Shown here: positions 1 through 64,000 of the stretch, in pieces
How the letters are laid out: each line of letters starts with the position of its first letter
Position numbering within the stretch: position 1 is the first letter of the stretch
IMG/VR virus record: IMGVR_UViG_3300036987_000083
Coordinates: 115,490 to 179,489 of that record
Source of the DNA: a virus
Reading direction: 5' to 3' (one strand)
DNA length: 64,000 nt
Notes under the pieces: model-generated
The model's input: the letters and a program-made list of their open reading frames with translations, nothing else
The model's database searches: none
Told to the model about the DNA's origin: nothing
Translations under genes and position numbers: made by a program

Positions 1-1
1 C

Positions 2-868
2 GACATCGCTGGGGCCAAGAGCGCATTAGACCAGATTCTCTCCTTGGTAAAGCCGTTCGTCACGGTAGAGTCTGCCGAAGCTCTTGTTAAAGCCAAGGAC
101 GCGGAAATTGCAAAACTGCAGAGTGTCATTGCAGAGCGCGATGCCCAGATTGCGGAACTAGAGCAGGATGGGGCCAAGTTGGCTGAAACTGCTCGGGAAG
201 TCGGCTACAAGTTCTTCCTGGAGCAGCAAGTGTCGAATGACGCAGATGCTGCCCTCATTAGGAAGCTTGTGGGGGACGTAAAGGGCTACGGCAAGGCCGA
301 AGACATTAAGACTAAGATTGAGGCTATTCGAGCCGAGCTAGATAGTAAGCGCCAAGAGCAGGCTGCGCTTGCCGCAGAAATCCGCGCTCAAGTGGAAAAG
401 GCTGCCGCCGTCGAACAACAGGCGACCCAGCGGGCCAAGGTCGAGGCACAGCGTGCGCAGGTTGAGGCGAAGAAAGCCCAGGCAGAAACTGAACTGCTCA
501 AGGAAGCCCTTGAGAAGGCAGTTGAAGGCCAAAAGGATATGGCGCTTCGACTCTATGTGGAAAAGCGACTTGCAAATCATCCAAAGGCCGGTAAAGTTCG
601 GTCATTGATTGAATCTTCACACCCCACGTCGAAAGCTGACGTGGATGGAATCCTCAACTCCTATAGCCACGAACCGGCACGGGACACTGACACGCTTGAG
701 CAGGTCAGGGCTCGGGTCCGGAAAGTAACTAGAGGGGGTACGGGATCTACAGCGCTCGACGAGGAGGCCCCAGCGGCTAGCGTTGTAGGGAAGCAAGGAG
801 TAGACTTCGCAGGATTAGGCGTTTCAATTGGTGATTTACAGCGTCTTTCCGGCATCGACCGGAAGTAA
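2..868 (+). CDS. Prohead core/scaffold-like coiled-coil protein (5' partial)
   Basis: Frame is open from the window edge; Ala/Glu/Lys coiled-coil; directly upstream of the major capsid gene. Confidence 0.6.
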   Translation, partial: DIAGAKSALDQILSLVKPFVTVESAEALVKAKDAEIAKLQSVIAERDAQIAELEQDGAKLAETAREVGYKFFLEQQVSNDADAALIRKLVGDVKGYGKAEDIKTKIEAIRAELDSKRQEQAALAAEIRAQVEKAAAVEQQATQRAKVEAQRAQVEAKKAQAETELLKEALEKAVEGQKDMALRLYVEKRLANHPKAGKVRSLIESSHPTSKADVDGILNSYSHEPARDTDTLEQVRARVRKVTRGGTGSTALDEEAPAASVVGKQGVDFAGLGVSIGDLQRLSGIDRK

Positions 869-895
869 TACAACAACACCCCCTAGGAGCACAAA

Positions 896-2398
896 ATGAG
901 TGTCGAAGCACGTAAGATGGTAAATGAAGACTCGCGCGGCACGATTGAGGACAAGACCCTCGTCGGCGCGCTAGTGAGGAAGTGGGAGCCGATGCTGGAA
1001 GGCATCGCAAATCGTACCACCCAAGACAAGTATACCGTCGGTGTGACGGCAATGCTGATGGAGAATCAGTCTCAGTATCTCCAGAACCTGAATGAAGAGA
1101 CCAAGACGGTGAACGTGGGTAGCTTTACCAAGTTCATCTTCCCAGTCCTTCGTCGGGTGTTCCCGAACCTCATCGCAAACGAGATTGTTTCCGTTCAGCC
1201 GATGACTGCACCTGTTGGCGCTGTGTTCTTCCTCGATTATGTGTACGGGACGAACAAGGGCGGCACGAACGCAGGTAACGTGTTCCCTCGTGATTTCGAC
1301 AGGGACTACTCGGGCGAGTTTATCAACGGCGAGCAACTTGCCACTGGTGACGGCGCGGCATTCAGCGGTGGTGGTGCGTTCCTGAACGTAACGACGGGCT
1401 TTAACCCGGTTCGCCCCCTGGACACGAGCCGTGGTTTCTCGCTCATTGTCCGCGAGGTTAACAAGACCACGGGCGCTACTGTGCAGCAGGCTGTAGATAA
1501 CGGCACAGGCGGGTTCACGGGTGCAGCATCAGGTACGGTTAACTACTCTTCGGGTGCCATTGACGGCTTCAAGTTCAACGCAATCCCGGCGGTAGGCAAC
1601 CCGATCAAGGCGTTCTACTTCTACGACGGCGAAATGTCGAACAAGGTGCCACAGATCCAGCTCGACGTGAAGAAGGCTGCCGTTGAGGCCACGCCGCGCC
1701 GCCTGAAGGCTCTCTGGTCGTCGGAAGCCGCTGAAGACCTCCGTGCGTTCCACGGCCTCGACGCAGAGACTGAGATTGTCTCTGCCGTGGCTCAGGAAAT
1801 CGCGCTGGAGATTGACCGCGAAATCATCCAGTCGCTGTTCGCAGCGTCCACTGGTACCACGGCCACCTTCGACCGTATCCCCCCGGCCGGTATCGCCGAG
1901 ATGGACCACCTTCGCTCGATGATTACCCAAATCTCGACTGTTTCAAATCTGATTCACAAGAAGACGCTTCGTGCGCCAGCGAACTTCATTGTGACCAGTC
2001 CCGAGGTCTCGGCACTGTTCGCGCAGCTCACCACGCATGGTGACTTCCGCGCGTCGTTCCAGAGCAGCGGCGAGATGTACGGCGGCAGCATGGATATGCC
2101 CCGCCAGAACGCGGGCGTTCCCCAGGGCCAGTTCGGTATCTACAAGGTCGGCACCCTGATGAATAAGTGGCAGGTTTACGAGGATCCCTTCTTCTCGCGT
2201 GACCAGATGCTCATTGGTCTCAAGGGCAGCAGCTACCTCGATGCCGGTTACGTGTGGGCTCCGTACATCCCGCTTCAGGTTACCCCGACGTTCCTGGATC
2301 CTGCGGACTTCTCGTTCCGCAAGGGTCTCCGTACCCGTTACGCAACGAAGCTGCTGCGTTCGGAGTACTACGGCCAGGTGCGGGTCACAAATCTTTGA
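896..2398 (+). CDS. Major capsid protein, T4 gp23-like
   Basis: Motifs VSVQPMTAPVGAVFFLDY, LRAFHGLDAETE..EIALEIDREII, WAPYIPLQ..DPADFSFRKGLRTRYA; SD AGGAG at 885. Confidence 0.95.
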   Translation: MSVEARKMVNEDSRGTIEDKTLVGALVRKWEPMLEGIANRTTQDKYTVGVTAMLMENQSQYLQNLNEETKTVNVGSFTKFIFPVLRRVFPNLIANEIVSVQPMTAPVGAVFFLDYVYGTNKGGTNAGNVFPRDFDRDYSGEFINGEQLATGDGAAFSGGGAFLNVTTGFNPVRPLDTSRGFSLIVREVNKTTGATVQQAVDNGTGGFTGAASGTVNYSSGAIDGFKFNAIPAVGNPIKAFYFYDGEMSNKVPQIQLDVKKAAVEATPRRLKALWSSEAAEDLRAFHGLDAETEIVSAVAQEIALEIDREIIQSLFAASTGTTATFDRIPPAGIAEMDHLRSMITQISTVSNLIHKKTLRAPANFIVTSPEVSALFAQLTTHGDFRASFQSSGEMYGGSMDMPRQNAGVPQGQFGIYKVGTLMNKWQVYEDPFFSRDQMLIGLKGSSYLDAGYVWAPYIPLQVTPTFLDPADFSFRKGLRTRYATKLLRSEYYGQVRVTNL

Positions 2399-2425
2399 CC
2401 GGACCCTAGTACTCAGCAACTAGCT

Positions 2426-3417
2426 ATGGTACGACTCGGCCCGTCAACCATTTCGGTTGGCGGGCCGAGGTCTTTTATGGGCACTCAACACGCGAAGAAG
2501 CGCAAGTACACGACTCCCGAAGAGCAGGTGGCTTTGGTGGCCGAATACCAAGATGGGGCGACCCAAACTGCGCTTGCCGAGAAGTACGGGATTACTCAAA
2601 ACGCGGTCAGCAAGCTGCTGCAGCGCCTGGGCGTGAAGGCTCGCACTCAGACCGAGGCACAACCACCGACATTCGATGTGGCGGAGGCAGCGCGGCTTTG
2701 GGCGGAAGAGAAGCGCACTACCTACGAGATTGCGACACTGCTCGGGGTGTCTCAGTCGGTAGTGGGGTCACACCTGCTGCGTGCGGGCATCTCCAAGAGC
2801 AAGGGACGGGGCCAGCGCTATCGCCATTTTGACCGAGAGTTCTTCACGAAGGTCACGCACGAGTCTGCGTATTTTGCGGGGTTCGTTGCGGCCGACGGAT
2901 GTGTCCATGGGGAGAACGACACCGTGTCCTTCGGGCTGCACCCGAACGACCGTGTCGTGCTGGAGAACTTGAGGGCGGCGGCAAAGCTGGAGCAGCCGAT
3001 TACCGAGCGGAACAACAACTTCGGCAAGCCCTATGTCTGGATGAGTGTGACTTCCCAGAGTGGGTTGAGTCCCTGGAGCGTATCTATAAAATTACGCCCA
3101 AGAAGTCCTTGACGCTCCAGCCGCCAACCGAGCTGGGCTGGGAGTACGTGTGGTCCTATGTTCGGGGCTACTTTGATGGTGACGGCCATGCGACGAAAGA
3201 TGGGAAGGGCGTGCAGATTACTTGCGGGTCATTGCCCTTTATTACTTGGGTTATTCTGGACCTGTTTCGTTCGCACCACAAGATATACGAGCACCCCAAG
3301 TACGAGCGCGCTGACGGTACATCGGCACCCACGTATGGCTGCTACGTATCGGAGAAAACCCGTCTGAAGTACCGAGAGAAGAAAGTCGCAGCCGCGCAGA
3401 AGGAACCGCTGGGCTAG
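2426..3417 (+). pseudogene. HTH + LAGLIDADG homing endonuclease split by a -1 frameshift near 3050
   Basis: Motif 1 AYFAGFVAADG in ORF 2426-3112; ITPKKSLTLQPP and motif 2 SYVRGYFDGDG in ORF 2899-3417. Confidence 0.8.
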
Positions 3418-3539
3418 CGTGTTGCCCCTGAGAAGTTCAGTCAGCGGAATTAGGACTACACAGCCGGGCTAAAAGTACAGTAGAGTCTGGCTGATAGAAT
3501 TTGAATGTGCTAAAAGCATATAGTCCTACCAGGAGCCCC

Positions 3540-4199
3540 ATGCGCGCACTGCTTCGTGAGTTACAGGCCTCAATGCACCCAGAGAATTCTGAGACCCAGG
3601 AGGGGGTTTGGGGTGGGATTAAGAAAGCGGCGGGCAAGGTGGCCAGTGTGGCAGACACTGCCGTTAGCGCAGTTCCGGTGGTTGGAACTGCCTATGACGC
3701 AGGAGTCGGACTGTATAAGGCGGGTAGAACGCTTCAACACGGAACAACAGCGCTGAGGAAATGGGCAACTGGCGACAAGCAAGGAGCCGCAGCCTCAGCT
3801 CAAAAGGCCAAGGAGGCTGGCGTAGATACCTTGGGCCGCGCCGCAGGCGTTGGTGCTTCCGTGCTGGCTCCGGGCGTGGGAGGTGCCGCCGCTAGTCTGG
3901 CTACAAAGGTAGCTGCAAAGCCCCTCGTTAAGGCTGCTGTAAGCGGCGCCGTGAAGCCTGTTCTGAAGAGCGCGGCAAGAGCTGGAACTGCTGTTGCGCA
4001 GAATGCGATTAAAAAGAAGCCCAAAATCTCGCCCGCAGTGCCGCCCACGCCCCCTCTTGTGCCCGCCAAGCAGAGCGAGTCTGTGCTGTTCCAATCAGTC
4101 CGGGCGCTGGTGGAATTTAGAAGCTTGGTAGGTCTACCTATTACGCAGGAGCACCGAGCGCAACTAGAGGCAGAAGAGTCACTTGACGCAGGAAGTTAA
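3540..4199 (+). CDS. Hypothetical Ala/Gly/Lys-rich protein, probably virion-associated
   Basis: ORF with AGGAG SD before ATG 3540. Confidence 0.6.
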   Translation: MRALLRELQASMHPENSETQEGVWGGIKKAAGKVASVADTAVSAVPVVGTAYDAGVGLYKAGRTLQHGTTALRKWATGDKQGAAASAQKAKEAGVDTLGRAAGVGASVLAPGVGGAAASLATKVAAKPLVKAAVSGAVKPVLKSAARAGTAVAQNAIKKKPKISPAVPPTPPLVPAKQSESVLFQSVRALVEFRSLVGLPITQEHRAQLEAEESLDAGS

Positions 4200-4233
4200 C
4201 TAGCGACCATATGGTCGCGCTGAGAGGACGAGG

Positions 4234-4794
4234 ATGAGCAAAGCATCGGACATTTTGAGGGAGTTGGAGGACATTGGTGCGGTGGGCGACAAAGTACAGG
4301 AAGTGGTGGTTCGCCGTTTAGTCCCCGTCCCGACCCTCCCTGTTGCTGAAGAAAGCATGCCTTCGGCTGCGGTCGCTTCGCTGTCACCGAGCGGGTTGCT
4401 TGCCGGATTTGGCGATCAGCTCTCCTCCTTGGAGCAGGCACTGCAAGGCATGCTGAATTGGTGTGCAGGCGCTCGTGAGCTGGCGCAGGAGTATGAGCAG
4501 GTAGAGACCGGCGTGGAGGAGTGCGCGGAACCAGAAGAATCAGAAGAATCAGAAGAATCAGCAGAGTCGGCAACCGAGACTGACTCCGAGGAAGGCGAGG
4601 AGGAGGAGGAGGAGGAGGAGGAGGCAGACGCTTCGGTTGAAGTAGAAGCTGCAGAGGCGGGGGCTACGATAGCAACTCCCGCGAAGCCTAAGTACACCAA
4701 GGAGGAGCTTAAGCGGCTCTTTTTGGATCCAACGTTCGAATCTAAAGAAGTTCAGGCAACGCCACCTTCTGTGGCAGAGGTTTCCCATGAGTAA
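4234..4794 (+). CDS. Hypothetical acidic protein with poly-Glu tract
   Basis: ORF with GAGG SD; part of an overlapping gene chain. Confidence 0.6.
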   Translation: MSKASDILRELEDIGAVGDKVQEVVVRRLVPVPTLPVAEESMPSAAVASLSPSGLLAGFGDQLSSLEQALQGMLNWCAGARELAQEYEQVETGVEECAEPEESEESEESAESATETDSEEGEEEEEEEEEADASVEVEAAEAGATIATPAKPKYTKEELKRLFLDPTFESKEVQATPPSVAEVSHE

Positions 4795-5272
4795 CTACAA
4801 GCTGAAGCCGGGGCTGACGTCCGTATTTCTTCCTGGTGCTGGAAAAGTGACCACAAAAACAGTGCTAACAGGGGAGCAGTACCAACGATTTGTTCCCCAG
4901 TTCCTAGTGGAGGCGCCTGAGACCAGCCCCGTAACGGGGGGAGCTGTTTCACCCCCTCCTGTTGCGGTCCCCACGCTTACGCCCGCTGTCGCACCAGTTC
5001 CCGTCGCAGAGGCGACCCCCGAGCGCACGCCAGAGCTTGTTGTTGTTACCGCGCCGGAAGCTGATGCGGCTCCTGAACCGGTGTCAGAGCCTGTGGTTGC
5101 GCCTTCTCCAATTACGGAGACTCTCCCCGAGCCAGTAGTGCCAGAAGTACTTCAAGAAGTAGTCCCTGCCCCTGCGGCTGTTCTAGATTCGCCAGAGGTC
5201 TCGGCAACCGCTATTGTAGGGGGGACTCCTTCAGCACCAGTTCGTCCCGCAGAGAGGAAAAAGAGGAGGTAA
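4787..5272 (+). CDS. Hypothetical Pro/Val/Ala/Glu-rich protein
   Basis: ORF overlaps the previous stop; low-complexity tail. Confidence 0.6.
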   Translation: MSNYKLKPGLTSVFLPGAGKVTTKTVLTGEQYQRFVPQFLVEAPETSPVTGGAVSPPPVAVPTLTPAVAPVPVAEATPERTPELVVVTAPEADAAPEPVSEPVVAPSPITETLPEPVVPEVLQEVVPAPAAVLDSPEVSATAIVGGTPSAPVRPAERKKRR

Positions 5273-5275
5273 CCA

Positions 5276-6004
5276 GTGACGGTCAATACCTTGATGGACG
5301 AGGCGGCGCTCCTCAATTGGATGCTGCGTCGTTTGGGTGCCCCTCTACTCAAGGTGGAGTTGACGCAGTGTCACTTTGAGGACAACATTTCAGATGCCAA
5401 GCACTGGTTCTCCTCGAAAAAAGGGGTGAAGAAGCAGATGATTATGCGAACCGTGCCCGGCCAAGTGGAGTACCCCTTGGCCGATGATGTGGACACGGTC
5501 CTTGACGTGGCATTCTCTGTCCCACCCATGGACATCTCCACGGTCTTCTACCCTTTCGCCATGCAGGGAGAGTCCATCCCTTACAACGCGTTTATGGCGC
5601 CAGGCTCTGGTGGACTGTATTCCTCGTACACGCAAACCCTGATGTACGTTGAAAGCGCTAAAAGAGTTTTGGGTGCCGAGCCCGACTGGCGACAGGAAGG
5701 TCGAAAGCTCTATTTGTTCCCTGTGCCTAAAAACGACAACGGCGTCTGGGTAGATTACAAGGCCAACGTTTTCACCATTGAGCAGCTTAATGAGCGCGAC
5801 CACGATTTGGTGAAGCGGTATGCCTTGGCAAAGGCCAAGGCAGACCTAGCGGAAATTCGCGGTAAGTACGATTCTTACCCAGGGGCCCAAGGCAGCACCA
5901 CGCTGAACTCTGCCATTTTGAGGGAATCCGCACTCGCAGAAATAGAAAAGCTCGAAGAGGAGATCATCCTGAGCGGGTATCCACTTGGATTCACCACGGG
6001 ATGA
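5276..6004 (+). CDS. Neck/head-completion protein, T4 gp13-like
   Basis: N-terminal WMLRRLGAPLLKVELT and C-terminal LAEIRGKY..GST TLN pattern; position between head and tail genes. Confidence 0.75.
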   Translation: MTVNTLMDEAALLNWMLRRLGAPLLKVELTQCHFEDNISDAKHWFSSKKGVKKQMIMRTVPGQVEYPLADDVDTVLDVAFSVPPMDISTVFYPFAMQGESIPYNAFMAPGSGGLYSSYTQTLMYVESAKRVLGAEPDWRQEGRKLYLFPVPKNDNGVWVDYKANVFTIEQLNERDHDLVKRYALAKAKADLAEIRGKYDSYPGAQGSTTLNSAILRESALAEIEKLEEEIILSGYPLGFTTG

Positions 6005-6007
6005 CCC

Positions 6008-6598
6008 ATGGCAGACAATTGCAAGAACCCTAAACCGTACGCCTTTGCAGGGAATGGCTGCATTGTGTCCCCCATGAAGGATGGGGAGGATTTTAGAATT
6101 AGCGACTCCGAGAGGGGACTTCTCGAAGGGTACGCAAACGAGCAAACCAAAATTGGCGGGGTGCCGGTAGACTACTGGTGCATTAACGCTGTGGATACGG
6201 TGAGGGATCCTTTATACGCGGAGCCGATAGAGCGCATGTTTATTGGCCCCTTCCGTCTCTTTGCTGTATTCCAAGCGCCACAGCATACCGTTAGTTCCAC
6301 GGAAGAGGGGCTCTTGGACGAGTTTACCTCCACTTGTTCCATCCCACGGAAGGCGTTTGAAGACGCTGGGGCGCCTCTTCCGGGGCCTGGGGACGTGCTA
6401 AACGTGTGGAACCTCCCTATTTACACGGCCATATCCACCGTGGAGGCGCTGCCACTGCCGGGATCCGGCTACTACTTTGACATCTTGCAGGCCAACCCCG
6501 ATGGCTACATTGCAGACAGCCCTACTTTTGTCAGGTGGGTTCTACCCCTCAAGCGCCGTACCACCTTTACGCCGGAACGCCGGTTAGTACGTCCGTAA
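6008..6598 (+). CDS. Neck/head-closure protein, T4 gp14-like
   Basis: Follows the gp13-like gene; DPLYAEPIER motif. Confidence 0.55.
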   Translation: MADNCKNPKPYAFAGNGCIVSPMKDGEDFRISDSERGLLEGYANEQTKIGGVPVDYWCINAVDTVRDPLYAEPIERMFIGPFRLFAVFQAPQHTVSSTEEGLLDEFTSTCSIPRKAFEDAGAPLPGPGDVLNVWNLPIYTAISTVEALPLPGSGYYFDILQANPDGYIADSPTFVRWVLPLKRRTTFTPERRLVRP

Positions 6599-6607
6599 GG
6601 GGGTCAC

Positions 6608-7069
6608 ATGGGAGTAGATCCGACTAAGGTGGCACTGGCGATGGCTGGGGGCTTGAGTGCCGTGTGCGCTTCCTGTCAAAAGTACTGGGAGGCCCGGGAC
6701 CGTGGCATTCCAGGCGATGCCTGCACTTCCAAGATGAAGTGCGGCTCCCCCATGGCCGGAGACGCTTTTACGGATTATGACGGGCCGCTCAAGGGTGCGC
6801 TTCATCAGTGGTGTTTTGTCTGCGCAAAGCGCTCTGATTTCGGCATTAAAGTTACGGGGCGACTAGTCACCATAGGTGTTTGCAGGGGACACGTACGCTA
6901 CATAGAAGACTTACGCGTAGTAGGGGGGCCGGTGCTGCGCATAGAGGTGCAGGATGCTAACAACGCCGCTCCTGGCGTAATTCCAACGAAGCGCTCATTA
7001 GCAGAGGCTATTAACGAGGTTGAGCGCTACTACGCCAAAAAAGAAGGGAGAGACCCCGATGCCGCGTAA
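6608..7069 (+). CDS. Hypothetical Cys-rich protein
   Basis: CxxC motifs; ORF in gene chain. Confidence 0.55.
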   Translation: MGVDPTKVALAMAGGLSAVCASCQKYWEARDRGIPGDACTSKMKCGSPMAGDAFTDYDGPLKGALHQWCFVCAKRSDFGIKVTGRLVTIGVCRGHVRYIEDLRVVGGPVLRIEVQDANNAAPGVIPTKRSLAEAINEVERYYAKKEGRDPDAA

Positions 7070-7913
7070 TCGAGGGTTATCTCTGCGAATTACACCCGAT
7101 AAAGAGAACAAAGATGTTTTGCGGATGCTGGAGTTGAACTGGAAAAAGCGCTTCGAGAACTTGAAGGCCCAGATAGTTTACCGCGCAGCTTCTAGCTTTT
7201 TGGATACTATCCGCAAGAAAGTACCTTCGACTACAGACACAAAGCAGTACCTCGATGCTTTAGAGCTTGTTCGCATCAAGGGGCTGCCTGATGCGGCAGT
7301 CGGCTACGCTATCCGGTCCAAGCCCAAAAAGGCACGCGGCAGCAAGCTCGGCACGGACAGCACCATCATCTACGTGCAGGCTCGCAGGAGTCCAAAAAGA
7401 CTGAACCCCGAAGTGGCTACACTCGTACGGCACAGCCCTTGGACTTTAGAGTCTTTGCCATTCATGCCCAAAAAGAGTGATGCCTTACTTGTCTACCGGA
7501 AGGTAAGTGCACGCACAGTGGAAAAAGTGACGAAGGCCCGTAAAAAAGACAGCCGAAAGTGGGTGCGAGAACTTAGTCGCAAAAACATTAAGCCCAAGAA
7601 CTCCAAACGAAAGTGGAATTCCGGAAACTCAGGTCTCAAGTCCATCTCAGATATTGCATACACTGCGTTGAACATGGAGTTCGGTACTGGCGGGGTCAGC
7701 GCGCAGCCGCACTGGCGCATCGCTGCTTCAGTATTGAAACGCAAAGAGATTGGAAATATGATTAAAGGTCAAGACTTTGCCAGGTCTGTAACAAAGCCTG
7801 AATCCAAAACGTGGGTGACTTGGCCAAAGAAGACGCAGAAAAGCATTTCGGCTACAGTAGCTAAAACTTTTGTACCGTTTCAGAAAAAGCTTGGAATCAA
7901 GTTTAACTCCTAA
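7059..7913 (+). CDS. Hypothetical basic protein, possible head-tail component
   Basis: ATG overlaps the previous gene; located in the structural module. Confidence 0.5.
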   Translation: MPRNRGLSLRITPDKENKDVLRMLELNWKKRFENLKAQIVYRAASSFLDTIRKKVPSTTDTKQYLDALELVRIKGLPDAAVGYAIRSKPKKARGSKLGTDSTIIYVQARRSPKRLNPEVATLVRHSPWTLESLPFMPKKSDALLVYRKVSARTVEKVTKARKKDSRKWVRELSRKNIKPKNSKRKWNSGNSGLKSISDIAYTALNMEFGTGGVSAQPHWRIAASVLKRKEIGNMIKGQDFARSVTKPESKTWVTWPKKTQKSISATVAKTFVPFQKKLGIKFNS

Positions 7914-7932
7914 ACCCACCAAAGGTACCTGA

Positions 7933-8343
7933 ATGAACGCACAGATTAACGGAGTACTAGAGCAGATTCGCGAGAAGCTGCTGGAGTCTGCTTGGGGTGG
8001 TGCGGTGGTGACACCAGTTCCTCCTGGGGTGACTCCGGATCTACCTATGGCAAATACCGCGAAGGCGGCAGATATCCCGGATTCAGAGACAGATGACGCG
8101 CTCGACATGTACCTCTCCGGCATGGTGGATAGCCTGCTGAATCAGTACGACGCTACCGACGAGGAGGCGGCCGACATTGTTTTTGCGGCAATCGACCGGG
8201 CCGTTCAGGATGGCAAGATTCCGGAAATGCCGAGCGACAATGCGGATCCGCAGGAGATTCCGTTGTGGGTAGGCAAGGCCACCATCGCCAACCTCTCTCG
8301 CTACGTAAACGAGTTTGCGCGTGAAAATTCGGAAGAAGCGTAA
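7933..8343 (+). CDS. Hypothetical acidic protein
   Basis: ORF in gene chain. Confidence 0.55.
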   Translation: MNAQINGVLEQIREKLLESAWGGAVVTPVPPGVTPDLPMANTAKAADIPDSETDDALDMYLSGMVDSLLNQYDATDEEAADIVFAAIDRAVQDGKIPEMPSDNADPQEIPLWVGKATIANLSRYVNEFARENSEEA

Positions 8344-8359
8344 CTAAGAGGCGGACCAA

Positions 8360-9079
8360 ATGGCTGATAACGTCGGTACTGCTGCCCTTCGCGCACGAGT
8401 GGAAGGTAGCGCGCAGACAGGCATCGTGACCGTCAGGGACTTCGACCAAGGTGTCGTCGAAACGCTGGGTGCAGTTATAATCCACGACGCCTACTTCATT
8501 ACCGAATTAGCAGGCCTAGACCCACCTCCAGGGGAGCCTGGTGTGCGAGTGGTTTTCTCCCACCCGGAGGAGGTGCTGCAAACTCACCGCATGCCCGTAA
8601 TTGAGGTGCGACGAGACGATATTAGTCCTGCGGTTCAACGCTGGCACCCGGGGATGGAAACTTACCGCGCGCCTGCGGCTGGGGCTCTTAGCACTACGTC
8701 CCCTTTTTCGGGGGATGCCCGCAGGGGTTGGACCCGCACGGAGGTTGCGCAGCAAGCTGCACCGTTTGACATCCTGTACACTATCAACATTCAGGCGAGG
8801 CAGCGCCAACACATGGCGGCTGCAAACAAGATTCTGGCCTACGTGTTGGGCATCTACCAGCCGTATTCCTCCGTACTGATTTACGACAGCATAGGTGACC
8901 GTAGGTCCTACGAGGCTTTTCTTGAGGCCGTCGCACCACTTGATAACGTACCGGGGGTAGGGGATCGGACAATAGGGTTTGCTTTGTCTCTTCGGGTGGA
9001 GGCGGAATTAGATATCAATCCACCCACGAAACACGGTACAGTTTCAAGTGCAGCCCGCATTTCGCTGTTTCGGAGATAA
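8360..9079 (+). CDS. Probable tail terminator/completion protein
   Basis: Upstream of sheath; MPVIEVRRDDI..FDILYTINIQAR pattern. Confidence 0.5.
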   Translation: MADNVGTAALRARVEGSAQTGIVTVRDFDQGVVETLGAVIIHDAYFITELAGLDPPPGEPGVRVVFSHPEEVLQTHRMPVIEVRRDDISPAVQRWHPGMETYRAPAAGALSTTSPFSGDARRGWTRTEVAQQAAPFDILYTINIQARQRQHMAAANKILAYVLGIYQPYSSVLIYDSIGDRRSYEAFLEAVAPLDNVPGVGDRTIGFALSLRVEAELDINPPTKHGTVSSAARISLFRR

Positions 9080-9086
9080 GAACGCC

Positions 9087-9491
9087 ATGGGTGACTACTA
9101 CAACACGACACGTACCTCACTCAGTGTACTTTTGGGCCGGGGAGGTTCTGTGGTTATTGGACCGAAGACTTGGTGCTACGTTTCCCCCGAGGACGAGGGT
9201 ACCACAAGCCTGACGGCGTCCCTGCGTAAGGGGCACCTCGTTCGGGCTACAGCACCGAGAACGACCGCTTCGGTCCCGTCCGTGGTGCCGGTTGGTCCGC
9301 CTGTGCCTGCGGTTGCGGAGGTCCTCCCCTTGGAGGTGGTGGTGACGGCAACCCCGGTTCCAGAAAGTGCGCCTCCGACGGTCTCGACACTGGAGCCTGA
9401 GCTTGGGTCCGAGCCTGAGCCCGAGAGGCCAATTCCGACAGTAGTAGGGTATAAGCAGTCGGGTCGAAATAAGCACAGGAACTCCATCTAG
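9087..9491 (+). CDS. Hypothetical protein with Pro-rich tail
   Basis: ORF in gene chain. Confidence 0.5.
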   Translation: MGDYYNTTRTSLSVLLGRGGSVVIGPKTWCYVSPEDEGTTSLTASLRKGHLVRATAPRTTASVPSVVPVGPPVPAVAEVLPLEVVVTATPVPESAPPTVSTLEPELGSEPEPERPIPTVVGYKQSGRNKHRNSI

Positions 9492-9604
9492 GAGTCTGCT
9501 ACCGTGCGTGTCCGAAAGATTGAAACGCTCCAAAAAAAGTGTATGGAGCCGCAAAGTATTCTAAAACACGAACCAGCGCTCACGCGCATTACTAGGAGCT
9601 GAAA

Positions 9605-12469
9605 ATGGCAGAGATCTTGAGCGCTGGCGTCTACATCGAGGAAGTAGCGTCGAGCCAGAATGTCATTCCGGGGGTGTCTACGTCGAACCTTGGGGTCATT
9701 GGTTTTACCCCTAAGGGTCCTACGGACGTCGCCACGTTGGTAACAAGCTTCACCCAGTTTACGCGGATTTTCGGGGCAGATAACAAGCACTCGTTGGCCG
9801 TAAAGAGCATCCAGGCGTTTTACGCCAACGGCGGTCGTCGTGCATTCTTCGTGCGTGTCGTGCCCAGTGACTCTGTCAAGGCGGACGGTCGCATTCAGAG
9901 TACGACTTACAACACCGTCCTCGAAACGGGCGACGGTGTTGCAACGGTTTACTCCAAGACCGCGAGTAACTCGGTCCTCAAGGACAACGGGGGTGCTACT
10001 CCGATTGTCCCAGGCTCGTTTACGGCCAAGTTCCGTGGTGTTGGTGCCGCGTTGAGCGACGATCCTGCACGGGCACGTGATGGCACTACCGCGCTGGTTG
10101 GTGACGGTGTTGTTACTGAATTTGAAGGACGCATTGACCCCTATAAACACCAGGTCGTGGGCACTGGCGCCTCTGGGGTGTACTTCCGTGCACTCCTTCC
10201 GGGCGCGTCTTCTGTTCGAATTGCTTATGTGTCCGGTGGATCCTTGGGCATCGTGGTTTCCGGTAACGACATCACGATTACCTACGAGGCAGGCGTCACT
10301 ACTGCGACTGCCCTTGCGGCTGCCGTAAACGTACACGCCCAAGCGTCTCTGCTGGTGAATGCCACGGCGCTCGCTGGTGGTGCGGGCGTAGTGGTGGCTG
10401 TGCAGGCGCTCACACTCCTCGCTGGAATTCCGGCAATCGATACCGAGCTAGATGTCGTAACTTCGGGTACGGGCGGTGTAGACGTTGTTATCACTTGGGG
10501 TTCTGCTGGCGGGAAATCCCTCACGTTCCCAGCAGCATCCGCTGGGCCCGTAGTAACTGGCACATCTGCTGACGGCACAGGTTCTTTCGACCGCCGCACG
10601 GGTATTTTTTCCGTTACCAGCACTGTTGCAGTCTCTGCGGATCCTGTAATGGTGACGGGTACTGCCGCGTCGGACACGTACACAATTGCCAGCGGCACTA
10701 CCGTAGATACTCAGGGTCGGATGTTGCTAACGGGGGCAGCACTCTCGGGCACCGGCATTACGACTAACCATGTGAACGTGGCTGACGGTAGCTATTCTGT
10801 CGAACTCTCTGGTGGAACGCTTTTCCACCGGAACGGGAAGATGGTTGCTAGCTACAAAATTAACGCTTGGAATATCCTCCCAATTTCTAATGGTGTCTGG
10901 GGTAATGACCTCCGAGTGGATATCTCCGGGAATCAGAACTACTTCACCGCCTCTACCGGCCAGTATTCCAAGTTCAACGTCAATGTTTTGACGCGGGACA
11001 ACACCACGCAGCTCTACTCGGTGGCGGAGACCTACGAAGAGTTGGTTTTCGATGACCCTACCTCTGCGGTCTATTTCCCGGACGTACTGAATGAGCTGTC
11101 GGATCTCATCGCGGTCGTAGAGCCTGGCGCAGATGAGGCGCCTGGAGAGCTGGGTGCTGTGAGCCACTCCTACGTTATTGGAGGCGGAGATGGCTCAACG
11201 GCAGGCAAGGCTTTTTCGCTGGTGCTTCCGAACACCACGGTCGCTCGGCGCAGTGTCGTAATCACGTATACCTCAGACACTGACGACTTGGTTAAGACCA
11301 TTACCGACGACGGCAGTGGCTCGATGGTTGGTGACGTGGATGGCGCAGGCACCAACACAATCTCATACACCAGTGGCGCAGTCTCCTTCTCCACCGTGCA
11401 TCCGGTGAAGGCGGGTACCCTGGTTGCCGCAACCTATGCGACTGCCGCCGCAGAGACTACGCACACCGAGAAACTCGGTGACGACGCTAAGGACTACAGC
11501 TACACCTTGACGGTGGGCGGGCTACAGTCCTTTTACACGGCGGGTAGCGATGGGACGTTCACGGGGTCCACCTACACCAGGAGCCAGTTTACGGACCCGG
11601 CGCTCATTCCGGACAATAAGGGCTTGTACGCCCTGAACCGGGTTGATGAGTTGATGCAGGTAATCGTCCCGGACTTCACAAGCGCTGGGGATATCGCAGT
11701 AATCGGAGACCTGCTGGATTATGCAGCGGATCGGGCTAGCTCTCCCTCCGGTGGTGACCGCTTCATCATCCTCACTACCCCCAAGGGCTCCAGCCCCCAA
11801 GAGGCCGTGGATTGGTTCCGATACACGCTAGGCCGGTACAGCAAGTATGCGGCACTCTACTGGCCTTGGGTTACCGTGGCGGATTCGCTGTCTAACGGGC
11901 GAAACCTCACCATCCCGCCCTTGGGCCACGTCGCGGGTGTGTACGCGCGAACGGATGCTACCAAGAACGTAGGGAAGTCCCCCGGTGGAACTGTAGACGG
12001 CGCGCTGCGAGGGCTGACGGGTTTGGAGTATGTTTCTACGCTAGGCGAACGCGACTTCGTGTACCCGCACAAGATTAACCCCCTCATTGACTCCGCGCAG
12101 ACGGGGCTGGCAATCTGGGGCGTACGTACCATCGCGATTGAAAGCGAGTGGCGTTACATTAACGCTCGTCGTTTATTCATGTTCGTGGAGAAGTCCGTCT
12201 TCAATGCTACGCACTGGATTGTATTCGAGAACAACGGTCCAATGCTTTGGGCGAAAGTTAAAGCTCAGTTGACCGGTTTCCTTACTAACTTGTTCAACGA
12301 GGGCTACTTCGCCGGGAACTCGCCTTCGCAGGCCTTTTTCGTCATCTGCGACGAGACTAATAATCCACAGTCCAGCATTGACGCAGGACAGGTCATTATT
12401 GACGTGGGTCTCGCGCCTAACAAACCTGCGGAATTCGTGCGCTTCAGGTTTTCACAAGTTTCTCTCTAA
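9605..12469 (+). CDS. Contractile tail sheath protein
   Basis: N-terminal SAGVYIEEV..GVSTSNLGVIGFTPKGP; C-terminal IWGVRT..WRYINARRLFMFVEKS..IVFENN..APNKPAEFVRFRFSQ. Confidence 0.95.
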   Translation: MAEILSAGVYIEEVASSQNVIPGVSTSNLGVIGFTPKGPTDVATLVTSFTQFTRIFGADNKHSLAVKSIQAFYANGGRRAFFVRVVPSDSVKADGRIQSTTYNTVLETGDGVATVYSKTASNSVLKDNGGATPIVPGSFTAKFRGVGAALSDDPARARDGTTALVGDGVVTEFEGRIDPYKHQVVGTGASGVYFRALLPGASSVRIAYVSGGSLGIVVSGNDITITYEAGVTTATALAAAVNVHAQASLLVNATALAGGAGVVVAVQALTLLAGIPAIDTELDVVTSGTGGVDVVITWGSAGGKSLTFPAASAGPVVTGTSADGTGSFDRRTGIFSVTSTVAVSADPVMVTGTAASDTYTIASGTTVDTQGRMLLTGAALSGTGITTNHVNVADGSYSVELSGGTLFHRNGKMVASYKINAWNILPISNGVWGNDLRVDISGNQNYFTASTGQYSKFNVNVLTRDNTTQLYSVAETYEELVFDDPTSAVYFPDVLNELSDLIAVVEPGADEAPGELGAVSHSYVIGGGDGSTAGKAFSLVLPNTTVARRSVVITYTSDTDDLVKTITDDGSGSMVGDVDGAGTNTISYTSGAVSFSTVHPVKAGTLVAATYATAAAETTHTEKLGDDAKDYSYTLTVGGLQSFYTAGSDGTFTGSTYTRSQFTDPALIPDNKGLYALNRVDELMQVIVPDFTSAGDIAVIGDLLDYAADRASSPSGGDRFIILTTPKGSSPQEAVDWFRYTLGRYSKYAALYWPWVTVADSLSNGRNLTIPPLGHVAGVYARTDATKNVGKSPGGTVDGALRGLTGLEYVSTLGERDFVYPHKINPLIDSAQTGLAIWGVRTIAIESEWRYINARRLFMFVEKSVFNATHWIVFENNGPMLWAKVKAQLTGFLTNLFNEGYFAGNSPSQAFFVICDETNNPQSSIDAGQVIIDVGLAPNKPAEFVRFRFSQVSL

Positions 12470-12542
12470 ATTTTAGAGACCTTTCGATTGAAGTAGACTT
12501 GTAGTACACTTCGTTTTCCAACAGATTTAAGGAGCAAATCCC

Positions 12543-13163
12543 ATGGCTGACGTAACGATTACCAACCTGACTGCCGCCCCTCTACACATCGGGGATCTCT
12601 ACGCCACTATTCCCGCGAATACGTCCATCACGATTCAGCGCTACGCTTCGGACTTGTCGCGCATGAAGGCGCTTCAGGCTGCAGTTACTGCGGGAGAGGC
12701 GGCAGTCTCAGTCTCCCTGAGCGCGGCTGAGCTTGCTTCAGGCCTTGCTGTAGCCGAGGGCTCGGTGCAGGCAGCCGACGTGCAGGCTGTCGCTGCTAGC
12801 GACCTGGCTTCGGCCTCGTTCGAAATCCGCAAGAGCTTCACTGCGGCTGCGGCCGGTGCGCAAGACGATGTCACCATTTACGCGGCCGGGGCGTTGCCCT
12901 ACAAGATGCGTATTCTCGATGCTTACGTACTGGTTTCGACTGTGGGTACGGGCGCTGCAACGCTGACAGTTCGGGATGAAGCGGCGGGTGCAGGTACTGC
13001 TGCTGCGGTTTTCAGCAGCGCAGCCACTGGTCGCATTTCTCCGTCGTCAGCCTTTACGGCCACCACGTTGCTGACTCCTGGCGCGGCTAAGGGTCTCTTC
13101 GTTCGCCGCGCAGACCGTGATGCGGCTGGTGAAGTCGTCATCATTGCCCGTCGCGAGAGCTAA
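12543..13163 (+). CDS. Hypothetical Ala-rich structural/decoration protein
   Basis: Between sheath and tube; SD AAGGAG. Confidence 0.55.
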   Translation: MADVTITNLTAAPLHIGDLYATIPANTSITIQRYASDLSRMKALQAAVTAGEAAVSVSLSAAELASGLAVAEGSVQAADVQAVAASDLASASFEIRKSFTAAAAGAQDDVTIYAAGALPYKMRILDAYVLVSTVGTGAATLTVRDEAAGAGTAAAVFSSAATGRISPSSAFTATTLLTPGAAKGLFVRRADRDAAGEVVIIARRES

Positions 13164-13210
13164 GCCGTCCTCGCGGTTAATACCTCAACCTAACCCTTTA
13201 GGGGACGCAC

Positions 13211-13801
13211 ATGGCACGACCACAAGCGACAGACTTCCTGCACAACATGCGGTTCCATGTGACGGCACTCACGGAAGGCACGGGGGGCACTGACCCCCTT
13301 CAGCAAGGCAACACTCGCAGTGTTGGCACCAACACAGGCTTACCTCCGCCCCAAGCGGGGTTTATGTCCTGCTCCACGCCTGACGTGTCGGTGGGGACGG
13401 CGATGTACAAAGAGGGGACCATGCTCTACGAGCGCAAGTACCCCGGGGAGACCTCCATGGGCGGAGACCTGAGTCTTGAGCGAGGTGTCGCTCGGGGCGA
13501 TTCCGCCTTTTGGACTTGGATTCGTACGGTTATTGAAGGTACTGGCGAATACCGCGCAGACCTGAAGATTAACCACTACCACCGGTCCCAGGCGCTCTCT
13601 GGGGCTCTTCCTGCCGACCAAAACAAGCTCCACCTGGACGTGGCTAGTCCAGCACGAATCTACCATGTCTACGAGTGCTTCCCCACTTCGCACAATGTTA
13701 CTGGAGGCCAGTTGGCTGCTACTGACGGCGAAATCAGTGTCATGTCGCTCACTATTGCCTACGAGCACTTCTTCGTGGAAGATAAGCCTGCGACTCCGTA
13801 A
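13211..13801 (+). CDS. Tail tube protein, gp19-like
   Basis: DFLHNMRFHV..GF..CSTP..YKEG..RKYPG..LERGV..FWTW motifs; follows sheath. Confidence 0.85.
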   Translation: MARPQATDFLHNMRFHVTALTEGTGGTDPLQQGNTRSVGTNTGLPPPQAGFMSCSTPDVSVGTAMYKEGTMLYERKYPGETSMGGDLSLERGVARGDSAFWTWIRTVIEGTGEYRADLKINHYHRSQALSGALPADQNKLHLDVASPARIYHVYECFPTSHNVTGGQLAATDGEISVMSLTIAYEHFFVEDKPATP

Positions 13802-13823
13802 CCCACGGGACTGCTTGGCTACT

Positions 13824-13862
13824 GGAGGCGGCTGCCGGTCCCCCGACAGCCGCCTTTCTTTG
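13824..13862 (+). terminator. Intrinsic terminator ending the structural operon
   Basis: GGAGGCGGCTG/CAGCCGCCTTT stem followed by TTTCTTTT. Confidence 0.75.
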
Positions 13863-13947
13863 TTCGAGCTGGGATTCTGTCGGGCAAGCGACCACATGGG
13901 CGCAACCCACCGGGGTTGCTGCTGAAACGGTTTTCGCTTGATGGTGC

Positions 13948-13976
13948 TTGACAAGCAAAGCACCATCGTGTACTGT
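13948..13976 (+). promoter_or_regulatory. Sigma70-type promoter
   Basis: TTGACA-17-TACTGT. Confidence 0.5.
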
Positions 13977-14040
13977 GCTCGTTACAGTCAAGCAGCGGGG
14001 CAGCAGGACTCCCGCCGAAAAATAGTTTGTCAGGAAGCGC

Positions 14041-14069
14041 TTGACAGGCCGTAAGAGTCTCTGTAGCGT
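14041..14069 (+). promoter_or_regulatory. Sigma70-type promoter
   Basis: TTGACA-17-TAGCGT. Confidence 0.55.
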
Positions 14070-14075
14070 TGCACA

Positions 14076-14349
14076 ACTGGTCGAAGTTCTCCCTTGGGGT
14101 TCCGCCGTGTCACTCTCAACCCATCAGCACCTAACGATGAAACAAGGATGGCTTCAGGCCACAACCTTGTCCTATCGCGGTGGGTGGTCGTTTGAGAGTT
14201 TCAAGGCGCAGGCACAGGGTCGCGGTACCAATTGCCCCAAGTCCAGCGCCGTGGTTGCCATCGACCCGTCGCCACCAGACCCCTTCTAGCGAGCGCCCAA
14301 AGCGCATACGTCGGAAGGGGTCGGAATCGGAAAGATTCCGACCCTTTTT
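14076..14349 (+). ncRNA. Stand-alone structured RNA (long irregular hairpin, 6S-like candidate)
   Basis: Nested complements CTTGGGG/CCCCAAG, GTGTC/GGCAC, ACTCTCAA/TTGAGAGT, ACAAGG/CCTTGT between a promoter and a terminator. Confidence 0.45.
14318..14349 (+). terminator. Intrinsic terminator
   Basis: GGGTCGGAATC/GATTCCGACCC perfect stem followed by TTTTT. Confidence 0.75.
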
Positions 14350-14403
14350 CGTTTCAGCTTGAAAGGAAGTTAGCGGTAGGAAGAGCACTAGTAGCGAGAG
14401 TGT

Positions 14404-14474
14404 ACGGCGGTCGTCCAATGGTAGGACATCAGTCTCCAAAACTGAGTATGGGGGTTCGAATCCCTCCCGCCGTG
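14404..14474 (+). tRNA. tRNA-Trp(CCA)
   Basis: Cloverleaf; TCAGT-CTCCAAA-ACTGA. Confidence 0.9.
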
Positions 14475-14491
14475 CAGACAAAATAGAATAC

Positions 14492-14563
14492 GCGGGTGTA
14501 GTTCATCGGTAGAACGTCACGTTGCCAACGTGAAAGTAGAGGGTTCAACTCCCTCCACCCGCT
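14492..14563 (+). tRNA. tRNA-Gly(GCC)
   Basis: Cloverleaf; TCACG-TTGCCAA-CGTGA. Confidence 0.9.
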
Positions 14564-14646
14564 TGAAGTCGCAGTACACATAGCCATGGGGATGTTGAGG
14601 GTAAGGTCACTTGTACAGTACGATCTGCTGATGTACTTTCAGAAAC

Positions 14647-15045
14647 ATGAGGAAATGCAGTCGGTGTGAGAAGACACGGAGAGCGAATTCTTTTGGCAGG
14701 CATCACTGGTGCCTGCCCTGTTGCAGAGAAGTCCAGGCAGAGCGGGTCAAGAGGAATCCAGAAGCGGAACGTCAGAGAGTGAAAGAGGCTCAGAAAAAAG
14801 CCAAAGAAAGAAACCGAAACTTTGTCGATAAGGTCAAAGACAAGCCGTGCGTAGATTGTCTAAAAAAATTCAGTTCTTGGATCATGCAGTTCGACCACCG
14901 AGGCGAAAGTAAGAAAGAAGCAGATGTATCGGTTCTTGTTCACAAAGGTTCATCTCTCAAGAGAGTTAAGCGAGAAGTTCTAAAATGCGATGTTGTTTGC
15001 GCGAACTGTCACGCAGACAGAACACACAGAAGACGACTTGAGTGA
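14647..15045 (+). CDS. HNH endonuclease; stop lies inside tRNA-Tyr
   Basis: CVDC..FDHR..KCDVVCANCHADRT. Confidence 0.85.
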   Translation: MRKCSRCEKTRRANSFGRHHWCLPCCREVQAERVKRNPEAERQRVKEAQKKAKERNRNFVDKVKDKPCVDCLKKFSSWIMQFDHRGESKKEADVSVLVHKGSSLKRVKREVLKCDVVCANCHADRTHRRRLE

Positions 15046-15125
15046 GACGTGGCCATTGGCGGCCCACCAGACTGTAAATCTGGCCTCCTTCGGGATACCG
15101 GTGGGTTCGATTCCCACCTCACTCA
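15040..15125 (+). tRNA. tRNA-Tyr(GTA)
   Basis: GAGTGAG/CTCACTC acceptor; CCAGA-CTGTAAA-TCTGG; long variable arm. Confidence 0.85.
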
Positions 15126-15231
15126 CAGAGTTTCAGCAGGACGGACCATCTGGGTCTCTCCGGGTACCTGATAACAGAATAGCAGTGGTGTAGGGGTGGG
15201 GCTCTGGTTGTTGAAGAGTCCTGCCCCGAAT

Positions 15232-15304
15232 GCCCCCTTAGCTCATCTGGTAGAGCACCGCTTTCGTAAAGCGGGGGTGACCCGTTCAAGTCGGGTAGGG
15301 GGCT
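15232..15304 (+). tRNA. tRNA-Thr(CGT)
   Basis: Cloverleaf; CCGCT-TTCGTAA-AGCGG. Confidence 0.9.
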
Positions 15305-15353
15305 CTTTAAGTTGTCAGTAACATAAGCTTCAAGTCGTAAGCAGAGAAGCAAC

Positions 15354-15426
15354 GGGTATGTAGCTCAATTGGTAGAGCAACCGCCTCTTAAGCGGTAGGT
15401 TGGGGGTTCAATTCCCCCCGTACCCA
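15354..15426 (+). tRNA. tRNA-Lys(CTT)
   Basis: Cloverleaf; ACCGC-CTCTTAA-GCGGT. Confidence 0.9.
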
Positions 15427-15505
15427 CTTAGTAGTCCAACCCGTAGAGCAACATATGGAGGCAGGCATGAGTACAAGCAAACGTAGCTGTGACACGCAAT
15501 GTTCT

Positions 15506-15577
15506 GCGTTCATAGCTCAGCGGTAGAGCACCCGCCTTTTAAGCGGAGGGTCCTGGGTTCGATCCCCAGTGGACGCA
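15506..15577 (+). tRNA. tRNA-Lys(TTT)
   Basis: Cloverleaf; CCGC-CTTTTAA-GCGG. Confidence 0.9.
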
Positions 15578-15589
15578 CAATCCAGTTTC

Positions 15590-15667
15590 AACGAGGCGCT
15601 GCTTCGGGTTACTTCTCTTGAAAAGAATTCCGGGAAACCGGGAACCTGGGGTGCAACATCTTCGTTG
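15590..15667 (+). ncRNA. Small RNA family X, copy 1
   Basis: AACGAGG/CTTCGTT terminal stem; shared CG..TACTTC..AAGAAT..AT core. Confidence 0.55.
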
Positions 15668-15688
15668 GTTCTTTTAGTAATGTTTTGC

Positions 15689-15770
15689 GGCGAGGCGTAA
15701 TCTGGGGTTCCTTCTTTAATGGAAAAGAGTCGCTGGGAAACCGGCAAACCTTGGGTAAGTATCCTCGCTG
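15689..15770 (+). ncRNA. Small RNA family X, copy 2
   Basis: GGCGAGG/CCTCGCT terminal stem; CTGGGGT/ACCTTGG; same core. Confidence 0.55.
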
Positions 15771-15774
15771 TTTT

Positions 15775-15846
15775 GCGGCCATAGTTCAGTGGTAGAACGC
15801 TAGCCTTCCAAGCTGGATGTCGAGGGTTCGAATCCCTCTGGCCGCT
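15775..15846 (+). tRNA. tRNA-Gly(TCC)
   Basis: Cloverleaf; CTAGC-CTTCCAA-GCTGG. Confidence 0.9.
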
Positions 15847-15875
15847 CTGCAGTAAACGACCACATGGTCGCGTCT

Positions 15876-15961
15876 GGAAAGTAAATCAGACATGGGTCTG
15901 AGCCTGGGTGCTAACCAGTGCGCACCTTCCGGGGTGTGGGGATCGAGACCTCTGCTTTCCG
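15876..15961 (+). tRNA. 8/4 allo-type tRNA-Ser(GCT)
   Basis: 8-bp acceptor GGAAAGTA/TGCTTTCC; 6-bp D stem TCAGAC/GTCTGA; long V arm; 4-bp T stem; loop GTGCTAA. Confidence 0.7.
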
Positions 15962-15967
15962 CTTAAC

Positions 15968-16042
15968 GGTCACGTAGCTCAGTTGGATTAGAGCACTCGC
16001 CTACGAAGCGAGCGGTCGGGGGTTCAAGTCCCTCCGTGATCA
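15968..16042 (+). tRNA. tRNA-Arg(ACG)
   Basis: Cloverleaf; CTCGC-CTACGAA-GCGAG. Confidence 0.9.
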
Positions 16043-16056
16043 CTGAAGCGCTGTTC

Positions 16057-16128
16057 GCGGGCATAGCTCAGAGGCAGAGCGCCAAGTTCCCATCTTGGAT
16101 GCCGAGGGTTCAATTCCCTCTGCCCGCT
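16057..16128 (+). tRNA. tRNA-Gly(CCC)
   Basis: Cloverleaf; CCAAG-TTCCCAT-CTTGG. Confidence 0.9.
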
Positions 16129-16154
16129 CTGTAAAGGCAAAGGCAGCTCAATGC

Positions 16155-16186
16155 CTGAGAAACTGAGAAACTGAGAAACTGAGAGA
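16155..16186 (+). repeat. Tandem 8-mer repeat (CTGAGAAA)x3 + CTGAGAGA
   Basis: Read directly from sequence. Confidence 0.9.
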
Positions 16187-16320
16187 CGAGGCGTAAGTGA
16201 GAGCTACTCCATGGATCTGTGGGTCGGGGGTTCGAATCTCCCTACAAGGATGTACTTGCATAGCTCAGCCTGGTAGAGCAACAGAATAAAAGATGCTTTC
16301 ACTCAAGTACCATCCTCGTC
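16185..16320 (+). ncRNA. Circularly permuted tRNA mimic (YrlA/Y RNA-like) inside a family X frame
   Basis: Order T-arm, closed acceptor hairpin TACAAG/CTTGCA, D-arm; TCTGT/ACAGA stem; outer stems AGTGAGAGC/GCTTTCACT and GACGAGG/CCTCGTC. Confidence 0.75.
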
Positions 16321-16328
16321 TGTTGTAT

Positions 16329-16400
16329 TGGAGAGTGGCGCAATGGTAGCGCAGCGGTTTCTGAAGCCGTTGGTTGAAGGTTCAAGTCCTTCCTCTCCAG
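16329..16400 (+). tRNA. tRNA-Gln(CTG)
   Basis: Cloverleaf; loop TTCTGAA. Confidence 0.9.
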
Positions 16401-16401
16401 C

Positions 16402-16671
16402 ATGAAAACAAAGCGAAGCAAGAAGAGTTCGGTTGGTGTCATGAAGCCTAGAGGTTTGAAAAGCCCGAAGGTCTCCTTCGAAGCCTCCTTGGAGATTCTA
16501 CTCAGTCGTCCCGAGAAGTATGTTGCACAGAAGCACGAATACCTGCGAAGAGCCTGCAGGCGCATCATGAACATTGACATCGACGGCCAGAAGTACCTGA
16601 TGGTGTGCGCCCTGCATCCGGGCCACAAGGCTGCGTGGCACGAGGATGTTGACGGGGGAGTGTACTGGTGA
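16402..16671 (+). CDS. Hypothetical protein
   Basis: Short ORF; stop overlaps the next start. Confidence 0.45.
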   Translation: MKTKRSKKSSVGVMKPRGLKSPKVSFEASLEILLSRPEKYVAQKHEYLRRACRRIMNIDIDGQKYLMVCALHPGHKAAWHEDVDGGVYW

Positions 16672-17012
16672 TTTTTACGTTCGGTAGCAATTTAGCGGGA
16701 CGTCACGGCAAGGGCGCTGCGCTCTTTGCTTGGAAAAACCACGGCGCGGTGTATGGCCAGGGAGTAGGTCCGCAAGGTAACGCGTACGCTATTCCTACCA
16801 AGGATGCATCTATCAGGACGCTTCCTCTTGTAAAAATCAAACCCTACGTAGAAGACTTCATCACTTACGCGAGAGCGAATCCGACGCTCAAGTTTCAAGT
16901 TACAAGAATCGGGTGTGGCTTGGCGGGTTACAAAGATTCGGATATCGCCCCGATGTTCAAGGGTGTGCCTCCGAATTGCGAAATGCCGACGGAATGGGTC
17001 GGACTGTACTAG
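16668..17012 (+). CDS. Conserved phage protein (A1S_2505-like, macrodomain-related fold suspected)
   Basis: FTFGSNLAGRHGKGAA..GVGPQGNAYAIPTKD..FQVTRIGCGLAG. Confidence 0.65.
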   Translation: MIFTFGSNLAGRHGKGAALFAWKNHGAVYGQGVGPQGNAYAIPTKDASIRTLPLVKIKPYVEDFITYARANPTLKFQVTRIGCGLAGYKDSDIAPMFKGVPPNCEMPTEWVGLY

Positions 17013-17042
17013 GCTTTGATTCTGTGTCATAGTTCAAAACCC

Positions 17043-17390
17043 ATGGCCTACAAGAAGAAGCAAGAGCAACGAGATAGTTGGAATCGTTGGTATGCTCGTA
17101 ATCAAACGAAAGTAAGAAAGGCCGTTCGTAAGCGAAAACTAGAGACGAAGCAGTGGCTTGATGCCTATAAGGCTACTCTCCGATGTGAGCACTGTGATGA
17201 AAATCACCCATCCTGTCTTCAGTTTCACCATCTCGACCCCACCAAGAAGGATTTGGAAGTCTCTCTCGGCCCCCAGTGGGGATGGAACATCAAACGTATT
17301 CTAAGAGAAATCGCAAAGTGCGCGATCCTTTGTGCCAATTGTCATATTAAGGAGCATTTCAAACTGAAGGGGTGTGGCCGAATGGCTTAG
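17043..17390 (+). CDS. HNH endonuclease; stop lies in the tRNA-Gln D-arm
   Basis: CEHC..CLQFHHLDP..KCAILCANCHIKEH. Confidence 0.85.
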   Translation: MAYKKKQEQRDSWNRWYARNQTKVRKAVRKRKLETKQWLDAYKATLRCEHCDENHPSCLQFHHLDPTKKDLEVSLGPQWGWNIKRILREIAKCAILCANCHIKEHFKLKGCGRMA

Positions 17391-17439
17391 GCGACGGGCT
17401 TTGAATCCGTTCATCAAGGTTCGATTCCTTGCGCCCCTG
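17368..17439 (+). tRNA. tRNA-Gln(TTG)
   Basis: ACGGG-CTTTGAA-TCCGT; AGGGGTG/CGCCCCT. Confidence 0.85.
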
Positions 17440-17466
17440 TTCAAGGTTCGAGTCCTTGCACCCCAG
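17440..17466 (+). pseudogene. Duplicated T-arm and 3' acceptor strand of a tRNA-Gln
   Basis: TTCAAGGTTCGAGTCCTTGCACCCCAG, a near-copy of the preceding 3' end. Confidence 0.7.
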
Positions 17467-17470
17467 TATT

Positions 17471-17543
17471 GCCCGCTTAGCTCAGATGGCAGAGCAACGC
17501 ATTTGTAATGCGAAGGTCGTGGGTTCAATTCCCTCAGCGGGCT
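17471..17543 (+). tRNA. tRNA-Thr(TGT)
   Basis: Cloverleaf; loop TTTGTAA. Confidence 0.9.
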
Positions 17544-17560
17544 CTGAAACGAGCCACAAC

Positions 17561-17632
17561 GGGCCTATAGCTCAACGGTAGAGCTGGCGGCTCATAACCG
17601 CTTGGTTCCAGGTTCAAATCCTGGTGGGCCCA
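17561..17632 (+). tRNA. tRNA(CAT), probably Ile2 (lysidine type)
   Basis: GGGCCTATAGCTCA..GCGG-CTCATAA-CCGC, resembling Ile2 tRNAs. Confidence 0.75.
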
Positions 17633-17649
17633 CAAATTTCAAGTCGTAT

Positions 17650-17723
17650 TCTCTGGTAGCTCAGTTGGTAGCAGCGGGTGACTGTTAATCACTAGGTCGC
17701 AGGTTCGAGTCCTGCCCAGAGAG
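17650..17723 (+). tRNA. tRNA-Asn(GTT)
   Basis: Cloverleaf; GGTGA-CTGTTAA-TCACT. Confidence 0.9.
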
Positions 17724-17849
17724 CTTTACGTCATGGCATGTTCACGACGCTTTGACAAGGAATGACGGAATTACAATTTCGCTTTTCAGCAAGGTAGGTC
17801 CAGTTTTTACTGCTCACGACAGTGTCAATGGGCTGGGCAGGTGAAGAAT

Positions 17850-17923
17850 GCACTCTGAGCTGATCTGGTGATAGCAATGGGCCGTTAACCCATCCGTGCT
17901 CGGTTCGATTCCGAGAGAGTGCG
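17850..17923 (+). tRNA. Atypical tRNA-Asn(GTT) with C33
   Basis: GCACTCT/AGAGTGC; ATGGG-CCGTTAA-CCCAT; CTCGG-TTCGATT-CCGAG. Confidence 0.65.
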
Positions 17924-18011
17924 CAAGCAGCAACAGCAGGGTTCGACTCCCTGAGAATCCTCTGCTACAGTTAAGCGGTAGACAGTGTGAGTTGTTTGGG
18001 CGTCGGCCCCC

Positions 18012-18440
18012 TTGCGGGAAAAAGCTTGGCTCTCGTCATGCGATGCTAGTACAGTAAATTCCGCAGGAATTGCTTTGGGAGTGGCCTTGTCTACCAAAAG
18101 AAAGAACCCGGAATCGGCTTCTCCGCGTGCTAACAGGGCTAGCAGGCTTGAGGCTCGGGTGCTACAACTCGAACTCGACATGCACAGCATGCGGACAAAA
18201 ATGGACGACCTCGGCGACGACTTGCTCGCGCTTCGTACTACGGTCAAGCAAGTAGACGAGCGTACCCTTCGAGGGGAAGCCGTGATGTTGTCCATGCAGT
18301 TGTCCCAACGTCGAGTGGAGCGGGTGCTAGACGCCGTAGCCGAGAAGCTACAAGTGTCAACAGCTACAGTTGACCGACGCGAAGTAGAACCCCCTGATCC
18401 ACCTGACGAGGACGCGGATCTTGATGCGAGGCACAAATGA
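18012..18440 (+). CDS. Hypothetical coiled-coil protein
   Basis: Heptad pattern; overlaps the next start (ATGA). Confidence 0.5.
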   Translation: MREKAWLSSCDASTVNSAGIALGVALSTKRKNPESASPRANRASRLEARVLQLELDMHSMRTKMDDLGDDLLALRTTVKQVDERTLRGEAVMLSMQLSQRRVERVLDAVAEKLQVSTATVDRREVEPPDPPDEDADLDARHK

Positions 18441-19045
18441 GTGACATCCTTCTTCCGGCTCTTGTGCTGGCTGCCCCTGCGGCGCCTGCAACTACCGTAG
18501 CCTCTGTGGCCCCGGTAGCCCCTGCAGCCCCTGTGACTACTGCGGACCCTTTGACGCCGCTTTACGCGCTAGTAGGCAGCTTGGTGCTCCTGCAGCTCAT
18601 CAAGTCCGGATTCGCATTCGTGAGGTGGCTGGGGGCGAGAACTGTCGCGAACGAGGACAAGGATAAAGCGGAAGTCCGGCGGCAGATTGAGGAGCAAAAG
18701 TTGGAGATGCGCAAGCAGAAAGAAGAACACGAAGCTCGGTTTGAAGAAATCGACAGGACCGTTTCAGCTATTGACCGCGCGATGGGCACGGTTCAGCTAG
18801 AGATGAAGCAAGTGCTCTCAACGGTAGAGTCAACCCGAGGGATGGTTGTTGAAATCAAGGGCTCGATGGACAACCGGTTCGAAAAGCAATCAGATTTCTA
18901 CCGAGGCCAGATTAAAGAGCTGTTGGTCGGTGTGGACAAGCGCCTGGAGGACTTGGAATATGCGCTACGGCAAGATATGTCCAGGGCCATCCACGACTCG
19001 GCGATGATGAGCAAGACCGCCAGCGCGAAGCGCCAAAAGTCATAA
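18437..19045 (+). CDS. Membrane-anchored coiled-coil protein
   Basis: Hydrophobic LYALVGSLVLLQLI segment followed by coiled coil. Confidence 0.6.
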   Translation: MSDILLPALVLAAPAAPATTVASVAPVAPAAPVTTADPLTPLYALVGSLVLLQLIKSGFAFVRWLGARTVANEDKDKAEVRRQIEEQKLEMRKQKEEHEARFEEIDRTVSAIDRAMGTVQLEMKQVLSTVESTRGMVVEIKGSMDNRFEKQSDFYRGQIKELLVGVDKRLEDLEYALRQDMSRAIHDSAMMSKTASAKRQKS

Positions 19046-19396
19046 CCAAGCCAAAGCCATCCGGATGTCTGCGATGCTTGGCGGCTTAGCAATGACCATC
19101 TGAATCACCCGACTTCTGAGTGCGTCTTTAATCGTGTACTCTTGGGGTGCTGCGGTGATGAGGACGCGGCGCACTTCGGGCCGATTTTGTTGCCAGACCG
19201 TCAACACGTCGATGCCGTCAAGCTTGGGCATCATCAAGTCCGTCAGGACTGCGACGATGTCGGCATCCTGTTGGTACTTGGTTGCCGCCGCCATGGAGTC
19301 CAGCTCCAAAATAGACTCAAATCCGCAGAAGTCTACGACTTCGCTGATTAGGCGGGCGACCGAAGCGTCATCATCGATGCAAAGCACTCGTTTCAT
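19040..19396 (-). CDS. Single-domain response regulator (CheY-like receiver)
   Basis: VLCIDDD..VLTDLMMPKLDG..LITA..IAKPP motifs. Confidence 0.9.
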   Translation of the reverse strand: MKRVLCIDDDASVARLISEVVDFCGFESILELDSMAAATKYQQDADIVAVLTDLMMPKLDGIDVLTVWQQNRPEVRRVLITAAPQEYTIKDALRSRVIQMVIAKPPSIADIRMALAWL

Positions 19397-19422
19397 ACCC
19401 GTAGTTTGCCTCAAGAAGCTCT

Positions 19423-19494
19423 GACGAGATAGCCAAGCGGAAAGGCAAGGGGCTGCAAACCCCTCATGCGTGGGTTCAATCCCCACTCTCGTCT
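19423..19494 (+). tRNA. tRNA-Cys(GCA)
   Basis: AGGGG-CTGCAAA-CCCCT. Confidence 0.9.
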
Positions 19495-19549
19495 TCACTC
19501 TTTCAGGAGGTCGTTATGCGAATAGATACCTAACAAGGAGCTATTCACC

Positions 19550-19744
19550 ATGAGCAGGACCAACAAGACGCGTGGATACGGCCGCAAGGGCAAGCACCTC
19601 CAGTGGGCGAAGCAGGAGGGTAACCAACGCGTCAGACACCAGGTGCATGAACGTCTGAAAGACATTCCCTTCACCGACGCCTTCGACGAGAAGGCGCTGC
19701 CCGAGAAGAACATCGAGATTTTCGATCGATGGTACTACGATTGA
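19550..19744 (+). CDS. Small basic hypothetical protein
   Basis: AAGGAG SD; 64 aa. Confidence 0.5.
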   Translation: MSRTNKTRGYGRKGKHLQWAKQEGNQRVRHQVHERLKDIPFTDAFDEKALPEKNIEIFDRWYYD

Positions 19745-19774
19745 AGTACCTGCTGGAGGCGACTCCAGCAGCAA

Positions 19775-19847
19775 GGCCCCGTCAGTCTAAAGGCTAGGAC
19801 GCCGCCCTCTCACGGCGGAAATGCGAGTTCGATTCTCGCCGGGGTCA
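19775..19847 (+). tRNA. tRNA-Glu(CTC)
   Basis: CCGCC-CTCTCAC-GGCGG. Confidence 0.9.
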
Positions 19848-20000
19848 CATGAAACCGTATTCACAGGCTTACGACGCGACCAAGATGAGGAAAGAGTGTT
19901 GGCGTGGGGCTCCGTATGCGTCTAGGAATCGCTCATACAAAAAGGCGATGCGCAGGAAAGCAAAAATTCAGATTCAAAAAGAAGTCGTAGCGTAACACCC

Positions 20001-20072
20001 GGCCCTATCGTCTAGCGGCAAGGACACTGGCTTTTCAATCCGGGAACGAGAGTTCAATTCTCTCTAGGGTCA
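20001..20072 (+). tRNA. tRNA-Glu(TTC)
   Basis: Cloverleaf; loop TTTTCAA. Confidence 0.85.
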
Positions 20073-20074
20073 CT

Positions 20075-20200
20075 CTGGGTATAGCTTAAGAGCATGGGTC
20101 TTTTCCTCCCGTAACTTCGAAGCTACGTTGGAAAAGCGAAGTGGCTTGGTAGAGCACGCCCCTTAAGGCGAGGATCCTGGTGCGAGTCCGGGTGCCTGGA
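20075..20200 (+). ncRNA. tRNA-like RNA with a ~55-nt structured D-loop insertion and 6-nt anticodon loop
   Basis: CTGGGTA/TGCCTGG; GCTT..GAGC D stem; insert CTTTTCC/GGAAAAG; CGCC-CCTTAA-GGCG. Confidence 0.55.
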
Positions 20201-20220
20201 CTTGTAGGTGTAGTTGGGAA

Positions 20221-20273
20221 CGGGAAGTAGCGCAGTCTGGTAGCGCATAGCATCTTGGATATGCTAGAGGTCG
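20221..20273 (+). pseudogene. 5' two-thirds of a tRNA-Pro(TGG), truncated before the T-arm
   Basis: CGGGAAGTAGCGCAGTCTGGTAGCGC..TAGCAT-CTTGGAT-ATGCTA-GAGGTCG, then HNH ATG. Confidence 0.75.
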
Positions 20274-20276
20274 ACG

Positions 20277-20645
20277 ATGTCCTCGACCATGCAGCAGTAT
20301 CGCGACCGCATTTCTAGGCTGACTGTGCTTTTAGGGAGTAAATGTGTAGGCTGTGGGGCTACACAAGATCTTCAGTTTGATCACATAGACCCCACCACTA
20401 AGTTGTTTACGGTTACAAAGGGCTGGGCCTTCTCATGGGAGAAGGTACTGACGGAGGCTAGGAAGTGTCAGCTCCTTTGCAAAAAGTGTCATGAAGCTAA
20501 GTCGCTAGCGGCCGGAGATATCCCGCCTAGAGCACTACACGGCACAGAGGGACGATATCGACACCACAAGTGCCGGTGTGCTCTATGCAAAGAAGCACAT
20601 CGAGATAGGATGCGAGAGTATAGATTGTGTAAAAACGGGGTATAG
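20277..20645 (+). CDS. HNH endonuclease; stop lies inside tRNA-Pro
   Basis: CVGC..LQFDHIDP..KCQLLCKKCH; HGTEGRY..CRCALC tail. Confidence 0.85.
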   Translation: MSSTMQQYRDRISRLTVLLGSKCVGCGATQDLQFDHIDPTTKLFTVTKGWAFSWEKVLTEARKCQLLCKKCHEAKSLAAGDIPPRALHGTEGRYRHHKCRCALCKEAHRDRMREYRLCKNGV

Positions 20646-20709
20646 CGAAGCTTGGTATCGCGTCTGCTTTGGGAGCAGAAGATCGCTGGTTCAAATCCAG
20701 CTACCCCGA
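20636..20709 (+). tRNA. tRNA-Pro(TGG)
   Basis: TCTGC-TTTGGGA-GCAGA. Confidence 0.9.
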
Positions 20710-20785
20710 CAAAGTTGCCTGAAGTAACTAACACAAGACTCTGGTCTGTTTCGGTCAGAGGTTGGCCTTCTGTGCAACTCAATAA

Positions 20786-20859
20786 CGAGCTGTAGCACAG
20801 CCTGGTAGTGCGTACCCTTGGGGTGGGTAAGGTCGCTGGTTCGAATCCAGTCAGCTCGA
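20786..20859 (+). tRNA. tRNA-Pro(GGG)
   Basis: TACCC-TTGGGGT-GGGTA. Confidence 0.9.
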
Positions 20860-20886
20860 CATCGAATGAATGAATGAATGAAGCAC

Positions 20887-20960
20887 CGAGGAGTAGCTCA
20901 GCCTGGTAGAGCACTTGGTTCGGGACCAAGGGGTCGCAGGTTCGATTCCTGTCTCCTCGA
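20887..20960 (+). tRNA. tRNA-Pro(CGG)
   Basis: CTTGG-TTCGGGA-CCAAG. Confidence 0.9.
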
Positions 20961-20973
20961 CTTGGAGGAAAGC

Positions 20974-21213
20974 ATGAAAACAAACCATCAACGTCAGTTC
21001 AAAGCAGTCGGGGGTTTCGCGTTGCGAGTTCGATACGACTCGCAAACCAAGAAGCTGCCGATTGGGCTTGGAAGTGTAGGGGCTTCTTACGGTGGCGACG
21101 CTGTGAATGGGCATCGAGGCGAAGCGAAGGTGAAGCGGGGTGCGAAGAAGTACCTCCGAAACCAAGTGAGAAAGACCGCCTTCGTACACATTCGGGACTC
21201 TAGCGAAGCTTGA
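20974..21213 (+). CDS. Small basic hypothetical protein
   Basis: GGAGG SD before ATG. Confidence 0.5.
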   Translation: MKTNHQRQFKAVGGFALRVRYDSQTKKLPIGLGSVGASYGGDAVNGHRGEAKVKRGAKKYLRNQVRKTAFVHIRDSSEA

Positions 21214-21282
21214 TAGTGGCGCACTACCTGAAGAAATGGATGTCAGGTTGGTGGAGAAAATGACGTAGATTCAGCAGCACAC

Positions 21283-21354
21283 GCGCCTGTAGCTCAGTGG
21301 TAGAGCAATCGCTTGATAAGCGATAGGCCGATGGTTCGAGCCCATCTAGGCGCA
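21283..21354 (+). tRNA. tRNA-Ile(GAT)
   Basis: ATCGC-TTGATAA-GCGAT. Confidence 0.9.
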
Positions 21355-21360
21355 CTGTTT

Positions 21361-21506
21361 CACCCGGCCGAGTAATTCTTACACGCAATCGTCATATGTT
21401 GGTTCGAATCCAACCCTCCCCACCTCACGGGGAGGTAGCCAAACTGGTTAGGCAACGGCCTATTAAGCCGTCTCGCAAGAGACTCTATGGATTTCTCACT
21501 CGGGTG
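21361..21506 (+). ncRNA. Second circularly permuted tRNA mimic
   Basis: GTTGG-TTCGAAT-CCAAC, then CCTCCCC-ACCTCAC-GGGGAGG hairpin, then D-arm GCC..GGC; outer stem CACCC..GAGT/ACTCGGGTG. Confidence 0.7.
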
Positions 21507-21519
21507 AAGCAAACTGTAT

Positions 21520-21591
21520 GGCGGTCGTAGCTCAGTGGTAGAGCGTTTGGCTGTGACCCAGAAGGCGCGGGTTCGATTCCCGCCGACCGCC
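21520..21591 (+). tRNA. tRNA-His(GTG) with encoded G-1
   Basis: TTTGG-CTGTGAC-CCAGA; G-1:C73. Confidence 0.9.
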
Positions 21592-21651
21592 CAGTAAGTA
21601 ACTGGTGGTGTTGCAAACGTAGGGGGCTGGTATCCCTGCGTAGTTTTTCTT

Positions 21652-21725
21652 GGGGTATTAGAGGAGAGGCCGTCCTCGTTAGCCTGTCACGCTGAAGATC
21701 ACGGGTTCGAATCCCGTATACCCCG
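21652..21725 (+). tRNA. tRNA-Asp(GTC), unusual D-arm
   Basis: TTAGC-CTGTCAC-GCTGA; D stem GAGGA/TCCTC. Confidence 0.85.
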
Positions 21726-21737
21726 CTGTAACGCAAC

Positions 21738-21810
21738 GCGGATCTAGCAATGATGGTTCATGCACTCGCCTGAAGAGCGAAGTATCTCGGTTCGATTCCG
21801 AGGGTCCGCA
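21738..21810 (+). tRNA. tRNA-Phe(GAA)
   Basis: TCGC-CTGAAGA-GCGA. Confidence 0.85.
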
Positions 21811-21811
21811 C

Positions 21812-22228
21812 ATGATTAAACGCGAAGATTGCAAAGAACGAGTCCTGTACCGCATTCACTCTAGGAACTTGGAGTTCGGCGTATTTGATTCCAAGGATGG
21901 TGGCTTCATCGGCTTGCGTGAGAAGTTCGGGGAGACGTTTATTTTCAAGGAGTATCACTACGACAACGGCGCTCCCTACGGGACGGTTCGACCCGAAGAA
22001 GCGTTGCCTGAGCGACTGCCAGATGCGATTCTGTTGGCGGCAAGTCGTCCAGGTTCTGTTTGTGGTTGTTGTGATCAGTTTGTCGATTTCGACGAAAAGC
22101 TTCCACCTAAGGAGCGCTGGTTTCACTTGGTGGAGTCAAGCTGCAAAGAGGTAAGGCCGCACTCAAGAGGTAACCCGGATTTCGGAAAGTGGTTACACGA
22201 GATGGAAGATAAGTACCGCAGTAAGTAG
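21812..22228 (+). CDS. Hypothetical protein
   Basis: 138-aa ORF between tRNAs. Confidence 0.6.
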   Translation: MIKREDCKERVLYRIHSRNLEFGVFDSKDGGFIGLREKFGETFIFKEYHYDNGAPYGTVRPEEALPERLPDAILLAASRPGSVCGCCDQFVDFDEKLPPKERWFHLVESSCKEVRPHSRGNPDFGKWLHEMEDKYRSK

Positions 22229-22233
22229 CAACT

Positions 22234-22306
22234 GGGGCTGTAGCTCACTTGGGAGAGCGCTTCCATGGCATGGAAGAGGTAGTCGGTTCGATCCCGTCCA
22301 GCTCCA
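22234..22306 (+). tRNA. tRNA-Ala(GGC)
   Basis: CTTCC-ATGGCAT-GGAAG; G3:U70. Confidence 0.9.
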
Positions 22307-22377
22307 CAAAGCCGAACCAGAGACGGAGTTCTCGTCTCTGAGAGGCGCCTTTTATGCGCCTCGTGTTCGGCTGTAAT

Positions 22378-22449
22378 GCGCGATTAGCTCAGAGGTAGAG
22401 TATCGGCGTGACAAGCCGGGGGTCGGGGGTTCAATTCCCTCATCGCGCA
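22378..22449 (+). tRNA. tRNA-Val(GAC)
   Basis: TCGGC-GTGACAA-GCCGG. Confidence 0.85.
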
Positions 22450-22523
22450 CAGGGTGTGGGGTCAGGCGAACACTAAGCCTCCCTAAGTGGGCCGGGTTCG
22501 ACCCGGAACACCCGAAATAGTTT

Positions 22524-22556
22524 GGGGCTGTAGCTCAGTTGGGAGAGCGCTTCGTT
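22524..22556 (+). pseudogene. 5' half of a tRNA-Ala, broken just before the anticodon
   Basis: GGGGCTGTAGCTCAGTTGGGAGAGCGCTTCGTT, then unrelated hairpin and HNH. Confidence 0.8.
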
Positions 22557-22589
22557 GACCTCAGCTAGGTCTCGTAGTAGCTTAAATGT

Positions 22590-23036
22590 ATGGGCCTTCC
22601 AAAAAAGCCACGTAATCCCTGTCCAGTGTGCCAGCACACTGTTCAAAACATTCGGAGTCGCTACTGTTCGAATACATGTCAGATGGAACAGCAATACTTA
22701 AGCTACATTGAGCGCTGGAAGGCAGGGCAAGAAAGCGGTAACGTCGGTACCCAAGTTTCTAGTTACGTGAAGAAATACTTGCGCGCGAAGTATGAAAACA
22801 AGTGCTCTCGCTGTAATTGGTCGAAGAAGAATCCGGTGACGGGGACTGTCCCGGTGACCGTGGAACACATCGACGGGAACTGGAGAAACTCAAAAGAACA
22901 GAATCTCGACTTGATCTGTCCGTGTTGCCATTCCTTGACGCCCACCTATGGCAATCTAAACAAAGGACGGGGGCGTCCTATGCAGTTAGTAAGGGGCTTG
23001 TCGTCCAGCGGGAAGACACGGCGTTCGCAACGCTGA
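22590..23036 (+). CDS. HNH endonuclease; stop lies in the anticodon stem of tRNA-Ala(CGC)
   Basis: CSRC..VTVEHIDGNWRNSKEQNLDLICPCCHSLTPTYG. Confidence 0.9.
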   Translation: MGLPKKPRNPCPVCQHTVQNIRSRYCSNTCQMEQQYLSYIERWKAGQESGNVGTQVSSYVKKYLRAKYENKCSRCNWSKKNPVTGTVPVTVEHIDGNWRNSKEQNLDLICPCCHSLTPTYGNLNKGRGRPMQLVRGLSSSGKTRRSQR

Positions 23037-23064
23037 AACGAGGGTTCGACTCCCTCCAAGTCCA
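22994..23064 (+). tRNA. tRNA-Ala(CGC)
   Basis: CGGCG-TTCGCAA-CGCTG; GGGCTTG/CAAGTCC with G3:U70. Confidence 0.85.
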
Positions 23065-23158
23065 CAGCGGGATGGTGTGCAGGTACTACCTGGAATTCGG
23101 GGGCGCGAACGTGGCGTCATCTGGGTACCAGGCGAAGGGCACACCCGCCCATGTTTAC

Positions 23159-23257
23159 GGGGGATACCCTGCGCGGATAAATCGCCTCATAACAAAAGCG
23201 CAATGCAGGGTTTGAGGTATAGCGGCGATTGACTGGGTTCAAGTCCCAGGTCCCCTT
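23159..23257 (+). ncRNA. tRNA-ended RNA with a probable internal pseudoknot
   Basis: GGGGGAT/GTCCCCT plus T-arm CTGGG-TTCAAGT-CCCAG; crossing pairs CCCTGC/GCAGGG and ATCGCC/GGCGAT. Confidence 0.55.
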
Positions 23258-23271
23258 GGTAGTAGTTGTCT

Positions 23272-23382
23272 GGGCCAGTGCATGGGCAAAACCGGGTTCG
23301 ATTCCCGGCATCTCCACTCTATGGGGATGAACTGGTGTTCCTCACGCGCGGGGGTGAACGGGTTCGACTCCCGTCTGGTCCA
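23272..23382 (+). ncRNA. Two-headed tRNA-like dumbbell RNA (two acceptor+T-arm heads, both G3:U70)
   Basis: Outer GGGCCAG/CTGGTCC with ACGGG T-arm; inner CCGGG T-arm with CATCTCC-ACTCTAT-GGGGATG hairpin. Confidence 0.65.
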
Positions 23383-23383
23383 C

Positions 23384-23588
23384 AGTCTAGAAGGCAAATG
23401 GAAAGCCACTGGTAAAACGGAACCAGCGCCGAAAGGCACTGAAGCACGGGCTACCTCGAAAGAGGGTGAACGTAGTCACCTGCATGGTTGCGGATGCACC
23501 GAACGGGTCCCAAAAGGGTTCGCCAGGGAAGCGAGTTTCCAAGGGTGATGTAGCTTTTTCATAGAGGGTTCGATTCCCTCCTAGGCTA
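23384..23588 (+). ncRNA. 205-nt tRNA-like RNA with a giant multibranch variable domain
   Basis: AGTCTAG/CTAGGCT; D-like GGC/GCC; CTGGT/ACCAG; T-arm GAGGG-TTCGATT-CCCTC; insert closed by GGGCTAC/GTAGCTT. Confidence 0.6.
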
Positions 23589-23628
23589 TAAGTCAGTAAC
23601 GACCACGTGGTCGCGTCGTAGCGGTAAT

Positions 23629-23701
23629 GGGGCACTAGCTCAGTTGGGAGAGCGTCGCGTTTGCAATGCGAAGGTCATCGGTTCGATCCCGATGTGCTCC
23701 A
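23629..23701 (+). tRNA. tRNA-Ala(TGC)
   Basis: TCGCG-TTTGCAA-TGCGA. Confidence 0.9.
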
Positions 23702-23704
23702 CTT

Positions 23705-23880
23705 AGGTAAGGTAGTCGGCTTAAGAGCAGCCAGCTTTAATGAGTGGGACCCCCTTCAGGACGCGAGCGCGGCGAAATGAAGGAAACGGAAGTAACCTCA
23801 GCAACCGTTACGCCCCGGGTCATACCCGGGAACCGAACACCCGCTTTGGTTTCCCTTTGGCGTAGCAGCACGCCTTGCCT
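23705..23880 (+). ncRNA. RNA mimicking 23S rRNA H43-H44 (L11/GTPase-associated centre) with a ~110-nt insertion
   Basis: GTCGGCTTAAGAGCAGCCAGCTTTAATGAGTG..GCGTAGCAGCAC, closed by AGGTAAGG/CCTTGCCT. Confidence 0.7.
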
Positions 23881-23946
23881 AAACTAAAGTTCTGGTACGA
23901 CAGTTCCGATTAACCCTGACGCTGCCGAACGTTGGGACAAGCTAAT

Positions 23947-24019
23947 GCTGCTATAGCTCAACTGGTGGAGCCCCTCCTTGGTAAGGAGGAGGATGAGAGT
24001 TCAAATCTCTCTGGCAGCT
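23947..24019 (+). tRNA. tRNA-Thr(GGT)
   Basis: CCTCC-TTGGTAA-GGAGG. Confidence 0.9.
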
Positions 24020-24028
24020 TGTTTGTTT

Positions 24029-24070
24029 TTGGTAAGTGAGAGGTCCTGGGTTCGAATCCCATCGGGAGCA
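24029..24070 (+). pseudogene. 3' half of a second tRNA-Thr(GGT), starting at the anticodon loop
   Basis: TTGGTAA-GTGAG-AGGTC-CTGGGTTCGAATCCCAT-CGGGAGCA. Confidence 0.75.
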
Positions 24071-24071
24071 T

Positions 24072-24278
24072 ATGAAAAAAGCAATCAAGGCCGGAGAGAC
24101 GCCTGTGCGGCACGCTGATTGGACGATAGTAGTTCACGAAAAGGACCAAACTACTTGCAAGCACGGCTCAGGCAATTGTGAAACGTGTGGCACTAGTAAT
24201 CACCGCGATAGGCGGCACACGACTACTGGCGGTAAAGGGTTGGTCGCTCAGCTTCGAGAGAAGAAGTCCCGTAGGTAA
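24072..24278 (+). CDS. Small Cys/His-containing hypothetical protein
   Basis: ATG after GGGAG; CKHG..CETC. Confidence 0.45.
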   Translation: MKKAIKAGETPVRHADWTIVVHEKDQTTCKHGSGNCETCGTSNHRDRRHTTTGGKGLVAQLREKKSRR

Positions 24279-24350
24279 TCCCTTTCGAATAGTGGCAGAG
24301 ACGGACGTCAAACCGACAGTGAGCAGAGTTACCTGTCACCTAGTGATTTT

Positions 24351-24425
24351 GTTCTCGTAGCTCAGTTGGATTAGAGCAGCGGCCTTCGAAGCCGATGGTC
24401 GGGGGTTCGAGTCCCTCCGAGAATG
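24351..24425 (+). tRNA. tRNA-Arg(TCG)
   Basis: CGGC-CTTCGAA-GCCG. Confidence 0.9.
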
Positions 24426-24430
24426 CTGTT

Positions 24431-24505
24431 GGTCCTGTAGCTCAGTTGGATTAGAGCGTTTGGTTCCGAACCAAAAGGTCGGGGGTTCGAGTCCCTCCAG
24501 GATCG
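24431..24505 (+). tRNA. tRNA-Arg(CCG)
   Basis: TTTGG-TTCCGAA-CCAAA. Confidence 0.9.
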
Positions 24506-24637
24506 CTTGCCTACACCCGAAGACTGACACGCACCAAGTGCAAGCTGCTGTATTTGCAGGATAAACTTGATTTCTTGGGCCATGCCGACCTGTGAAGTAC
24601 CCTTGCCCCTACGTCGAAGCACTCCCTGGGGGCACTC

Positions 24638-25135
24638 GTGGAAGCTCTTAAACTAGTATTGGATCTCCCACAGAAAAGGCAGAACACTCCGTTCACCTGT
24701 GGGCCAGTAGCCCTGTCTATGGTTTTGGCAGGATTTGGGGTAGTGAGCACCGAAAAGGGTCTCGCGAAACTCATGAAGGCCTCCCCCAAGCATGGAGTGC
24801 CTCCAGCTACCATCGCAAAAACGGCCAGGAAATTCGGTCTCAAGGCTAAAGCCGTTACGGGACTCACGATTGGTCAACTTGAAAAGCACATCAAGGCTGG
24901 ACGACCTGTAATCGCGGCCATCCAATCCTGGGCCAAGCGGCCCGTGAACTACGCAACGAGTTGGGAGGACGGGCACTACGTGGTGGTAGTCGGTATCGAC
25001 AGCCAGAACGTCCACTTGAGGGACCCTTCAACTCCATCTCTGCGGACTCTCTCCAGAGAGAGCTTCATGCGCAGGTGGCATGACTACAGCAAGGATGAAG
25101 TCTTTGTGCAGCTAGGAATCATTTTCAGTAGGTAA
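24638..25135 (+). CDS. C39-family cysteine peptidase
   Basis: RQNTPFTCGPVALSMVL..GHYVVVVGIDSQNVHLRDP (Cys-His-Asp). Confidence 0.85.
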   Translation: MEALKLVLDLPQKRQNTPFTCGPVALSMVLAGFGVVSTEKGLAKLMKASPKHGVPPATIAKTARKFGLKAKAVTGLTIGQLEKHIKAGRPVIAAIQSWAKRPVNYATSWEDGHYVVVVGIDSQNVHLRDPSTPSLRTLSRESFMRRWHDYSKDEVFVQLGIIFSR

Positions 25136-25136
25136 T

Positions 25137-25210
25137 GCTCTCGTCGTCTAGTTGGATAAGGCCTCCGTTTCCTAAACGGATGATCGCAAGTTCGAATCTT
25201 GCCGAGAGCG
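25137..25210 (+). tRNA. tRNA-Arg(CCT)
   Basis: TCCGT-TTCCTAA-ACGGA. Confidence 0.9.
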
Positions 25211-25272
25211 CTATGGGTGGGGGAGCCCATAACGACGTTGACAACAAGTTGTGCAACAGGTACTATCACTGT

Positions 25273-25346
<74 letters not shown>

Positions 25347-25399
25347 CTTCAAGCAGGACCGGTAGGTGGCGCGTCGGACTGCCCACCTAGTGTCTTTCT

Positions 25400-25472
25400 C
25401 GTGATGTCGCCAAGTGGGAAGGCAGCGGTTTCATAATCCGCAACTGAGGTGGTTCGATTCCACCCATCACGA
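25400..25472 (+). tRNA. tRNA-Met(CAT)
   Basis: CGTGATG/CATCACG; loop TTCATAA. Confidence 0.8.
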
Positions 25473-25479
25473 CTGAGTG

Positions 25480-25652
25480 CTGTGAGCGCATCACTCGCCT
25501 CAAAAAGGCGCTCCGACATCACAGTGGTACGAGAGTCTGAGTCTGTAGCGAGTCCAAAGGGCTCCGAGCGCAGTGATGCCTCGGCAAGTGGCGACACTTG
25601 GTGACACGGCCAGCCACGCGAAAGGACGCTCGTCGTCGTTAAACGCTGTACC
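25480..25652 (+). ncRNA. Structured intergenic RNA with a possible pseudoknot
   Basis: CTGTGA/TCACAG; loop GCATCACT complementary to downstream AGTGATGC; CAAGTG/CACTTG. Confidence 0.4.
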
Positions 25653-25659
25653 TTTTTCT

Positions 25660-25730
25660 GCCCGCGTAGCTCGAAGGTCGAGCGTCCCTTTCACATGGGG
25701 AAGGCGACGGTTCGATTCCGTCCGTGGGTA
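25660..25730 (+). tRNA. tRNA-Val(CAC)
   Basis: TCCCT-TTCACAT-GGGGA. Confidence 0.85.
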
Positions 25731-25745
25731 CTGAGGAGCTTCTCT

Positions 25746-26000
25746 ATGGATAAGAATGCGCTGGCCATGTACCGACGATTTTGCAGAAATGCTGAGCGTC
25801 TATACCTCAAGGAGTACCCCCTAAAGCAGTATGATGCGGACCTGCGGGCTTGTTTCCACGAGCAGCTCGCTCACGCGGGCGTTGCTGGAGAGAAATTGAA
25901 CTCCGCCATCTGCTACGTGCCCGGAGGGCTCATCCTGAAGTTTGAAACAAAGGAGGTCGCTTTTGAAGACCTTTTCGACGCGAGGTGTGCAGCAGAATAA
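25746..26000 (+). CDS. Small hypothetical protein
   Basis: GAGGAG SD before ATG. Confidence 0.5.
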   Translation: MDKNALAMYRRFCRNAERLYLKEYPLKQYDADLRACFHEQLAHAGVAGEKLNSAICYVPGGLILKFETKEVAFEDLFDARCAAE

Positions 26001-26086
26001 GCTCGGGTGGCGGAACTGGTAGACGCGCTAGATTCAGGGTCTAGAGGGGGGCAACCCCCGTGAGAGTTCGATTCTCTCTCCGAGCA
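26001..26086 (+). tRNA. tRNA-Leu(CAG)
   Basis: CTAGA-TTCAGGG-TCTAG; long V arm. Confidence 0.9.
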
Positions 26087-26123
26087 CTTGACAACCGCAG
26101 TCCTGGTGGTGTAGAAGCGCCGA

Positions 26124-26390
26124 ATGGAAGGCCGGTACGAAGCCGCAAGCAGGACCTACGAGATGTTCTTGGGGTTCGCGAAGGAGCTTAAGGTTCCTAG
26201 CACTGTCGGCCAGCAGCATCCTCCCAATGGAGCGCATAGGGAATCGTATTTCGTTCCCAGCGACATCGTCATGTTCGACTACGCTTACCTTCTTAGGGCA
26301 CCAGACGCTGGCTGCTCCAATGAAGATGTTCATCAGTTCGATTCAACAGGTAGATGTACGGTTTGTGGATCACACCGCAGACCCGCTTAA
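26124..26390 (+). CDS. Small hypothetical protein
   Basis: ORF after TTGACA box at 26088. Confidence 0.45.
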   Translation: MEGRYEAASRTYEMFLGFAKELKVPSTVGQQHPPNGAHRESYFVPSDIVMFDYAYLLRAPDAGCSNEDVHQFDSTGRCTVCGSHRRPA

Positions 26391-26396
26391 TGTAAT

Positions 26397-26480
26397 GCTC
26401 CGGTGGCGGAATTGGTAGACGCACCAGCTTGAGGGGCTGGCGACCGAAAGGTCATAGGGGTTCGATTCCCCTCTGGAGCA
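26397..26480 (+). tRNA. tRNA-Leu(GAG)
   Basis: CCAGC-TTGAGGG-GCTGG. Confidence 0.9.
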
Positions 26481-26492
26481 CAGAAAGGAATT

Positions 26493-26897
26493 ATGAAGCA
26501 GGAAACTTACCGGTCACCTTGGTTTGATCTTGAAGGGTGCTTGGCCTGTACGGTCAAATATTCGGACGGTTCAAAGGGTACTGTTCTTCAACACCGGGAA
26601 GTTATGGAGCAAGTTCTCGGTCGTAAGTTGAAGCCGCAGGAACTGGTGCATCACAAGAATAGCAACAAGCGGGACAACTCGCCTACCAATTTGAAGATCA
26701 CTTCCAGACCTGCGCACGCCGCCGAGCACGCCAAGACTAGGGTTCCCGAGCTTCTAGAAGTAACCTGTTTGGAGTGTGGAAAGACTTCGCTGAAGCTAGC
26801 TAGGCAAGTAAGGCACAACCAAATTGGTCAACAAAAGCCTGGTCCTTTTTGTGGTCGAAGTTGTGCTGGTAGATTTAACGGACGTAAACGTATTTGA
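26493..26897 (+). CDS. HNH endonuclease (HNH_3 type); stop abuts tRNA-Leu
   Basis: LQHREVME..LGRKLKPQELVHHKNSNKRDNSPTNL. Confidence 0.9.
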   Translation: MKQETYRSPWFDLEGCLACTVKYSDGSKGTVLQHREVMEQVLGRKLKPQELVHHKNSNKRDNSPTNLKITSRPAHAAEHAKTRVPELLEVTCLECGKTSLKLARQVRHNQIGQQKPGPFCGRSCAGRFNGRKRI

Positions 26898-26981
26898 GGG
26901 CTAGTGGCGAAACTGGTAGTCGCGCCAGATTTAGGGTCTGGTGGGGGAAACCCCGTGAGAGTTCGAGTCTCTCCTTGCCCA
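26898..26981 (+). tRNA. tRNA-Leu(TAG)
   Basis: CCAGA-TTTAGGG-TCTGG. Confidence 0.9.
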
Positions 26982-26989
26982 TGTATTGC

Positions 26990-27073
26990 TGCCCGGTGGC
27001 GGAATTGGTAGACGTGGTGGACTTAAAATCCATTGCCCTTCGGGGCGTACGAGTTCGAGTCTCGTTCGGGTAA
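26990..27073 (+). tRNA. tRNA-Leu(TAA)
   Basis: GTGGA-CTTAAAA-TCCAT. Confidence 0.9.
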
Positions 27074-27087
27074 CACGAAATTGCTTT

Positions 27088-27171
27088 GCCCCTGTGGCGG
27101 AATTGGTAAACGCATCAGACTCAAAATCTGACGCCTTAACGGGCTTGAGGGTTCGATTCCCTCTGGGGGCA
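27088..27171 (+). tRNA. tRNA-Leu(CAA)
   Basis: TCAGA-CTCAAAA-TCTGA. Confidence 0.9.
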
Positions 27172-27216
27172 CAGGTGGGCTATCCTTAGTCGGGAAGCTC
27201 ACTTTCGGAGAGTTCA

Positions 27217-27501
27217 ATGTTTCAACAATTGATTCAGCAGTTGAAGGAAGCGAAGCATAAGTTCAGCGCCGCCGATGCTCGACGCATCGGCAACAAGCTC
27301 GGGGTTAACTGGAAGAGGGTCAACCTCGAACAGTTTCGTATGGGCTTGGAGGTGGAGTCCGAGCACGACCAGGGCGACAACATCGACGTGGTCGGCCCTC
27401 AGACGGATCTTGGAAAAATTGCCCTAGCGCACTTGAAGGAGCTTCCAGACTACTACACGCGCCTGAGGCGCATGGAGAAGGACGCGAACGCAGAAGAGTA
27501 G
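27217..27501 (+). CDS. DUF5661-like protein
   Basis: EQFRMGLEVESEH..LGKIALAHLKELPDYYTRLRRME. Confidence 0.75.
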   Translation: MFQQLIQQLKEAKHKFSAADARRIGNKLGVNWKRVNLEQFRMGLEVESEHDQGDNIDVVGPQTDLGKIALAHLKELPDYYTRLRRMEKDANAEE

Positions 27502-27568
27502 AGATTCGAGCGCAGTCAGCTCCATGGTTGTTCACCCGTCGTACAAAACATACAAGGAGGCCGGTAAC

Positions 27569-28114
27569 ATGGAAACTCTAGTTCTGAGCGCGTCGTATGA
27601 GCCAGTTAGCCGGGTCTCCTGGCAGCGAGCGATTACTCTTATTTGGGAAAACAAGGTTGAGGTCATTGAGGAGTACGAGAACCGGTTTGTGCACTCGGTT
27701 ACTCTCGAATTCAAGATGCCTTCAGTCATTCGGTTCCTGAAGGCCATTCGTGGGCGGAAGCGCGCTATCAAGTTCAGCCGCGAGAACGTGTTTGCTCGTG
27801 ACAACGGTCGTTGCCAGTACTGCGCAGTGAAACTGGCGCGTGCGGAATCCACTTACGACCACGTAATCCCTCGGGCAATGGGAGGGCATACGCGGTGGGA
27901 GAACGTTGTAATCGCGTGCTACGCCTGCAACCAGAAGAAAGGCTGCAAGACACCTGAGCAGGCAAAGATGAAGCTGCTCACGCAGCCCATCAAGCCGAAG
28001 AAGCTTCCTGATACACTTCGGCTCACCTTCCAAGTGACAAAGGATACTCCGGATTCGTGGAAGCAGTGGATTGCCTCCGTGAACTACTGGAACACCGAGT
28101 TGGATCAGGACTAA
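27569..28114 (+). CDS. HNH endonuclease (McrA/HNH_5-like)
   Basis: VLSASYEP..FSRENVFARDNGRCQYC..TYDHVIPR..GG..WENVVIACYACNQKKG. Confidence 0.9.
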   Translation: METLVLSASYEPVSRVSWQRAITLIWENKVEVIEEYENRFVHSVTLEFKMPSVIRFLKAIRGRKRAIKFSRENVFARDNGRCQYCAVKLARAESTYDHVIPRAMGGHTRWENVVIACYACNQKKGCKTPEQAKMKLLTQPIKPKKLPDTLRLTFQVTKDTPDSWKQWIASVNYWNTELDQD

Positions 28115-28162
28115 AGAGGTGGACAGGGACTCAAGAGGTTTGAGTCCTCACAGAGGTGAGGC

Positions 28163-28414
28163 ATGAGCGTAAGAGCGAAGATGCGTTGCACGAGAAGGTC
28201 TGAAAGCACTTCGGTTTGCACGAGCAATGGGTCAGTCGAGTCTGTAGAGGTACATCTCCAGCCAGTATACGGAACTGGAGAGGACGACTCGAACAAGGAA
28301 TGGTCTAAGTGGACGCCGAGTGGTGAGGTGCGGATGGTCATCACCAACCCGGAAGCCTATAACCAGTTTGAAGTCGGCAAGACGTACTTTGTCGATTTCA
28401 TTGCTGTAGACTAG
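28163..28414 (+). CDS. Conserved small phage hypothetical protein
   Basis: VRAKMRC..ENKEWSKWTPSGEVRMVITNP..FEVGKTYFVDF pattern; GAGG SD. Confidence 0.7.
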   Translation: MSVRAKMRCTRRSESTSVCTSNGSVESVEVHLQPVYGTGEDDSNKEWSKWTPSGEVRMVITNPEAYNQFEVGKTYFVDFIAVD

Positions 28415-28456
28415 GACCACCTGCCGCCGGGCCCCCAGGGCGCATCTGGGGGTTTT

Positions 28457-28490
28457 GGAAGATTGGGTGAGTGGCTCATACCAGCGGTCT
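28457..28490 (+). pseudogene. 5' half of a canonical tRNA-Ser(GGA)
   Basis: GGAAGAT..GCGGTCT; pairs with the 3' half at 29048-29100. Confidence 0.8.
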
Positions 28491-28493
28491 TTT

Positions 28494-28578
28494 GGAGAGG
28501 TAACTGGTCAGGGACCGGGCTCGACTTGAAATCGAAGCGTGCCTTCATGGGCATGGGGATCAAGACCTCACTTCTCCG
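28494..28578 (+). tRNA. 8/4 allo-type tRNA-Ser(TGA), nested in the split tRNA
   Basis: GGAGAGGT/ACTTCTCC; CTGGTC/GACCGG; TCGA-CTTGAAA-TCGA; GGGG/CCTC T stem. Confidence 0.75.
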
Positions 28579-28579
28579 C

Positions 28580-29038
28580 ATGAACAACTCACAGGTGCAA
28601 AAAGGTGACGTAGCGGTACTGATTGCAACAGCCAAATTCATGGAGGCTGGGCTTATCGTTCTAAAGCCCGTGAGTGAATCTCTACCGTATGACTTAGTAA
28701 TTGCCACCGACAAGCACTTCTACAGAGTTCAAGTGAAGAGGGCTCAGAAGCGCCGCGCGAGCCCAGGAAGATACAGTATCCCGTTCAGGAAAGTGACCGT
28801 CAATAGGAACAAAACAAAGGTCTACACCTATACTGAGGAGCACACAGACTTCCTTGTAGGTGTGATAGTAGAGACGTCCGAACTGTACGTTTACCCTCTT
28901 GCTGAGATCAAGAACATCAGCTCAATGGTGGTCGTCGACCCGGGCGGATTGTCAAAGAAACGCAATGGTCCTCAAAAAGTAGATTCTGAGAGGTACCGAA
29001 ACGTACTTAACTTCGAAGGTAGAAAAATAAAATTGTAG
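28580..29038 (+). CDS. PD-(D/E)XK homing-type endonuclease (I-Ssp6803I/PDDEXK_5-like)
   Basis: KGDVA..G..VLKP....YDLV......RVQVK. Confidence 0.85.
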   Translation: MNNSQVQKGDVAVLIATAKFMEAGLIVLKPVSESLPYDLVIATDKHFYRVQVKRAQKRRASPGRYSIPFRKVTVNRNKTKVYTYTEEHTDFLVGVIVETSELYVYPLAEIKNISSMVVVDPGGLSKKRNGPQKVDSERYRNVLNFEGRKIKL

Positions 29039-29047
29039 TTCTGGATT

Positions 29048-29100
29048 GGAAAACCGCCAGTCCCGAGAGGGGCTCGAAGGTTCGAATCCTTCATCTTCCG
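29048..29100 (+). pseudogene. 3' half of the canonical tRNA-Ser(GGA)
   Basis: GGAAA-ACCGC, V arm, GAAGG-TTCGAAT-CCTTC, ATCTTCC-G. Confidence 0.8.
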
Positions 29101-29105
29101 CTGTT

Positions 29106-29191
29106 GGAAAGTGTGCTGGTCACGGGACCAGGCCTCGCTCGAAACGAGTGCGTGCCTGCAAGGGCACGGGGTTCGATTCCTCCACTTTCCA
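29106..29191 (+). tRNA. 8/4 allo-type tRNA-Ser(CGA)
   Basis: GGAAAGTG/CACTTTCC; CTGGTC-ACGG-GACCAG; CTCG-CTCGAAA-CGAG; GGGG-TTCGATT-CCTC. Confidence 0.8.
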
Positions 29192-29220
29192 TATGAGTTC
29201 GATTGTAGTACCTTCCGCAT

Positions 29221-29580
29221 ATGGGTTATCTCGATCCCGAAGCGCAGCGTAAGTACCAGCGGGAATGGAGAGCGCTACGGCGGGCTGAGTGGTTTAACGG
29301 AAAGAAATGCGTTGAGTGCGGTTCGACCCAAAATCTAGAGTTGGACCACATTGACCCTTCTAAAAAGGTGACCCACAACGTGTGGTCGTGGTCGAAAAAG
29401 CGTCGCGATGCCGAGCTGGGGAAGTGTCAAGCACTCTGCGATGTCTGCCATCAGAAAAAGACCATCGAGACCCGCGAAGTGCGAACGGATCACGGGCGAG
29501 GTCAGATGTACCAAAACTACGGGTGTCGCTGCGTGAAGTGCCGGGCGTGGAAGAGTGCTTCAGATAAACTGTATCGCTAG
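29221..29580 (+). CDS. HNH endonuclease
   Basis: CVECGSTQNLELDHIDP..KCQALCDVCHQKK; HGRG..Y..GCRCVKC. Confidence 0.9.
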   Translation: MGYLDPEAQRKYQREWRALRRAEWFNGKKCVECGSTQNLELDHIDPSKKVTHNVWSWSKKRRDAELGKCQALCDVCHQKKTIETREVRTDHGRGQMYQNYGCRCVKCRAWKSASDKLYR

Positions 29581-29664
29581 GTCTTTCCGCTCCGATGTCA
29601 GGGTTTCGAAGATAGTAACGACCACATGGTCGGACGCAGCACGCAGCACTTCTAAGGACGCCGT

Positions 29665-30285
29665 ATGAAACCGTACCCTTCGATTCCCCGGGCGACCGGT
29701 CGAAGCTTTCACGAAATTCCCAACGCGTACATCTTCGACAAGCTCGATGGTCGTAACATCCGAGTAGAGTGGTCGAGGAGGAACGGCTGGGGCAAGTGGG
29801 GTACACGGCACCGTCTGTTCGATGCCACGGATGCTGAGTTTGCTCCGGCAATTCCGCTCTTTGAGCAGGTCTACGCGGAGCCCATGACAAAGATTGCCAG
29901 AGACAACCGCTGGGAGAGCGTGACGGCATTTCTAGAGTTGTGGCAACCGAACAGTCTCGGGGGTGTTTGGGTTCCAGGAGAGCCGTACACGCTTACGCTG
30001 TTCGACGTGGCACCCTTCAAGCAGTGCCAGATGGCCCCGAAAGAGTTCATAGCGACCTTCAAGGGTGTCCCTACAGCGGCATTCTTGGGGCAGGCCAATT
30101 GGACCCGAGGCTACGTAGAGCGAGTGCGCTCAGGTCAAGTTGAAGGGGTAACTTTTGAGGGTGTCGTGGCGAAGGCAGGCGAGAAGCACAAGCTGGTGCT
30201 GTCGAAAGCGAAGCAGCAACGGTGGGTAGACGCGCTGAAGGCCAGGTATGGCGAGCAGGAAGGCAAGAGGCTTGCCGAGTCGTAG
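29665..30285 (+). CDS. ATP-dependent RNA-ligase-like nucleotidyltransferase
   Basis: Motif I DKLDG; FLELW; LFDV; FEGVVAK. Confidence 0.7.
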   Translation: MKPYPSIPRATGRSFHEIPNAYIFDKLDGRNIRVEWSRRNGWGKWGTRHRLFDATDAEFAPAIPLFEQVYAEPMTKIARDNRWESVTAFLELWQPNSLGGVWVPGEPYTLTLFDVAPFKQCQMAPKEFIATFKGVPTAAFLGQANWTRGYVERVRSGQVEGVTFEGVVAKAGEKHKLVLSKAKQQRWVDALKARYGEQEGKRLAES

Positions 30286-30292
30286 GAATTTT

Positions 30293-30377
30293 GGAGAGTT
30301 AACTAGCTAGGAGCTAGACCCGGTTGGAAACCGGTGGGTACCTGCAAAGGTATGAGATTCGAGTTCTCAGCTTTCCG
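30293..30377 (+). tRNA. 8/4 allo-type tRNA-Ser(GGA)
   Basis: GGAGAGTT/AGCTTTCC; CTAGCT/AGCTAG; CCGG-TTGGAAA-CCGG; GAGA-TTCGAGT-TCTC. Confidence 0.8.
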
Positions 30378-30379
30378 CT

Positions 30380-30445
30380 CGTGAGGCGCATGAACTGGGT
30401 TACTTCCTGCTAAGAAAAATACCTAGTTCGACTTTATCCTCACGT
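30380..30445 (+). ncRNA. Small RNA family X, copy 3 (minimal)
   Basis: CGTGAGG/CCTCACG; GAACTGGGT/ACCTAGTTC; TACTTC..GAAAAAT. Confidence 0.6.
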
Positions 30446-30452
30446 TTTATTT

Positions 30453-30527
30453 GGCCCCGTAGCTCAGTTGGACCAGAGCGCTCCCCTTCTAAGGGAGAAG
30501 TCGCAGGTTCGAGTCCTGCCGGGGTCG
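30453..30527 (+). tRNA. tRNA-Arg(TCT)
   Basis: CTCCC-CTTCTAA-GGGAG. Confidence 0.9.
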
Positions 30528-30558
30528 TAGCCCAACACCACTGCTATTCCTCAGGCAC

Positions 30559-30587
30559 TTGACAATCGCAACACTACCGACTAGTAT
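30559..30587 (+). promoter_or_regulatory. Sigma70-type promoter
   Basis: TTGACA-17-TAGTAT. Confidence 0.7.
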
Positions 30588-30608
30588 GCCTCTCAGTTCT
30601 CGGGAGGT

Positions 30609-31955
30609 GTGCCACGTTGCTTAGCTACTCCACGGCCTTGGAAGTACGGACCTCTTGTCAGGGCTTTGGGCACCTCTTCGTCGGCGGACGCTATGGGTAT
30701 TGATCCACACGAAAGCTTGCGTCAGCGCGTTGCCGCTCGGAAGAGCAAGGAAGAGATCCGCGCCAAGGCGTTGGAAGAGCTGCAGGCGAAGGAGGCCAAG
30801 CTCTGTAAGGCGCTGCGCGAGACCACCATGGATAGGCCGATCAAGGCTGAGTTCCACGAGCTGGTGAAGATTTGCCCGAAGATGGGGCAGCACCTCAGCC
30901 ACGGTCCTGCTCTGTATGTCGGTGGGGTTGTCGAACGGTCCCCCTACGTCGAAGCCGTTTCGGAACTCCTGAAACTGGAACCGATTCGGGAATTGAAAGA
31001 GTGGAAGCCCCAGGGAAAGAGCGCGGAAGCGCTCTTTCGTTCTTTGGGGAGCCATCTTCTCGCGAAATACCCGCTTCCCCCTTTCCTGTGGAATGGCTTC
31101 ATGGGTCCGCAGCGGGTGTGGTTCATCCCCATGGTTAGGCATCTCGCGCTCGGAGGCTCGCTCGCGCAGTACATCAAGACGAGCAATTTCCCCGTTAAGC
31201 TGACTCGCAAGCTGTGCCACGACTTTCTCAAAACACCCGCCAATACTGGAGTCATCCCTGCACTTCGGGGTGCGCAGATTCGCGGTCTCGGAGGGAGTAA
31301 TCGGCTGTTGACTGCGGTGTTGTCTACGCCGTTGGGCTCAACCCTTTGTGTGGATCAGGCCATGGAGGATTTCTACCAAGCAATGTTCCTCTGGTTTGTG
31401 AATCAGCCCATGCTCGACCCGCAGCAGGTCGCCCCGATGGTGGATTACATCCGCCACTGCCGTGACACGGATACTGGCTACACGCTCAAAGGCCGCACCG
31501 CGCTCTCCTTGATGCGTGGAATGGAAGAGTGGCACACGGAAACCGCTCGAAGGAGCGAAATTGGTCACAAAGGCGCTTCGCACTTTAAGCCTTCGGGATT
31601 TTCTGGCGCGGAGTATGACTTCTCGCGTGACAGCCCTACTGGGAAAATCATCGAGATTTGGCGCATTGCTGAAATCCTCACGGCCAAGGCACTGGCCGAT
31701 GAAGGCAAACGGCAGGGCCACTGTGTTTTCTCCTATTCCCGTCGGATTGAGACTGGCTCTTGTTCCATCTGGACCCTCAGCAAAGAAGATAACAAGTCTC
31801 TCGCAGAACATGGCGGGGTTTGGAACATGCTGACTTTGGAAGTCCGTAATGACATTCGGCAGGTAGTACAGGCCAGAGGCCGGTTCAACCGTTGCGCTAC
31901 CACCCACGAGAAGAACATCCTGTCTCGCTGGATGGCTATGGGCGCCTACGTATGA
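30609..31955 (+). CDS. PcfJ-domain protein (start uncertain, possibly 30693)
   Basis: C-terminal LADEGKRQGHCVFSY..SIWTL..LTLEV..VVQARGRFNR. Confidence 0.8.
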   Translation: MPRCLATPRPWKYGPLVRALGTSSSADAMGIDPHESLRQRVAARKSKEEIRAKALEELQAKEAKLCKALRETTMDRPIKAEFHELVKICPKMGQHLSHGPALYVGGVVERSPYVEAVSELLKLEPIRELKEWKPQGKSAEALFRSLGSHLLAKYPLPPFLWNGFMGPQRVWFIPMVRHLALGGSLAQYIKTSNFPVKLTRKLCHDFLKTPANTGVIPALRGAQIRGLGGSNRLLTAVLSTPLGSTLCVDQAMEDFYQAMFLWFVNQPMLDPQQVAPMVDYIRHCRDTDTGYTLKGRTALSLMRGMEEWHTETARRSEIGHKGASHFKPSGFSGAEYDFSRDSPTGKIIEIWRIAEILTAKALADEGKRQGHCVFSYSRRIETGSCSIWTLSKEDNKSLAEHGGVWNMLTLEVRNDIRQVVQARGRFNRCATTHEKNILSRWMAMGAYV

Positions 31956-32132
31956 AGGTCTTCATTCTCTTCGATGAAGAGTTCCCGGCATCCCCGATTG
32001 TCTGTATCTACTCGACGCTAGAGAAAGCCCAGAAGGCTGCAGCGGTGGCCAAGAGACTTTGGACGAGGAGGGTGAAGTGACCGAGCCTACGTATCGTGCT
32101 ATTCCGCCTAAAAACATGAAAGAAGAACCAGA

Positions 32133-32741
32133 GTGAGCGTCAAAATCTATAATGCGCGACGGCTGAAACGCGGAGAAAAGCTTTGGCCTTTTGCGGTCTC
32201 CGTGCAGGAGCGCGCAGTAAAAAACATCAAAAAAGAGTTGACCTCTTGGTATCTTCGAATGTTGCGGGATGCAGAGGACCCTGGGCAGCGTAAGCACTTC
32301 CTCAAGTTACTTGAACTACCCTCCAACTACACTCGGCCACTCGATGCTTTTGCTTTTTCAAATTGGATTAACCGGGAAGTCCGGGCGCAGGCTGGACGAG
32401 GTATTTCGTCCGCCTTTGACATGGATGTTAGCGTCGTCTTTCACGAGTATAGGGGTCGCATCTACTTCCGCCATTTCGCGACCGGCATGATGGGGCACAC
32501 CCTCAATTTCTTGCACCGTGACCCCCGTTCAGAAGACTTCCACTACCAGGATCAGGTCGACAAGAGTTCGGATTGCTCTAACGCTGCGTGGAAGCGTCGA
32601 GCGAAGATTTGGGGCTCCTTAATGGATCCCTGGGGGCGCTTAACCACAGGGCTTGTGCTGGAGATACTGTGTAGTTCGACGTTCTTCACTTTGGATTATG
32701 AAGTCCGGGAAGCTCTACCCCAGAAGAGGCGCACTCCGTGA
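32133..32741 (+). CDS. Hypothetical protein
   Basis: 202-aa ORF overlapping the next start. Confidence 0.6.
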   Translation: MSVKIYNARRLKRGEKLWPFAVSVQERAVKNIKKELTSWYLRMLRDAEDPGQRKHFLKLLELPSNYTRPLDAFAFSNWINREVRAQAGRGISSAFDMDVSVVFHEYRGRIYFRHFATGMMGHTLNFLHRDPRSEDFHYQDQVDKSSDCSNAAWKRRAKIWGSLMDPWGRLTTGLVLEILCSSTFFTLDYEVREALPQKRRTP

Positions 32742-33904
32742 AAATTTTGGTGACGGCAGGTACTGTCTACGGCCCCCTTGACGCGAATAAGTTGGTCGGG
32801 AACCGTATTAGGGGCATTTGGGCGACAAGATTTGCTTGCTGGCTCTTTGCGCGCGGCCACTCGATTCACCTCTTGCTCCCTGACACGTTCGATAAGGACC
32901 GTCTGCAGAAGGAGCTGCGCGAGATGCCCTTTCCTTCGACGCCTCAGCTTGTGGCGAACTTCAAGTCACCACCCACCTTCGACATTCATTACCACGACGG
33001 GTACAACACTTACGCGGCCCTGTGTTACGAGCTGGCTCCGTCGGTGGACGCGGCTATTTTGGCGGCTGCCGTCGTGAACTGGATTCCTGAGACGCCCTTC
33101 AAGGGGAAGATGCCGACCGAAGGCTTTGAGGAGGGGGCTATTCTGAACATCCCTTTCATCCTCGCCCCACGCGTCATTGACAGGATGAAGAAGCTTAACC
33201 CCGGACTGACGCTTATTGGCTGCAAGATGACTGCAGACGCAGACAAGCTCACGACGATTCGAGCGGCCTATCAAACTCTGCTTAAGGCTCGCTGCAATGT
33301 TGTAGTGGGCAACGACCTCTCCCGGCTTAAGCTCAAGCTGTTAGTGTATCCAGACGGAAATGCAGAGGGCATGGAGGACTTCTCGCGCTTTTATCACGAG
33401 CTTGAGGCAGTACTGCTGGATAAACATTACCGTACTGAGGTGACTGAGGTCTCGGCTGCGGATGTTGCTGCCACCCGAGACGCCTGCCAACGTTTCGATG
33501 CGCTCGTTGAAAAGTATCGCACACGTTTCGTAAAGCGCATCGATGGGGGCGACCGTGTCTTCGGGGCAGTCGCAGTACGCATTGATGCGGATCACTTGCT
33601 TGTCAGCCCCCGGGAGAAGGGCGCTATGTTCTCTTCTCGGGAGGCGGTTGTGGTGACCCATGCCGACGCGCAGAAACGTCAGGTTTTCACGATGCAAGGG
33701 CAAAAGGCCACCCTTAATGCTCCGTTGCTTTTGCGCGTCATGCGCCAGTATCGCGCTTCCGCTGTTGTGCACTTGCACGAGCAGAACGCCTTGTGGCCAG
33801 AGTTGCCCTATGCGCCTCCTGGTACGCAGCGCGACAATGATCGGACGTTTGAGACCCCAGCCTTCAACATTGCGGGTCACGGCTGCATCTTTACGGAAGC
33901 CTAA
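32738..33904 (+). CDS. CoaB/DFP-like ligase domain fused to a class II aldolase-like domain
   Basis: KILVTAGTVYGPLDANKLVGNRIRG..DAAILAAAV..LIGCK..NVVVGND; C-terminal SAVVHLHE. Confidence 0.7.
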   Translation: MKILVTAGTVYGPLDANKLVGNRIRGIWATRFACWLFARGHSIHLLLPDTFDKDRLQKELREMPFPSTPQLVANFKSPPTFDIHYHDGYNTYAALCYELAPSVDAAILAAAVVNWIPETPFKGKMPTEGFEEGAILNIPFILAPRVIDRMKKLNPGLTLIGCKMTADADKLTTIRAAYQTLLKARCNVVVGNDLSRLKLKLLVYPDGNAEGMEDFSRFYHELEAVLLDKHYRTEVTEVSAADVAATRDACQRFDALVEKYRTRFVKRIDGGDRVFGAVAVRIDADHLLVSPREKGAMFSSREAVVVTHADAQKRQVFTMQGQKATLNAPLLLRVMRQYRASAVVHLHEQNALWPELPYAPPGTQRDNDRTFETPAFNIAGHGCIFTEA

Positions 33905-35008
33905 ATGTGGCATTGGCCCCTGGGGGAAATTTGCTCGCCCCTCCCGGCACTCGGGGAGCCCGGGGCGTTTGGGACCAAACGCTTGCATGACACCCATACG
34001 GGCGTAGACCTCTACTGTGACCTCGGCACGGAGGTGTTTGCGGTCGAGGGAGGTAAGGTTGTCTCTGTCGAACGGTTTACTGGGGATGCTGCTGGCAGTC
34101 CTTGGTGGCTAGAGACTTGGGCTGTGCTGGTGGAGGGTGCCTCGGGTGTGGTGGTTTATGGGGAGCTTGAAAAACCTTCTGTCGCTGAAGGCGACCACGT
34201 GGTCGCTGGCGCGCGAGTCGGTAAGGTGGCCCGCGTACTCATTAAGGATAAGGGTCGTCCGATGAGCATGCTGCATTTGGAGTTATACGCCGCAGGTACT
34301 ACAAGAACGAAGTGGTGGAGATACGAACGACCCGCAGACTTGGTTGATCCCACCCCTTATTTGCTGGAGGCAGAAATGGGAACAGAGCGGCGTAGCTGTA
34401 CCACCAGTAACTACGACAGTCTGTACGCTCGTTGGCTGGAGAAGCCTGGAGCGCTGCTGGACTGGGGCGGGTATAACCCTGCCAAGCATAACCTGTTGGA
34501 TCTTTGTGGAGGTACTGGAGCAGTTTCGCTCGCAGCCCGCACGCGTGGGGGTACTGCAACACTTTTGGACTTACGTCCTCGTTGCCCGGATGAAGAGGTG
34601 ATTCCCATCCAAGGTCGTGCTGAGAACCTAAACCTGCTCGCTAGTGGGCGTACTTGGAACTTCGTGGTGTGTAGACAATCTCTTGGGTATTTGAACCTGC
34701 CAAGGGTCGCGCAAACGCTCTACGGGGCCACTACGCCCGGGGCACTTTTCGTCTGCAACAACTTCCAAAAACCTAAGTGGTCACTTCGACCCTACCTGTA
34801 CCGGGGCAAGTGGTACGTGGAGGCGTCAGGGTACTTGGGCAAGAAGGTGTTCCACCTGCAGGCTACGGGAGATGACTACGACATTACTACCTTCCGCTGG
34901 CACACCCCCGAAGAGGTCCAGGAAGCGTTCTCTACCGCAGGCTGGATGCTGGTACGACAGGAGCTGGGGGAAAAGTCCGCAAAATTCTGCTTCCAGCGGA
35001 AACCCTAG
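33905..35008 (+). CDS. M23 peptidase fused to a SAM-dependent methyltransferase
   Basis: HTGVDL..VFAVEGGKV..MLHLEL..DPTPYL, then LLDLCGGTGAV. Confidence 0.75.
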   Translation: MWHWPLGEICSPLPALGEPGAFGTKRLHDTHTGVDLYCDLGTEVFAVEGGKVVSVERFTGDAAGSPWWLETWAVLVEGASGVVVYGELEKPSVAEGDHVVAGARVGKVARVLIKDKGRPMSMLHLELYAAGTTRTKWWRYERPADLVDPTPYLLEAEMGTERRSCTTSNYDSLYARWLEKPGALLDWGGYNPAKHNLLDLCGGTGAVSLAARTRGGTATLLDLRPRCPDEEVIPIQGRAENLNLLASGRTWNFVVCRQSLGYLNLPRVAQTLYGATTPGALFVCNNFQKPKWSLRPYLYRGKWYVEASGYLGKKVFHLQATGDDYDITTFRWHTPEEVQEAFSTAGWMLVRQELGEKSAKFCFQRKP

Positions 35009-35012
35009 CGAC

Positions 35013-35041
35013 TTGACACCCGGGCTGTCGTAGTATAGTAT
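35013..35041 (+). promoter_or_regulatory. Sigma70-type promoter
   Basis: TTGACA-17-TAGTAT. Confidence 0.7.
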
Positions 35042-35069
35042 GAGCTTCGTAGCCTGGAAGCTCTTGTAA

Positions 35070-35144
35070 GGCCTCTTAGCTCAATAGGCAGAGCGTGAAC
35101 AGTAATGACGTTCAAGGTAATCGGTTCGAATCCGATAGAGGTCG
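35070..35144 (+). tRNA. Isolated tRNA with a 9-nt anticodon loop (identity undetermined)
   Basis: GGCCTCT/AGAGGTC; canonical D and T arms; TGAAC-AGTAATGAC-GTTCA. Confidence 0.65.
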
Positions 35145-35158
35145 TCAGAGGTGACATC

Positions 35159-35803
35159 ATGGGAGCAAAGTCGGGAGGGAAGGAACTGCCGCGCGCAGAG
35201 CGGGGTCGAGCGGCCAACTACGGAGTGGCTCTTCCGCCCAGCGAGATGCTGCGGCTTATGCGCCATGGCGGCGCTGCTCCCACTGTAGAGGAGGTAGAAG
35301 CCCAAGGCCAGCGGGAGCTGATTGCGGCTAACGGTGCCTCGCTTCCCATCAAGGGGAGTGACAACCCTGTATTTGTCCGAATGGGCTTTGTTTTTGGCCT
35401 TCCGTTGGACAAGTTCTTCCGGGAAGCTAAAATGCCGATGGGGTGGAAGATACAGCCCAGTAATGAGCACGTGATGCGCAGCGATATCTTGGACTCCAAG
35501 GGTCGACGACGCGTGAGGGTCCACTACAGGGCGCTGCTTACCGCTCGAATGGCTCGCATGGAGCCTACGGTCCGGTATACTGCCGAAATAGAGTACCAAG
35601 GCGAGTTCGGTAGGCCGGGGGAGTCCAACCGGGGGTTTGTTTTTGATCACTCAACCCGAACCGAGGTGTTCTCTACTAAGACCCTGCGGCGAGAAGGGCT
35701 CGACCGTAAGTTTCTGCGCATCGAGGACTTGCGAGCGGAGACGAGCGCATGGCTCGCTACGCACTTTCCAGAGCACCAGAATCCAGAAGCTTACTGGGAT
35801 TAG
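35159..35803 (+). CDS. Hypothetical protein
   Basis: GAGG SD before ATG, after the tRNA. Confidence 0.6.
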   Translation: MGAKSGGKELPRAERGRAANYGVALPPSEMLRLMRHGGAAPTVEEVEAQGQRELIAANGASLPIKGSDNPVFVRMGFVFGLPLDKFFREAKMPMGWKIQPSNEHVMRSDILDSKGRRRVRVHYRALLTARMARMEPTVRYTAEIEYQGEFGRPGESNRGFVFDHSTRTEVFSTKTLRREGLDRKFLRIEDLRAETSAWLATHFPEHQNPEAYWD

Positions 35804-35861
35804 CTCCAGCTAGCTCGGACGGGGCTGGCAGTTTCGCCATCCGTGGGGTACACTTCGTGGA

Positions 35862-36506
35862 ATGGCACGGTTAGCATTTACAGACTACCTCCAATCCTTC
35901 CCATTTTGGATGATGGATGTCGGGATAGTTGGCGGGTTGCCAGTTTTTAATCCTGTGCTGGGGTTTGCGTCCATAACCTCACCAGAGATAACCATCGAGC
36001 AGTACCCAATTCGGCAGGCAAACTGGTATTTTGACAGAAATGTCGTGCACCGGGCCAGCATAAGCCCGTATACGGTACGTCGTGGGGTAACTTTCTACGA
36101 TTCGGATTTCTGGAAATGGTCCATGGCTGCGCTCTCTGGGGGTACGGCCTACACGACGTTCGGCTCTTCCTATCGTCGAAGCTTCGTACTCATCCATTTC
36201 TTTGCGAGAAATCCACTTGAGGGCCTGGGAGTCCCGAAGGGTCCTTTGGTCGGGGCAAAGCTTAACTTTGGTCCATTTGAATTCGCGCTTCGTGTTCCAG
36301 CGAGGGCCTACTTGCTGAAGGGCTGCATCCCCGCCAGGTGGAAGAGCGGCAACGACTTCGACGCTATGGACGGTTCGGTGTCTATTGCCGAACTGGACTT
36401 TACCTGCGAAGGTGTGGAGGAAGTCAGCTTGGGAGGGGCGGCTTCGGCAGCCGTCGGGCTATTAACGGGTGCTGCGCAACCTGTAATATCTTCCGCAATA
36501 GGGTAG
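35862..36506 (+). CDS. Second tail-tube-like (gp19 family) protein, possible tube initiator
   Basis: TDYLQSFPFW..GFASITSPEITIE..TVRRGVTFYDSDFWKW..SIAELDFTCE. Confidence 0.75.
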   Translation: MARLAFTDYLQSFPFWMMDVGIVGGLPVFNPVLGFASITSPEITIEQYPIRQANWYFDRNVVHRASISPYTVRRGVTFYDSDFWKWSMAALSGGTAYTTFGSSYRRSFVLIHFFARNPLEGLGVPKGPLVGAKLNFGPFEFALRVPARAYLLKGCIPARWKSGNDFDAMDGSVSIAELDFTCEGVEEVSLGGAASAAVGLLTGAAQPVISSAIG

Positions 36507-36517
36507 GAGTAGGGAGA

Positions 36518-36757
36518 ATGCGAAAAAAACAACGTGAATGGGAAACCCTAGATGTCGCATCCTTGTTAGGAATTGAGCTTCCTGAGGAGGCCGGACAAGC
36601 GGGTGTTACGACTACCGCTAATGTAGGGGCCTATCCTGTGCCTATCGGCCCGGTTCTTCGGCGACAGATGCTCACCAGGGGCGTTAATGGGGGGCAACTG
36701 CAAGACATCCCCTCTGCATACCGCGAGCTACTGGGGCTCAAAAAAAAGAAAAGGTAA
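36518..36757 (+). CDS. Small hypothetical protein
   Basis: GGGAG SD before ATG. Confidence 0.45.
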   Translation: MRKKQREWETLDVASLLGIELPEEAGQAGVTTTANVGAYPVPIGPVLRRQMLTRGVNGGQLQDIPSAYRELLGLKKKKR

Positions 36758-36786
36758 CAAGGGTATTGACCGGTACTTAAGCTCTG

Positions 36787-37374
36787 ATGTATGCAGTAGG
36801 CATGACAGACTTGAACGGGGAAATAGAGACGCTTCCTCAGGGCACTCTGGAAGACAAACGCTCGTGGGAGCAAAGAGTTCGAGAAGCCGCCAAGGACCGT
36901 TGCTCCAATTGTGGCGGGAATGACCGTACTCGGGTTGGCATGATTGTGCCTTCGGGGGCCGGGGGACAGACTGTGACCTCCAATGGGGTGTTGCTTTGTC
37001 GCCCCTGTGAGCTGGCCTCGGAGTCACTAGGCACCGGAAAACGCCGTGAGCAAAGTCGGCGTCTTCTTAACTTCTGGGTCAGCCGGTCGTTTTACGACAG
37101 GATTCAGCACAGCATCGAGGGCCAGAATGGCTTTCACAGCGTAAGTGCCTTGGTGCGGTACTTGATGTCGAAATACATCGTAGACGAAGCACGATTTGAC
37201 GACTTGGAGCGGCATCAGGACTCGGGTGCCGACGTCAAAATAAACGTTTGGGTGGATGTGGATGCCTACACCACTTTCAGGCAGCTCGTGGATGCCCGAG
37301 GCCTGACTGTTACTGACGCAGTGAAGAGTCTAATTCTCGTCTATCAAGAGACTATGGCGGAGCTTACCTCATAG
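36787..37374 (+). CDS. HNH-like Zn module plus ribbon-helix-helix-like repeats; putative DNA-binding regulator
   Basis: CSNCGG..LLCRPC; SALVRYLMSKY; VTDAVKSLI. Confidence 0.5.
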   Translation: MYAVGMTDLNGEIETLPQGTLEDKRSWEQRVREAAKDRCSNCGGNDRTRVGMIVPSGAGGQTVTSNGVLLCRPCELASESLGTGKRREQSRRLLNFWVSRSFYDRIQHSIEGQNGFHSVSALVRYLMSKYIVDEARFDDLERHQDSGADVKINVWVDVDAYTTFRQLVDARGLTVTDAVKSLILVYQETMAELTS

Positions 37375-37402
37375 TCTTGAAGCTTTTCCAAAGGAGTGCA
37401 CA

Positions 37403-38182
37403 ATGACGGTTGAAATGGCGAGCATCGGTGCGTTAGAGACCCCGAAGTCTACGCTGGGTGTTTTCGAGTTACCATGCGGGTATGTGGATGCGACTGGAGC
37501 GCTTCACACGGAAGTTGCCCTGCGCGAGCTGACGGGTGCCGAAGAGGACTTGCTGGCAAGCAAGCAGCTCAATGCCTTTAAGAAGTACAATGAGCTTTTG
37601 GTTCGTTGTACTCAACGCATTGGCACTATTACTGACCGAGGACAGATCGCTGCTGCTGTTAAGGGTCTACCTGTCGGAGACCGCTTGTTTCTGCTTTTTG
37701 CTATTCGTCGTGTTTCCATTGGGGACGAGTATCTTTTCGAGGAGACGTGCCCAAACACCGCGTGTAAGCATAAAGGCAATTTCTCCGTAGCGCTATCTGA
37801 GCTGAAGGTGAAGAAGATGCCAGAGCCGCATAAGCGCATTTATGACGCGGTGTTGCCCTCCGGGGCCACAGCGCGTTTTCGCGTCAGCACTGGCTTAGAT
37901 GAAGAGAAAGCTATGGCTTCTGAAGCAAAAACAGAAGAGTCCCAGCTCTCTAAGGGCATTCTCATGCGCTTGGAGTTGCTAAACGGTGCGCCACCTGAGT
38001 TGCAGGCTGTGAGGGAGATGCGGTGGCGGGATCGCGTCGCGCTACGGGCGCAGTGGGATGCGGTAGAGGGTGGAGTTGACACCGAAACTGACATGAGTTG
38101 TCCGAACTGCGGCCATGAGTACAAGAAAGACATCGAAGTGACTCCAAGTTTTTTCTTCCCTTCGGCGACATCGAAAATCTAG
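37403..38182 (+). CDS. Tail assembly chaperone / baseplate hub assembly protein (gp26-like)
   Basis: FELPCGY..LRELTGAEEDLL..LPVGDRLFLLFAIRRVS..CPNC; ends at a T TTT TTC slippery site. Confidence 0.7.
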   Translation: MTVEMASIGALETPKSTLGVFELPCGYVDATGALHTEVALRELTGAEEDLLASKQLNAFKKYNELLVRCTQRIGTITDRGQIAAAVKGLPVGDRLFLLFAIRRVSIGDEYLFEETCPNTACKHKGNFSVALSELKVKKMPEPHKRIYDAVLPSGATARFRVSTGLDEEKAMASEAKTEESQLSKGILMRLELLNGAPPELQAVREMRWRDRVALRAQWDAVEGGVDTETDMSCPNCGHEYKKDIEVTPSFFFPSATSKI

Positions 38183-38328
38183 AGAGCGATCTCTTTTACC
38201 TTATGGAGGCCTGGCATTTAGACTGGGCCGCTGTTATGGCGATGCCGTCGTCAGTCAGATACCGAATCATGCTTAAGAAAATAGAGCTGGAGAAAAAGAA
38301 GCAAGATTACGCTAATCGTCCAAGGTAG
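38149..38328 (+). CDS. -1 frameshift extension of the tail assembly chaperone (gpGT-like)
   Basis: -1 frame open after T TTT TTC: FLPFGDIENLESDLFYLMEAWHLDWAAVMAMPSSVRYRIMLKK.. Confidence 0.7.
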   Translation, partial: FFLPFGDIENLESDLFYLMEAWHLDWAAVMAMPSSVRYRIMLKKIELEKKKQDYANRPR

Positions 38329-38454
38329 CGACCACGTGGTCGTCCACTTTAGTTGACGCAATTGCGGGAGCAGTTGTAGGCTCTAGGGGCAGTACGCAGA
38401 ACCTGTCCACCAAACGGTCTAAGTCCGATAAAACGCTAACCCCAGGAGTACACC

Positions 38455-38802
38455 ATGCTGATGACTGTAACTAACATCACCGACACCGCAGGCGGCATTC
38501 TCTTTCCCGGAGTCACCATCAATACGCCCGATACGGGTCTTGCCGGTGTTTCGGCCGACGCTGTCGGCGGTAACAAGCTGTATCCCCTTCCCTACCCCTT
38601 CTCGCACGTTGGCCCCATCGCGGCAGGCGCCTCGAAGGTAATGCCTATTCACGTGAAGGACTTCGAGCACAAGAGCGTTCCTTGGCTCCCGCTGTCACCC
38701 TCGACGGAGTGGCAGATGCTTGTACAGCAGGGCATTGTAAGTGTTGCGTTCTCTGAGCAGACTCTCGGTCTGAACGTCGCAGAGTCGCTTATCCCTGCGT
38801 AA
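38455..38802 (+). CDS. Hypothetical protein
   Basis: AGGAG SD; followed by a terminator. Confidence 0.6.
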   Translation: MLMTVTNITDTAGGILFPGVTINTPDTGLAGVSADAVGGNKLYPLPYPFSHVGPIAAGASKVMPIHVKDFEHKSVPWLPLSPSTEWQMLVQQGIVSVAFSEQTLGLNVAESLIPA

Positions 38803-38832
38803 TTTGATGTGAGCGAGCGCATTTAGTAGCTA

Positions 38833-38872
38833 CAGCGGGACCTGGGCCGCTTTCAGGTCCCGCTGTTTCTTT
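38833..38872 (+). terminator. Intrinsic terminator
   Basis: CAGCGGGACCTG/CAGGTCCCGCTG followed by TTTCTTT. Confidence 0.75.
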
Positions 38873-38929
38873 ACAGCAACAAAGCCAGCTTGATGGCTGT
38901 GAAATCGAGACAGACAGACAGGAGTTCCT

Positions 38930-39298
38930 TTGGCCCGATTCGTTCTTCAACCGTGTCACCTGCGGGAAGGTAAACTGGCCCCGAACAAGGGCATGCACCC
39001 GGTCGTGTTTAGTTGGCCGGAGTTGTTAGCGGCTGTGGCTCCGTCTGGGGATTACCGAGCCAAGATGGCGTTGCGGTCCCTACGGCCTGGGGCTTACGTC
39101 GGCACGGTGAGGGACCGGCAGAACCCCAAGCTTCTTCGGAATTTTGTGGTCTTAAATCAGGATATGACCTCGCAGTTCGCTTGGCTTCTTCGAGGCAACC
39201 ACGAATTTGGTGAACGTTTGGTCGACGCGTATCGCGTGGATGAGGTAAAGTGGGAAGCCGTAGTGCAGGAATTTGATACCCTAGCGCCTTCGCTCTAG
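38930..39298 (+). CDS. Hypothetical protein
   Basis: ORF with AGGAG upstream. Confidence 0.45.
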   Translation: MARFVLQPCHLREGKLAPNKGMHPVVFSWPELLAAVAPSGDYRAKMALRSLRPGAYVGTVRDRQNPKLLRNFVVLNQDMTSQFAWLLRGNHEFGERLVDAYRVDEVKWEAVVQEFDTLAPSL

Positions 39299-39317
39299 GA
39301 GTAACTTGGAGCATTGA

Positions 39318-39935
39318 ATGTCCGACATGAACTCTCTGAATGGTTCCTCCGTGCGTGATGCGACCGGTCGCACCGGGCGCGTTGTTTCAGTTACAGAGGC
39401 TGCGGTTAACGTGGCTTGGATGCAGAAGGGACTTGTCGCAGAGGAGGCTGTGCTGGAGAGGGCCACGCTCGCGGGTGATCTCCAAGTGCTCACCCTAAAA
39501 GAGGGTTGGCAGCCCCTTGCGGTTTTAGCGGGCGTAACCATCCCCAAGGAGTCCTCGCAACTTGCACAACTCGCGGAGGAGTTGCAGAGCCTGTTTGCGA
39601 CCAGTAAGCCGAAGCTCAAGCTCCCACTTGGTGAGGCTTCGGAGAAAAAGTTAAAGAAGAAGGCAACACTGTTTGGGAAGAAGCGTCACTCGCCCTTCAA
39701 GCGCTTCGGGCGTCTCGGTCCCGGTCCCGGTACCGGTCACGGCACCCGAGAAGTGGGCAAGAAGACCCGATGGGATTGTACTAAGACGAGCGCGTACAAT
39801 CAGACCTGCACCTTGCTCAAGCGTGACGCCAAAAAGAGGCTACGTAGGACGAAGAAGACGAAGAAGATTAGAATCAACCCTTCCTACAAGAGCGGGTATA
39901 ACAAGGCCTACAAGGCTTGGCGTAAGAAGGGTTAA
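39318..39935 (+). CDS. Hypothetical protein with very basic C-terminus, probably virion-associated
   Basis: GGAG SD; K/R-rich after LGEAS. Confidence 0.6.
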   Translation: MSDMNSLNGSSVRDATGRTGRVVSVTEAAVNVAWMQKGLVAEEAVLERATLAGDLQVLTLKEGWQPLAVLAGVTIPKESSQLAQLAEELQSLFATSKPKLKLPLGEASEKKLKKKATLFGKKRHSPFKRFGRLGPGPGTGHGTREVGKKTRWDCTKTSAYNQTCTLLKRDAKKRLRRTKKTKKIRINPSYKSGYNKAYKAWRKKG

Positions 39936-39984
39936 AGACGGTAGTGGCGTGCTTGCTGCGTATTACTGGTTTTAAGGGTGATTC

Positions 39985-40758
39985 ATGCCACTGCTGTCCT
40001 CTCTTACTTCTGCGTTGGGTGTTAGCACGCTGAACGAGCGGACTAGCCCTATTGCTATTCAAGAGCTGGACGAGAACGACGATTATGTAAAAAATGGGAT
40101 GCTGCGATTTCAGTACTTCCCTGAGTCTATTTCTGACTCTAAGAGCGTAAACTGGTCTCCGAAAGAAATTCCAGGCGGCTCACTTCCACTCTATCAGTGG
40201 GTCAGCTCAGGGGAGCGAGCCTTGGCTTTCCAAGCGGTTTTCACTACCGATGTGGACTTTAGCTTGGAAGGTGCGACGACGCAGGCCAGCGTAGCCGTCA
40301 CTGCTGCGCGGTCTGGAGCCACCACCGTCGATCACGAGCAGTCCAGAAATGTAGACATCAGAACAGCGGTGATGTGGCTTAGGCGCTTTATGATGCCTCG
40401 GTACGCAGGAAAAGTAGAAACTGGGGGAGCGCTTACCCGCGCCCCGAGAAAGCTGCAGCTATTCATGCCTGGAACCGGCATTGGGTGGGCAGGTGGCGCG
40501 GGAAACACTATCCACAGCCAGCAACATTACATCACTGCAATCATGACTGCGTGTGAAGTGACTTGGGTTCAGTACTTCCCTTCAGGATTCCCTAGGATTG
40601 CTACAGTACAGCTTGGTTTCGCCCAAGTTGCTCAATTCAGGCACGTAGTAGAGTTTCCTGCGCCAGACGACTTGTTTGACCGTAAAATAATGGAGGGTAG
40701 TCCTTCGGACCTAACCTCGTTCCCATACAAACTGCGGGCGGTAGGGAATTACAAGTGA
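39985..40758 (+). CDS. Contractile-system tube/baseplate protein
   Basis: FQYFPESISDSKSVNW..IPGGSLPLYQWVSSGERALAF; ACEVTW..FPSGFPRIATVQL. Confidence 0.7.
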   Translation: MPLLSSLTSALGVSTLNERTSPIAIQELDENDDYVKNGMLRFQYFPESISDSKSVNWSPKEIPGGSLPLYQWVSSGERALAFQAVFTTDVDFSLEGATTQASVAVTAARSGATTVDHEQSRNVDIRTAVMWLRRFMMPRYAGKVETGGALTRAPRKLQLFMPGTGIGWAGGAGNTIHSQQHYITAIMTACEVTWVQYFPSGFPRIATVQLGFAQVAQFRHVVEFPAPDDLFDRKIMEGSPSDLTSFPYKLRAVGNYK

Positions 40759-41258
40759 CTAAGACTCTTTCATCCCTATTGCGTTTGGGCCACCTCTCGG
40801 AGAAGAACCACTTAGGGTTCAACTGGCGCAGCTCGGTTGTGCCGTCTGTTAGGGCGCCCGAGCTAGGAGAAAGAACTGCAGTCTTCAAGGCGCTTCGGTC
40901 CATTCTGGGAGAGACAGGGGGGTGGGAGGGCTACCGGGTGTCCCTTGATGTGTCAAAAACGCCCAGTCCCGCTTTTGGTTTTCGTACCAAATCTGCGGAG
41001 GAGGTCTGGGTCTACGCAAGGAAGATAGCGGAGGCCCACCCAAAGGAGGCCTCATCCACCATCATCTCTAAGGCCATAGAACAGTCTGGGATACCCGTCA
41101 GCGAGCTGACCCCGGAGGACATGAAGCTGCTGGAGATGGCAGTTAATTGGTACCTGGCAGGCAAGATAACTGGTACAGAGTCCCCTAAGACACCGCCGTA
41201 TGGCGGAAACAACACGTCAGGTACGCAGGACAATTTCCCGGATTCGGGGTCACTATGA
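40755..41258 (+). CDS. Hypothetical protein
   Basis: Overlapping gene chain. Confidence 0.55.
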   Translation: MTKTLSSLLRLGHLSEKNHLGFNWRSSVVPSVRAPELGERTAVFKALRSILGETGGWEGYRVSLDVSKTPSPAFGFRTKSAEEVWVYARKIAEAHPKEASSTIISKAIEQSGIPVSELTPEDMKLLEMAVNWYLAGKITGTESPKTPPYGGNNTSGTQDNFPDSGSL

Positions 41259-41848
41259 AGCCTTTACCGAAAAATAAGCGGCTCCTTCTCCAAAAAAAGA
41301 AGCTTCTCCTGCAGAAAACGATGCGGGGAGAACTTGAGAAACTTCGTGAGATGGTTTCAAACCTTCTAGGCCAAGAGACGGCAATGGCGCCTCCCCAAGG
41401 GTCAAAGGCGTCACTGCTGGGCGGGAGGCGTCGGGCATGGCGGCGAAAGCTGTAGTTATTCCGGAGACGCCTGCCGAACCTGAGGCAGGTTCGGACATCT
41501 TCTTGATTGCGATGCCGTTGGCAACCTACCGGGCGTTGTCGGACACGGCGGCAATTAGAAACATGACATTTGCCCAAGCTATGCAGCAGGCACTGAATCA
41601 GTGGATTGAAGCTGTTCCGACTTTGCCGAGTTCAGTACCAACGGCTCCAATCCAAAAGTGAGGCAGTGGGCCGTACCCCGCTGCGGGACGTTTGACACCT
41701 TTAGCTGCTCCTCTGGCGGTGCTACTGTCGAGGAACAGCTCTGGTCGACATGCTGGCATTTCGTGACTGTTTGGAAGTAGATGGCGCATTACGCAGACTC
41801 GGTGCATTATGCTGGGTAGAAGCACGGTACTTTTGAGAGGAAACTGAC

Positions 41849-42277
41849 ATGCCCTTCCCTGCGTCTTGGCCTCCGCGAGTAGCTTCCGGCGTTAGGTCCC
41901 TTCGGTTTTACGTTACAGACACCGCCACTGCAGACTTTGCGGACAAGGCCTATATGTTTGCGGAGCAAGCTTCTGCAAACGTTTACACAGCTTTGCCTAC
42001 GATAGCTCCGGGCAGCAAAACCACGGTGAACGTGCCTGGAGTCGCTGGTACGGGCTTGGCGACTCCGACGACCGCAGGGGTTTCAGGACCCTTGGCTCAA
42101 ATCTGGTCTGGTAACATTCGTATTACGGTGACTGGGGTCAACCTCGAAATAAGCTTTGATGGGACTAACATTCACGGGCTCGTTAAGGCCGGGGATAGCG
42201 TCATCTACCGTCAACGACACGAGTCTGGGATTGCAGTACGGGGCAATGGCGCGGTCTATACTATCGAAGCCTGGTGA
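41849..42277 (+). CDS. Hypothetical structural-type protein
   Basis: GAGG SD; beta-rich composition. Confidence 0.6.
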   Translation: MPFPASWPPRVASGVRSLRFYVTDTATADFADKAYMFAEQASANVYTALPTIAPGSKTTVNVPGVAGTGLATPTTAGVSGPLAQIWSGNIRITVTGVNLEISFDGTNIHGLVKAGDSVIYRQRHESGIAVRGNGAVYTIEAW

Positions 42278-42281
42278 CTAC

Positions 42282-42596
42282 ATGAAGAACTGGTGGACAC
42301 ACACAAAGGCTTGGCTACTGCTTGCGGTTGCTGTTGGCGTCTCCGTGTTGCTCTTGGTGCTGCGTGCCTTGATGCTGAAAAAGGGCGAATCCGTAACTCC
42401 GGGTTTCGGGGGGCTTCCTCCTGCGCCTGTAGCATTACAGACGGCAGCAGAGGCGGCATACGATGCCTCGGTAGAGGTGAAAGCTACTACGAAAGCAACA
42501 ACGGCGGCTGCGAAACTTCAGCTTGAAGAGATTTCAAAAATGGAAGATCGCAAGGCGCGGAGGGCGGCGCTAGCCCTTTTCGTGAAGAACTCCTAG
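42282..42596 (+). CDS. Small membrane protein
   Basis: N-terminal hydrophobic helix followed by coiled coil. Confidence 0.55.
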   Translation: MKNWWTHTKAWLLLAVAVGVSVLLLVLRALMLKKGESVTPGFGGLPPAPVALQTAAEAAYDASVEVKATTKATTAAAKLQLEEISKMEDRKARRAALALFVKNS

Positions 42597-42828
42597 AGGT
42601 TTGCATGAATTTACGAGAGCTAATTAAAGAGGCCCGCAAGTACCTTCCCCCCGAGGAGGAGGAGGGTCCGGACCTTTGGAATCCTTCAGAGGGCTCTAAG
42701 CCCAAGCCCGCAATCAGGGCTCCAGTTACCGCTCCTTGTGGGCCGGGTACCGTCAGGCAACGTAAGCCAGACGGGACTACGATTTGTGTGTCACTTCGTG
42801 GTGTTAAAAAGTCCTAGGGGTCCGCACC

Positions 42829-45135
42829 GTGGAATCGCGTCATCGCAAAGTGCTGAGGTCGCTCCGCAAGGTGGTGGAGGCATCGGATCGTCCAGAACTT
42901 CGAGCAGAGCCACCAGATGCTGCGAGTTACCGAGCGGGCAATGCTCCGAACACCTCTCGACGGTGTCCAGAGGGCTTCGCTTTTGACGGAAAGCACTGCG
43001 TACCCGTTAGGAAGAAGAAAAACTCTGCTCCTACTAAGCCGGGTAGCTCCAAGAGCAGCGCGTTGCCGAGAGATCCTCCTGAGTCCCGTCGCCAAGACGA
43101 CCCCGATGACTTCCCGAATACCCGGGAGCACGAAAAGTCCGCCCAGCAAAAAGATATTCCGCTCGTTCCGGATCCAAAGAGCGAAGTCATGCAGCGGTTG
43201 CACAACGCAGTAACGCTTTCGAATGGGTTGCGCTCCTTTGAGTATGCGGAAGCGGAGTACAAGGAATACGCACACAGCGGCTTCATCCAGTCAAAGTTTC
43301 CAGACGCCTTTAAGGACAAGCAGGACTTCATCGCGGAGTTTTTGAACGGAGATCATGTTGCAGTAAGTGACTGGGCATCGATAAAGAACACATCCGCCTC
43401 CGAACAGCCAGAAGGCGATTACCCCAGCCTGTTCAAAAAGTTTTGGGAGTTCCAAGGGACTAAGTGGGCAGAGAAGGGCGTTGATGACAAGACTAATGAA
43501 GAGCGCTTCAAAACCTATTTGGATGGGCTCATTGAGAAAGCCGATGCAGAGGACGAAGAAACTACCCCTCCGGTGATTGTGGGAGTGCACCGGGACCCGA
43601 CGCTCGGTACGGAAACTTCCTGGTTGTTGGCGGGGAACTCCCGTGCGCTGCTTTACGCTTTCATCGGTAAAGCGGCGCCTACTCGGATGGTTCCGCTAAA
43701 AGGTCGGATGCTGCCAGATCCTACCGAGGAAGAGCTTCAAACTGTTTTGTGGCCTGCGGAGTCCTCTTCGGAGGACGATGATGAGCTAGAGCAGAATGTT
43801 CGCGCTGCCGTGCAACAGGTAATCGCCGGGCGCGGAGGACAGCCCCCGGGCGGAAGCCCCCCTCCCCCGGAGGCCGCCGTGCCTCCAGCTCCGGCCGCCG
43901 CACCTCCGGCGGCTGCCCCGCCAGAGGCCGCAGCTCCTCCGCAAGAGGCGGTACTACGGGTGCTGAAGACAATCTTCGAGTCAGAGTACAAACACCCCTC
44001 TGGGCACACGAAAAGGTTGTTCTCCAAAGCGTTTAAGACTCTCGGGTACCCTGTAGGCACTGTGCGCAACTGGGCTCGCGGGAAGGTAATAAAGACCCGG
44101 GATGGCTGGGAAGAGGTACCGGCAGGGACTAAAGCCCCCAAAATTGCCACGCCCTTGGTGCCTGCCGCACAGCATGACCAGCCCCGCCCTAAGCTTGCGC
44201 TTAAGAGGGCTGCAGCAGCGCCCCCTGTTGCGAACCTCCCTGCGAGAGATTCTGACGAAGCTCACTGGATTGAGGCTATTCCGGACTTCCCTGCAGAAAC
44301 GACGCAGAAGCACTATGGTCCGAACCGCGCGCCAAAGGCTTACCGACAAAAGCTGCACAACAGCATCATCTCCAAGTACTTCGACAAAGTGCCTGCACCT
44401 AGCGCGGAGACGCTAAGGACCAAGAAGCCTGTAGCCATCATGCTGATGGGGGGTCCTGCTTCCGGAAAAAGCACGATTGGTGGGGCCTACCCGGACACTC
44501 AATTCATCCACCTGGATGCAGACGCCCTTAAGGAGCACCTCCCAGAGTATAAAGTTGCTACGAAATGGCGAGCTAAAAACGCCGCGAAGATGACTCACGA
44601 GGAGTCTATCCACCTGATGCAACAGCTACGGGAAAAGACTATCTCCGCTCGTAAGAATCTCGTGATGGATGGGACGGGACGACACGTCACTTCTTACCTG
44701 AATATGATTACGAAGCTGAAGACTGCAGGGTACCACGTGAAAGTGGTACTGGCCGACATTGACCAGGACCTGGCCCGCAAGCGCGCCAAAATTCGGGCGC
44801 AGTCAGGGGGACGCTGGGTGCCACCCCATGTTTTTGACGCCGCCTACGCTGCAGTGCCTAAAAACTTCGCAGAGATTGCAAGTGCTGCCCACGAATTTGA
44901 GCTTTGGGACACTCGCCCTGAAGGCGAGCCGCAACTGAAGTGGGAAAAGACAGGTGGAGAAGAGCACATTCACGACCCTGTGTTTGTGGAGCGATTCCAG
45001 AAACAGTATGTTCGTGAGCCCAATCGAGGTGCGGTCTACCCACCTCATAAGCGGAGACCTGTTTCTTTTGTCCCGTCGAAGCAGACAAAGGCAGAGGCTG
45101 TTGCCGCGCTTAAGAACATCTTCGTGCTGGGCTAG
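42829..45135 (+). CDS. Large multidomain protein with a C-terminal zeta-toxin-like P-loop kinase
   Basis: MGGPASGKST..LDADALKEHLPEY..HEES..NLVMDGTG..GGRWVP; internal YPVGTVRNW motif. Confidence 0.8.
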   Translation: MESRHRKVLRSLRKVVEASDRPELRAEPPDAASYRAGNAPNTSRRCPEGFAFDGKHCVPVRKKKNSAPTKPGSSKSSALPRDPPESRRQDDPDDFPNTREHEKSAQQKDIPLVPDPKSEVMQRLHNAVTLSNGLRSFEYAEAEYKEYAHSGFIQSKFPDAFKDKQDFIAEFLNGDHVAVSDWASIKNTSASEQPEGDYPSLFKKFWEFQGTKWAEKGVDDKTNEERFKTYLDGLIEKADAEDEETTPPVIVGVHRDPTLGTETSWLLAGNSRALLYAFIGKAAPTRMVPLKGRMLPDPTEEELQTVLWPAESSSEDDDELEQNVRAAVQQVIAGRGGQPPGGSPPPPEAAVPPAPAAAPPAAAPPEAAAPPQEAVLRVLKTIFESEYKHPSGHTKRLFSKAFKTLGYPVGTVRNWARGKVIKTRDGWEEVPAGTKAPKIATPLVPAAQHDQPRPKLALKRAAAAPPVANLPARDSDEAHWIEAIPDFPAETTQKHYGPNRAPKAYRQKLHNSIISKYFDKVPAPSAETLRTKKPVAIMLMGGPASGKSTIGGAYPDTQFIHLDADALKEHLPEYKVATKWRAKNAAKMTHEESIHLMQQLREKTISARKNLVMDGTGRHVTSYLNMITKLKTAGYHVKVVLADIDQDLARKRAKIRAQSGGRWVPPHVFDAAYAAVPKNFAEIASAAHEFELWDTRPEGEPQLKWEKTGGEEHIHDPVFVERFQKQYVREPNRGAVYPPHKRRPVSFVPSKQTKAEAVAALKNIFVLG

Positions 45136-45144
45136 GAGCCAGTC

Positions 45145-45423
45145 ATGTCGCCAATTGTCGACACTACAAAATTTCGAGATGCTATCAGGGTGGCATTTTC
45201 GACTGCGGCCAAGAAAGACCGCGTGCCCAAGGTTGCCGAGGGCGACGGAGTGGAGGCGGTTCCTGCGGACGACCGAGAGCTGATGGGGGAGGGTGTCAGT
45301 AAACCTGGCACCGTAAAGCACTGGGCGGGCTGGGTTTATCAAAAGCGGGATAACGGCCAATGGGAGAAGCTCTGCCCCTCGCCGAAACGCGGGCTTAAGC
45401 CGAAAAACAAGGAATCGCCGTGA
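45145..45423 (+). CDS. Small protein sharing the PGT.R.W..W motif with the preceding protein
   Basis: PGTVKHWAGWVYQKRDNGQWEK. Confidence 0.55.
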   Translation: MSPIVDTTKFRDAIRVAFSTAAKKDRVPKVAEGDGVEAVPADDRELMGEGVSKPGTVKHWAGWVYQKRDNGQWEKLCPSPKRGLKPKNKESP

Positions 45424-45944
45424 CTACCGTTAAGCGCCTACAGCACTTCGCGGGAGCTGTGCGTTGGCGGACGGGTCTTTTGACCTCTGATGGCGCTCAG
45501 CCGCCCGCCCAAGACACCTTGGAGTGGGCTAATGGCAATGAGCGACCGAATGAGCCGGTTCCGGAGGGCTGGAAACAGGCGTTGGCGGAACTTCCACCTA
45601 CGCCGGAGGACGGCCACGAGTACCAAGCCGAGCTAGGTCAAGACGCTGCGTACCTGCTGCTCGGACAAGCTCTAAAGGTTGTGAAGCTCCCCACGAGTAC
45701 AGGCGAGCCCCGGCAAGCGGACCCGAAGGAGTTTGTGTACCGGGGCCAGCATACTGACGGAGAAGGCAAGACTTCTTGGGCACATTTCAAACATCGCGAT
45801 ACCCGTAATACCGTGCATCTGGATGTTCAGAAGCTGCTGCTGGTTATTCCGAGTAGCGAAAAGCCTTTTTGCCGTGGAATGTTCGACAAAGTCGAACATT
45901 CCGAGATATACCAGCAGCTACGTTCCCTCGCAGGCATTGATTGA
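45420..45944 (+). CDS. Hypothetical protein
   Basis: Overlapping gene chain. Confidence 0.55.
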   Translation: MTTVKRLQHFAGAVRWRTGLLTSDGAQPPAQDTLEWANGNERPNEPVPEGWKQALAELPPTPEDGHEYQAELGQDAAYLLLGQALKVVKLPTSTGEPRQADPKEFVYRGQHTDGEGKTSWAHFKHRDTRNTVHLDVQKLLLVIPSSEKPFCRGMFDKVEHSEIYQQLRSLAGID

Positions 45945-45953
45945 TTGATAGCC

Positions 45954-46772
45954 ATGAAAAACCACATTGAGCGCTACCGTGAGCTGGCAGGTATTGTCGA
46001 GTCTCGTCCGGCCTATATGACCGCGCTTGGCGAAGACGACGAGACTCCCGAGCAGATGGAAGAGCGCATCAACAACCTCACGGAGTCTGAGCTTCAGGCA
46101 GAGATTGAAGGGCTGATTGCGGGGAAGGCTGAACTGGTGGCCAGGCTCAAGGCGAGCGGTACTTTTGAGCACTACCTTGAAAAGTTCCAGAAGAAGTCTC
46201 CGGATGTAAAAACCGCCATGAAGACTGCGCTTACGCGAAGTAAGCACGCAAAGTCACACACTATCCATAAGAAGCTTGCGGGCCTTAAGGTGCCCCGCAC
46301 ACCGCAGGCGGCTTGGGTAACCAAACACCAATCGGGCGGGGCTGAGGGCGCGCTACAACGCGGAGATACCCACGAGAAGGAAGTAAGTGACGCGGGTCGG
46401 GAAGACCGTAAGCGCCGGAGTCATGCACAGTCCGCCTTTCATCACTTCGATACTTCCCAGATGCATAAGGCGCAGGGTAACACACGCAAGGCGGAGAGGC
46501 ATCGCAGGGCTGCAGAGGCGCACCACGCGCGTGCTCGGGACCCTGAAGACGCCAAGAGCGGCTACATGTATCACCCTCAGAAGGGGGACTACACCAACTA
46601 CACCCCCGTGTATGACAAGAAGAGCGCCAAGGCTGCAAAGAACAAAGTGTCTGCGGCCGCGCTGAAGAAAAAGAAAGAAAGCGATAAAGCCTCAAGGACA
46701 CCCGGGGGAGAATCTGCTACTACGACACGGACGCCTTGGAAAACCCCGGGCACCGGTACGGACAACGACTAG
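45954..46772 (+). CDS. Hypothetical protein, acidic N-terminus and basic C-terminus
   Basis: ORF composition. Confidence 0.6.
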   Translation: MKNHIERYRELAGIVESRPAYMTALGEDDETPEQMEERINNLTESELQAEIEGLIAGKAELVARLKASGTFEHYLEKFQKKSPDVKTAMKTALTRSKHAKSHTIHKKLAGLKVPRTPQAAWVTKHQSGGAEGALQRGDTHEKEVSDAGREDRKRRSHAQSAFHHFDTSQMHKAQGNTRKAERHRRAAEAHHARARDPEDAKSGYMYHPQKGDYTNYTPVYDKKSAKAAKNKVSAAALKKKKESDKASRTPGGESATTTRTPWKTPGTGTDND

Positions 46773-46797
46773 TTCCTATTCTAGGACGGAGACTCGG

Positions 46798-47133
46798 TTG
46801 AATACTTTGGACGTAGTAGAGGCGACGTGGGCCGAGGTTGAGTGCCGAATTAGGCCGCTTCGCAGGATGGTGTTCCTGCGGACATTGCCGCTGGAGACCA
46901 TGATTGGGAGCATCCATCTCCCTGCGAAGATGGTGTCTTTTCACGGCGAACTGCCACACATGAAGACTATTTACGCCATCGTCTGCTCCGTGGGGCCGGA
47001 CGCCACCGCGAAAGTAGGCGACAAGGTATGCTTTACCCGGCTACAGTTCGCTTGGTATAAGAAGCTCGAAGACAAATGCATGCTCGGTTGGATTGACGAG
47101 AACGACATTACCGGAACTATTGAAGAGGATTGA
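46798..47133 (+). CDS. GroES/gp31-like co-chaperonin
   Basis: IRPLRRMVFLR..GSIHLP..IVCSVGP..KVGDKVCF..ENDITG. Confidence 0.7.
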   Translation: MNTLDVVEATWAEVECRIRPLRRMVFLRTLPLETMIGSIHLPAKMVSFHGELPHMKTIYAIVCSVGPDATAKVGDKVCFTRLQFAWYKKLEDKCMLGWIDENDITGTIEED

Positions 47134-47135
47134 AC

Positions 47136-47882
47136 ATGAAAAGCATTGAAGAGCGCATGGCTGTACTCCTGAATCCTGAAATGGAAGAGGCAGTCTTGAC
47201 GGAGCAGGTGCTCTTCGAGGCTGTTCGTGCTGCCGATGAAATTCTTGAGGCCAACGGTCTGGAATTGTCGGCAGGAGACTTAAACAGCTACATCGAAGGG
47301 CTTCGAGACGTTTTGGAGCACTACGAGCTGTCGGAAGAGGATCATGCAGAGCTTCAAGAGCTTTTCACTAAGATGGTTCGTTTTGCCGGAAATGTTGCCG
47401 GAGGCATTGGCAAGGCCGTTGGAACTGTCAAAAAGGCCAAGGCCGCAGTTGGAAGCGCAATTCAGCACGTGAAGAAGAGCTATGCCAAGGGTCATGTGGA
47501 TGGCGAAACCCATGACCCCAAGGGGGGTGTAGCGACAGATTGGGCGGAGCCTGAAAAGCAGCCTGAAACTGAGGGCCCCAAGAAGCCCAATTTGTGGCAG
47601 CGCGCTGTAGGGAAGTACCAAGCGTGGCGAGCCAAGCCTAAGCCCCCGAGCGACATTGAGAAGTACAAGGAGGCGGAGCGCGCAAAGCGGGCCACCCCGG
47701 GGGGGCAACATGCTGCCAAGGGGGCTGCAGCTCTCGCTGCAAAGCAGGATGCTGCAAAGCAGGACGCTGCAAAAGCCGCCGCTGAGAAGACAGCGCCTGC
47801 GGCCTCAGAGCCACAGACTCCTGCGGCTCCAGAGAAGAAGAAGAAGCGCGCAGTAGTAGATGCACCCCCTTCTGGAAGCTAG
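47136..47882 (+). CDS. Hypothetical protein with acidic N-terminal module, probably an internal virion protein
   Basis: Acidic helix module followed by K/A-rich region. Confidence 0.6.
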   Translation: MKSIEERMAVLLNPEMEEAVLTEQVLFEAVRAADEILEANGLELSAGDLNSYIEGLRDVLEHYELSEEDHAELQELFTKMVRFAGNVAGGIGKAVGTVKKAKAAVGSAIQHVKKSYAKGHVDGETHDPKGGVATDWAEPEKQPETEGPKKPNLWQRAVGKYQAWRAKPKPPSDIEKYKEAERAKRATPGGQHAAKGAAALAAKQDAAKQDAAKAAAEKTAPAASEPQTPAAPEKKKKRAVVDAPPSGS

Positions 47883-48106
47883 TGTAAATGTTGCACCGAC
47901 TACTCAACAACAGCAAAGCGCGAGGGCCTCGTCCATACCGAAATAGGTACGATGACCCCAATGATGACCACGACGATCAATCGCGTCGGCCACGTGTGAA
48001 GCTGGGCCGCTCTCACTTACTTAACGTGTTTCGGCAAAGCGTCGCGAACCATCACGGGGCCCCTGAGGCCAACCACACCACTTCTGAAGCAAACCTTGGA
48101 GCTACT

Positions 48107-49405
48107 ATGAACTTGAGTGAAAACGCTGTTGAGGCGGTTGCAGAACTGATGGGCGATGCTACTGCAATCTTGGATGCTGCAGGCTTCTCCATTGATGAGT
48201 CTGTTACGGGCCCTCAGGACTTCGTTGACGTTGTTGCCGACTTGCTCGATGAGAACGACCTTGATGAAGACACGGAGGAGACGCTGTGTCTCGGAATTGC
48301 ACTCATCGAGTCTTTCCTCAGTGGGTTCGAAATCGAGTTGAGTGCGAGTGAGCTTGCGGAGGGAGAGCTACCTGAAGCAAGCATGCTATCTCGGCTGAAC
48401 AAGGCCGCACGTAGGGCCATCGAAAAGGAGTCACCATTAGGCTCTTGGAAAGGCGCCCCTGGGGACAAGCTGGCTGCCAAATGGGCTCAGCACCAGGATG
48501 CCAAGGCCAAGGCCAAGGAAGACGCAATCAAGGCGGCGTCGCCCCGGACTTTCCGGAAAGACAAACAGCGAATGAAGCGTGCGGCACGGCCGGTAATTGC
48601 ACAGCAGCCTGCTGACGCCCTGCAAGACAAAGAGCACAAGGCCATCCTAAAGAAGTACATGGATAAGATGGCCACGATGCGGAGTGCCTCTGCAAAGCTT
48701 CAGGCGCTTCGAACCAAGAAGACGACCGATGCCAAGCGCACTCGCGTCCCTCAAAGCGCCAGTGAAGGCGTGGAGTGTCCGGACGCGGAAGTCCGGGCTG
48801 TACTCGCTGTGGTGGAGTCCGCCGGGTACGAAGTACCGGATGACCTTCCGGTCCCTGAGTTTTTAGAGGCTGTCGAAAACTTGGCGACCCAAGACGCCGT
48901 TGTCGCTGAGGGTCTTGGAACCGCGCTGGCTGGTGCTGGCATGAGAATGCTGAGGTCAAAGACGGCGAGATGGGCAGCAAATAAGCTTGCTCGTGCAGGC
49001 ACAAAGGCTCTTGTCAGGAAGATGGACGATGTGGCGCGCCCTGCTGCGGAAAGCGCTGAAGATGCGGACGCCCTTTTGGCCACGATGATTGAAGTAGTGA
49101 CCGACAACGGCTACGTCTTTGAGGGCTCAGAGGAAAGTTTTGATCCCGAGAAGTTCCTCGACATCGTGGTCGAGATTGCAGATACAGACGAAACTTTTGC
49201 GGAAGACACTAGCACGTGGCTAAAGAAGTCTGCTGAGGCCATTAAGGGCATGGCAGAAGCCGGACAGTACGGCAAGCTGCCCCCAAGAGGCTCCGCTGGT
49301 CTTCGAAAGTTCGTAAAGAAGCAGACGGCCAAGAAGGCACGTCGAGATGCCAAGAGAGCCCCTGAAGACGCGCCAACCAAGCGCACCTCAGGTTGGGCCG
49401 ACTGA
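48107..49405 (+). CDS. Protein with three repeated acidic modules alternating with basic segments
   Basis: GGAG SD; repeats AILDAAGF / AVVESAGY / EVVTDNGY..F(L/V)D(V/I)V. Confidence 0.65.
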   Translation: MNLSENAVEAVAELMGDATAILDAAGFSIDESVTGPQDFVDVVADLLDENDLDEDTEETLCLGIALIESFLSGFEIELSASELAEGELPEASMLSRLNKAARRAIEKESPLGSWKGAPGDKLAAKWAQHQDAKAKAKEDAIKAASPRTFRKDKQRMKRAARPVIAQQPADALQDKEHKAILKKYMDKMATMRSASAKLQALRTKKTTDAKRTRVPQSASEGVECPDAEVRAVLAVVESAGYEVPDDLPVPEFLEAVENLATQDAVVAEGLGTALAGAGMRMLRSKTARWAANKLARAGTKALVRKMDDVARPAAESAEDADALLATMIEVVTDNGYVFEGSEESFDPEKFLDIVVEIADTDETFAEDTSTWLKKSAEAIKGMAEAGQYGKLPPRGSAGLRKFVKKQTAKKARRDAKRAPEDAPTKRTSGWAD

Positions 49406-49433
49406 GTTCTTGACAACCCGACTCGTATGCAAT

Positions 49434-49472
49434 AATCCCCGGGTCCTTCGATGGGCTCGGGGATTTGCTTTT
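49434..49472 (+). terminator. Possible intrinsic terminator
   Basis: AATCCCCGGGTCC/GGGCTCGGGGATT followed by TGCTTTT. Confidence 0.55.
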
Positions 49473-49486
49473 GACGGGAGCGTACG

Positions 49487-50128
49487 GTGTACAAGAACAT
49501 TAAACCCCGTAGGGAGAGCGATAACTACCAGACTCCATTCAGGCTAGCGCGAGCTATCTGTTCAAGGCTTCAAACCTTAATTCCTGCCCCCAAGTATATT
49601 ATAGAACCCTCTGCGGGCGCCGGGCGGTTTGTGATGGCCTCCAAGGAGTACTGGCCTGAAGCAGATATTACCGCAGTAGAGGCGCGAGAGGAGTGCGAGC
49701 CCATCCTTAAGGACTGCGGCACCTCCCGGGTGCTCATGGGCTCGTGGGAAGACGCAAATCTAACGGATTTTCCGGTTCCGGATCTCATACTCGGTAACCC
49801 GCCTTACGAATTCGCTCAAGAACACCTCGAACTGGCGCTCAAGCGTGTCCGCCAGCCACCTCCACCACCTCAAGCGCCCACCTACATTCCTTCGGCCCCT
49901 GGAGGCTACGTGGCCTTTCTGCTGCGAATGGCTTTCTTAAACTCACAAGCCCGGGTATCCAGCCTTTGGGACAAACACCCAGGGTTTCGATACCTACTCC
50001 CCCTTGCAGAGCGCCCCAGCTTTACTGAAGACGGTAAGTCGGAGCATTCAGAGTACGGCTGTTACCTGTTCCAAGCAGGCTGGAAGGGCAACGCTGAGAT
50101 TCTACCGCATCTGTGGTGGAAAACTTAG
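49487..50128 (+). CDS. Amino-DNA methyltransferase (N6A/N4C)
   Basis: IIEPSAGAGRF motif I; LGNPPY motif IV. Confidence 0.85.
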   Translation: MYKNIKPRRESDNYQTPFRLARAICSRLQTLIPAPKYIIEPSAGAGRFVMASKEYWPEADITAVEAREECEPILKDCGTSRVLMGSWEDANLTDFPVPDLILGNPPYEFAQEHLELALKRVRQPPPPPQAPTYIPSAPGGYVAFLLRMAFLNSQARVSSLWDKHPGFRYLLPLAERPSFTEDGKSEHSEYGCYLFQAGWKGNAEILPHLWWKT

Positions 50129-50181
50129 CGCAGAGTGGCCGTTCCCGTTAACCAAGGGTAGCGACCATGTGGTCGCACGGG

Positions 50182-50210
50182 TTGACAATCGGCTGACAAC
50201 ATGGTAGCGT
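50182..50210 (+). promoter_or_regulatory. Sigma70-type promoter next to the palindromic operator-like site
   Basis: TTGACA-17-TAGCGT; CGACCATGTGGTCG at 50162-50175. Confidence 0.6.
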
Positions 50211-50234
50211 CCAGTCCTTGGCAGGAATACCACC

Positions 50235-51038
50235 ATGGACACCATCTACAAGTACCCACGCACAAAGCACATCTACGGCTCCAGGCTTCAAGACGGAGAC
50301 GAAGACCTTGAGGCTGTTCGATTAGACACGCTCAAGGGTAAGTATCTTGTTGTCGAAGAGAAGGTGGATGGCGCCAACAGCGGTATTTCCTTTGATTCGG
50401 ACACTTTAGAGCTTCGGCTTCAGAGTCGGGGACACTACCTCGGCTTGGAACCGAGCTACCGCGAGCGGCACTTCAACCTCTTCAAAAAGTGGGCAGTCCT
50501 TCATGAGGGCTGGCTGATGGACAAGCTTCAGGACAAGTACATTGCCTACGGCGAATGGATGTGGGCCAAGCACACGGAGTACTACGACCAACTTCCTCAC
50601 TACTGGATGGAGTTCGACGTGCTGGAAAAGTCGACTGGCAAGTTCTTCTCCACTGCCCGTCGTAAGGAATTCTGGAAGGGATGCCCGGTTGTTTCTGTTC
50701 CGGTGGTGCATGCTGGTCCTCTGGATAACCTCAAGCAACTCTCGTCCTTGATTCGACCGTCTCTTTACAAGAGTTCCAATTGGAAGGGCGCCTTGGCCGA
50801 AACGGCTAAAAGGAAGCAGTTGGACCTGGAGCGCATCATCAAAGAAACCGACCAGAGTGACTTAGCCGAAGGTGTCTACATCAAGTACGAAAGCGATGAC
50901 GAGACACTGGAGCGGTTCAAGTTCGTCCGTCATGAATTCGTACAGGCAATCAAGGACGCCGAAGGCCATTGGCTATCCAGGCCCATCGTCGAGAACCGCC
51001 TGGCAACAGGGGTCGACATTTTTGCGAGCCAGCTATGA
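50235..51038 (+). CDS. RNA ligase, Rnl2-like
   Basis: KYPRTKH..VEEKVDGAN..YGEW..EFDV..EGVYIK. Confidence 0.85.
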   Translation: MDTIYKYPRTKHIYGSRLQDGDEDLEAVRLDTLKGKYLVVEEKVDGANSGISFDSDTLELRLQSRGHYLGLEPSYRERHFNLFKKWAVLHEGWLMDKLQDKYIAYGEWMWAKHTEYYDQLPHYWMEFDVLEKSTGKFFSTARRKEFWKGCPVVSVPVVHAGPLDNLKQLSSLIRPSLYKSSNWKGALAETAKRKQLDLERIIKETDQSDLAEGVYIKYESDDETLERFKFVRHEFVQAIKDAEGHWLSRPIVENRLATGVDIFASQL

Positions 51039-51071
51039 CCCCGCTCGAAACTGGCATAGAGGTGACGTAGT

Positions 51072-51779
51072 GTGCCATGCTTGCGGAATATGGACATCAA
51101 AATATCCTACGACCGCCAGTTGGTAATTCGAGATTTCATAACCATCAATGGGGTGCGCCTGCGAGTTCGGTACAACCACGGTTACCCCTACGTCTCTTGG
51201 CCAGGGAGAAACGGACAAGTAGCTGTACATCGCATAGTCATGGAGCTTGCTTTGGGAAGGCGGCTGGAAGAAGGGGAGCATGTTCATCATAAAGATGAGA
51301 ATAAACTGAACAATGACCCCTCTAACTTGGAGGTTGTAGACGAGCATACACATATCTCTAGGCATATGATCAAGCGGAACACTCGCTACGATCCCGAGAA
51401 TTTTGTTTGCTCTGATTGTCGACGCTCCAAGGTAGCGCACAAGGCGCACGGTCTGTGTCTCAATTGTTGGTCAAAACGTCGGCGGCGTAAGTTAGTTAAA
51501 TACCCTTGTAAGATTTGTGGGCTGGAACGCACGGATAAACGAGGGACCGGGCGAGATGGGATGTGTGTCGAGTGTACCATTCGGCACTGGACAGCTTGTA
51601 TTTCCTGTAAGCGTACAAGAACTCAGATTTTGGAAAAACGAAAAACCAAAATCAATCTTCAAGGTCTATGCAGGGCCTGCGTAGCGAGGTTCGAGCGCAA
51701 AGCCGAAAGGGAACGCTGCACCTCTTGGAGTCATGCCGCCGCCTCTAGGGGAACAAAAGCGGTTGACAACGCACAGTAA
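51072..51779 (+). CDS. HNH endonuclease with Cys-rich tail
   Basis: VHRIVME..LGRRLEEGEHVHHKDENKLNNDPSNL. Confidence 0.85.
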   Translation: MPCLRNMDIKISYDRQLVIRDFITINGVRLRVRYNHGYPYVSWPGRNGQVAVHRIVMELALGRRLEEGEHVHHKDENKLNNDPSNLEVVDEHTHISRHMIKRNTRYDPENFVCSDCRRSKVAHKAHGLCLNCWSKRRRRKLVKYPCKICGLERTDKRGTGRDGMCVECTIRHWTACISCKRTRTQILEKRKTKINLQGLCRACVARFERKAERERCTSWSHAAASRGTKAVDNAQ

Positions 51780-51796
51780 ACGTAGTACTAGGGGGC

Positions 51797-52894
51797 ATGG
51801 ATACCAAGTACTCATGGGAGCCGCTCATTTGGCCTGAACTGGATAAGTCCCCCCAAGACTATATTTACCACGCCGAGGGCTCGGTCGGAGTCCACACCCG
51901 AATGGTCACGAACGAAATGCTTGGGCACGAGGGCTACTCCTCGCTGCCCGAGGTATCCCGGGATTTGCTCCACAGGACAGCGCTGCTCCACGACATCGGC
52001 AAGCCTTCCTGTACCCAGTTCGAGGGGGACCGAATTCGTAATCGGGGGCACGCTCGCGCTGGTGCAGTCCTGTCGCGAGGGCTGCTGTATGGTGAGGGGT
52101 ATGACCCGGTGCTTCGTGAGCACCTTTGCGCGCTGGTTCGCTCCCATACAACTCCCATGCACGCAATGAGGGCCAGTGACGAAGAGGTCCGGGCCACGGT
52201 GTTGAAGGCCAGTCTTATGCTGCGCTGCGACTACCTGACCATGCTAGCCGAGGCCGACAATCGGGGTCGCACTACCCCGGAATCCAAGGAACCCTTCATC
52301 TCCAACATCGGGTACTTCGCGGAATTTGCGAAGGAGTATAACTGTTTCGAGGGGCCTTACCCGTTCAAGAACGACCACAGCAAGTTCCTCTACTTCCAAA
52401 GCGGTGGTTCCCGCGACCCGGCCTACTTGGCGTATGATGACACCCAATTCGAGATGGTGATGATGGCTGGGTTCCCGGGGACGGGTAAGGACACTTGGAT
52501 TAAGAATTACTATTCCCACCTTCCCATGGTTTCCTTGGATGAGATTCGGAAGAAGCTCAAGGTCCCATCAGGGGTGAATCAGAGCCCGGTCATCATCAAA
52601 GCAAAGGAGCGCTTCAAGGAGTTGCTCCGCAAGAAGCAGTCGTTTGTGTTCAACGCCACGAGCTTGAACGCGGATCTTCGATTGCCTTGGATTAATCTTG
52701 CGGCGCAGTACAACGCGCGCATCCGCATTGTTTACTTGGAAGTGCCACTGCCGGAGCTGCTTAGGCGCAACAAGGCTCGGGAGGAGTCCGACCGCCTTCC
52801 TGAGGCAGCCATCTACAAGATGATGGCCAAGTGGAACATGCCCCACCCCTCAGAAGCGCACGTCGTCGAATACCACTACGGAGGCCAGTCATGA
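51797..52894 (+). CDS. HD-domain + P-loop kinase protein (polynucleotide kinase/RNA end-healing-like)
   Basis: YHAEGSVGVHT..LLHDIGKP; MMAGFPGTGKDTW..SLDEIR..NATSL. Confidence 0.85.
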   Translation: MDTKYSWEPLIWPELDKSPQDYIYHAEGSVGVHTRMVTNEMLGHEGYSSLPEVSRDLLHRTALLHDIGKPSCTQFEGDRIRNRGHARAGAVLSRGLLYGEGYDPVLREHLCALVRSHTTPMHAMRASDEEVRATVLKASLMLRCDYLTMLAEADNRGRTTPESKEPFISNIGYFAEFAKEYNCFEGPYPFKNDHSKFLYFQSGGSRDPAYLAYDDTQFEMVMMAGFPGTGKDTWIKNYYSHLPMVSLDEIRKKLKVPSGVNQSPVIIKAKERFKELLRKKQSFVFNATSLNADLRLPWINLAAQYNARIRIVYLEVPLPELLRRNKAREESDRLPEAAIYKMMAKWNMPHPSEAHVVEYHYGGQS

Positions 52895-53238
52895 GTAAGC
52901 AAGACAAGAAAAAGATTCGGGCAGCCTTCCGAAACGCAGTGTTCTCTCGCGATCGCTTCACCTGTAAGGGCTGCGGCGAAAAAGGAACCGAGGAGACCCT
53001 CGACGCCCATCACATCACTTCGAGAGATCTGATGGAATCGGGAGGGTACGTCGCCGAAAATGGAATCACACTGTGCAAGAAGGTTGGAGGCTGCCATGAG
53101 AAGGCTGAAGCCTTCGACGCCAACAGTAACATCGTACCCGGCTTCGAGCCTACGACGCTCTATTCCCTTATCGGAAGCACCTATGCCCAAGCAATCCAAG
53201 CGAGCGAAAAACTCAAGAAAGAAGAGCGCAATGCCTAA
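52891..53238 (+). CDS. HNH endonuclease
   Basis: FSRDRFTCKGCG..LDAHHI..NGITLC..CHEKAE. Confidence 0.8.
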   Translation: MSKQDKKKIRAAFRNAVFSRDRFTCKGCGEKGTEETLDAHHITSRDLMESGGYVAENGITLCKKVGGCHEKAEAFDANSNIVPGFEPTTLYSLIGSTYAQAIQASEKLKKEERNA

Positions 53239-53262
53239 GGGACATGTAGGGGCCGTGGACCT

Positions 53263-53715
53263 ATGAGTGCCATCGATAACTTTCGAGACTCCCATTATTT
53301 TTTGTCGAACTTCTACGAATCCCCCATGAAAGTAGACGGCAAAAGCTTCCGGACCAACGAGCACTTCTTCCAGGCAAGCAAGGCGACCCGTACAGAGGAT
53401 TTTGAGTACGTAAGAGCCTCCGCGACAGCGGCGCAGTCGAAGAAGCGTGGTCGCGAAATCGAGATGCGTGGCGACTGGGACAACGTGAAAAACGCTGTGA
53501 TGATGCAGGGACTCCGAGCCAAGTTTTCGGACCCCGTGCTTCGTCAGCAGCTCCTTGATACGGGTGATGCTGCTTTGATTGAGGGCAACAACTGGCATGA
53601 TGTTTGGTGGGGACGGTGCGACTGTTCCAAACATGGAGGCGATGGCCAGAACTGGCTGGGGCGACTACTGATGCAGCTACGTGAAGAACTCCGAAGAGAA
53701 GGTGCGGAACCGTAG
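53263..53715 (+). CDS. NADAR (YbiA-like) protein
   Basis: FLSNFY..TNEHFFQASK..KFSDP.LRQQLLDTGDAALIEGNNWHDVWWG..NWLGRLLMQLR. Confidence 0.9.
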   Translation: MSAIDNFRDSHYFLSNFYESPMKVDGKSFRTNEHFFQASKATRTEDFEYVRASATAAQSKKRGREIEMRGDWDNVKNAVMMQGLRAKFSDPVLRQQLLDTGDAALIEGNNWHDVWWGRCDCSKHGGDGQNWLGRLLMQLREELRREGAEP

Positions 53716-53897
53716 CGGTAAAACCTTGGCATGGCCGTGCTCTAGGGTCATCAGGCTGATCCGCTACAGGAATTTGATGTGGCTTAGGGGCTCCGCCGAG
53801 CCAGCTTCCTCGCGCAGAATCCCCTGTCACTTCAAGGGGAACCACGATTTCCGAGGAGGATTTTTGCGCTTCTAGAAAACTTGGGCGATTATTGGTT

Positions 53898-55016
53898 ATG
53901 CCCAACTTAAAAAAAGTGTGTTTGCGCTGCGGCAAAGCTTTACCCGCTACCCCAGATTACTTTCAACGGGACAACAGGAGTCCCGACGGTTTCAGGCATC
54001 CGTGTAAGGCTTGCCGAGGCACTACGCCGCACCCAGAGGCCAACCCCTACGGCAAGCTAGTAGAGCTGACTCGCCTCAAGCCTCTGCCCTTCATGGAACT
54101 TTGTAACCGACTCGACTTGTCCCCCGGCAAGACGAAAGCGCTAATCCACCAAGCCAAGGATGCAGGCATACTCATAAAAGTGAGTGATCATCACGTAGGT
54201 CTGCAGGTTCCAGGCGCTGACGAACGAGTCCAGCCAACAGGAATCATGCCCGTGGTGGGGAAGCGCCAAAAAATTGGAGTCATTAGCGATACCCACCTTG
54301 GTAGCAAGTACTGCCTGCGCGCTGAGTTGAAAGACTTCATCGAGTACGCGTATTCCCAAGGCGTTCGAGAGATTCTCCACCCAGGTGACATGCTCGACGG
54401 TAACTATGTCTCGCACGGCATGTTCGAACTGAGTCACGTCGGTCTGCAGCCGCAGATACAGGACCTGGTGGAAACGCTGCCGAAGAAGCCCGGCCTCTCC
54501 TACCATGCCATTACCGGCAACCACGATCTGACCTTCATGGAACAGAACGGTGTGGACGTCGGTCGCTCCATCACCAATGAGTTCAAGCGCGCTGGTCGCA
54601 ACGACTTCCACTTTTACGGCAACCGTGGCGCCTTCATCAAAATTCGCGGAGCCGTAGTACACCTATGGCACCCGATGGGCGGCGGCTCGTACGCCAAGAG
54701 CTACAAGCTGCAGAAGCAAATCGAGAAGTACGCCAGTGGCGAGAAGCCGCACATCGTACTGGCAGGACACTGGCACATCTACTGCCACGTGTATGAGCGG
54801 GGCGTGCACGCACTCGCCTGCCCCACGTTCCAAGGCGGCGGCTCCGCATTCGGCAAGGCGCTCGGTGGCGCGCCTACAATTGGTGGAATGATTCTCTCTT
54901 GGGAGCAAACAGCCCACGGGACCATGCGGAACTTCATTCACGAGTACCGAGCCTACTTCGAGAAGGAAACACCTCAGCAGCTCTTCACGGAAGAAGCATA
55001 CCGCGACAACCGCTGA
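53898..55016 (+). CDS. Metallophosphoesterase with N-terminal Zn-finger/HTH
   Basis: VISDTHLGS..HPGDMLDG..ITGNHD..LAGHWH. Confidence 0.85.
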   Translation: MPNLKKVCLRCGKALPATPDYFQRDNRSPDGFRHPCKACRGTTPHPEANPYGKLVELTRLKPLPFMELCNRLDLSPGKTKALIHQAKDAGILIKVSDHHVGLQVPGADERVQPTGIMPVVGKRQKIGVISDTHLGSKYCLRAELKDFIEYAYSQGVREILHPGDMLDGNYVSHGMFELSHVGLQPQIQDLVETLPKKPGLSYHAITGNHDLTFMEQNGVDVGRSITNEFKRAGRNDFHFYGNRGAFIKIRGAVVHLWHPMGGGSYAKSYKLQKQIEKYASGEKPHIVLAGHWHIYCHVYERGVHALACPTFQGGGSAFGKALGGAPTIGGMILSWEQTAHGTMRNFIHEYRAYFEKETPQQLFTEEAYRDNR

Positions 55017-55067
55017 AGGTTGACTACCGCACTGTAACATGCTAGACCCCCACTGGGGAGTCACCCA

Positions 55068-55481
55068 GTGGCTGAATCCGACACGCGCGAAATAGTCCTA
55101 AACGGTAGAAAATTCGTGGAGCACAGGCTGGCCTGCCCGGAGTGCCAAGCGCGGATGGCGCTCCGGGCATCCAAGTACGGGCTCTTCTACGGCTGCGTTG
55201 CCTTCCCCGCGTGCCGTGCCTCACATGGCGCTCATCCCACTGGGGCACCACTCGGTATTCCGGCTACAAAAGAAGTAAAGGAAGCGAGGATTCGCGCCCA
55301 CGACACGTTTGACCTCCTCTGGAAACAGGGGAGCATGTCGCGACACGAGGCTTACCGGTGGATGCGGACTGCGCTCGTGATGCCCAAGGAAGAGGCTCAC
55401 ATCGCTAACTTCGACATCGCGACTTGCAACAAGCTCATTCAAGCGGTTACGTTCTACCTGAAAGCCACAGTCTCGCAGTAA
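55068..55481 (+). CDS. Zn-finger protein (DUF3268-like)
   Basis: CPEC..FYGC..FPACRASHGAHP..PLG.PA..RIRAHDTFDLLW..HIANFD. Confidence 0.7.
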   Translation: MAESDTREIVLNGRKFVEHRLACPECQARMALRASKYGLFYGCVAFPACRASHGAHPTGAPLGIPATKEVKEARIRAHDTFDLLWKQGSMSRHEAYRWMRTALVMPKEEAHIANFDIATCNKLIQAVTFYLKATVSQ

Positions 55482-55511
55482 CAAACTACCCTCACAACTG
55501 GAGGTCACACC

Positions 55512-56187
55512 ATGAGTGCTGTAATTATCGAGATTCGGAGTGGTGAAGGTGGCGAAGACGCCAAGCGGCTGGTGATGGATCAGTTCGCCATTTACGGCAA
55601 GATGGGGGCTCGGAGGGGGCTTTGACATTGAGGTTCTAGACGCGAAACCGGGCCTGCTTGTCTTCCGCGCAGCAGGCCCTGAAGCCGCTGAGGCCTTCCG
55701 GCATGAACCGGGCGGGCATCGCTGGCAGCGGGTGCCTGAGAACGACGACAGAGTGCACACCTCAACCGTGACAGTCGCGGTATTCACGGAGCCTGACGAA
55801 GCCAGTTTCTACTTGAATCCTGCCGATTTGGACATCAAGACGACGCGAGGAAGCGGTCCAGGCGGGCAGAATCGTAATAAAACGGAAAGCTGCGTCGTAG
55901 CGACCTACAAGCCCACGGGGTTGGTAGTGCGCATCGACACTGAGCGCTCCCAACACAGAAATAAAGCGCTCGCTTTGGGGGTTCTACGGGCCCGGCTGTC
56001 TGAAGCCCACCAGGACGCGCGGGTGGGCAGCGAAAATGCTGCTAGAAAGGCCCAGGTGGGCTCGGGGATGCGCGGATGCAAGCGGCGAACTATTGCCATT
56101 CAACGAGACCAAGTGGTGGATCACATCCTTGGGGCTCGGACCTCCTGTACGAAGTACCTGAAAGGCGTATTTGACGGAGTCTGGTAG
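55512..56187 (+). CDS. PrfH-like class I peptide release factor expressed through a +1 frameshift at CTT TGA (55620-55625)
   Basis: IEIRSGEGG before the shift; GGHRWQRVP..RVHTSTVTVAV and GPGGQNRNKTES after; internal SD GGAGG then GGG CTT TGA C. Confidence 0.85.
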
Positions 56188-56279
56188 TCGCGTGAAGCCC
56201 GAGTCCCCTTTTGCATGTCAGGTAGCTTGTTCTCGTACGACAAGTATGCGCGAGGAGGTATGAGGTGTAAGCTGGGGCT

Positions 56280-56660
56280 ATGAGTGACATCGACACGGAT
56301 GCCTCCGCGCCGGGCCCCGTGCCCAACGCGGTGCCACCGCCACACACTTACGTGTTCCTTCTACTCCCTTGGAAACGGGTGGAGCCAGTGTTTAACCGGC
56401 TCTTCACCTACTCCATCTTCGGAGCGCTTGAAGGAAACTTCGTAGCGCGCAGGGCGCCAGCTCACATGATTAAACTAGTGGATGGCTCCGTAGCCTACCG
56501 CATGGACGCAGCCCACCTGCCAAAGTTCCAATTTGACGCTATTGGCTACTTCGTGGATTTGTACTCGTTTGGCGTACATAGATTCGTGACTACCGATCCT
56601 ACGCTCTCGATGGCACCCAACCCTCGGCAGGATATGTGGCTACCCGTAGGTAATGCCTAG
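56280..56660 (+). CDS. Hypothetical protein
   Basis: ORF in chain. Confidence 0.5.
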   Translation: MSDIDTDASAPGPVPNAVPPPHTYVFLLLPWKRVEPVFNRLFTYSIFGALEGNFVARRAPAHMIKLVDGSVAYRMDAAHLPKFQFDAIGYFVDLYSFGVHRFVTTDPTLSMAPNPRQDMWLPVGNA

Positions 56661-57030
56661 AGGAATTATGAACCACAAGCGCGGAAGAGCCAAGAGCAGC
56701 AGAGCAGGGTGTCTTTTATGTCGGCCATGGAAGCACCAAGCTGCAAAAGGCGGTAGCCGCCCGGACATCGTAGGACCGAGAAACTTCCGGCTCACACAGG
56801 ACAAGCTGGAGGATCTTTCCCACGAAGACTCAATGAGCGCCATCGACAAGGAGATGGCCGCGTTGTACTGCGACAACGACTACTGTGATTGTAATAACTA
56901 TGGCGAAGTACACGAAGCGATGCTCTCCGAGTGGCTTACCGGAGAAACAACCTCCAAGCTCGCCGAGATGGGGGTGACCGTCACTTGGACGAGGGAGCAC
57001 CCGGTACTCTGTCACTTGACAATCGACTAG
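56653..57030 (+). CDS. Hypothetical protein
   Basis: ORF in chain. Confidence 0.5.
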   Translation: MPRGIMNHKRGRAKSSRAGCLLCRPWKHQAAKGGSRPDIVGPRNFRLTQDKLEDLSHEDSMSAIDKEMAALYCDNDYCDCNNYGEVHEAMLSEWLTGETTSKLAEMGVTVTWTREHPVLCHLTID

Positions 57031-57049
57031 TCGTAGTGTACATGGAGTC

Positions 57050-57793
57050 ATGCCACTTCAGCTTCAGGTAGTTAGCGATCTCCACCTCGACCACCACAGA
57101 GATGGTGGACTGGATTTCCTTACCCATCTGCCCGTTGCTGCAGAGGTCTTGGTGATTGCCGGAGACTTGGCGGAGCTTCGTTTTTTCGGTCAGACCAAGG
57201 AAAGGCTTGAATCCCTGTGTAAAGGGCGTCGCCGCGTGTTTTTTGTGACCGGCAACCACGAATACTATAACGGAACGCCCTCGGCGGTTGACGCCCTGAT
57301 TGCGGCAGTGGAAGCGGAACTTCCTGTGCTTCGCGTGCTGCGACCAGGGCGGGTTGAAGAGCTAGACGGCCATCGTGTTCTCGGAGCTACTCTTTGGTTC
57401 CGAGACGACCCATACAACGCCATGTATGCGAAGAACATGAATGACTTCCACCAAATCAAGCAATTCACTCCTTGGGTCTACGAGCAGAACGTCGCAGCAT
57501 TGAACTTTTTGGAATCAGACCTGAGCCCGGGTGACATCGTTGTCACGCACCACCTGCCAAGCAAGGAGAGCGTCCATCCCCGATACACCGGCTCACCTAT
57601 CAACCGATTTTTTCTCTGCGACATGGAGGGACTTATTCGTGAGCGTAAACCCGCGCTGTGGCTCCACGGCCACACGCACCAAGCCTGTGATTACAAGATA
57701 GATACGTGCCGTATAGTAGCGAATCCGCTAGGATACCCGAGGGAGTCGTCCAACCTCACGTTTAACGACAAGCTCGTTTTGTCGGTACCCTAG
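57050..57793 (+). CDS. Metallophosphoesterase
   Basis: VSDLHLD..IAGDL..VTGNHEYY..VTHHLP..WLHGHTH. Confidence 0.9.
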   Translation: MPLQLQVVSDLHLDHHRDGGLDFLTHLPVAAEVLVIAGDLAELRFFGQTKERLESLCKGRRRVFFVTGNHEYYNGTPSAVDALIAAVEAELPVLRVLRPGRVEELDGHRVLGATLWFRDDPYNAMYAKNMNDFHQIKQFTPWVYEQNVAALNFLESDLSPGDIVVTHHLPSKESVHPRYTGSPINRFFLCDMEGLIRERKPALWLHGHTHQACDYKIDTCRIVANPLGYPRESSNLTFNDKLVLSVP

Positions 57794-58052
57794 GAGCGCC
57801 GTTGCGTAAGAAACCCGCCGTAGTAACGCCCCCTCAGTACGATGACGGAGTCGTGCGCGTAGCACAGTGTCCGGTGTGTAAGCGCGAGAACAGGCTGCTG
57901 ACCAAGCACGAAGAGAATGCACCCACAGAGGTTTGGTCCTGCGCGGATGTCGAGGGTTGCGGTCAGGTTGTGGCCACGGCTGCGACTGTAGCGCGTACAA
58001 AGGCGAGAGCCGCAGCCAAGGCTGCTGTCCGTAAGGTGATTGACGAAGGGGA

Positions 58053-59330
58053 TTGACGATGGCGTTGTCCAGGTTGCAGGGTACTCAGACGGAAGTCTTG
58101 TTGTGGTCCCCTCTTGAAGAAGTCGAGCTTGACGCACAGAAGCAGCTCATCAACACCGCTTCGCTTGCTCAGGCAGTGAAGGTGCTGTCGATGCCCGACG
58201 TGCACACCGGCTACGGTGTTGCTGTTGGGTCGGTTGTCGCTTTGAAGGACGCGGTTTGTCCGAATATCGTCGGCGTAGATATCGGCTGCGGCATGATGGC
58301 TTACCGCACCAATCTCACTGCTGACATGATGCCTAAGGATTTGTCCTCTCTGCGTGCGCGCATTGAAGAGTTCATTCCTATGGGCACAGGACAGTGCCAC
58401 GAAGACCCCTCTGAGTTGATTAAGGCCCCTCAGTACGAGGAGTTGTGGGCTCGCGTAGCTGCTGCGGACCAAACCAAGTGCACCATGGAGAAGGCCAAGC
58501 AGCAAATGGGCACCTTGGGTTCTGGAAACCACTTCATCGAGGTGTGTCTCGACTCGGAAGAGCACGTGTGGCTGATGCTGCATTCTGGTAGCCGTAATTT
58601 TGGCCTCCAGGTGGCGGAAGTCTACCAGTGGAAGGCCTCGATGCTTCCCATCAACGCAAACCTTCCTGACCAATCTTTGGCGGTGCTACCTCGTAGCTCT
58701 CCGGAGTTCATGGCCTATTGGACCGACATGCAGACGGCGCAGCTCTACGCAAAGCTGAACCGCGATACCATGTTTGAGTTGCTCCTTCGGGCACTTAAGG
58801 CTGAAGGCCTTAAGGTCGAGACTACGGACATTGGCGTCAACTGCCACCACAATTACGCCATGGAAGAGGTTCATGAGGGGGAGACGCTTGTCGTAGCCCG
58901 TAAGGGCGCCATCAGCGCAAGGAAGGGCGAAATGGGCATCATCCCGGGCGCGATGGGACGCAAGAGCTTCATCGTAGAGGGTTTGGGCAACCCTGAGAGC
59001 CTGCTGAGCGCCAGCCACGGAGCTGGCCGAAAGATGAGCCGTACCAAGGCGAAGAATACCTTCTCGCTAGACGACCTTCGCGCTTCCACCAAGGGAGTCG
59101 AGTGCCACATCGGCAAGGATGTCCTTGATGAGATTGCGGAGGCCTACAAGGACATCGAAAAGGTGATGCTCTATCAGGCGGATCTTGTCCGTCCCCTGTA
59201 TGAGCTGCGCTCCATCCTAACCGCCAAGGGCCATGATCAGAAAATCAAGGTCGATCGAAAGGCGGAAGCAAAGGCGCGAGAGGCAGAGCGTCGCGAGGCT
59301 CGCACCTTCAAGCAAGGTTGCCGTCAGTAG
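58053..59330 (+). CDS. rtcB: RtcB RNA-splicing ligase
   Basis: MPDVHTGYG..VGVDIGCG..GTLGSGNHFIE..LHSGSR..HHNY..RKGA..SASHGAGR..DEIAEAYKDI. Confidence 0.95.
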   Translation: MTMALSRLQGTQTEVLLWSPLEEVELDAQKQLINTASLAQAVKVLSMPDVHTGYGVAVGSVVALKDAVCPNIVGVDIGCGMMAYRTNLTADMMPKDLSSLRARIEEFIPMGTGQCHEDPSELIKAPQYEELWARVAAADQTKCTMEKAKQQMGTLGSGNHFIEVCLDSEEHVWLMLHSGSRNFGLQVAEVYQWKASMLPINANLPDQSLAVLPRSSPEFMAYWTDMQTAQLYAKLNRDTMFELLLRALKAEGLKVETTDIGVNCHHNYAMEEVHEGETLVVARKGAISARKGEMGIIPGAMGRKSFIVEGLGNPESLLSASHGAGRKMSRTKAKNTFSLDDLRASTKGVECHIGKDVLDEIAEAYKDIEKVMLYQADLVRPLYELRSILTAKGHDQKIKVDRKAEAKAREAERREARTFKQGCRQ

Positions 59331-59464
59331 TTGACCATTGCGTATTCGACGTGGTACAGCCCTCCTCCTGTTGGGAGGAGGAGGCATCGCACACGTAAAA
59401 GCCTCCTGAAGGCCCTCGGGCCCCTTCTCGTCCTCAACTGGAAGCTCTGTCCTCAGGAGTAAAA

Positions 59465-59770
59465 ATGCACGCTACGAAACTATTAGAGCAGTTCCGGACA
59501 GGGGAAACGGGCACAGTTCTCGCCAGGGTGGAGAACTCTGCTGGGGCTGATGGCAAGTCAATTGAGTTCGAGATGGTTGGGGACGTCTACCGCATGGGCG
59601 TAGGCGATGGAGTCATCAGGCTACTGGAGTTATTGGAACTACGAAGGCAACGCAGCTCTTTCTGGTACAGGTTCCTTTACGGTGGGAGGTACGCGAATTG
59701 GGAGCTTGACATCTCAATCAAGCGGCTCCGCGCTGAGCTTAATGAAATCAGCGTTGGCTGGACGGAGTAG
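59465..59770 (+). CDS. Hypothetical protein
   Basis: AGGAG SD. Confidence 0.5.
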   Translation: MHATKLLEQFRTGETGTVLARVENSAGADGKSIEFEMVGDVYRMGVGDGVIRLLELLELRRQRSSFWYRFLYGGRYANWELDISIKRLRAELNEISVGWTE

Positions 59771-59773
59771 CGT

Positions 59774-60016
59774 ATGACTCAGGAGGAACTGAGGCGAAAA
59801 CTTGCTGCTTATTCAGACGCGGAAAGAAAAGCTAACGCACGAATGTTCTTGGGGGTGCCAGATCGCTGGTACGAACCCATGCATTTCCGATGCATAAACC
59901 ACCACATCAGCACCATGTATCTCAAGAGCGAAGCCGTCGGGGCCAACCTGTGTCTGGAATGCGGTGAGCCTGTCGAGCTGACTTTCCCTGAAGACAAGGA
60001 CGGACCCCTGCCATGA
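59774..60016 (+). CDS. Small hypothetical protein
   Basis: ORF in chain; C-terminal CLECG. Confidence 0.5.
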   Translation: MTQEELRRKLAAYSDAERKANARMFLGVPDRWYEPMHFRCINHHISTMYLKSEAVGANLCLECGEPVELTFPEDKDGPLP

Positions 60017-60588
60017 GCGACCACATTGCAGTATGGCGTTACCGAATCCCGGGTGAATCCGGGCAGGACTGTGGGGGTACGGTGCTTATGGACTCCACGG
60101 GGTATTTCAGCGCCGTATCTGACTACGGCAACTACGCGTACCAGTGGCATGCGCATGGCGCGGAGGACTTTCGGAAATTTGTGGCCGGATTAGAGGATAG
60201 TTGGGACTACCTGGCTGGAAAGTTAGGAGGCTACCGGCTGACTCATGTCCTAGATGTCGAGGCCACGGCTGCTCACCTCAAGAAAGAGTTATTGACGCAG
60301 CGCAACACCAAGGCGCTGAAGAAAGTGACTGCACGGGAGGAGTGGTCGCAGCTTGAAAGCTTGGAATCTGGTGATATTTCCTTGGAGGAGTGGCGTCGAA
60401 ACACCTTGGTGTTCCAGTACGACATCGACTGCGTCAGGTACCGCGTAGATTCCGACTTGGAGCGCTTCTGTAAGAGGCTGGTTCCAAGGCTCGCTAAGTT
60501 GATTCGCGCGGAGTTAGGCGCAGCGAGCCCTCAAACCCCAGAAACCCCAAGCAACCCCACTGGTCCCGGGACCCGTGTGTACACTTGA
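60013..60588 (+). CDS. Hypothetical protein
   Basis: SAVSDYGNYAYQW motif; overlapping start. Confidence 0.6.
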   Translation: MSDHIAVWRYRIPGESGQDCGGTVLMDSTGYFSAVSDYGNYAYQWHAHGAEDFRKFVAGLEDSWDYLAGKLGGYRLTHVLDVEATAAHLKKELLTQRNTKALKKVTAREEWSQLESLESGDISLEEWRRNTLVFQYDIDCVRYRVDSDLERFCKRLVPRLAKLIRAELGAASPQTPETPSNPTGPGTRVYT

Positions 60589-60614
60589 CAATCGCAGACC
60601 GAGTGTGGTAATGG

Positions 60615-60959
60615 TTGGGCATGGGAAAGAAAAAGAAGGAGCGCTCTGGCCAGAGCGCTATTGAGGAGCTGGATGCCGCGCTTGCCGAATACCTGGCCTC
60701 GGACCCCTGCGAGGACTACAAGCATCCTGCAAAAGTTTTGGCGCTCCGGTCGATTTTGCTGCGCTTGGGAGCTTCGAAGTGCTTGGCACTCGATAGGTTC
60801 CACTTGTTCCATTGTTTCGATACTGAATACGACCAGACTGCTGTCTGCGCCAAGGAGGGCTGCGGACATGAGTACGCTCGCCACTTCGACTGGGGTAGCG
60901 GTTACGCACCCGGATGTAAATACTGCGACTGCCGCACTTTTGTTCCCCTCAAGAAATAA
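60615..60959 (+). CDS. Small Cys/His-rich protein
   Basis: CAKEGCGHEYARHF..CKYCDC. Confidence 0.5.
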   Translation: MGMGKKKKERSGQSAIEELDAALAEYLASDPCEDYKHPAKVLALRSILLRLGASKCLALDRFHLFHCFDTEYDQTAVCAKEGCGHEYARHFDWGSGYAPGCKYCDCRTFVPLKK

Positions 60960-60987
60960 CGGGGTACAATGAGCAAGGAGGCCGCAT

Positions 60988-61413
60988 ATGACTCTCGAAG
61001 CTACGACTCCACAACCCTCGGCAGAAGAACGAGCTGAGGCCGCTGAGCGCCTGTGTGTTGTGCAGGCCGCAGCGCTTCACAAGCTTTGCGACTACATTGA
61101 ACGGGAGCTTATTCGTACGCGACGCGCAGCGCAGATGTTAGCAAGCGCACCTGACATCGTGGACAGGGAAACGGCTTTCGCTCGGGTGCACGAAGTCTCC
61201 ACTGTGGCATACGTCGTCACTCAAATTGCGACTCTAGTGGAGAACCCGGCGCATCTCGCAGGCTGGGTACCGCCCGCGCACGCCCAGAAAGTCCATCAGG
61301 CCTTTCTTAGTTGCTTCCAGCAACTGCAAGACCAGCAGGCCATGAGCGATGAACGTGGCTTCGAGGAGTATCGAGCGGCGCTTGCGCTCCTCGGCCACAG
61401 CCCGCGTACTTGA
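60988..61413 (+). CDS. Hypothetical helical protein
   Basis: AAGGAGG SD. Confidence 0.6.
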   Translation: MTLEATTPQPSAEERAEAAERLCVVQAAALHKLCDYIERELIRTRRAAQMLASAPDIVDRETAFARVHEVSTVAYVVTQIATLVENPAHLAGWVPPAHAQKVHQAFLSCFQQLQDQQAMSDERGFEEYRAALALLGHSPRT

Positions 61414-61482
61414 CTGGCTTGACAATCGCGTGGGCATAGTATAGTGTAGTCCCTCCAGACGTTGAACGAGAGGGAGCAACAC

Positions 61483-62292
61483 ATGGGACGCGAGATTCGT
61501 CGAGTGCCAATCGATTTCAATTGGCCGCTGAACAAGACGTGGGACGGTTTTCTTAACCCACTCCACAGGCCGTGTCCTGAGGACCAGAAGACTTGTTTTG
61601 GTGGTCGAACCGCTGCCGCCCAGTGGATGGATGTCATCACTCGGTTCATGGTGACGGTGGCCGATGACGCACAAGACGGAGGACGCTGTAAGGCGCGTGG
61701 CGGGGTTTGGCCACATCCTTATCTCGTGGAAATGCCTACGGCTCCTACATACGACGTTCCTTTGAAGACTTCCAGAGAGGGGCTTGGGCCCCTTCTCGCG
61801 GAACGTCTTCGCAACAAAGCCAGCCACGTGATTCCGCCCTCTAAAGACATGGTGGAGTTGATGAATGGCATCATGACCAATGCAGGCTACCCCGAGGACC
61901 GTCATTTTGGTTTCATGGGTACGGGTGCGGCCTGGTACATCCAGAAGGCCATCTTCGTGGCCGCTGGAGTTGACCCCGAGACGTGGGGGGTGTGCCCTGT
62001 CTGCAAGGGCGAAGCAATCGACCCGGCAGTCAAGGAGGCCTACGATAACTGGAAGGAGACTCCGGTTCCTGAGGGTCCTGGTTACCAGCTTTGGGAGACT
62101 ATCTCGGAGGGAAGTCCGATTTCCCCCGTGTTCCCTACAGAAGAAGGCTTCATTCAATACCTTGTTAGCGAGGGGTCTACTCGCAGCGCAGCCGAGAGCT
62201 TTGTGAAGTCGGGTTGGACCCCATCGGGGGTGATTGTGAACGGCAAGATGACTACGGGTATTGGGGTTGCAGAAGCCTTGGAGGGGACTTGA
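61483..62292 (+). CDS. Conserved phage hypothetical protein
   Basis: MGREIRRVPIDFNWP..GYQLWETISEGSPISPVF. Confidence 0.7.
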   Translation: MGREIRRVPIDFNWPLNKTWDGFLNPLHRPCPEDQKTCFGGRTAAAQWMDVITRFMVTVADDAQDGGRCKARGGVWPHPYLVEMPTAPTYDVPLKTSREGLGPLLAERLRNKASHVIPPSKDMVELMNGIMTNAGYPEDRHFGFMGTGAAWYIQKAIFVAAGVDPETWGVCPVCKGEAIDPAVKEAYDNWKETPVPEGPGYQLWETISEGSPISPVFPTEEGFIQYLVSEGSTRSAAESFVKSGWTPSGVIVNGKMTTGIGVAEALEGT

Positions 62293-62990
62293 GCGCCGAC
62301 CACGTGGTCGCACCCAAGCACAAGCATGTTTGGGCGCCAGTTAGCCGAAACAGCGTGCAGATTACAGCTCGCTGCGAGTGCGGAAAGCTTAAAAAGCGCA
62401 AGGCCACTAAGGAGGAGACTGCCGAGTTCAACGTAGCCACCAAGAGAATGTTTGCCCAGAACATGGCCATGCACGCCCTCTGGCACGACCTCGCCAAGAA
62501 ATTCACGAAGAACCATGAGTGGAAGTTGAGCGGCTGGGACTTGATTGAAGAGCTGGAGAAGTACCAAGTCGACAATCCGCAAGTGCGGCTAGTCCGAGTA
62601 GACGACTCTGCACACATGAACTCGACATTGGCACTCGTGCCGCATTCTTACGACACCCCTAAGCTAGGGTCTTACTACTGGGGTACAACTGTGCTTTACG
62701 TGCCCCAGTGCAATGAGCCTCCAGCAACTTTCTTCCTATATCCGGGACACCTTCGAAAGTTGATTGAGAATCTTCAAGCCATTGAGCAGGAGCAGGCCCA
62801 ACTCAACAGCCGGAAGCGCGAAAAGATTCTAAGGCCCGTCAAGATGGGGAAGAAACCCATTTGTGCCCCATGCAGCCAAGGGCGACACGCCTCGAAGGGC
62901 TTCCCGGAATACGGGGATTCCGATAGCTGTCCCGATGCCCGCTGTGGGTGTAGCTGCCGCAAGAAGCCTGTGCACCCACCAGCGACGTAA
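62289..62990 (+). CDS. Hypothetical protein (TTG start)
   Basis: SD GAGGGG; overlaps the previous stop. Confidence 0.55.
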   Translation: MSADHVVAPKHKHVWAPVSRNSVQITARCECGKLKKRKATKEETAEFNVATKRMFAQNMAMHALWHDLAKKFTKNHEWKLSGWDLIEELEKYQVDNPQVRLVRVDDSAHMNSTLALVPHSYDTPKLGSYYWGTTVLYVPQCNEPPATFFLYPGHLRKLIENLQAIEQEQAQLNSRKREKILRPVKMGKKPICAPCSQGRHASKGFPEYGDSDSCPDARCGCSCRKKPVHPPAT

Positions 62991-63002
62991 AGGGAGACCG
63001 GC

Positions 63003-63446
63003 ATGTGCGAGCAGTGCCAAGCAAAGACAACCATGTATTTAGGACCCAGTGGCGAGCCGGTGCTGCCGGGCTACGCATTGGTACGCGCCACCCAAGACGG
63101 GTGGATTATGCAGAAGGGGGACTGGGGGCTGGTTCACAGTAACGATCCAGACTACTGGTGGAAACTCACCCCGGTAGAGGACCCTGACTACGGGCTTACG
63201 CCGGAACAAATCGATGCCAGGGAGGACGGTCCCCAAGACGTCCTGTTTGACGCGGCAGTAGTGAATCTTCGGGAAGCGCTTGACGAGGGTAAGTGCCCGA
63301 GGTTCGACGTGGCTGTACGGCTGTACGAGGCCGCTACCAAAGCAGGGTACTCTGCGAAGGAGCACGGCTCCTTTGCCTACTGGCTTTGCCATCACTTGGC
63401 GGTCTTCCTGAAGACAGCCAAGGAGTACCCAGATACAGATGAGTAG
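63003..63446 (+). CDS. Hypothetical protein
   Basis: AGGGAG SD. Confidence 0.6.
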   Translation: MCEQCQAKTTMYLGPSGEPVLPGYALVRATQDGWIMQKGDWGLVHSNDPDYWWKLTPVEDPDYGLTPEQIDAREDGPQDVLFDAAVVNLREALDEGKCPRFDVAVRLYEAATKAGYSAKEHGSFAYWLCHHLAVFLKTAKEYPDTDE

Positions 63447-63452
63447 GGAACT

Positions 63453-64000
63453 CTATTGCGGGCCGTAAACCATGACGCTGTAGTCAATGGTTAACGCAGT
63501 TAGATCCTGAGCTAAAAATGGCGCGGATCCGCCTAGGGTGTGCGCATAGAGGGTTACAAACGTCGCTGTAGGGCTCCCGTAGGAGTCCACCCCGTAACTA
63601 AACGCTGGTGCCGTAATTCCTTCAAATTTTACGATACGAGTGGCCACGGGAACATTGGACTGCAAGGTTATACCAAACTGCCCACTCGCAAGAGTGAGCG
63701 CAGTGACAGTGTTTGAAACGTTAAACCCTGAAACTATTGAGCCTACGCCTGACTCAAAATGCACTCTTGCCCAAGCCTTTAGAATATTTGTCGGTGTAAC
63801 TGAGTTCGTAAACGCAGTGTCAGAGTTGGGGTTGCCTCCTATGAAAGCCGCATGCCCCGTACTCACCCGTAGGGCGTTCCCAGTGGTGCCGCCAAAAGCA
63901 ACGATACCGTGTCCCGATCCTTTCCCGGTCGCAACCAACCCATTGGTGTCGAAGCCATCAGATCCTGAGAAACTTCCACCAAAAATCCCGCCACCGCTTA
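63453..64000 (-). CDS. Tail fibre/structural protein C-terminus (5' partial)
   Basis: Gly-rich beta repeats, then NILKAWARVHF..SGFNVS motif; frame runs off the window. Confidence 0.6.
   Translation of the reverse strand, partial: SGGGIFGGSFSGSDGFDTNGLVATGKGSGHGIVAFGGTTGNALRVSTGHAAFIGGNPNSDTAFTNSVTPTNILKAWARVHFESGVGSIVSGFNVSNTVTALTLASGQFGITLQSNVPVATRIVKFEGITAPAFSYGVDSYGSPTATFVTLYAHTLGGSAPFLAQDLTALTIDYSVMVYGPQ

Follow-up and report, generated by a model that had tools for sequence, protein, structure and literature searches.

The tRNA array and the GAC-like RNA

The window, by which we mean the whole 64,000-nt stretch of viral DNA analysed here, is part of an IMG/VR virus record of 179,489 bp whose probable source is a groundwater metagenome, and the major head protein and tail sheath encoded by the carrier phage show it to be a myovirus. 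On the + strand of the window, 42 tRNA genes form an array (14.4–35.1 kb), in which a 176-nt element lies between tRNA-Ala(UGC) and tRNA-Thr(GGU), on the same strand as both and separated from them by 2 nt on the 5′ side and 66 nt on the 3′ side (Table 1). The initial annotation had described this element as a free-standing copy of part of the 23S rRNA GTPase-associated centre (GAC), comprising H43 and H44, placed between two tRNAs and outside any rRNA gene, and both ARAGORN and Rfam indeed call tRNAs on its flanks.

From its 5′ end, the GAC-like RNA consists of an 8-bp closing stem (P1), an H43-like hairpin (GGCUUAAGAGCAGCC), a junction strand, a 110-nt insert, a UUUG linker and the H44 tip (GCGUAGCAGC). 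The paired ends that close the 176-nt unit read as originally described, and the 5′ strand of P1 is the counterpart of the top of H42 (23S about 1049–1056). Within the 1067 loop, A1067, A1070, G1071 and C1072 are retained and 1068/1069 are swapped (AG for GA); the loop variant AAGAG is also present in another member of the family described below (L062). The residues and pairs that define the GAC, namely U1060, A1088, G1071, C1072, G1091-C1100, C1092-G1099, G1087-C1102 and A1095, are all present in the window copy, its H44 loop reads UAGC, and C1072 is combined with C1092-G1099, as the base triple requires. Set against a real 23S rRNA copy used for comparison (L099, which reads GGATGTTGGCTTAGAAGCAGCCATCATTTAAAGAAAGCGTAATAGCTCACTGG), the blocks of the element follow in the same order with a single insert of 110 nt between 1090 and 1091, which bears out the earlier alignment of GAC blocks around one large insertion.

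An Rfam scan of the window at gathering scores and a scan of 23050–24360 at E ≤ 10 gave no match on the element, no LSU signal and no other rRNA sequence around it, again as annotated; the LSU model misses the element because the 110-nt insert splits it too far. A bacterial 23S rRNA gene (RF02541) was considered for the locus and rejected, as there are no H41, lower H42 or H45 flanks and no LSU match in this interval at that threshold.

Contigs from a second sample, a coal metagenome, cover 23606–24060 with 0 differences, so that no natural variation can be read from the two samples. No RNA run is listed among the sequencing runs that contain this DNA. A promoter scan of 22300–24700 returned no promoter-like site, and the sole + strand terminator-like site in the same interval (22333–22347) lies about 1.4 kb upstream of the element, and about 1.3 kb before the element and 0.8 kb after it are free of such sites. 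Farther along, the window encodes an RtcB-type tRNA-splicing ligase and two proteins with polynucleotide-kinase/ATPase-like domains, and the relatives of a neighbouring 165-aa ORF are two distant loci (Table 1).

Several fragmentary features surround the element. Just upstream (23262–23600) are tRNA-like pieces without an anticodon arm, one of which consists of a T-arm and acceptor end followed by GGGGAUGAACUGG and matches the Rfam models tmRNA_permuted (40.8 bits, gathering score 47) and beta_tmRNA (32.6 bits); with further T-arm-like matches at 23358–23374 and 23564–23580, these pieces could be a permuted tmRNA-like or Y-RNA-like gene. After tRNA-Thr, at 24030–24072, we recognised by eye a tRNA 3′-half-like piece (GGTCCTGGGTTCGAATCCCATCGGGAGCA, T-arm and acceptor strand) that overlaps the start of an 80-aa ORF (24036–24278). 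A 148-aa ORF (22590–23036), HNH-endonuclease-like by motifs read by eye, ends inside tRNA-Ala(CGC) (22994–23065).

Table 1. Positions in the window of the GAC-like RNA, its parts and selected neighbours.
Feature	Position	Strand	Details
tRNA-Ala(UGC), upstream neighbour	23629-23702	+	ARAGORN; Rfam tRNA, 63.8 bits
GAC-like RNA, whole	23705-23880	+	176 nt
P1, 5′ strand	23705-23712	+	AGGTAAGG (as RNA AGGUAAGG); 8 standard pairs with 23873-23880, one of them G-U
Junction and H43 base, 5′ side	23713-23717	+	U1057 A1058 G1059 U1060 C1061
H43 hairpin with 1067 loop	23718-23732	+	23S 1062-1076; GGC-UUAAGAGCA-GCC, DNA GGCTTAAGAGCAGCC
H43 3′ base, junction strand, H44 5′ strand	23733-23745	+	A1077 G1078 C1079 U1080, UUAAU, G1087 A1088 G1089 U1090; TTTAAT-GAGT strand 23736-23745
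Insert	23746-23855	+	110 nt, between 23S positions 1090 and 1091
Insert basal helix	23746-23749 with 23852-23855		GGGA with UCCC; first pair G23746-C23855
Insert hairpins, predicted	23753-23783, 23785-23809, 23814-23830, 23831-23851		fold constrained to family core; prediction only
UUUG linker, insert to H44 tip	23856-23859	+	
H44 tip hairpin with A1095	23860-23869	+	23S 1091-1100; GCG-UAGC-AGC, DNA GCGTAGCAGC
A1101, C1102, G1103	23870-23872	+	pair with U1090, G1087 and U1057, respectively
P1, 3′ strand	23873-23880	+	CCTTGCCT (as RNA CCUUGCCU); pairs with P1 5′ strand
tRNA-Thr(GGU), downstream neighbour	23947-24019	+	ARAGORN; Rfam
165-aa ORF	24638-25132		
Polynucleotide-kinase/ATPase-like domains, two proteins	42829-45135, 51797-52894		
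RtcB-type tRNA-splicing ligase gene	58053-59330		phrog_1075, E 1e-124

A large RNA family in phage tRNA arrays

A covariance model (R1), built from 11 other members (alignment A3) with the window left out and the family structure imposed, matches 23702–23882 of the window on the + strand from end to end (model positions 1–151 of 151; 59.7 bits, E 1.3e-15), and this is the only clear copy that it finds in the 179-kb record. A second match (7025–7122 on the − strand; 14 bits, E 0.024) is partial, covers only the UUUGGCGUAGUAGC part and is probably due to chance. The element at 23705–23880 thus almost certainly belongs to a large family of phage GAC-like RNAs. An exact 18-mer from the window copy is absent from IMG/VR.

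The extent of the family was assessed by several scans. Searching IMG/VR with a degenerate pattern for the H43 hairpin and junction strand returned 118 stretches, of which one is the real 23S rRNA (L099), one is an insert-free form of 54 nt (L081) and the remainder share one common plan: P1; GGAxGUy, GGCUUAGAAGCAGCC and AyCx'UUUAAAGAGU; an insert of 27–364 nt; UUUG; GCGUAAYAGC; ACA; and the return strand of P1. A pattern scan with U at 1072 added 31 further viral stretches, a scan for the 3′ module only gave 57 stretches in bacterial and archaeal assemblies (mostly MAG contigs, with a few isolates), about 30 of them complete members by the model, and a metagenome scan for the junction variant of the window gave 52. 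In all, the number of distinct copies is well above 150, spread over viral, metagenome and MAG contigs that come from many habitats, where counts refer to distinct sequences and not to independent evolutionary events. The window copy has the features that characterise the family, that is, an H43 hairpin with a UUAGAAGCA-type loop, an H44 tip of the form GCG-UANN-AGC, a P1 of covarying sequence flanking the core, an insert opened by an R:Y pair and followed by UUUG, an isosteric state of the base triple, and a location on the tRNA strand of an array.

Cultured phages that carry the element include Cronobacter GAP32, Pectobacterium CBB, Serratia BF, several Erwinia pEa_SNUABM phages, Yersinia fHe-Yen9-04, Xanthomonas XbC2, XaC1 and XacN1, Acinetobacter ME3, Pseudomonas pf16, Astolliot, Milchi and UNO-G1W1, Aeromonas 4_4572 and Paenibacillus Pd_22F, and in every one of them it is either unannotated or labelled as a hypothetical protein. 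The nearest tRNA lies on the same strand in 87/87 family cases, at a median distance of 13 nt. The insert-free member (L081:1597–1650), itself between two tRNAs, matches positions 1094–1147 of the Rfam model LSU_rRNA_bacteria (49.1 bits, E 1e-12), and Rfam scans of 25 family loci gave two partial LSU matches only (L081 and L024), and no further family matched the elements. Over 35 nt, the 5′ module shares about 94% of its residues with real 23S rRNA.

Some loci hold more than one such RNA or other structured RNAs. Two family copies stand close together in L032, L177 and L201, those of L032 (5121–5363 and 5439–5709) being one of each junction type with a tRNA-like stretch between them. In L002, a family member (2150–2284) is preceded, at a distance of about 100 nt, by a GOLLD RNA (1582–2047; 184.6 bits, above the gathering score) that contains a tRNA. 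Matches to YrlA (Y RNA-like) below the gathering score were found in tRNA arrays that carry the GAC-like RNA (L062:512–644, 42.9 bits; L052:2270–2339, 31.6 bits), and weak YrlA-like and tmRNA-like signals occur near the element in several family loci.

Conservation of the rRNA fold

The initial annotation had assigned H43 and H44 helices to the element; in the window copy 22 of the 22 core pairs of the family structure are standard pairs, and the helices covary in the family. Among 35 members other than the window, paired cells amount to 91.4% compared to 72.3% in shuffles, and the covariation score is 0.517 compared to 0.146, a value as high being reached in 0/500 shuffles and slid controls giving 0.08–0.17. 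In these members all six counted pairs of P1 change on both sides, and the insert basal pairs 47:228, 48:227 and 49:226 covary, the first two being 100% paired. The family pair 1058:1080 is G-C in 15 cases, A-U in 9 and U-A in 9, with no mismatch.

Because the sequence patterns used in the searches had fixed some columns, each module was read in copies ascertained via the other module, and hence the H43 stem, which the 5′ pattern had fixed, in 3′-module copies. Where copies had been found by the 3′ module alone, compensated changes are seen at 1062:1076, 1063:1075 and 1064:1074, and also at 1057:1081 (A-U to C-G) and 1082:1086 (U/A to C/G). Position 1072 changes together with the pair 1092-1099, with C1072 accompanied by C1092-G1099 in 79 copies, U1072 by U1092-A1099 in 16 and 3 outside these states (95/98), a covariation which we take to be that of the base triple known from the rRNA domain (Conn, Gutell and Draper 1998). 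The two hairpins of the GAC are held to each other by base triples (PMC6239185).

The linker is nearly constant over 98 copies (U in 97/98, 97/98 and 94/98 at its first three positions, then G in 85 or A in 13), and A1095 is retained in 92/98. The positions at the loop tips (1067–1069 and 1096–1097) are variable in the phage family, with A1067 replaced by G in 3/14 distinct loops and 1096/1097 varying freely. Of the residues listed as non-conserved in rRNA and dispensable for its fold, 1061, 1067 and 1069 (PMC6239185), all three vary in the phage family too. A1095, in turn, is invariant in rRNA because of cofactor contact and not because of folding (PMC6239185), and its retention in the family hints at selection for more than folding. 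The family keeps the rRNA secondary structure together with the base triple, and the preservation of the fold down to that triple implies that selection acts on something that recognises it.

Plain MFE folding was set aside as a source of structure, as the family fold is not recovered by it: at −63.3 kcal/mol, the unconstrained optimum lies below the family fold (−52.0) and engages the H44 tip in pairing with a section of the insert. Like the rRNA domain, the GAC fold would thus depend on protein, ions or tertiary contacts. Folding of the minus strand is no more stable than that of shuffled sequences (z = −1.13).

The window copy represents a junction variant, here termed type 2, that is found in about 40 other copies and has GGxAGUy instead of GGAxGUy on the 5′ side, a junction strand shorter by 1 nt (UUUAAU-GAGU) and often G at 1103. 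Over about 30 metagenome type 2 copies plus the window, the combination at 1057/1103 is U·G in 12, C-G in 3, U-A in 3 and A-U in 1, compared to the non-supporting A·A in 7, C·A in 3 and A·G in 1, and G1103 accompanies a pyrimidine at 1057 in 15/16 type 2 cases. In type 2, 1057 therefore appears to pair with 1103, extending P1, instead of with 1081, on the strength of an association that is modest and takes no account of kinship.

The insert always sits at 1090/1091, opens with an R:Y pair and is followed by the UUUG linker. The inserts, which measure 0–364 nt, are wholly dissimilar even where the junction variants are close. The insert of the window had no relative when compared by BLAST with all collected loci and by global alignment with about 30 type 2 inserts, and no recurrent similarity emerged when short-word BLAST was used to compare the inserts with a locus that covers nt 1 to about 2500 of 23S rRNA. 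A motif CACCCCG-(GNRA or UAAC)-CGGUAAGG does recur in about 25/88 inserts (e.g., L006, L011, L035, L041 and L057), which end in GGCACC-CCG-(GAAA or UAAC)-CGG-UAAGGCUGA directly before the basal helix. Another class of inserts, with GAGCGAAGCACC, GUGCGAAAUGCU and AUGUCGGGCC in this order, is common to both junction types (L011, L045, L053 and L219).

Possible roles and known systems

The element, which we predict to encode a stable non-coding RNA, is a self-closed copy of the 23S GAC (top of H42, H43 and H44; E. coli 1051–1108), with a lineage-specific insert that emerges from H44 between 1090 and 1091. The corresponding rRNA domain of 58–60 nt folds autonomously and is the smallest unit to which L11 and thiostrepton bind, and it is the tertiary fold of this domain that L11 recognises (PMC6239185, PMC2719339). 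Since the covariation of helices and triple shows that the rRNA fold is kept, binding of uL11 is plausible, and we would give it, for the RNAs of the family, somewhat better than an even chance. PF00298 (uL11) is absent from the record of the window and from four other carriers, and is present in 14/14 control genomes, so any uL11 partner must be that of the host and the element is not an autoregulatory site. The initial annotation had also considered titration of uL10, whose binding site is the lower H42 region; that region is missing and the closing stem, which covaries freely, measures only 8–9 bp, which makes uL10 improbable as a partner.

The explanation that we favour as a whole, with a probability of roughly 0.55, is that of an RNA of the tRNA array with a GAC fold that acts as an off-ribosome decoy for uL11. 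The RNA would be transcribed together with the tRNA array, released by tRNA-processing enzymes and trimmed back to P1, which would seal both ends; it would then adopt the fold that the 58-nt rRNA domain takes on its own, and bind host uL11 outside the ribosome. As a decoy of the ribosomal site, it could either withdraw uL11 from the ribosome pool or present a false GAC to whatever recognises the uL11-RNA surface. On the other side, the shortened junction strand of the window copy (UUAAU for UUUAAA) and its 1057:1103 pair may affect the rRNA-like tertiary fold, the insert at 1090/1091 might obstruct the uL11 surface, and a decoy would have to compete with ribosome-bound uL11. As to the consequences, withdrawal of uL11 could weaken the RelA response, or the RNA could serve as a false target for agents aimed at the GAC, as a trap for factors or as a scaffold for the insert; we would not consider any particular one of these likely. 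Tentative, with the odds against it, is also the broader proposition that in large phages from many lineages the tRNA arrays give rise to a miniature copy of the GAC that binds uL11 and acts in infected cells as a false ribosome surface. Such a copy would prevent RelA from triggering the stringent response, by stripping or capturing uL11, or would absorb host effectors aimed at the GAC.

A different and rather unlikely reading is that the RNA is not a protein sponge but a target, which alone or with uL11 would offer a false GAC to agents that attack or bind the site (host defence or competitor nucleases, RNA ADP-ribosyltransferases, methyltransferases or thiopeptide antibiotics) and would spare the ribosomes of the infected cell. 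This would fit with the loops, in which A1067 and A1095 are largely retained, and with the isolated 58-nt domain being a substrate for the Tsr methyltransferase and a binder of thiostrepton (PMC2719339). The RtcB ligase and polynucleotide-kinase-like proteins encoded in the window suggest that the phage expects RNA damage, and this investment in RNA repair matches a defensive role of the element loosely, without being proof of it. The element also sits in a tRNA array, and phage tRNA arrays are tied to counter-defence against RNA-cleaving systems. Against this reading stand the substitutions of A1067 by G and the free variation of 1096/1097; a stoichiometric decoy would have to exceed the number of ribosomes, and we know of no phage-defence effector that targets H43/H44.

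We rate as still less probable that the RNA, probably as a uL11 RNP, binds a translational GTPase or RelA and thereby changes elongation or dampens the stringent response. Isolated oligoribonucleotides of the thiostrepton domain are bound by EF-G, and the activation of RelA depends on uL11. A1095 is conserved though dispensable for folding, and the GAC is the contact site for ribosome cofactors in translation (PMC6239185); however, positions 1067–1069 and 1096–1097 at the loop tips vary, and a regex search for the sarcin-ricin-loop motif found none in 88 inserts, that of the window included. The affinity of factors for isolated GAC RNA is, moreover, weak.

It is improbable, too, that the GAC fold is in essence a compact nuclease-resistant clamp or uL11 handle that seals the ends, with the variable insert binding a lineage-specific phage or host partner. 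The range and dissimilarity of the inserts and the recurrence of some insert classes are what such a scaffold would lead one to expect, whereas the insert-free member and those with inserts of 27–47 nt indicate that the core alone is maintained, the core is much more conserved than any insert, and that of the window is without a detectable relative. That the element is an inert remnant, be it a fragment captured from host 23S rDNA or just a spacer or a signal for processing within the tRNA array, has next to no credibility despite the close identity of the 5′ module to real 23S rRNA, given that no rRNA flanks it, the closing stem covaries, the insert position is constant, compensated changes reach the base triple and diverged copies occur by the hundreds in unrelated phages.

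If the partner is uL11, or a factor that docks there, the family would constitute an unseen phage route to manipulate translation, the stringent response or ribosome-directed immunity, and a viral decoy of a ribosomal functional centre would, if true, be a class of counter-measure not described so far. With its naturally varied inserts at a single position in H44, the family offers variants for studying the folding and protein recognition of a classic RNA model, and the cultured carriers make the family directly testable. The initial annotation knew of no family like this, and we found none: although the family is widespread, neither Rfam 15 nor the literature searched holds a description of it or of any other virus-encoded free-standing copy of an rRNA functional domain.

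The closest known counterpart is the 23S GAC itself, with which the phage RNA shares the same helices in the same order, the same 1067 loop, a near-identical 1095 loop, the pairs G1087-C1102 and 1090:1101, the triple 1072·(1092-1099) with the same kind of compensated switch, and the junction strand UUUAA (one nt shorter in the window copy). In contrast to the GAC, the phage RNA is closed by a stem of its own with arbitrary sequence and without lower H42, is encoded among tRNA genes outside any rRNA gene and has, inside H44, an insert of 0–364 nt (110 in the window) together with UUUG, and the window copy would pair 1057 with 1103. A second comparison is with the leaders of r-protein operons (e.g., L10, L1, L20 and S15), described as rRNA mimicry where PMC7247131 cites the review by Meyer 2018, in which likewise an RNA outside the ribosome reproduces the rRNA binding site of an r-protein. 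These leaders are cis-acting mRNA segments upstream of the regulated gene that copy a few binding determinants, whereas the phage RNA stands alone between tRNAs, copies a whole tertiary domain and has no r-protein gene nearby. A paper that describes 20 new rRNA-mimicking leaders mentions neither an L11 leader nor phages. An autoregulatory leader was considered for the element and rejected, as the next gene is a tRNA, five carriers lack a uL11 gene and no Rfam leader matches. YrlA and other Y-RNA-like tRNA mimics, GOLLD and tmRNA occupy the same niche in phage tRNA regions; their folds are unrelated, and none of them matches the element. Finally, 6S RNA and RNAs of the CsrB/RsmY type are abundant structured RNAs that imitate the nucleic-acid target of a protein and titrate that protein. 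The logic that we propose is the same and comes without any relation in sequence or structure, and the sequestration proposed here would have a functional centre of the ribosome as its target.

Follow-up and report, generated by a model that had tools for sequence, protein, structure and literature searches.

I-Ssp6803I (PDB 2OST) is the PD-(D/E)XK homing endonuclease of the group I intron in the Synechocystis tRNA-fMet gene. It binds a 23-bp pseudo-palindromic target, and the family that it represents has been described as mainly cyanobacterial (PMC3384342). Models have been put forward in which an endonuclease was pre-adapted to a conserved site before it joined an intron (PMC3984707). SegB of phage T4 recognizes a motif in tRNA genes and spreads itself together with the flanking tRNA genes, the tRNA-plus-segB unit being rearranged through microhomology (PMC2330249, PMC13096335), and it shows no isotype preference (PMC13096335). 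A further relevant system is the (8/4) tRNA-Ser of the allo-tRNA group, which combines an 8-bp acceptor with a 4-bp T stem and a long variable arm and carries Ser anticodons (Mukai et al. 2017, PMC5389517) and whose genes have been reported from phages and their hosts (PMC5389517).

The locus described here, in which a nuclease gene of the I-Ssp6803I family (PF11645) and a complete (8/4) tRNA-Ser gene lie between the two halves of a canonical tRNA-Ser gene, belongs to an uncultivated phage of ~180 kb. The stretch of DNA analyzed, which we call the window, is the final 64 kb of its 179,489-base IMG/VR virus record. The phage carries a large tRNA array, in which ARAGORN at default settings finds 42 tRNA genes.

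The split tRNA-Ser gene and its anticodon

Joining positions 28457-28490 of the window to 29048-29100 gave an 87-nt type II tRNA-Ser that ARAGORN accepted at default settings, and in intron mode on the genome the program reported the same gene as tRNA-Ser(gga) i(34,557), with a 557-nt intron after gene position 34. In the joined tRNA the acceptor is 7 bp long, the D arm contains GG, the anticodon stem has 5 bp and the variable arm 6 bp, and the T stem of 5 bp carries the loop TTCGAAT; G73 is present, and all of the universal tRNA positions are kept. All 12 acceptor and anticodon-stem pairs between the halves are complementary, and the halves meet with neither a gap nor an overlap. Both are undecayed, which fits a recent insertion and would also fit continued function.

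From sequence alone, the joined loop can be read either as CT|GGAAA, with the anticodon GGA, or as CTT|GAAA, with the anticodon UGA, since the junctions contain runs of T and A that leave room for several loops of 7 nt. The anticodon arm of the UGA reading, GCGGTCTTGAAAACCGC, was found at at least 117 IMG/VR sites, and among the matches listed 105 were called tRNA-Ser(tga) by ARAGORN. The 17-mer arm of the GGA reading, GCGGTCTGGAAAACCGC, was found at 8 IMG/VR sites, none of them in a tRNA, and a 22-mer of this reading had no match in 185,579 species genomes. We therefore rejected GGA as the anticodon of the split gene, since its arm matches no tRNA and the UGA arm is the common arm of tRNA-Ser(UGA). 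These counts strongly favor a canonical tRNA-Ser(UGA) as the gene that was broken, with the loop CTTGAAA and the break between U34 and G35, and this reading allows only one partition into exons and insert, the one given in Table 1. It follows that the nested tRNA shares the anticodon of the gene that it interrupts. Another locus with the T arm and variable arm of the split gene (L157) proved to be an ordinary tRNA-Ser(GGA) in an unrelated phage and was set aside.

The pentamer TTGGA occurs at both junctions (28492-28496 and 29046-29050), and TCTGGA occurs at 29040-29045; these repeats may be microhomology or chance. We rejected TTGGA as a target-site duplication because removal of one copy leaves a 10-nt loop, and no long direct repeats were found flanking the insert. 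The hairpin that adjoins the split gene is terminator-like as read from its letters, and a terminator scan left it uncalled because its T run is only 4 long.

The comparison with insert-free relatives that the earlier note had proposed yielded none: no uninterrupted allele of the split gene was found at the same position in a relative, and among contigs of four runs covering 26500-31000 (two metagenomes) there was no insert-free variant and no joint across the insert. Neither single-protein scans of IMG/VR nor profile scans of species genomes found close relatives, and larger alignments were too divergent for pattern scans.

Table 1. Positions of the features of the locus and its surroundings, in window coordinates
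Feature	Positions	Strand	Remarks
(8/4) tRNA-Ser(GCU)	15876..15960	+	fourth member of the 8/4 set
HNH_5 endonuclease gene	27524..28114	+	second mobile-type nuclease nearby; syntenic with L010:2681-3322
Terminator-like GC hairpin	28432..28456	+	CCCCCAG-GGCGCAT-CTGGGGG, then TTTT; adjoins base 1 of the split tRNA; read from sequence
5' part of canonical (7/5) tRNA-Ser(UGA) (exon 1)	28457..28491	+	acceptor 5' strand, D arm, anticodon-stem 5' strand, C32 U33 U34
Insert	28492..29048	+	557 nt; TT + 8/4 tRNA + C + nuclease ORF + TTCTGGATTG
Nested (8/4) tRNA-Ser(UGA)	28494..28578	+	85 nt; ARAGORN and covariation
Homing-endonuclease-like gene, I-Ssp6803I family (PF11645)	28580..29038	+	free-standing; 459-nt ORF; 152 aa
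3' part of canonical tRNA-Ser(UGA) (exon 2)	29049..29100	+	G35 A36 A37 A38, anticodon-stem 3' strand, variable arm, T arm, acceptor 3' strand, through G73
(8/4) tRNA-Ser(CGA)	29106..29191	+	5 nt after the split gene; Rfam tRNA-Sec model 37.2 bits
Small HNH endonuclease gene	29221..29580	+	
(8/4) tRNA-Ser(GGA)	30293..30377	+	decoder of the phage for UCC/UCU
ATP-dependent RNA ligase	50343..50927	+	PF09414, E 3.8e-32; context only
RtcB RNA ligase	58143..59231	+	PF01139, E 2e-107; context only

The insert: an (8/4) tRNA-Ser and a PF11645 nuclease gene

The tRNA and the ORF together take up all but 13 nt of the insert. The nested tRNA has an 8-bp acceptor, a 6-bp D stem with a 3-4-nt loop, a bulged anticodon stem, a long variable arm, a 4-bp T stem and G73, without an encoded CCA, so that the 12-bp branch, long variable arm and Ser anticodon of an (8/4) tRNA-Ser are all present. 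Its anticodon is the same as that of the broken gene and its anticodon arm is different. Across six homologues, 98.3% of cells are paired in the 8/4 fold, compared with at most 47.5% when the partners are slid, and 18 of the 30 pairs show changes on both sides. The eighth acceptor pair, 8-78, appears as GC, UA, AU and CG in the six sequences; the CGA copy cannot form a fifth T-stem pair (C.C), and G8-C pairs in it.

Three more (8/4) tRNA-Ser genes accompany it in the phage, and the four anticodons (GCU, UGA, CGA and GGA) cover all Ser codons. Since this full set includes UGA, the split gene is redundant; the nested tRNA is the only convincing UGA decoder of the phage. It may have arrived with the nuclease or may have been an earlier resident gene. 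Compared with the allo-tRNA group as described, the phage is distinguished by having a complete four-anticodon 8/4 set and by having one member nested within a canonical tRNA-Ser gene, where it is coupled to the gene of a nuclease. All four genes are missed by ARAGORN at default settings, and Rfam gives a tRNA-Sec score, even sub-threshold, for one only. Relaxed ARAGORN also offered a tRNA-Ser(tga) at 15584-15673 and a tRNA-Leu at 28072-28159, both of which were discarded for poor stems.

Several other elements of the array and its neighborhood were observed in passing. A type II, canonical 7/5 tRNA-Tyr(GUA) at 15040-15126 escapes ARAGORN at default settings and scores 34 bits under the Rfam tRNA-Sec model, and tRNA-Ile genes with the unusual anticodons AAU and UAU lie at 35070-35144 of the window and 43838-43910 of the genome. 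The array also holds a tmRNA-like fragment at 23292-23367 (permuted tmRNA, 40.8 bits against a gathering score of 47; beta_tmRNA, 32.6 bits) and a sub-threshold match to YrlA (Y RNA-like) at 16197-16305 (39.4 bits, gathering score 69). A second sub-threshold YrlA match lies in the tRNA array of an unrelated nuclease-bearing phage contig (L030:1531-1633, 33.7 bits). Between the small HNH gene and the (8/4) tRNA-Ser(GGA) is a 206-aa ORF (29665-30285) with a KLDG (KxDG) motif, which has a weak PHROG RNA ligase match only (phrog_548, E 7e-4) and no Pfam or PDB sequence match.

The protein encoded by the nuclease gene matches PF11645 (PDDEXK_5) with an E value of 4.4e-23 (82.3 bits, cut-off 26.1; 81.7 bits in the genome search). 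This is its only Pfam domain, and no GIY-YIG domain was found. In a phmmer comparison with I-Ssp6803I (PDB 2OST; E 6e-10), the YDLV and VQVK blocks are identical, and the catalytic Asp and QxK motif are kept, with D38, Q51 and K53 invariant in 18 clade members. A 191-aa gene call from a TTG at 28463 is an over-extension, because the homologues start at the Met of 28580. The gene is single-copy, and neither a second copy nor a donor site was found in the same genome.

The nuclease thus shares with I-Ssp6803I its family, its size (152 versus 151 aa), its D...QxK signature and a lodging in the anticodon region of a tRNA gene, where the stem DNA is naturally pseudo-palindromic. Unlike I-Ssp6803I, it is not encoded within a self-splicing group I intron and is free-standing, in a phage; the interrupted gene is a tRNA-Ser rather than a tRNA-fMet gene and has no evident means of restoration, and the nuclease is linked to a complete second tRNA gene. 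The ORF, which lacks a Shine-Dalgarno sequence, begins one base after the discriminator of the nested tRNA (28578-28582); the nuclease mRNA would therefore be left leaderless once the 3' end of the tRNA is processed. In one homologue (L011:700-744), TTTACA-17-TATAGT stands six bases before the ATG.

Much of this is as the earlier note had described it. It had claimed that a canonical tRNA-Ser with a 7-bp acceptor and a 5-bp anticodon stem is split at the anticodon by an insert of ~557 nt with TTGGA at both junctions, that the insert consists of a complete allo-type tRNA-Ser(TGA) followed at once by an I-Ssp6803I-like nuclease, and that no room is left for a ribozyme core, and all of these points were borne out. 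The loop CTGGAAA (GGA) that it gave for the joined tRNA gives way to CTTGAAA (UGA), which the arm counts favor.

Relatives of the nuclease and their tRNA-Ser neighbors

A profile search returned ~28 cluster representatives of the full-length nuclease clade at E<1e-26. We read the contexts of the window and nine other loci, leaving out those of P0002, P0004, P0007 and P0013. In all 10 of these independent contexts, the nuclease gene lies 0-77 nt from a tRNA-Ser gene or overlaps it. In the nine other contexts, the tRNA-Ser gene is always on the same strand as the nuclease, upstream or downstream of it and with any Ser anticodon. It lies upstream as an 8/4 Ser-GGA at 77 nt (L011), as Ser-UGA at 34 nt (L024-27) and 16 nt (L029) and as Ser-GCU at 15 nt (L032). 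Ser-CGA overlaps the end of the ORF by 22 nt in L010 and lies 15 nt downstream in L030, where it is the only Ser gene among nine tRNAs, and Ser-GCU has one base in common with the nuclease stop codon in L031. Two contexts have a tRNA-Ser on either side: Ser-GGA 51 nt upstream and a Ser-UGA-like gene 2 nt downstream in L028, and Ser-GGA 29 nt upstream and Ser-UGA abutting the nuclease stop in L036/37. We found no account of a family-wide link of PF11645 nucleases with tRNA genes of class II in the literature searched; the close linkage of the nuclease relatives to tRNA-Ser in all 10 contexts is new here.

No split tRNA-Ser gene was found in the nine other contexts by ARAGORN with introns of up to 900 nt, and in these relatives the nuclease gene stands between intact genes, adjoining a tRNA-Ser. 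Its position varies, as a comparison of the window, L010, L011 and L036 shows (after Ser-UGA, before Ser-CGA, after Ser-GGA). The window and L010 have in common the order Leu(tag)-Leu(taa)...Leu(caa)-HNH_5, and in L010 the nuclease is elsewhere. In L036, a 226-kb NCBI contig (GCA_040384045.1), an orphan 3' tRNA-Ser remnant lies ~45 nt past the nuclease-tRNA unit (L036:2575-2622); its variable arm is identical in 14 of 14 positions to that of the neighboring Ser-UGA, its T stem carries compensatory changes, and no matching 5' strand was found nearby. In the locus L032, an arm close to the tRNA-Ser(UGA) consensus is retained at 335 nt from the nuclease.

More distant PF11645 homologues, annotated as hypothetical proteins, were found in cultured phages. 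Those of Escherichia phage UPEC06 (L033, 1474-1851) and Klebsiella phage K54_rec4 (L035, 1483-1830) end 0-1 nt before a tRNA-Tyr gene, and that of Vibrio phage Morian (L034, 1477-1878) lies in a tRNA array between tRNA-Met and tRNA-Asn. The relatives of I-Ssp6803I thus appear in large phages as free-standing genes, forming a lineage linked to tRNA genes of class II, with Ser in the close contexts and Tyr in distant homologues of cultured phages. We also observed that in the phage-like contigs L024-L027 the pair of tRNA-Ser(UGA) and nuclease has a full EF-Tu gene immediately upstream.

Origin of the split gene

We consider it likely that the PF11645 homing-endonuclease gene and the (8/4) tRNA-Ser(UGA) were inserted as a unit between U34 and G35 of the canonical tRNA-Ser(UGA) gene. 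The nuclease would have cut the conserved, pseudo-palindromic anticodon arm of that gene, and repair of the break would have drawn on a donor with the tRNA-plus-nuclease unit, the joining being in part illegitimate or by microhomology; the specificity of cleavage, the donor and the way of joining are what we infer here. Insertion would destroy the target site and thereby give self-immunity. The 8/4 tRNA, with the same anticodon and another arm, would be both a resistant allele and a functional replacement, and the split gene would therefore be a scar, tolerated and probably recent, rather than a gene that is spliced. We offer the anticodon arm as the target of the nuclease as a hypothesis only, because the relatives adjoin all four Ser anticodons and L032 keeps its near-consensus UGA arm. 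The earlier note had suggested an intron-free homing element that supplies its own replacement tRNA. The 10-of-10 linkage to tRNA-Ser, the lack of a ribozyme and the exact isoacceptor speak for this suggestion; the replacement part of it gains from the UGA anticodon now read for the broken gene, with the caveat that the nested tRNA belongs to the four-member 8/4 set of the phage.

By analogy, the nuclease is best read as a PD-(D/E)XK counterpart of T4 SegB, which would work like SegB without being a member of its family. Its gene, like that of SegB in T4/T6, is free-standing, is situated in the tRNA array of a phage and would move together with flanking tRNA genes. The two differ in fold, which is GIY-YIG in SegB, and in their neighbors, the present clade being tied to tRNA-Ser and its distant homologues to tRNA-Tyr. 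To our knowledge, SegB has not been found inside a tRNA gene.

Rejoining of the halves as RNA, which the earlier note had offered as its other explanation in the form of a protein-spliced tRNA intron sealed by RtcB/Rnl, gained no positive support. The nearest parallel is with the bulge-helix-bulge introns and split tRNAs of archaea (EndA plus RtcB), which resemble the locus in the interruption of the anticodon loop and in an RtcB encoded in the genome. Here, however, the context is that of a bacterial virus and the break lies at 34/35 instead of the canonical 37/38; EndA (PF01974) is absent from the phage genome (archaeal controls were positive), and a bulge-helix-bulge (3-4-3) is absent from the junctions by inspection and in the precursor fold. 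What the junctions can form is limited to a U:A/G helix of 4 bp with a one-base bulge. No group I, group II or other Rfam intron model matched at E<=10 on 4 kb or on 851 nt, and no group I ribozyme core with P1 was found; a GGGACC that could pair to the exon end lies in the D arm of the nested tRNA, at a chance expectation of ~0.4 per 50 nt. We regard it as improbable that the 557 nt are instead a protein-dependent tRNA intron, from which RNase P, RNase Z or an unknown nuclease would release the nested tRNA and the nuclease mRNA and whose flanking halves would be joined by the phage RtcB/Rnl into a working canonical tRNA-Ser. It would account for two intact halves with every universal position kept, the phage has genes both for RtcB and for an ATP-dependent RNA ligase, there is a ligase-like ORF 570 nt downstream, and under the UGA reading exon 1 ends in U and the insert in G, for which the chance expectation is 1 in 16. 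RtcB and RNA ligases are usual in tRNA-rich phages, however, and are not specific evidence; together, to judge from their sequences, they are likely to be a tRNA-repair kit. RNase P processing leaves 3'-OH and 5'-P ends, which RtcB does not join. A cut by RNase P at 28493/28494 would leave exon 1 with a UU-3'OH tail unsuitable for RtcB, and we know of no activity that cuts at 29048/29049. The gene is, moreover, redundant with the nested UGA tRNA, none of the other nuclease contexts is split and the terminator-like hairpin abuts the 5' half. It is very improbable that the broken tRNA-Ser(UGA) is rebuilt as RNA, with RNase P/RNase Z maturation severing the precursor, the halves annealing and the phage repair enzymes Rnl or RtcB sealing the anticodon loop once the ends have been trimmed. 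If it were true, such rebuilding would amount to a ribozyme-free, tRNA-processing-driven tRNA intron in a bacterial virus. Because the intact halves are compatible with function, we leave a small probability for rejoining at the RNA level; splicing of the split gene is unsupported.

The split could also have come about without a cut by the PF11645 nuclease, through illegitimate recombination or rearrangement within the cluster of similar tRNA-Ser genes; the nuclease would then be only a neighbor. The short repeats at the junctions (TTGGA at both, and TCTGGA) would suit such an event, as would the presence of four or five Ser tRNA genes and three nuclease genes within 3 kb, and the break could have been made by either of the two nearby HNH genes. 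We nevertheless consider it unlikely, since the break falls exactly in the anticodon, the part of a tRNA gene that the characterized member of the nuclease family is described as targeting, since tRNA sequence at the junction was neither lost nor duplicated and since the strict linkage of the clade to tRNA-Ser makes a causal role for the nuclease more economical. The record is a metagenome-assembled viral contig, and the split gene might in principle be a product of chimeric assembly, or two unrelated tRNA fragments might match by chance. Positions 28366-30111, however, are identical (0 differences) on contigs of two independent studies, of groundwater and coal metagenomes, so the locus is not an assembly artefact, and the complementarity of every acceptor and anticodon-stem pair across a joint with no gap or overlap makes a chance match extremely improbable.

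Insertion of the nuclease gene and the (8/4) tRNA-Ser as a unit is therefore the reading that we prefer, and the locus combines known kinds of element, a free-standing homing endonuclease and an (8/4) tRNA, rather than representing a new splicing system. For tRNA annotation, the five real tRNA genes that default finders missed here mean that tRNA counts in such phages are underestimates. For the PF11645 family, the window shows a nuclease inside a tRNA anticodon without an intron, which is the intermediate expected by the pre-adaptation models. For the phage, the association of the nuclease with an 8/4 tRNA that has the same anticodon, could stand in for the broken gene and would lack the target arm suggests a drive-plus-rescue design. 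If confirmed, such a design would help to explain both the reshuffling of tRNA arrays in large phages and the spread of (8/4) tRNA-Ser genes among phages.

Follow-up and report, generated by a model that had tools for sequence, protein, structure and literature searches.

A prfB-type +1 frameshift site in a large, mostly phage-borne family of short RF1-type release factors

The window (the whole 64,000-nt stretch of DNA that was analysed) is the final 64 kb of a 179,489-bp IMG/VR viral contig, for which CheckV gives a completeness of 88%. ARAGORN found 42 tRNA genes in it. A release factor gene occupies positions 55512-56187, divided between two reading frames. The parts of this gene, and one phage tRNA gene that bears on them, are listed here.

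55500..55504, + strand: Shine-Dalgarno sequence GGAGG of ORF1, 7 nt 5′ of the ATG (direct reading)
55512..55622, + strand: ORF1, frame 0, 37 codons from the ATG at 55512 (translation)
55530..55559, + strand: EIRSGEGGED, the conserved strand-to-helix tip, found as E-I-R-A/S-x-E-G-G in all relatives
55612..55616, + strand: internal Shine-Dalgarno-like GGAGG, the frameshift stimulator, followed by the spacer GGG (55617-55619) and then CTT
55620..55626, + strand: shift heptamer CTT TGA C, consisting of the slippery Leu codon, the frame-0 stop (55623-55625) and C
55624..56187, + strand: ORF2, +1 frame, 187 codons plus TAG (56185-56187), matching Pfam PCRF and RF-1, and RF1 in the PDB with an E-value of 1e-41
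55735..55749, + strand: P-E-N-D-D decoding loop (P-E-N being residues 75-77), in place of P-x-T-E-x-x-G of RF1
55861..55869, + strand: GGQ, the class-I release factor catalytic motif, residues 117-119, invariant in the family alignments
26397..26481, + strand: phage tRNA-Leu(GAG), an isoacceptor of the kind that decodes CUU (ARAGORN)

ORF1 encodes the first beta-strand and helix of release factor domain 2 (alpha5 in RF1), and aligns with residues 107-140 of Thermus thermophilus RF1 and with the Pfam PCRF profile from its position 101. Its EIRSGEGGED tip is what we take to be the RF1 element that reads the first U of the stop codon. ORF2 supplies what remains of domain 2, then domain 3 with its GGQ, and finally domain 4. 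When CTTT is read as a single Leu step the joined product has 224 aa; its predicted junction peptide is GLDIEVLDAKPGLLVFR, and the sequence across the junction runs GLDIEVLDAK... The C that follows TGA in the heptamer makes a weak stop context. By analogy with the E. coli prfB mechanism, on which the link between this tRNA and the shift site rests, the phage tRNA-Leu(GAG) may be the tRNA that slips in the P site. The motif GGAGG-N3-CTTT plus a stop occurs once in the 179,489-bp genome, both strands considered.

The original prediction for this locus described 37 codons ending CGG AGG GGG CTT TGA C with an internal GGAGG 3 nt before CTT, a +1 frame completing a protein of about 224 aa with GGQ and PEN, the loss of domain 1, and an rtcB gene 1.9 kb away. 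Direct reading of the sequence agrees on the codons and on the GGAGG, the two protein motifs are at the residues listed above, and rtcB starts at 58053, 1.87 kb downstream of the gene with three ORFs between. It was also right that the ORF track lists only a truncated part of the protein: the ORF list has the 37-aa piece and a 151-aa GTG-started piece (55732-56187) only.

The two frames encode one protein. Pfam PCRF matches residues 3-88 of the joined product (profile positions 101-194) without a break at the junction, residue 37, and Pfam RF-1 matches residues 97-204. A phmmer search of the PDB aligned residues 4-220 with residues 107-328 of T. thermophilus RF1, with no gap at RRGL|DIEV. Since the alignment begins at RF1 residue 107, the protein starts where domain 2 of RF1 starts and lacks domain 1, as had been predicted. 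The structure used was an AlphaFold model (mean pLDDT 85) of a natural in-frame homologue, P0010, which is 62% identical to the window's protein across the +1 part, rather than a model of the window's own protein. It has a strand at residues 3-12, a helix at 15-34 and the next strand at 38-45, so that the junction corresponds to the loop between helix and strand. Judging from this homologue model, the 37-residue frame-0 product would be a fragment of domain 2 and not a unit in itself. The gene at 55512-56187 thus encodes a single 224-aa class-I release factor of RF1 type without domain 1, in two frames joined at SD(GGAGG)-N3-CUU-UGA-C.

Several measures place the protein with RF1. The NCBIfam scores were 186 bits for RF1, 112 for RF2, 80 for PrfH and 31 for ArfB, none of which reaches its cut-off. 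For RF1 the values were 186.3 against a cut-off of 400 (TIGR00019) and 175.7 against 423.25 (NF001859), with profile positions 105-327 covered; scores of only about half the curated cut-offs result from the absence of domain 1. Four in-frame relatives gave the same ranking, with PrfH at 75-93 bits. E-values against the PDB were 1e-41 for RF1, 1e-23 for RF2 and 1e-11 for PrfH (GGQ domain only), and in Foldseek the homologue model had a TM score of 0.87 with ribosome-bound RF1 (rmsd 2.3 Å), about 0.82 with RF2 and 0.67 with PrfH. The window's protein scores 200-313 bits with members of the short family, while the best of 856 full-length RF1s reaches 141; in a tree with 14 RF1s the short family forms one clade with 100% branch support. 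ArfB, which has a GGQ domain and a C-terminal tail with no codon-reading domain, was considered and rejected because domains 2 and 4 are present in the window's protein; the ArfB model matches residues 99-129 only. PHROGs has no dedicated family, only a full-length RF1-like profile.

The decoding loop varies within the family. Most members retain the P-x-T of RF1 (P-P-T-E-K-R-G-R-V-H-T-S), and many have P-P-N or P-P-S. The P-E-N-D-D loop of the window's protein has no Thr of PxT, and HMMER places a 2-residue gap after its P relative to RF1. It belongs to a subfamily with P-x-N-[DS]-D, two residues shorter, and a few members have larger deletions. On these alignments PEN is a conserved subfamily variant and not a one-off. 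Because the Thr of PxT is missing, it is uncertain that the window's member would release at UAA or UAG, and with the shortened P-x-N-D-D loop its codon specificity may differ from that of RF1.

The shift site recurs throughout the family. Among the first 12 homologous loci, 45-54% identical and including the 485-kb phage LR745208.1, all 12 have CTT plus a stop at the same codon. Scanning IMG/VR with a profile yielded 498 relatives; we took the best 80 loci, most of which lie on contigs 50-620 kb long. Within these best 80 of 498, 76 (~95%) require the +1 shift, three carry an in-frame stop at this same codon, and one is in frame. All 76 unique sites have CTT-T, followed by a stop that is TGA in 58, TAG in 14 and TAA in 4; the next base is C in 57 of the 76, and 42 have TGAC. 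GGAGG stands at the exact 3-nt spacing in 41 of the 76, and some Shine-Dalgarno-like run in 57. The other 19 sites, about a quarter, have no clear Shine-Dalgarno sequence, so this stimulator is not universal.

Synonymous codon choice points to constraint on the nucleotides themselves. Where codon -3 encodes Arg it is CGG in 53 of 63 cases, against a background of 17% of the Arg codons in the rest of the same genes, and where codon -2 encodes Arg it is AGG in 44 of 47 (background 12%). With relatedness ignored, the P-values for this fixation are about 1e-30 and 1e-37. CTT makes up 16% of Leu codons in the remainder of the same genes. The closest relative has 80.6% DNA identity, but the 27 nt upstream of the stop are identical. 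In the protein database, most relatives are mis-called ORFs in the +1 frame, whose junk N-termini end in G-G-x-F-[DES], the +1 reading of the site. True in-frame forms number about 8 among the top 120 protein-database relatives, and the conserved R-R-G is absent from these. The gene is split in the same way in Minicystis rosea, whose genome is finished; the site there reads CGG AGT GGG CTT TGA C. By tblastn, LR745208.1 was the sole family member found, the other matches being ordinary RF1 or RF2; megablast against cultured and deposited phages gave no match. Carriers are mostly large and huge phages, with a few cellular genomes among them, and the gene is rare in cells (4 of 301 sampled genomes of the Minicystis phylum).

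The uniqueness of the motif in the genome, the ungapped homology to RF1 and the recurrence in 76 of 80 loci together raise the motif above chance. At the level of sequence, the site, its codon position and its nucleotide constraints are conserved across a large family. These comparisons strongly support a shift that is programmed rather than an error, that is, a prfB-type +1 shift needed for a domain-1-less factor. The RF2-type frameshift originally predicted has therefore been borne out by CTT plus a stop at the same codon in 76 of 80 loci, and where in-frame homologues or a sequencing error had been named as what would overturn it, the homologues proved to be mostly shifted at the same site.

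Stop codons at the site are not a sample of those used nearby. They are 76% TGA, 18% TAG and 5% TAA, compared with 46%, 24% and 30% for neighbouring genes in the same loci; the family gene's own terminal stops are 32%, 14% and 54%. Site and background differ with a chi-square P of 1e-7, and finding TAA at no more than 4 of 76 sites has P = 9e-8, both with relatedness ignored. This distribution points to a preference for stops read by a single factor. We built a tree by quick search from 95 family members and 14 RF1s, rooted on RF1. TGA-shift forms occur throughout it, with TAG, TAA, in-frame and in-frame-stop forms scattered among them, and it requires no fewer than 8 changes to account for TAG and 7 for the in-frame forms. 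Such a pattern is consistent with a TGA site present early in the family and frequently modified since. There was no correlation between the stop type at the site and the type of decoding loop (PxT, PxN or short), hence no sign of a self-feedback matched to the product.

This phage's genome reads well in the standard code, and a crude gene call gave stop counts of TGA 111, TAG 84 (about one third) and TAA 63. We found no suppressor tRNA in it. Two of the three in-frame-stop relatives had their genomes scanned; neither has a TGA suppressor, and ORF statistics give good coverage in the standard code. One has a tRNA(CTA) and the other a tRNA(TTA), neither matching its own TGA.

The gene lies in an RNA-repair cluster composed of Rnl, an HD plus kinase protein, NADAR, two phosphoesterases and RtcB. 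The closest relative has the cluster too, extended by PTH2 and NUDIX and with RtcB about 1.9 kb downstream; another short-loop member that we examined lacks it. In search of a conserved partner gene, we clustered the ORFs called within 7 kb of the gene in 84 loci. Nothing occurred in more than 11 loci except homing nucleases (HNH, NUMOD3), and neither RtcB nor Rnl, the kinase or the phosphoesterases of the window are kept alongside the gene across these loci. NADAR recurs in 9 loci and DUF3268 in 5. At least one tRNA gene lies within 7 kb in 46 of 84 loci, and at least five in 36 of 84. The shortened P-E-N-D-D loop and this lineage-specific RNA-repair neighbourhood are features particular to the window. 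Elsewhere in the window, positions 23705-23880 hold a putative copy of the ribosomal L11-binding site; a BLAST search with it against 50 family genomes, insensitive and run with no positive control, returned nothing. The idea behind that search was that a domain-1-less RF1 would not need L11.

We propose that the gene encodes an auxiliary release factor without domain 1, whose synthesis would be gated by the slowness of stop decoding, mostly at UGA and so by RF2. We give this reading a probability of about 0.7. By analogy with prfB, a ribosome that holds tRNA-Leu at a P-site CUU would pause, with UGA in its A site, until a release factor came, and pairing of the internal Shine-Dalgarno sequence with 16S rRNA, three bases upstream, would promote re-pairing of the tRNA on UUU in the +1 frame. 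The yield of full-length factor would then be inverse to the speed of stop decoding, and termination would leave only the 37-residue fragment. The prfB mechanism that we draw on for the family's gate is taken in part from PMC12421855 and PMC5009743. Since the products are mostly RF1-type and the sites mostly UGA, we infer that the gate would act as a cross-sensor of RF2 or of general termination capacity, not as self-feedback, which the family's sequences make unlikely at UGA sites. The UAG and UAA variants of the site could give true, self-limiting feedback. That the site senses UGA termination is a plausible, reasonable inference from prfB, and it fits the enrichment of factor-specific stops; to call it a sensor of ribosome or RF2 damage, as was originally done, goes beyond the evidence.

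As to function, the product would be a peptide-release factor supplied by the phage as part of its translation gene set. Because truncated RF1 is reported to be active, according to work cited in PMC1586002, the factor probably works without RF3-dependent recycling. A fuller picture, which we offer tentatively and at low confidence, is that the prfB cassette evolved independently at a new site and became a cross-factor sensor (UGA read by RF2, UAG by RF1 or the factor itself) setting the amount of an RF3-independent RF1-type factor. The window's P-x-N-D-D factor might then have an altered or relaxed specificity and act in a rescue-type role alongside the tRNA and RNA repair genes.

The original prediction named the gene PrfH-like and paired it with RtcB. 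When a ribotoxin has cut the decoding centre of a ribosome, a PrfH-type rescue factor frees the peptide and RtcB reseals the rRNA. The lack of domain 1 is shared with PrfH, RtcB lies about 1.9 kb downstream within an RNA-repair cluster both here and in the closest relative, and the window's decoding loop is short and without the Thr of PxT. The likeness stops at this architecture, sequence and fold being of RF1 type. On TIGR03072 the protein scores 79.7 bits, short of the cut-off of 166.65, against 186 for RF1; the PDB match to PrfH is confined to the GGQ domain (E 1e-11); the homologue model's TM score is 0.67 with PrfH and 0.87 with RF1; and the loop retains Q-R-V-P...R-V-H-T-S-T of RF1. We saw in the window's protein no stretch similar to the PrfH recognition residues R83, H85, H86, R88, K89 and N90 (PMC9304027). 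The pairing fares no better: only one of 83 loci has RtcB within 7 kb, two of the 23 family genomes with a completeness of 90% or more carry it at any position, and the window's RtcB scores 140.1 on the PrfH-partner model TIGR03073, whose cut-off is 271.8. M. rosea, besides its frameshifted copy, has a separate in-frame rtcB2-prfH-like operon. There the RtcB passes TIGR03073 (285 bits) and overlaps the in-frame PrfH-like gene, whose protein scores best on TIGR03072 (146.5 bits) and is 29% identical to the window's protein. The PrfH-RtcB reading of the window's gene is not supported, and we regard it as quite unlikely.

Other explanations accept the RF1-type product, or dispute that the frames are joined. 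The site could be a real programmed frameshift that acts as a fixed attenuator, setting a low constant yield or a delay without reporting release factor levels. All three stops occur there and have been swapped many times on the tree, they are uncorrelated with the product's specificity (PxT), and some family members are in frame; an RF1-type product behind an RF2-read stop has no obvious feedback logic, and fixed attenuation fits the same sequence. Yet TAA, which both factors read, is strongly avoided (4 of 76 against a 30% background), three relatives retain the stop at this codon without a shift, which points to the stop as the selected feature, and the prfB cassette, as we understand it, responds to RF2 level wherever tested, which we count against this explanation. 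On balance we think it unlikely. Alternatively the protein might be an RF1 look-alike that competes with host release factors by occupying the A site at stop codons, so altering host termination, for example in favour of phage suppressor tRNAs or read-through, instead of contributing release capacity. The great variability of decoding loops in parts of the family, up to their deletion (loci L001, L013, L042 and L055), would suit such a role, as would the suppressor-type tRNAs, with anticodons CTA and TTA, in two relatives' genomes. It is made very improbable by GGQ and its surroundings, whose invariance across the family argues for retained catalysis, and by the failure to find a suppressor tRNA in this genome. 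Finally, gene callers split the gene everywhere, as they would if it were a sequencing error, a pseudogene, or two separately translated pieces, the second ORF being served by the internal GGAGG as a normal ribosome-binding site. The likelihood of this is negligible: the same 1-nt offset appears at the same codon in 76 independent assemblies and a finished genome, and purifying selection acts on both halves. This recurrence across loci and in M. rosea excludes error and pseudogene. As for two pieces, no +1 start lies near the site (the first is GTG at 55732, which would delete half of domain 2), and re-initiation needs no invariant CTT-T.

If the gene is indeed an auxiliary RF1-type factor gated by stop decoding, as we propose, its interest is a general one. 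The prfB frameshift is textbook translational autoregulation and has been regarded as exclusive to RF2. In this family, which runs to thousands of mostly phage-borne genes, that cassette stands at a non-homologous position and gates a gene of RF1 type, so that the factor being sensed would not be the one being made. The TGA, TAG and TAA versions, along with in-frame stops without a shift, amount to a natural experiment on how such a signal evolves, and the family offers a route to testing how large phages manage termination capacity in infected cells. Because gene callers split or truncate the gene nearly everywhere, the databases hold hundreds of wrong N-termini.

The closest known system is the prfB (RF2) cassette itself, with which the family shares a GGAGG-type Shine-Dalgarno sequence, the 3-nt spacer, CUU, UGA, C, the +1 shift and the gene superfamily; in both, a minority of members are in frame. 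The prfB site, which we take to be at about codon 26, is in domain 1. The family's site, where the first domain-2 helix ends, instead maps near position 150 of the TIGR00020 profile (residues 3-210 align with profile positions 117-333, which takes residue 37 to about 150). Unlike in prfB, UGA should be unable to give self-feedback here since the product is RF1-type, and the family is mainly phage-borne. TAG is used at 14 of 76 family sites and at none of 8,164 prfB sites (PMC12421855). The same source describes prfA as having no programmed shift, a review calls the RF1 counterpart of prfB control unknown (PMC5009743), and the GeneTack survey lists prfB alone. Our literature search found no published description of a frameshift-gated short RF1 family. 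What is seen here is a conserved and apparently unpublished form of an established recoding device, carried by a new gene family.

RF1 (prfA) itself shares domains 2-4, GGQ and the Q...P...R-V-H-T-S-T around the decoding loop, and is the best match in both sequence and fold. The family differs in being a separate clade without domain 1 and without close full-length kin; the window's P-E-N-D-D loop is 2 residues shorter, and prfA is reported to have no programmed frameshift (PMC12421855). In the PrfH/RtcB2 rescue-repair pair (PMC1586002, PMC9304027, PMC13166195), domain 1 is absent from PrfH as it is from the family. However, prfH is in frame and directly follows rtcB2 in an operon, whereas the window's RtcB is downstream and not of RtcB2 type, the family's decoding domain is RF1-like, and most family genomes lack RtcB. 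Recoded phages that carry RF1 or RF2 (bioRxiv 10.1101/2021.08.26.457843) likewise supply a class-I release factor within a translation takeover set. That likeness is drawn from their description; the text leaves frameshifting unmentioned, and our phage, in contrast, shows no suppressor tRNA. N-terminally truncated RF1, in work that PMC1586002 cites, is reported to perform peptide release in vitro and to function in vivo, having lost the domain that stimulates nucleotide exchange on RF3. That protein was engineered, whereas the family described here is natural and conserved and has an expression gate of its own.

Three relatives of the short RF1-type release-factor gene (loci L042, L084 and L090) have a stop in frame at precisely the codon where the other members shift, and in all three the slippery CTT is gone. 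The sites read as follows.

L042, near 7000: CTC TGA CTG
L090: CTA TGA CTG
L084: TAT TAG ATG

L084 and L090 are sister loci whose stops differ from each other, and the downstream genes are intact in both. The in-frame-stop forms look like cases of maintained read-through, or in L084 of re-initiation, rather than of decay. The phages that carry two of these relatives encode the following RNAs.

L042 phage (genome G314), 111560-111633 and 55346-55771: tRNA with anticodon CTA, and tmRNA gene
L090 phage (genome G343), 182322-182397: tRNA with anticodon TTA

Neither the tRNA(CTA) of the L042 phage nor the tRNA(TTA) of the L090 phage matches the in-frame TGA of that phage's own release-factor gene. 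Across the whole 179,489-bp genome from which the window comes, ARAGORN found 47 tRNA or tmRNA genes and no suppressor tRNA; a crude gene call over the same genome gives stop usage of TGA 111, TAG 84 and TAA 63, with TAG terminating about one third of the genes.

Among the genes no more than 7 kb away from the release-factor gene, homing-type nucleases are the commonest (HNH in 11 loci and a NUMOD3 protein in 8, among L026-L105), and tRNA arrays are frequent over the same span, with at least five tRNAs in 36 of 84 loci. The window has the following neighbouring features.

55068-55481: gene for a DUF3268 zinc-ribbon protein, directly upstream of the release-factor gene
50235-59330: RNA-repair cluster of RNA ligase, HD plus P-loop kinase, NADAR, two metallophosphoesterases and RtcB

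In 5 of 83 loci a homologue of the DUF3268 protein is encoded no more than 7 kb from the release-factor gene; in the 436-kb phage of L016 a DUF3268 gene is ~2 kb upstream. The RNA-repair cluster is syntenic in the closest relative (L127:5144-13605), where PTH2 and NUDIX genes occupy the place of the window's HNH gene and other ORFs.

The RtcB of the window (58053-59330) scores highest with the extein portions of an 'intein-containing RtcB family' model (348 bits), its 425 aa leaving no space for an intein, and it falls below the cut-offs of both the general RtcB equivalog model and the PrfH-partner model. The original prediction had likened the release-factor gene to PrfH, known from PrfH/RtcB operons that rescue damaged ribosomes. 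The genome of the bacterium Minicystis rosea (CP016211.1) has two distinct genes at separate loci.

L021:59-2136: rtcB2-prfH-like operon, genes overlapping, in frame
L015:7898-8567: frameshift-gated short RF1-type gene

Since both are present at different loci of this genome, the PrfH-like family and the short RF1-type family are distinct.
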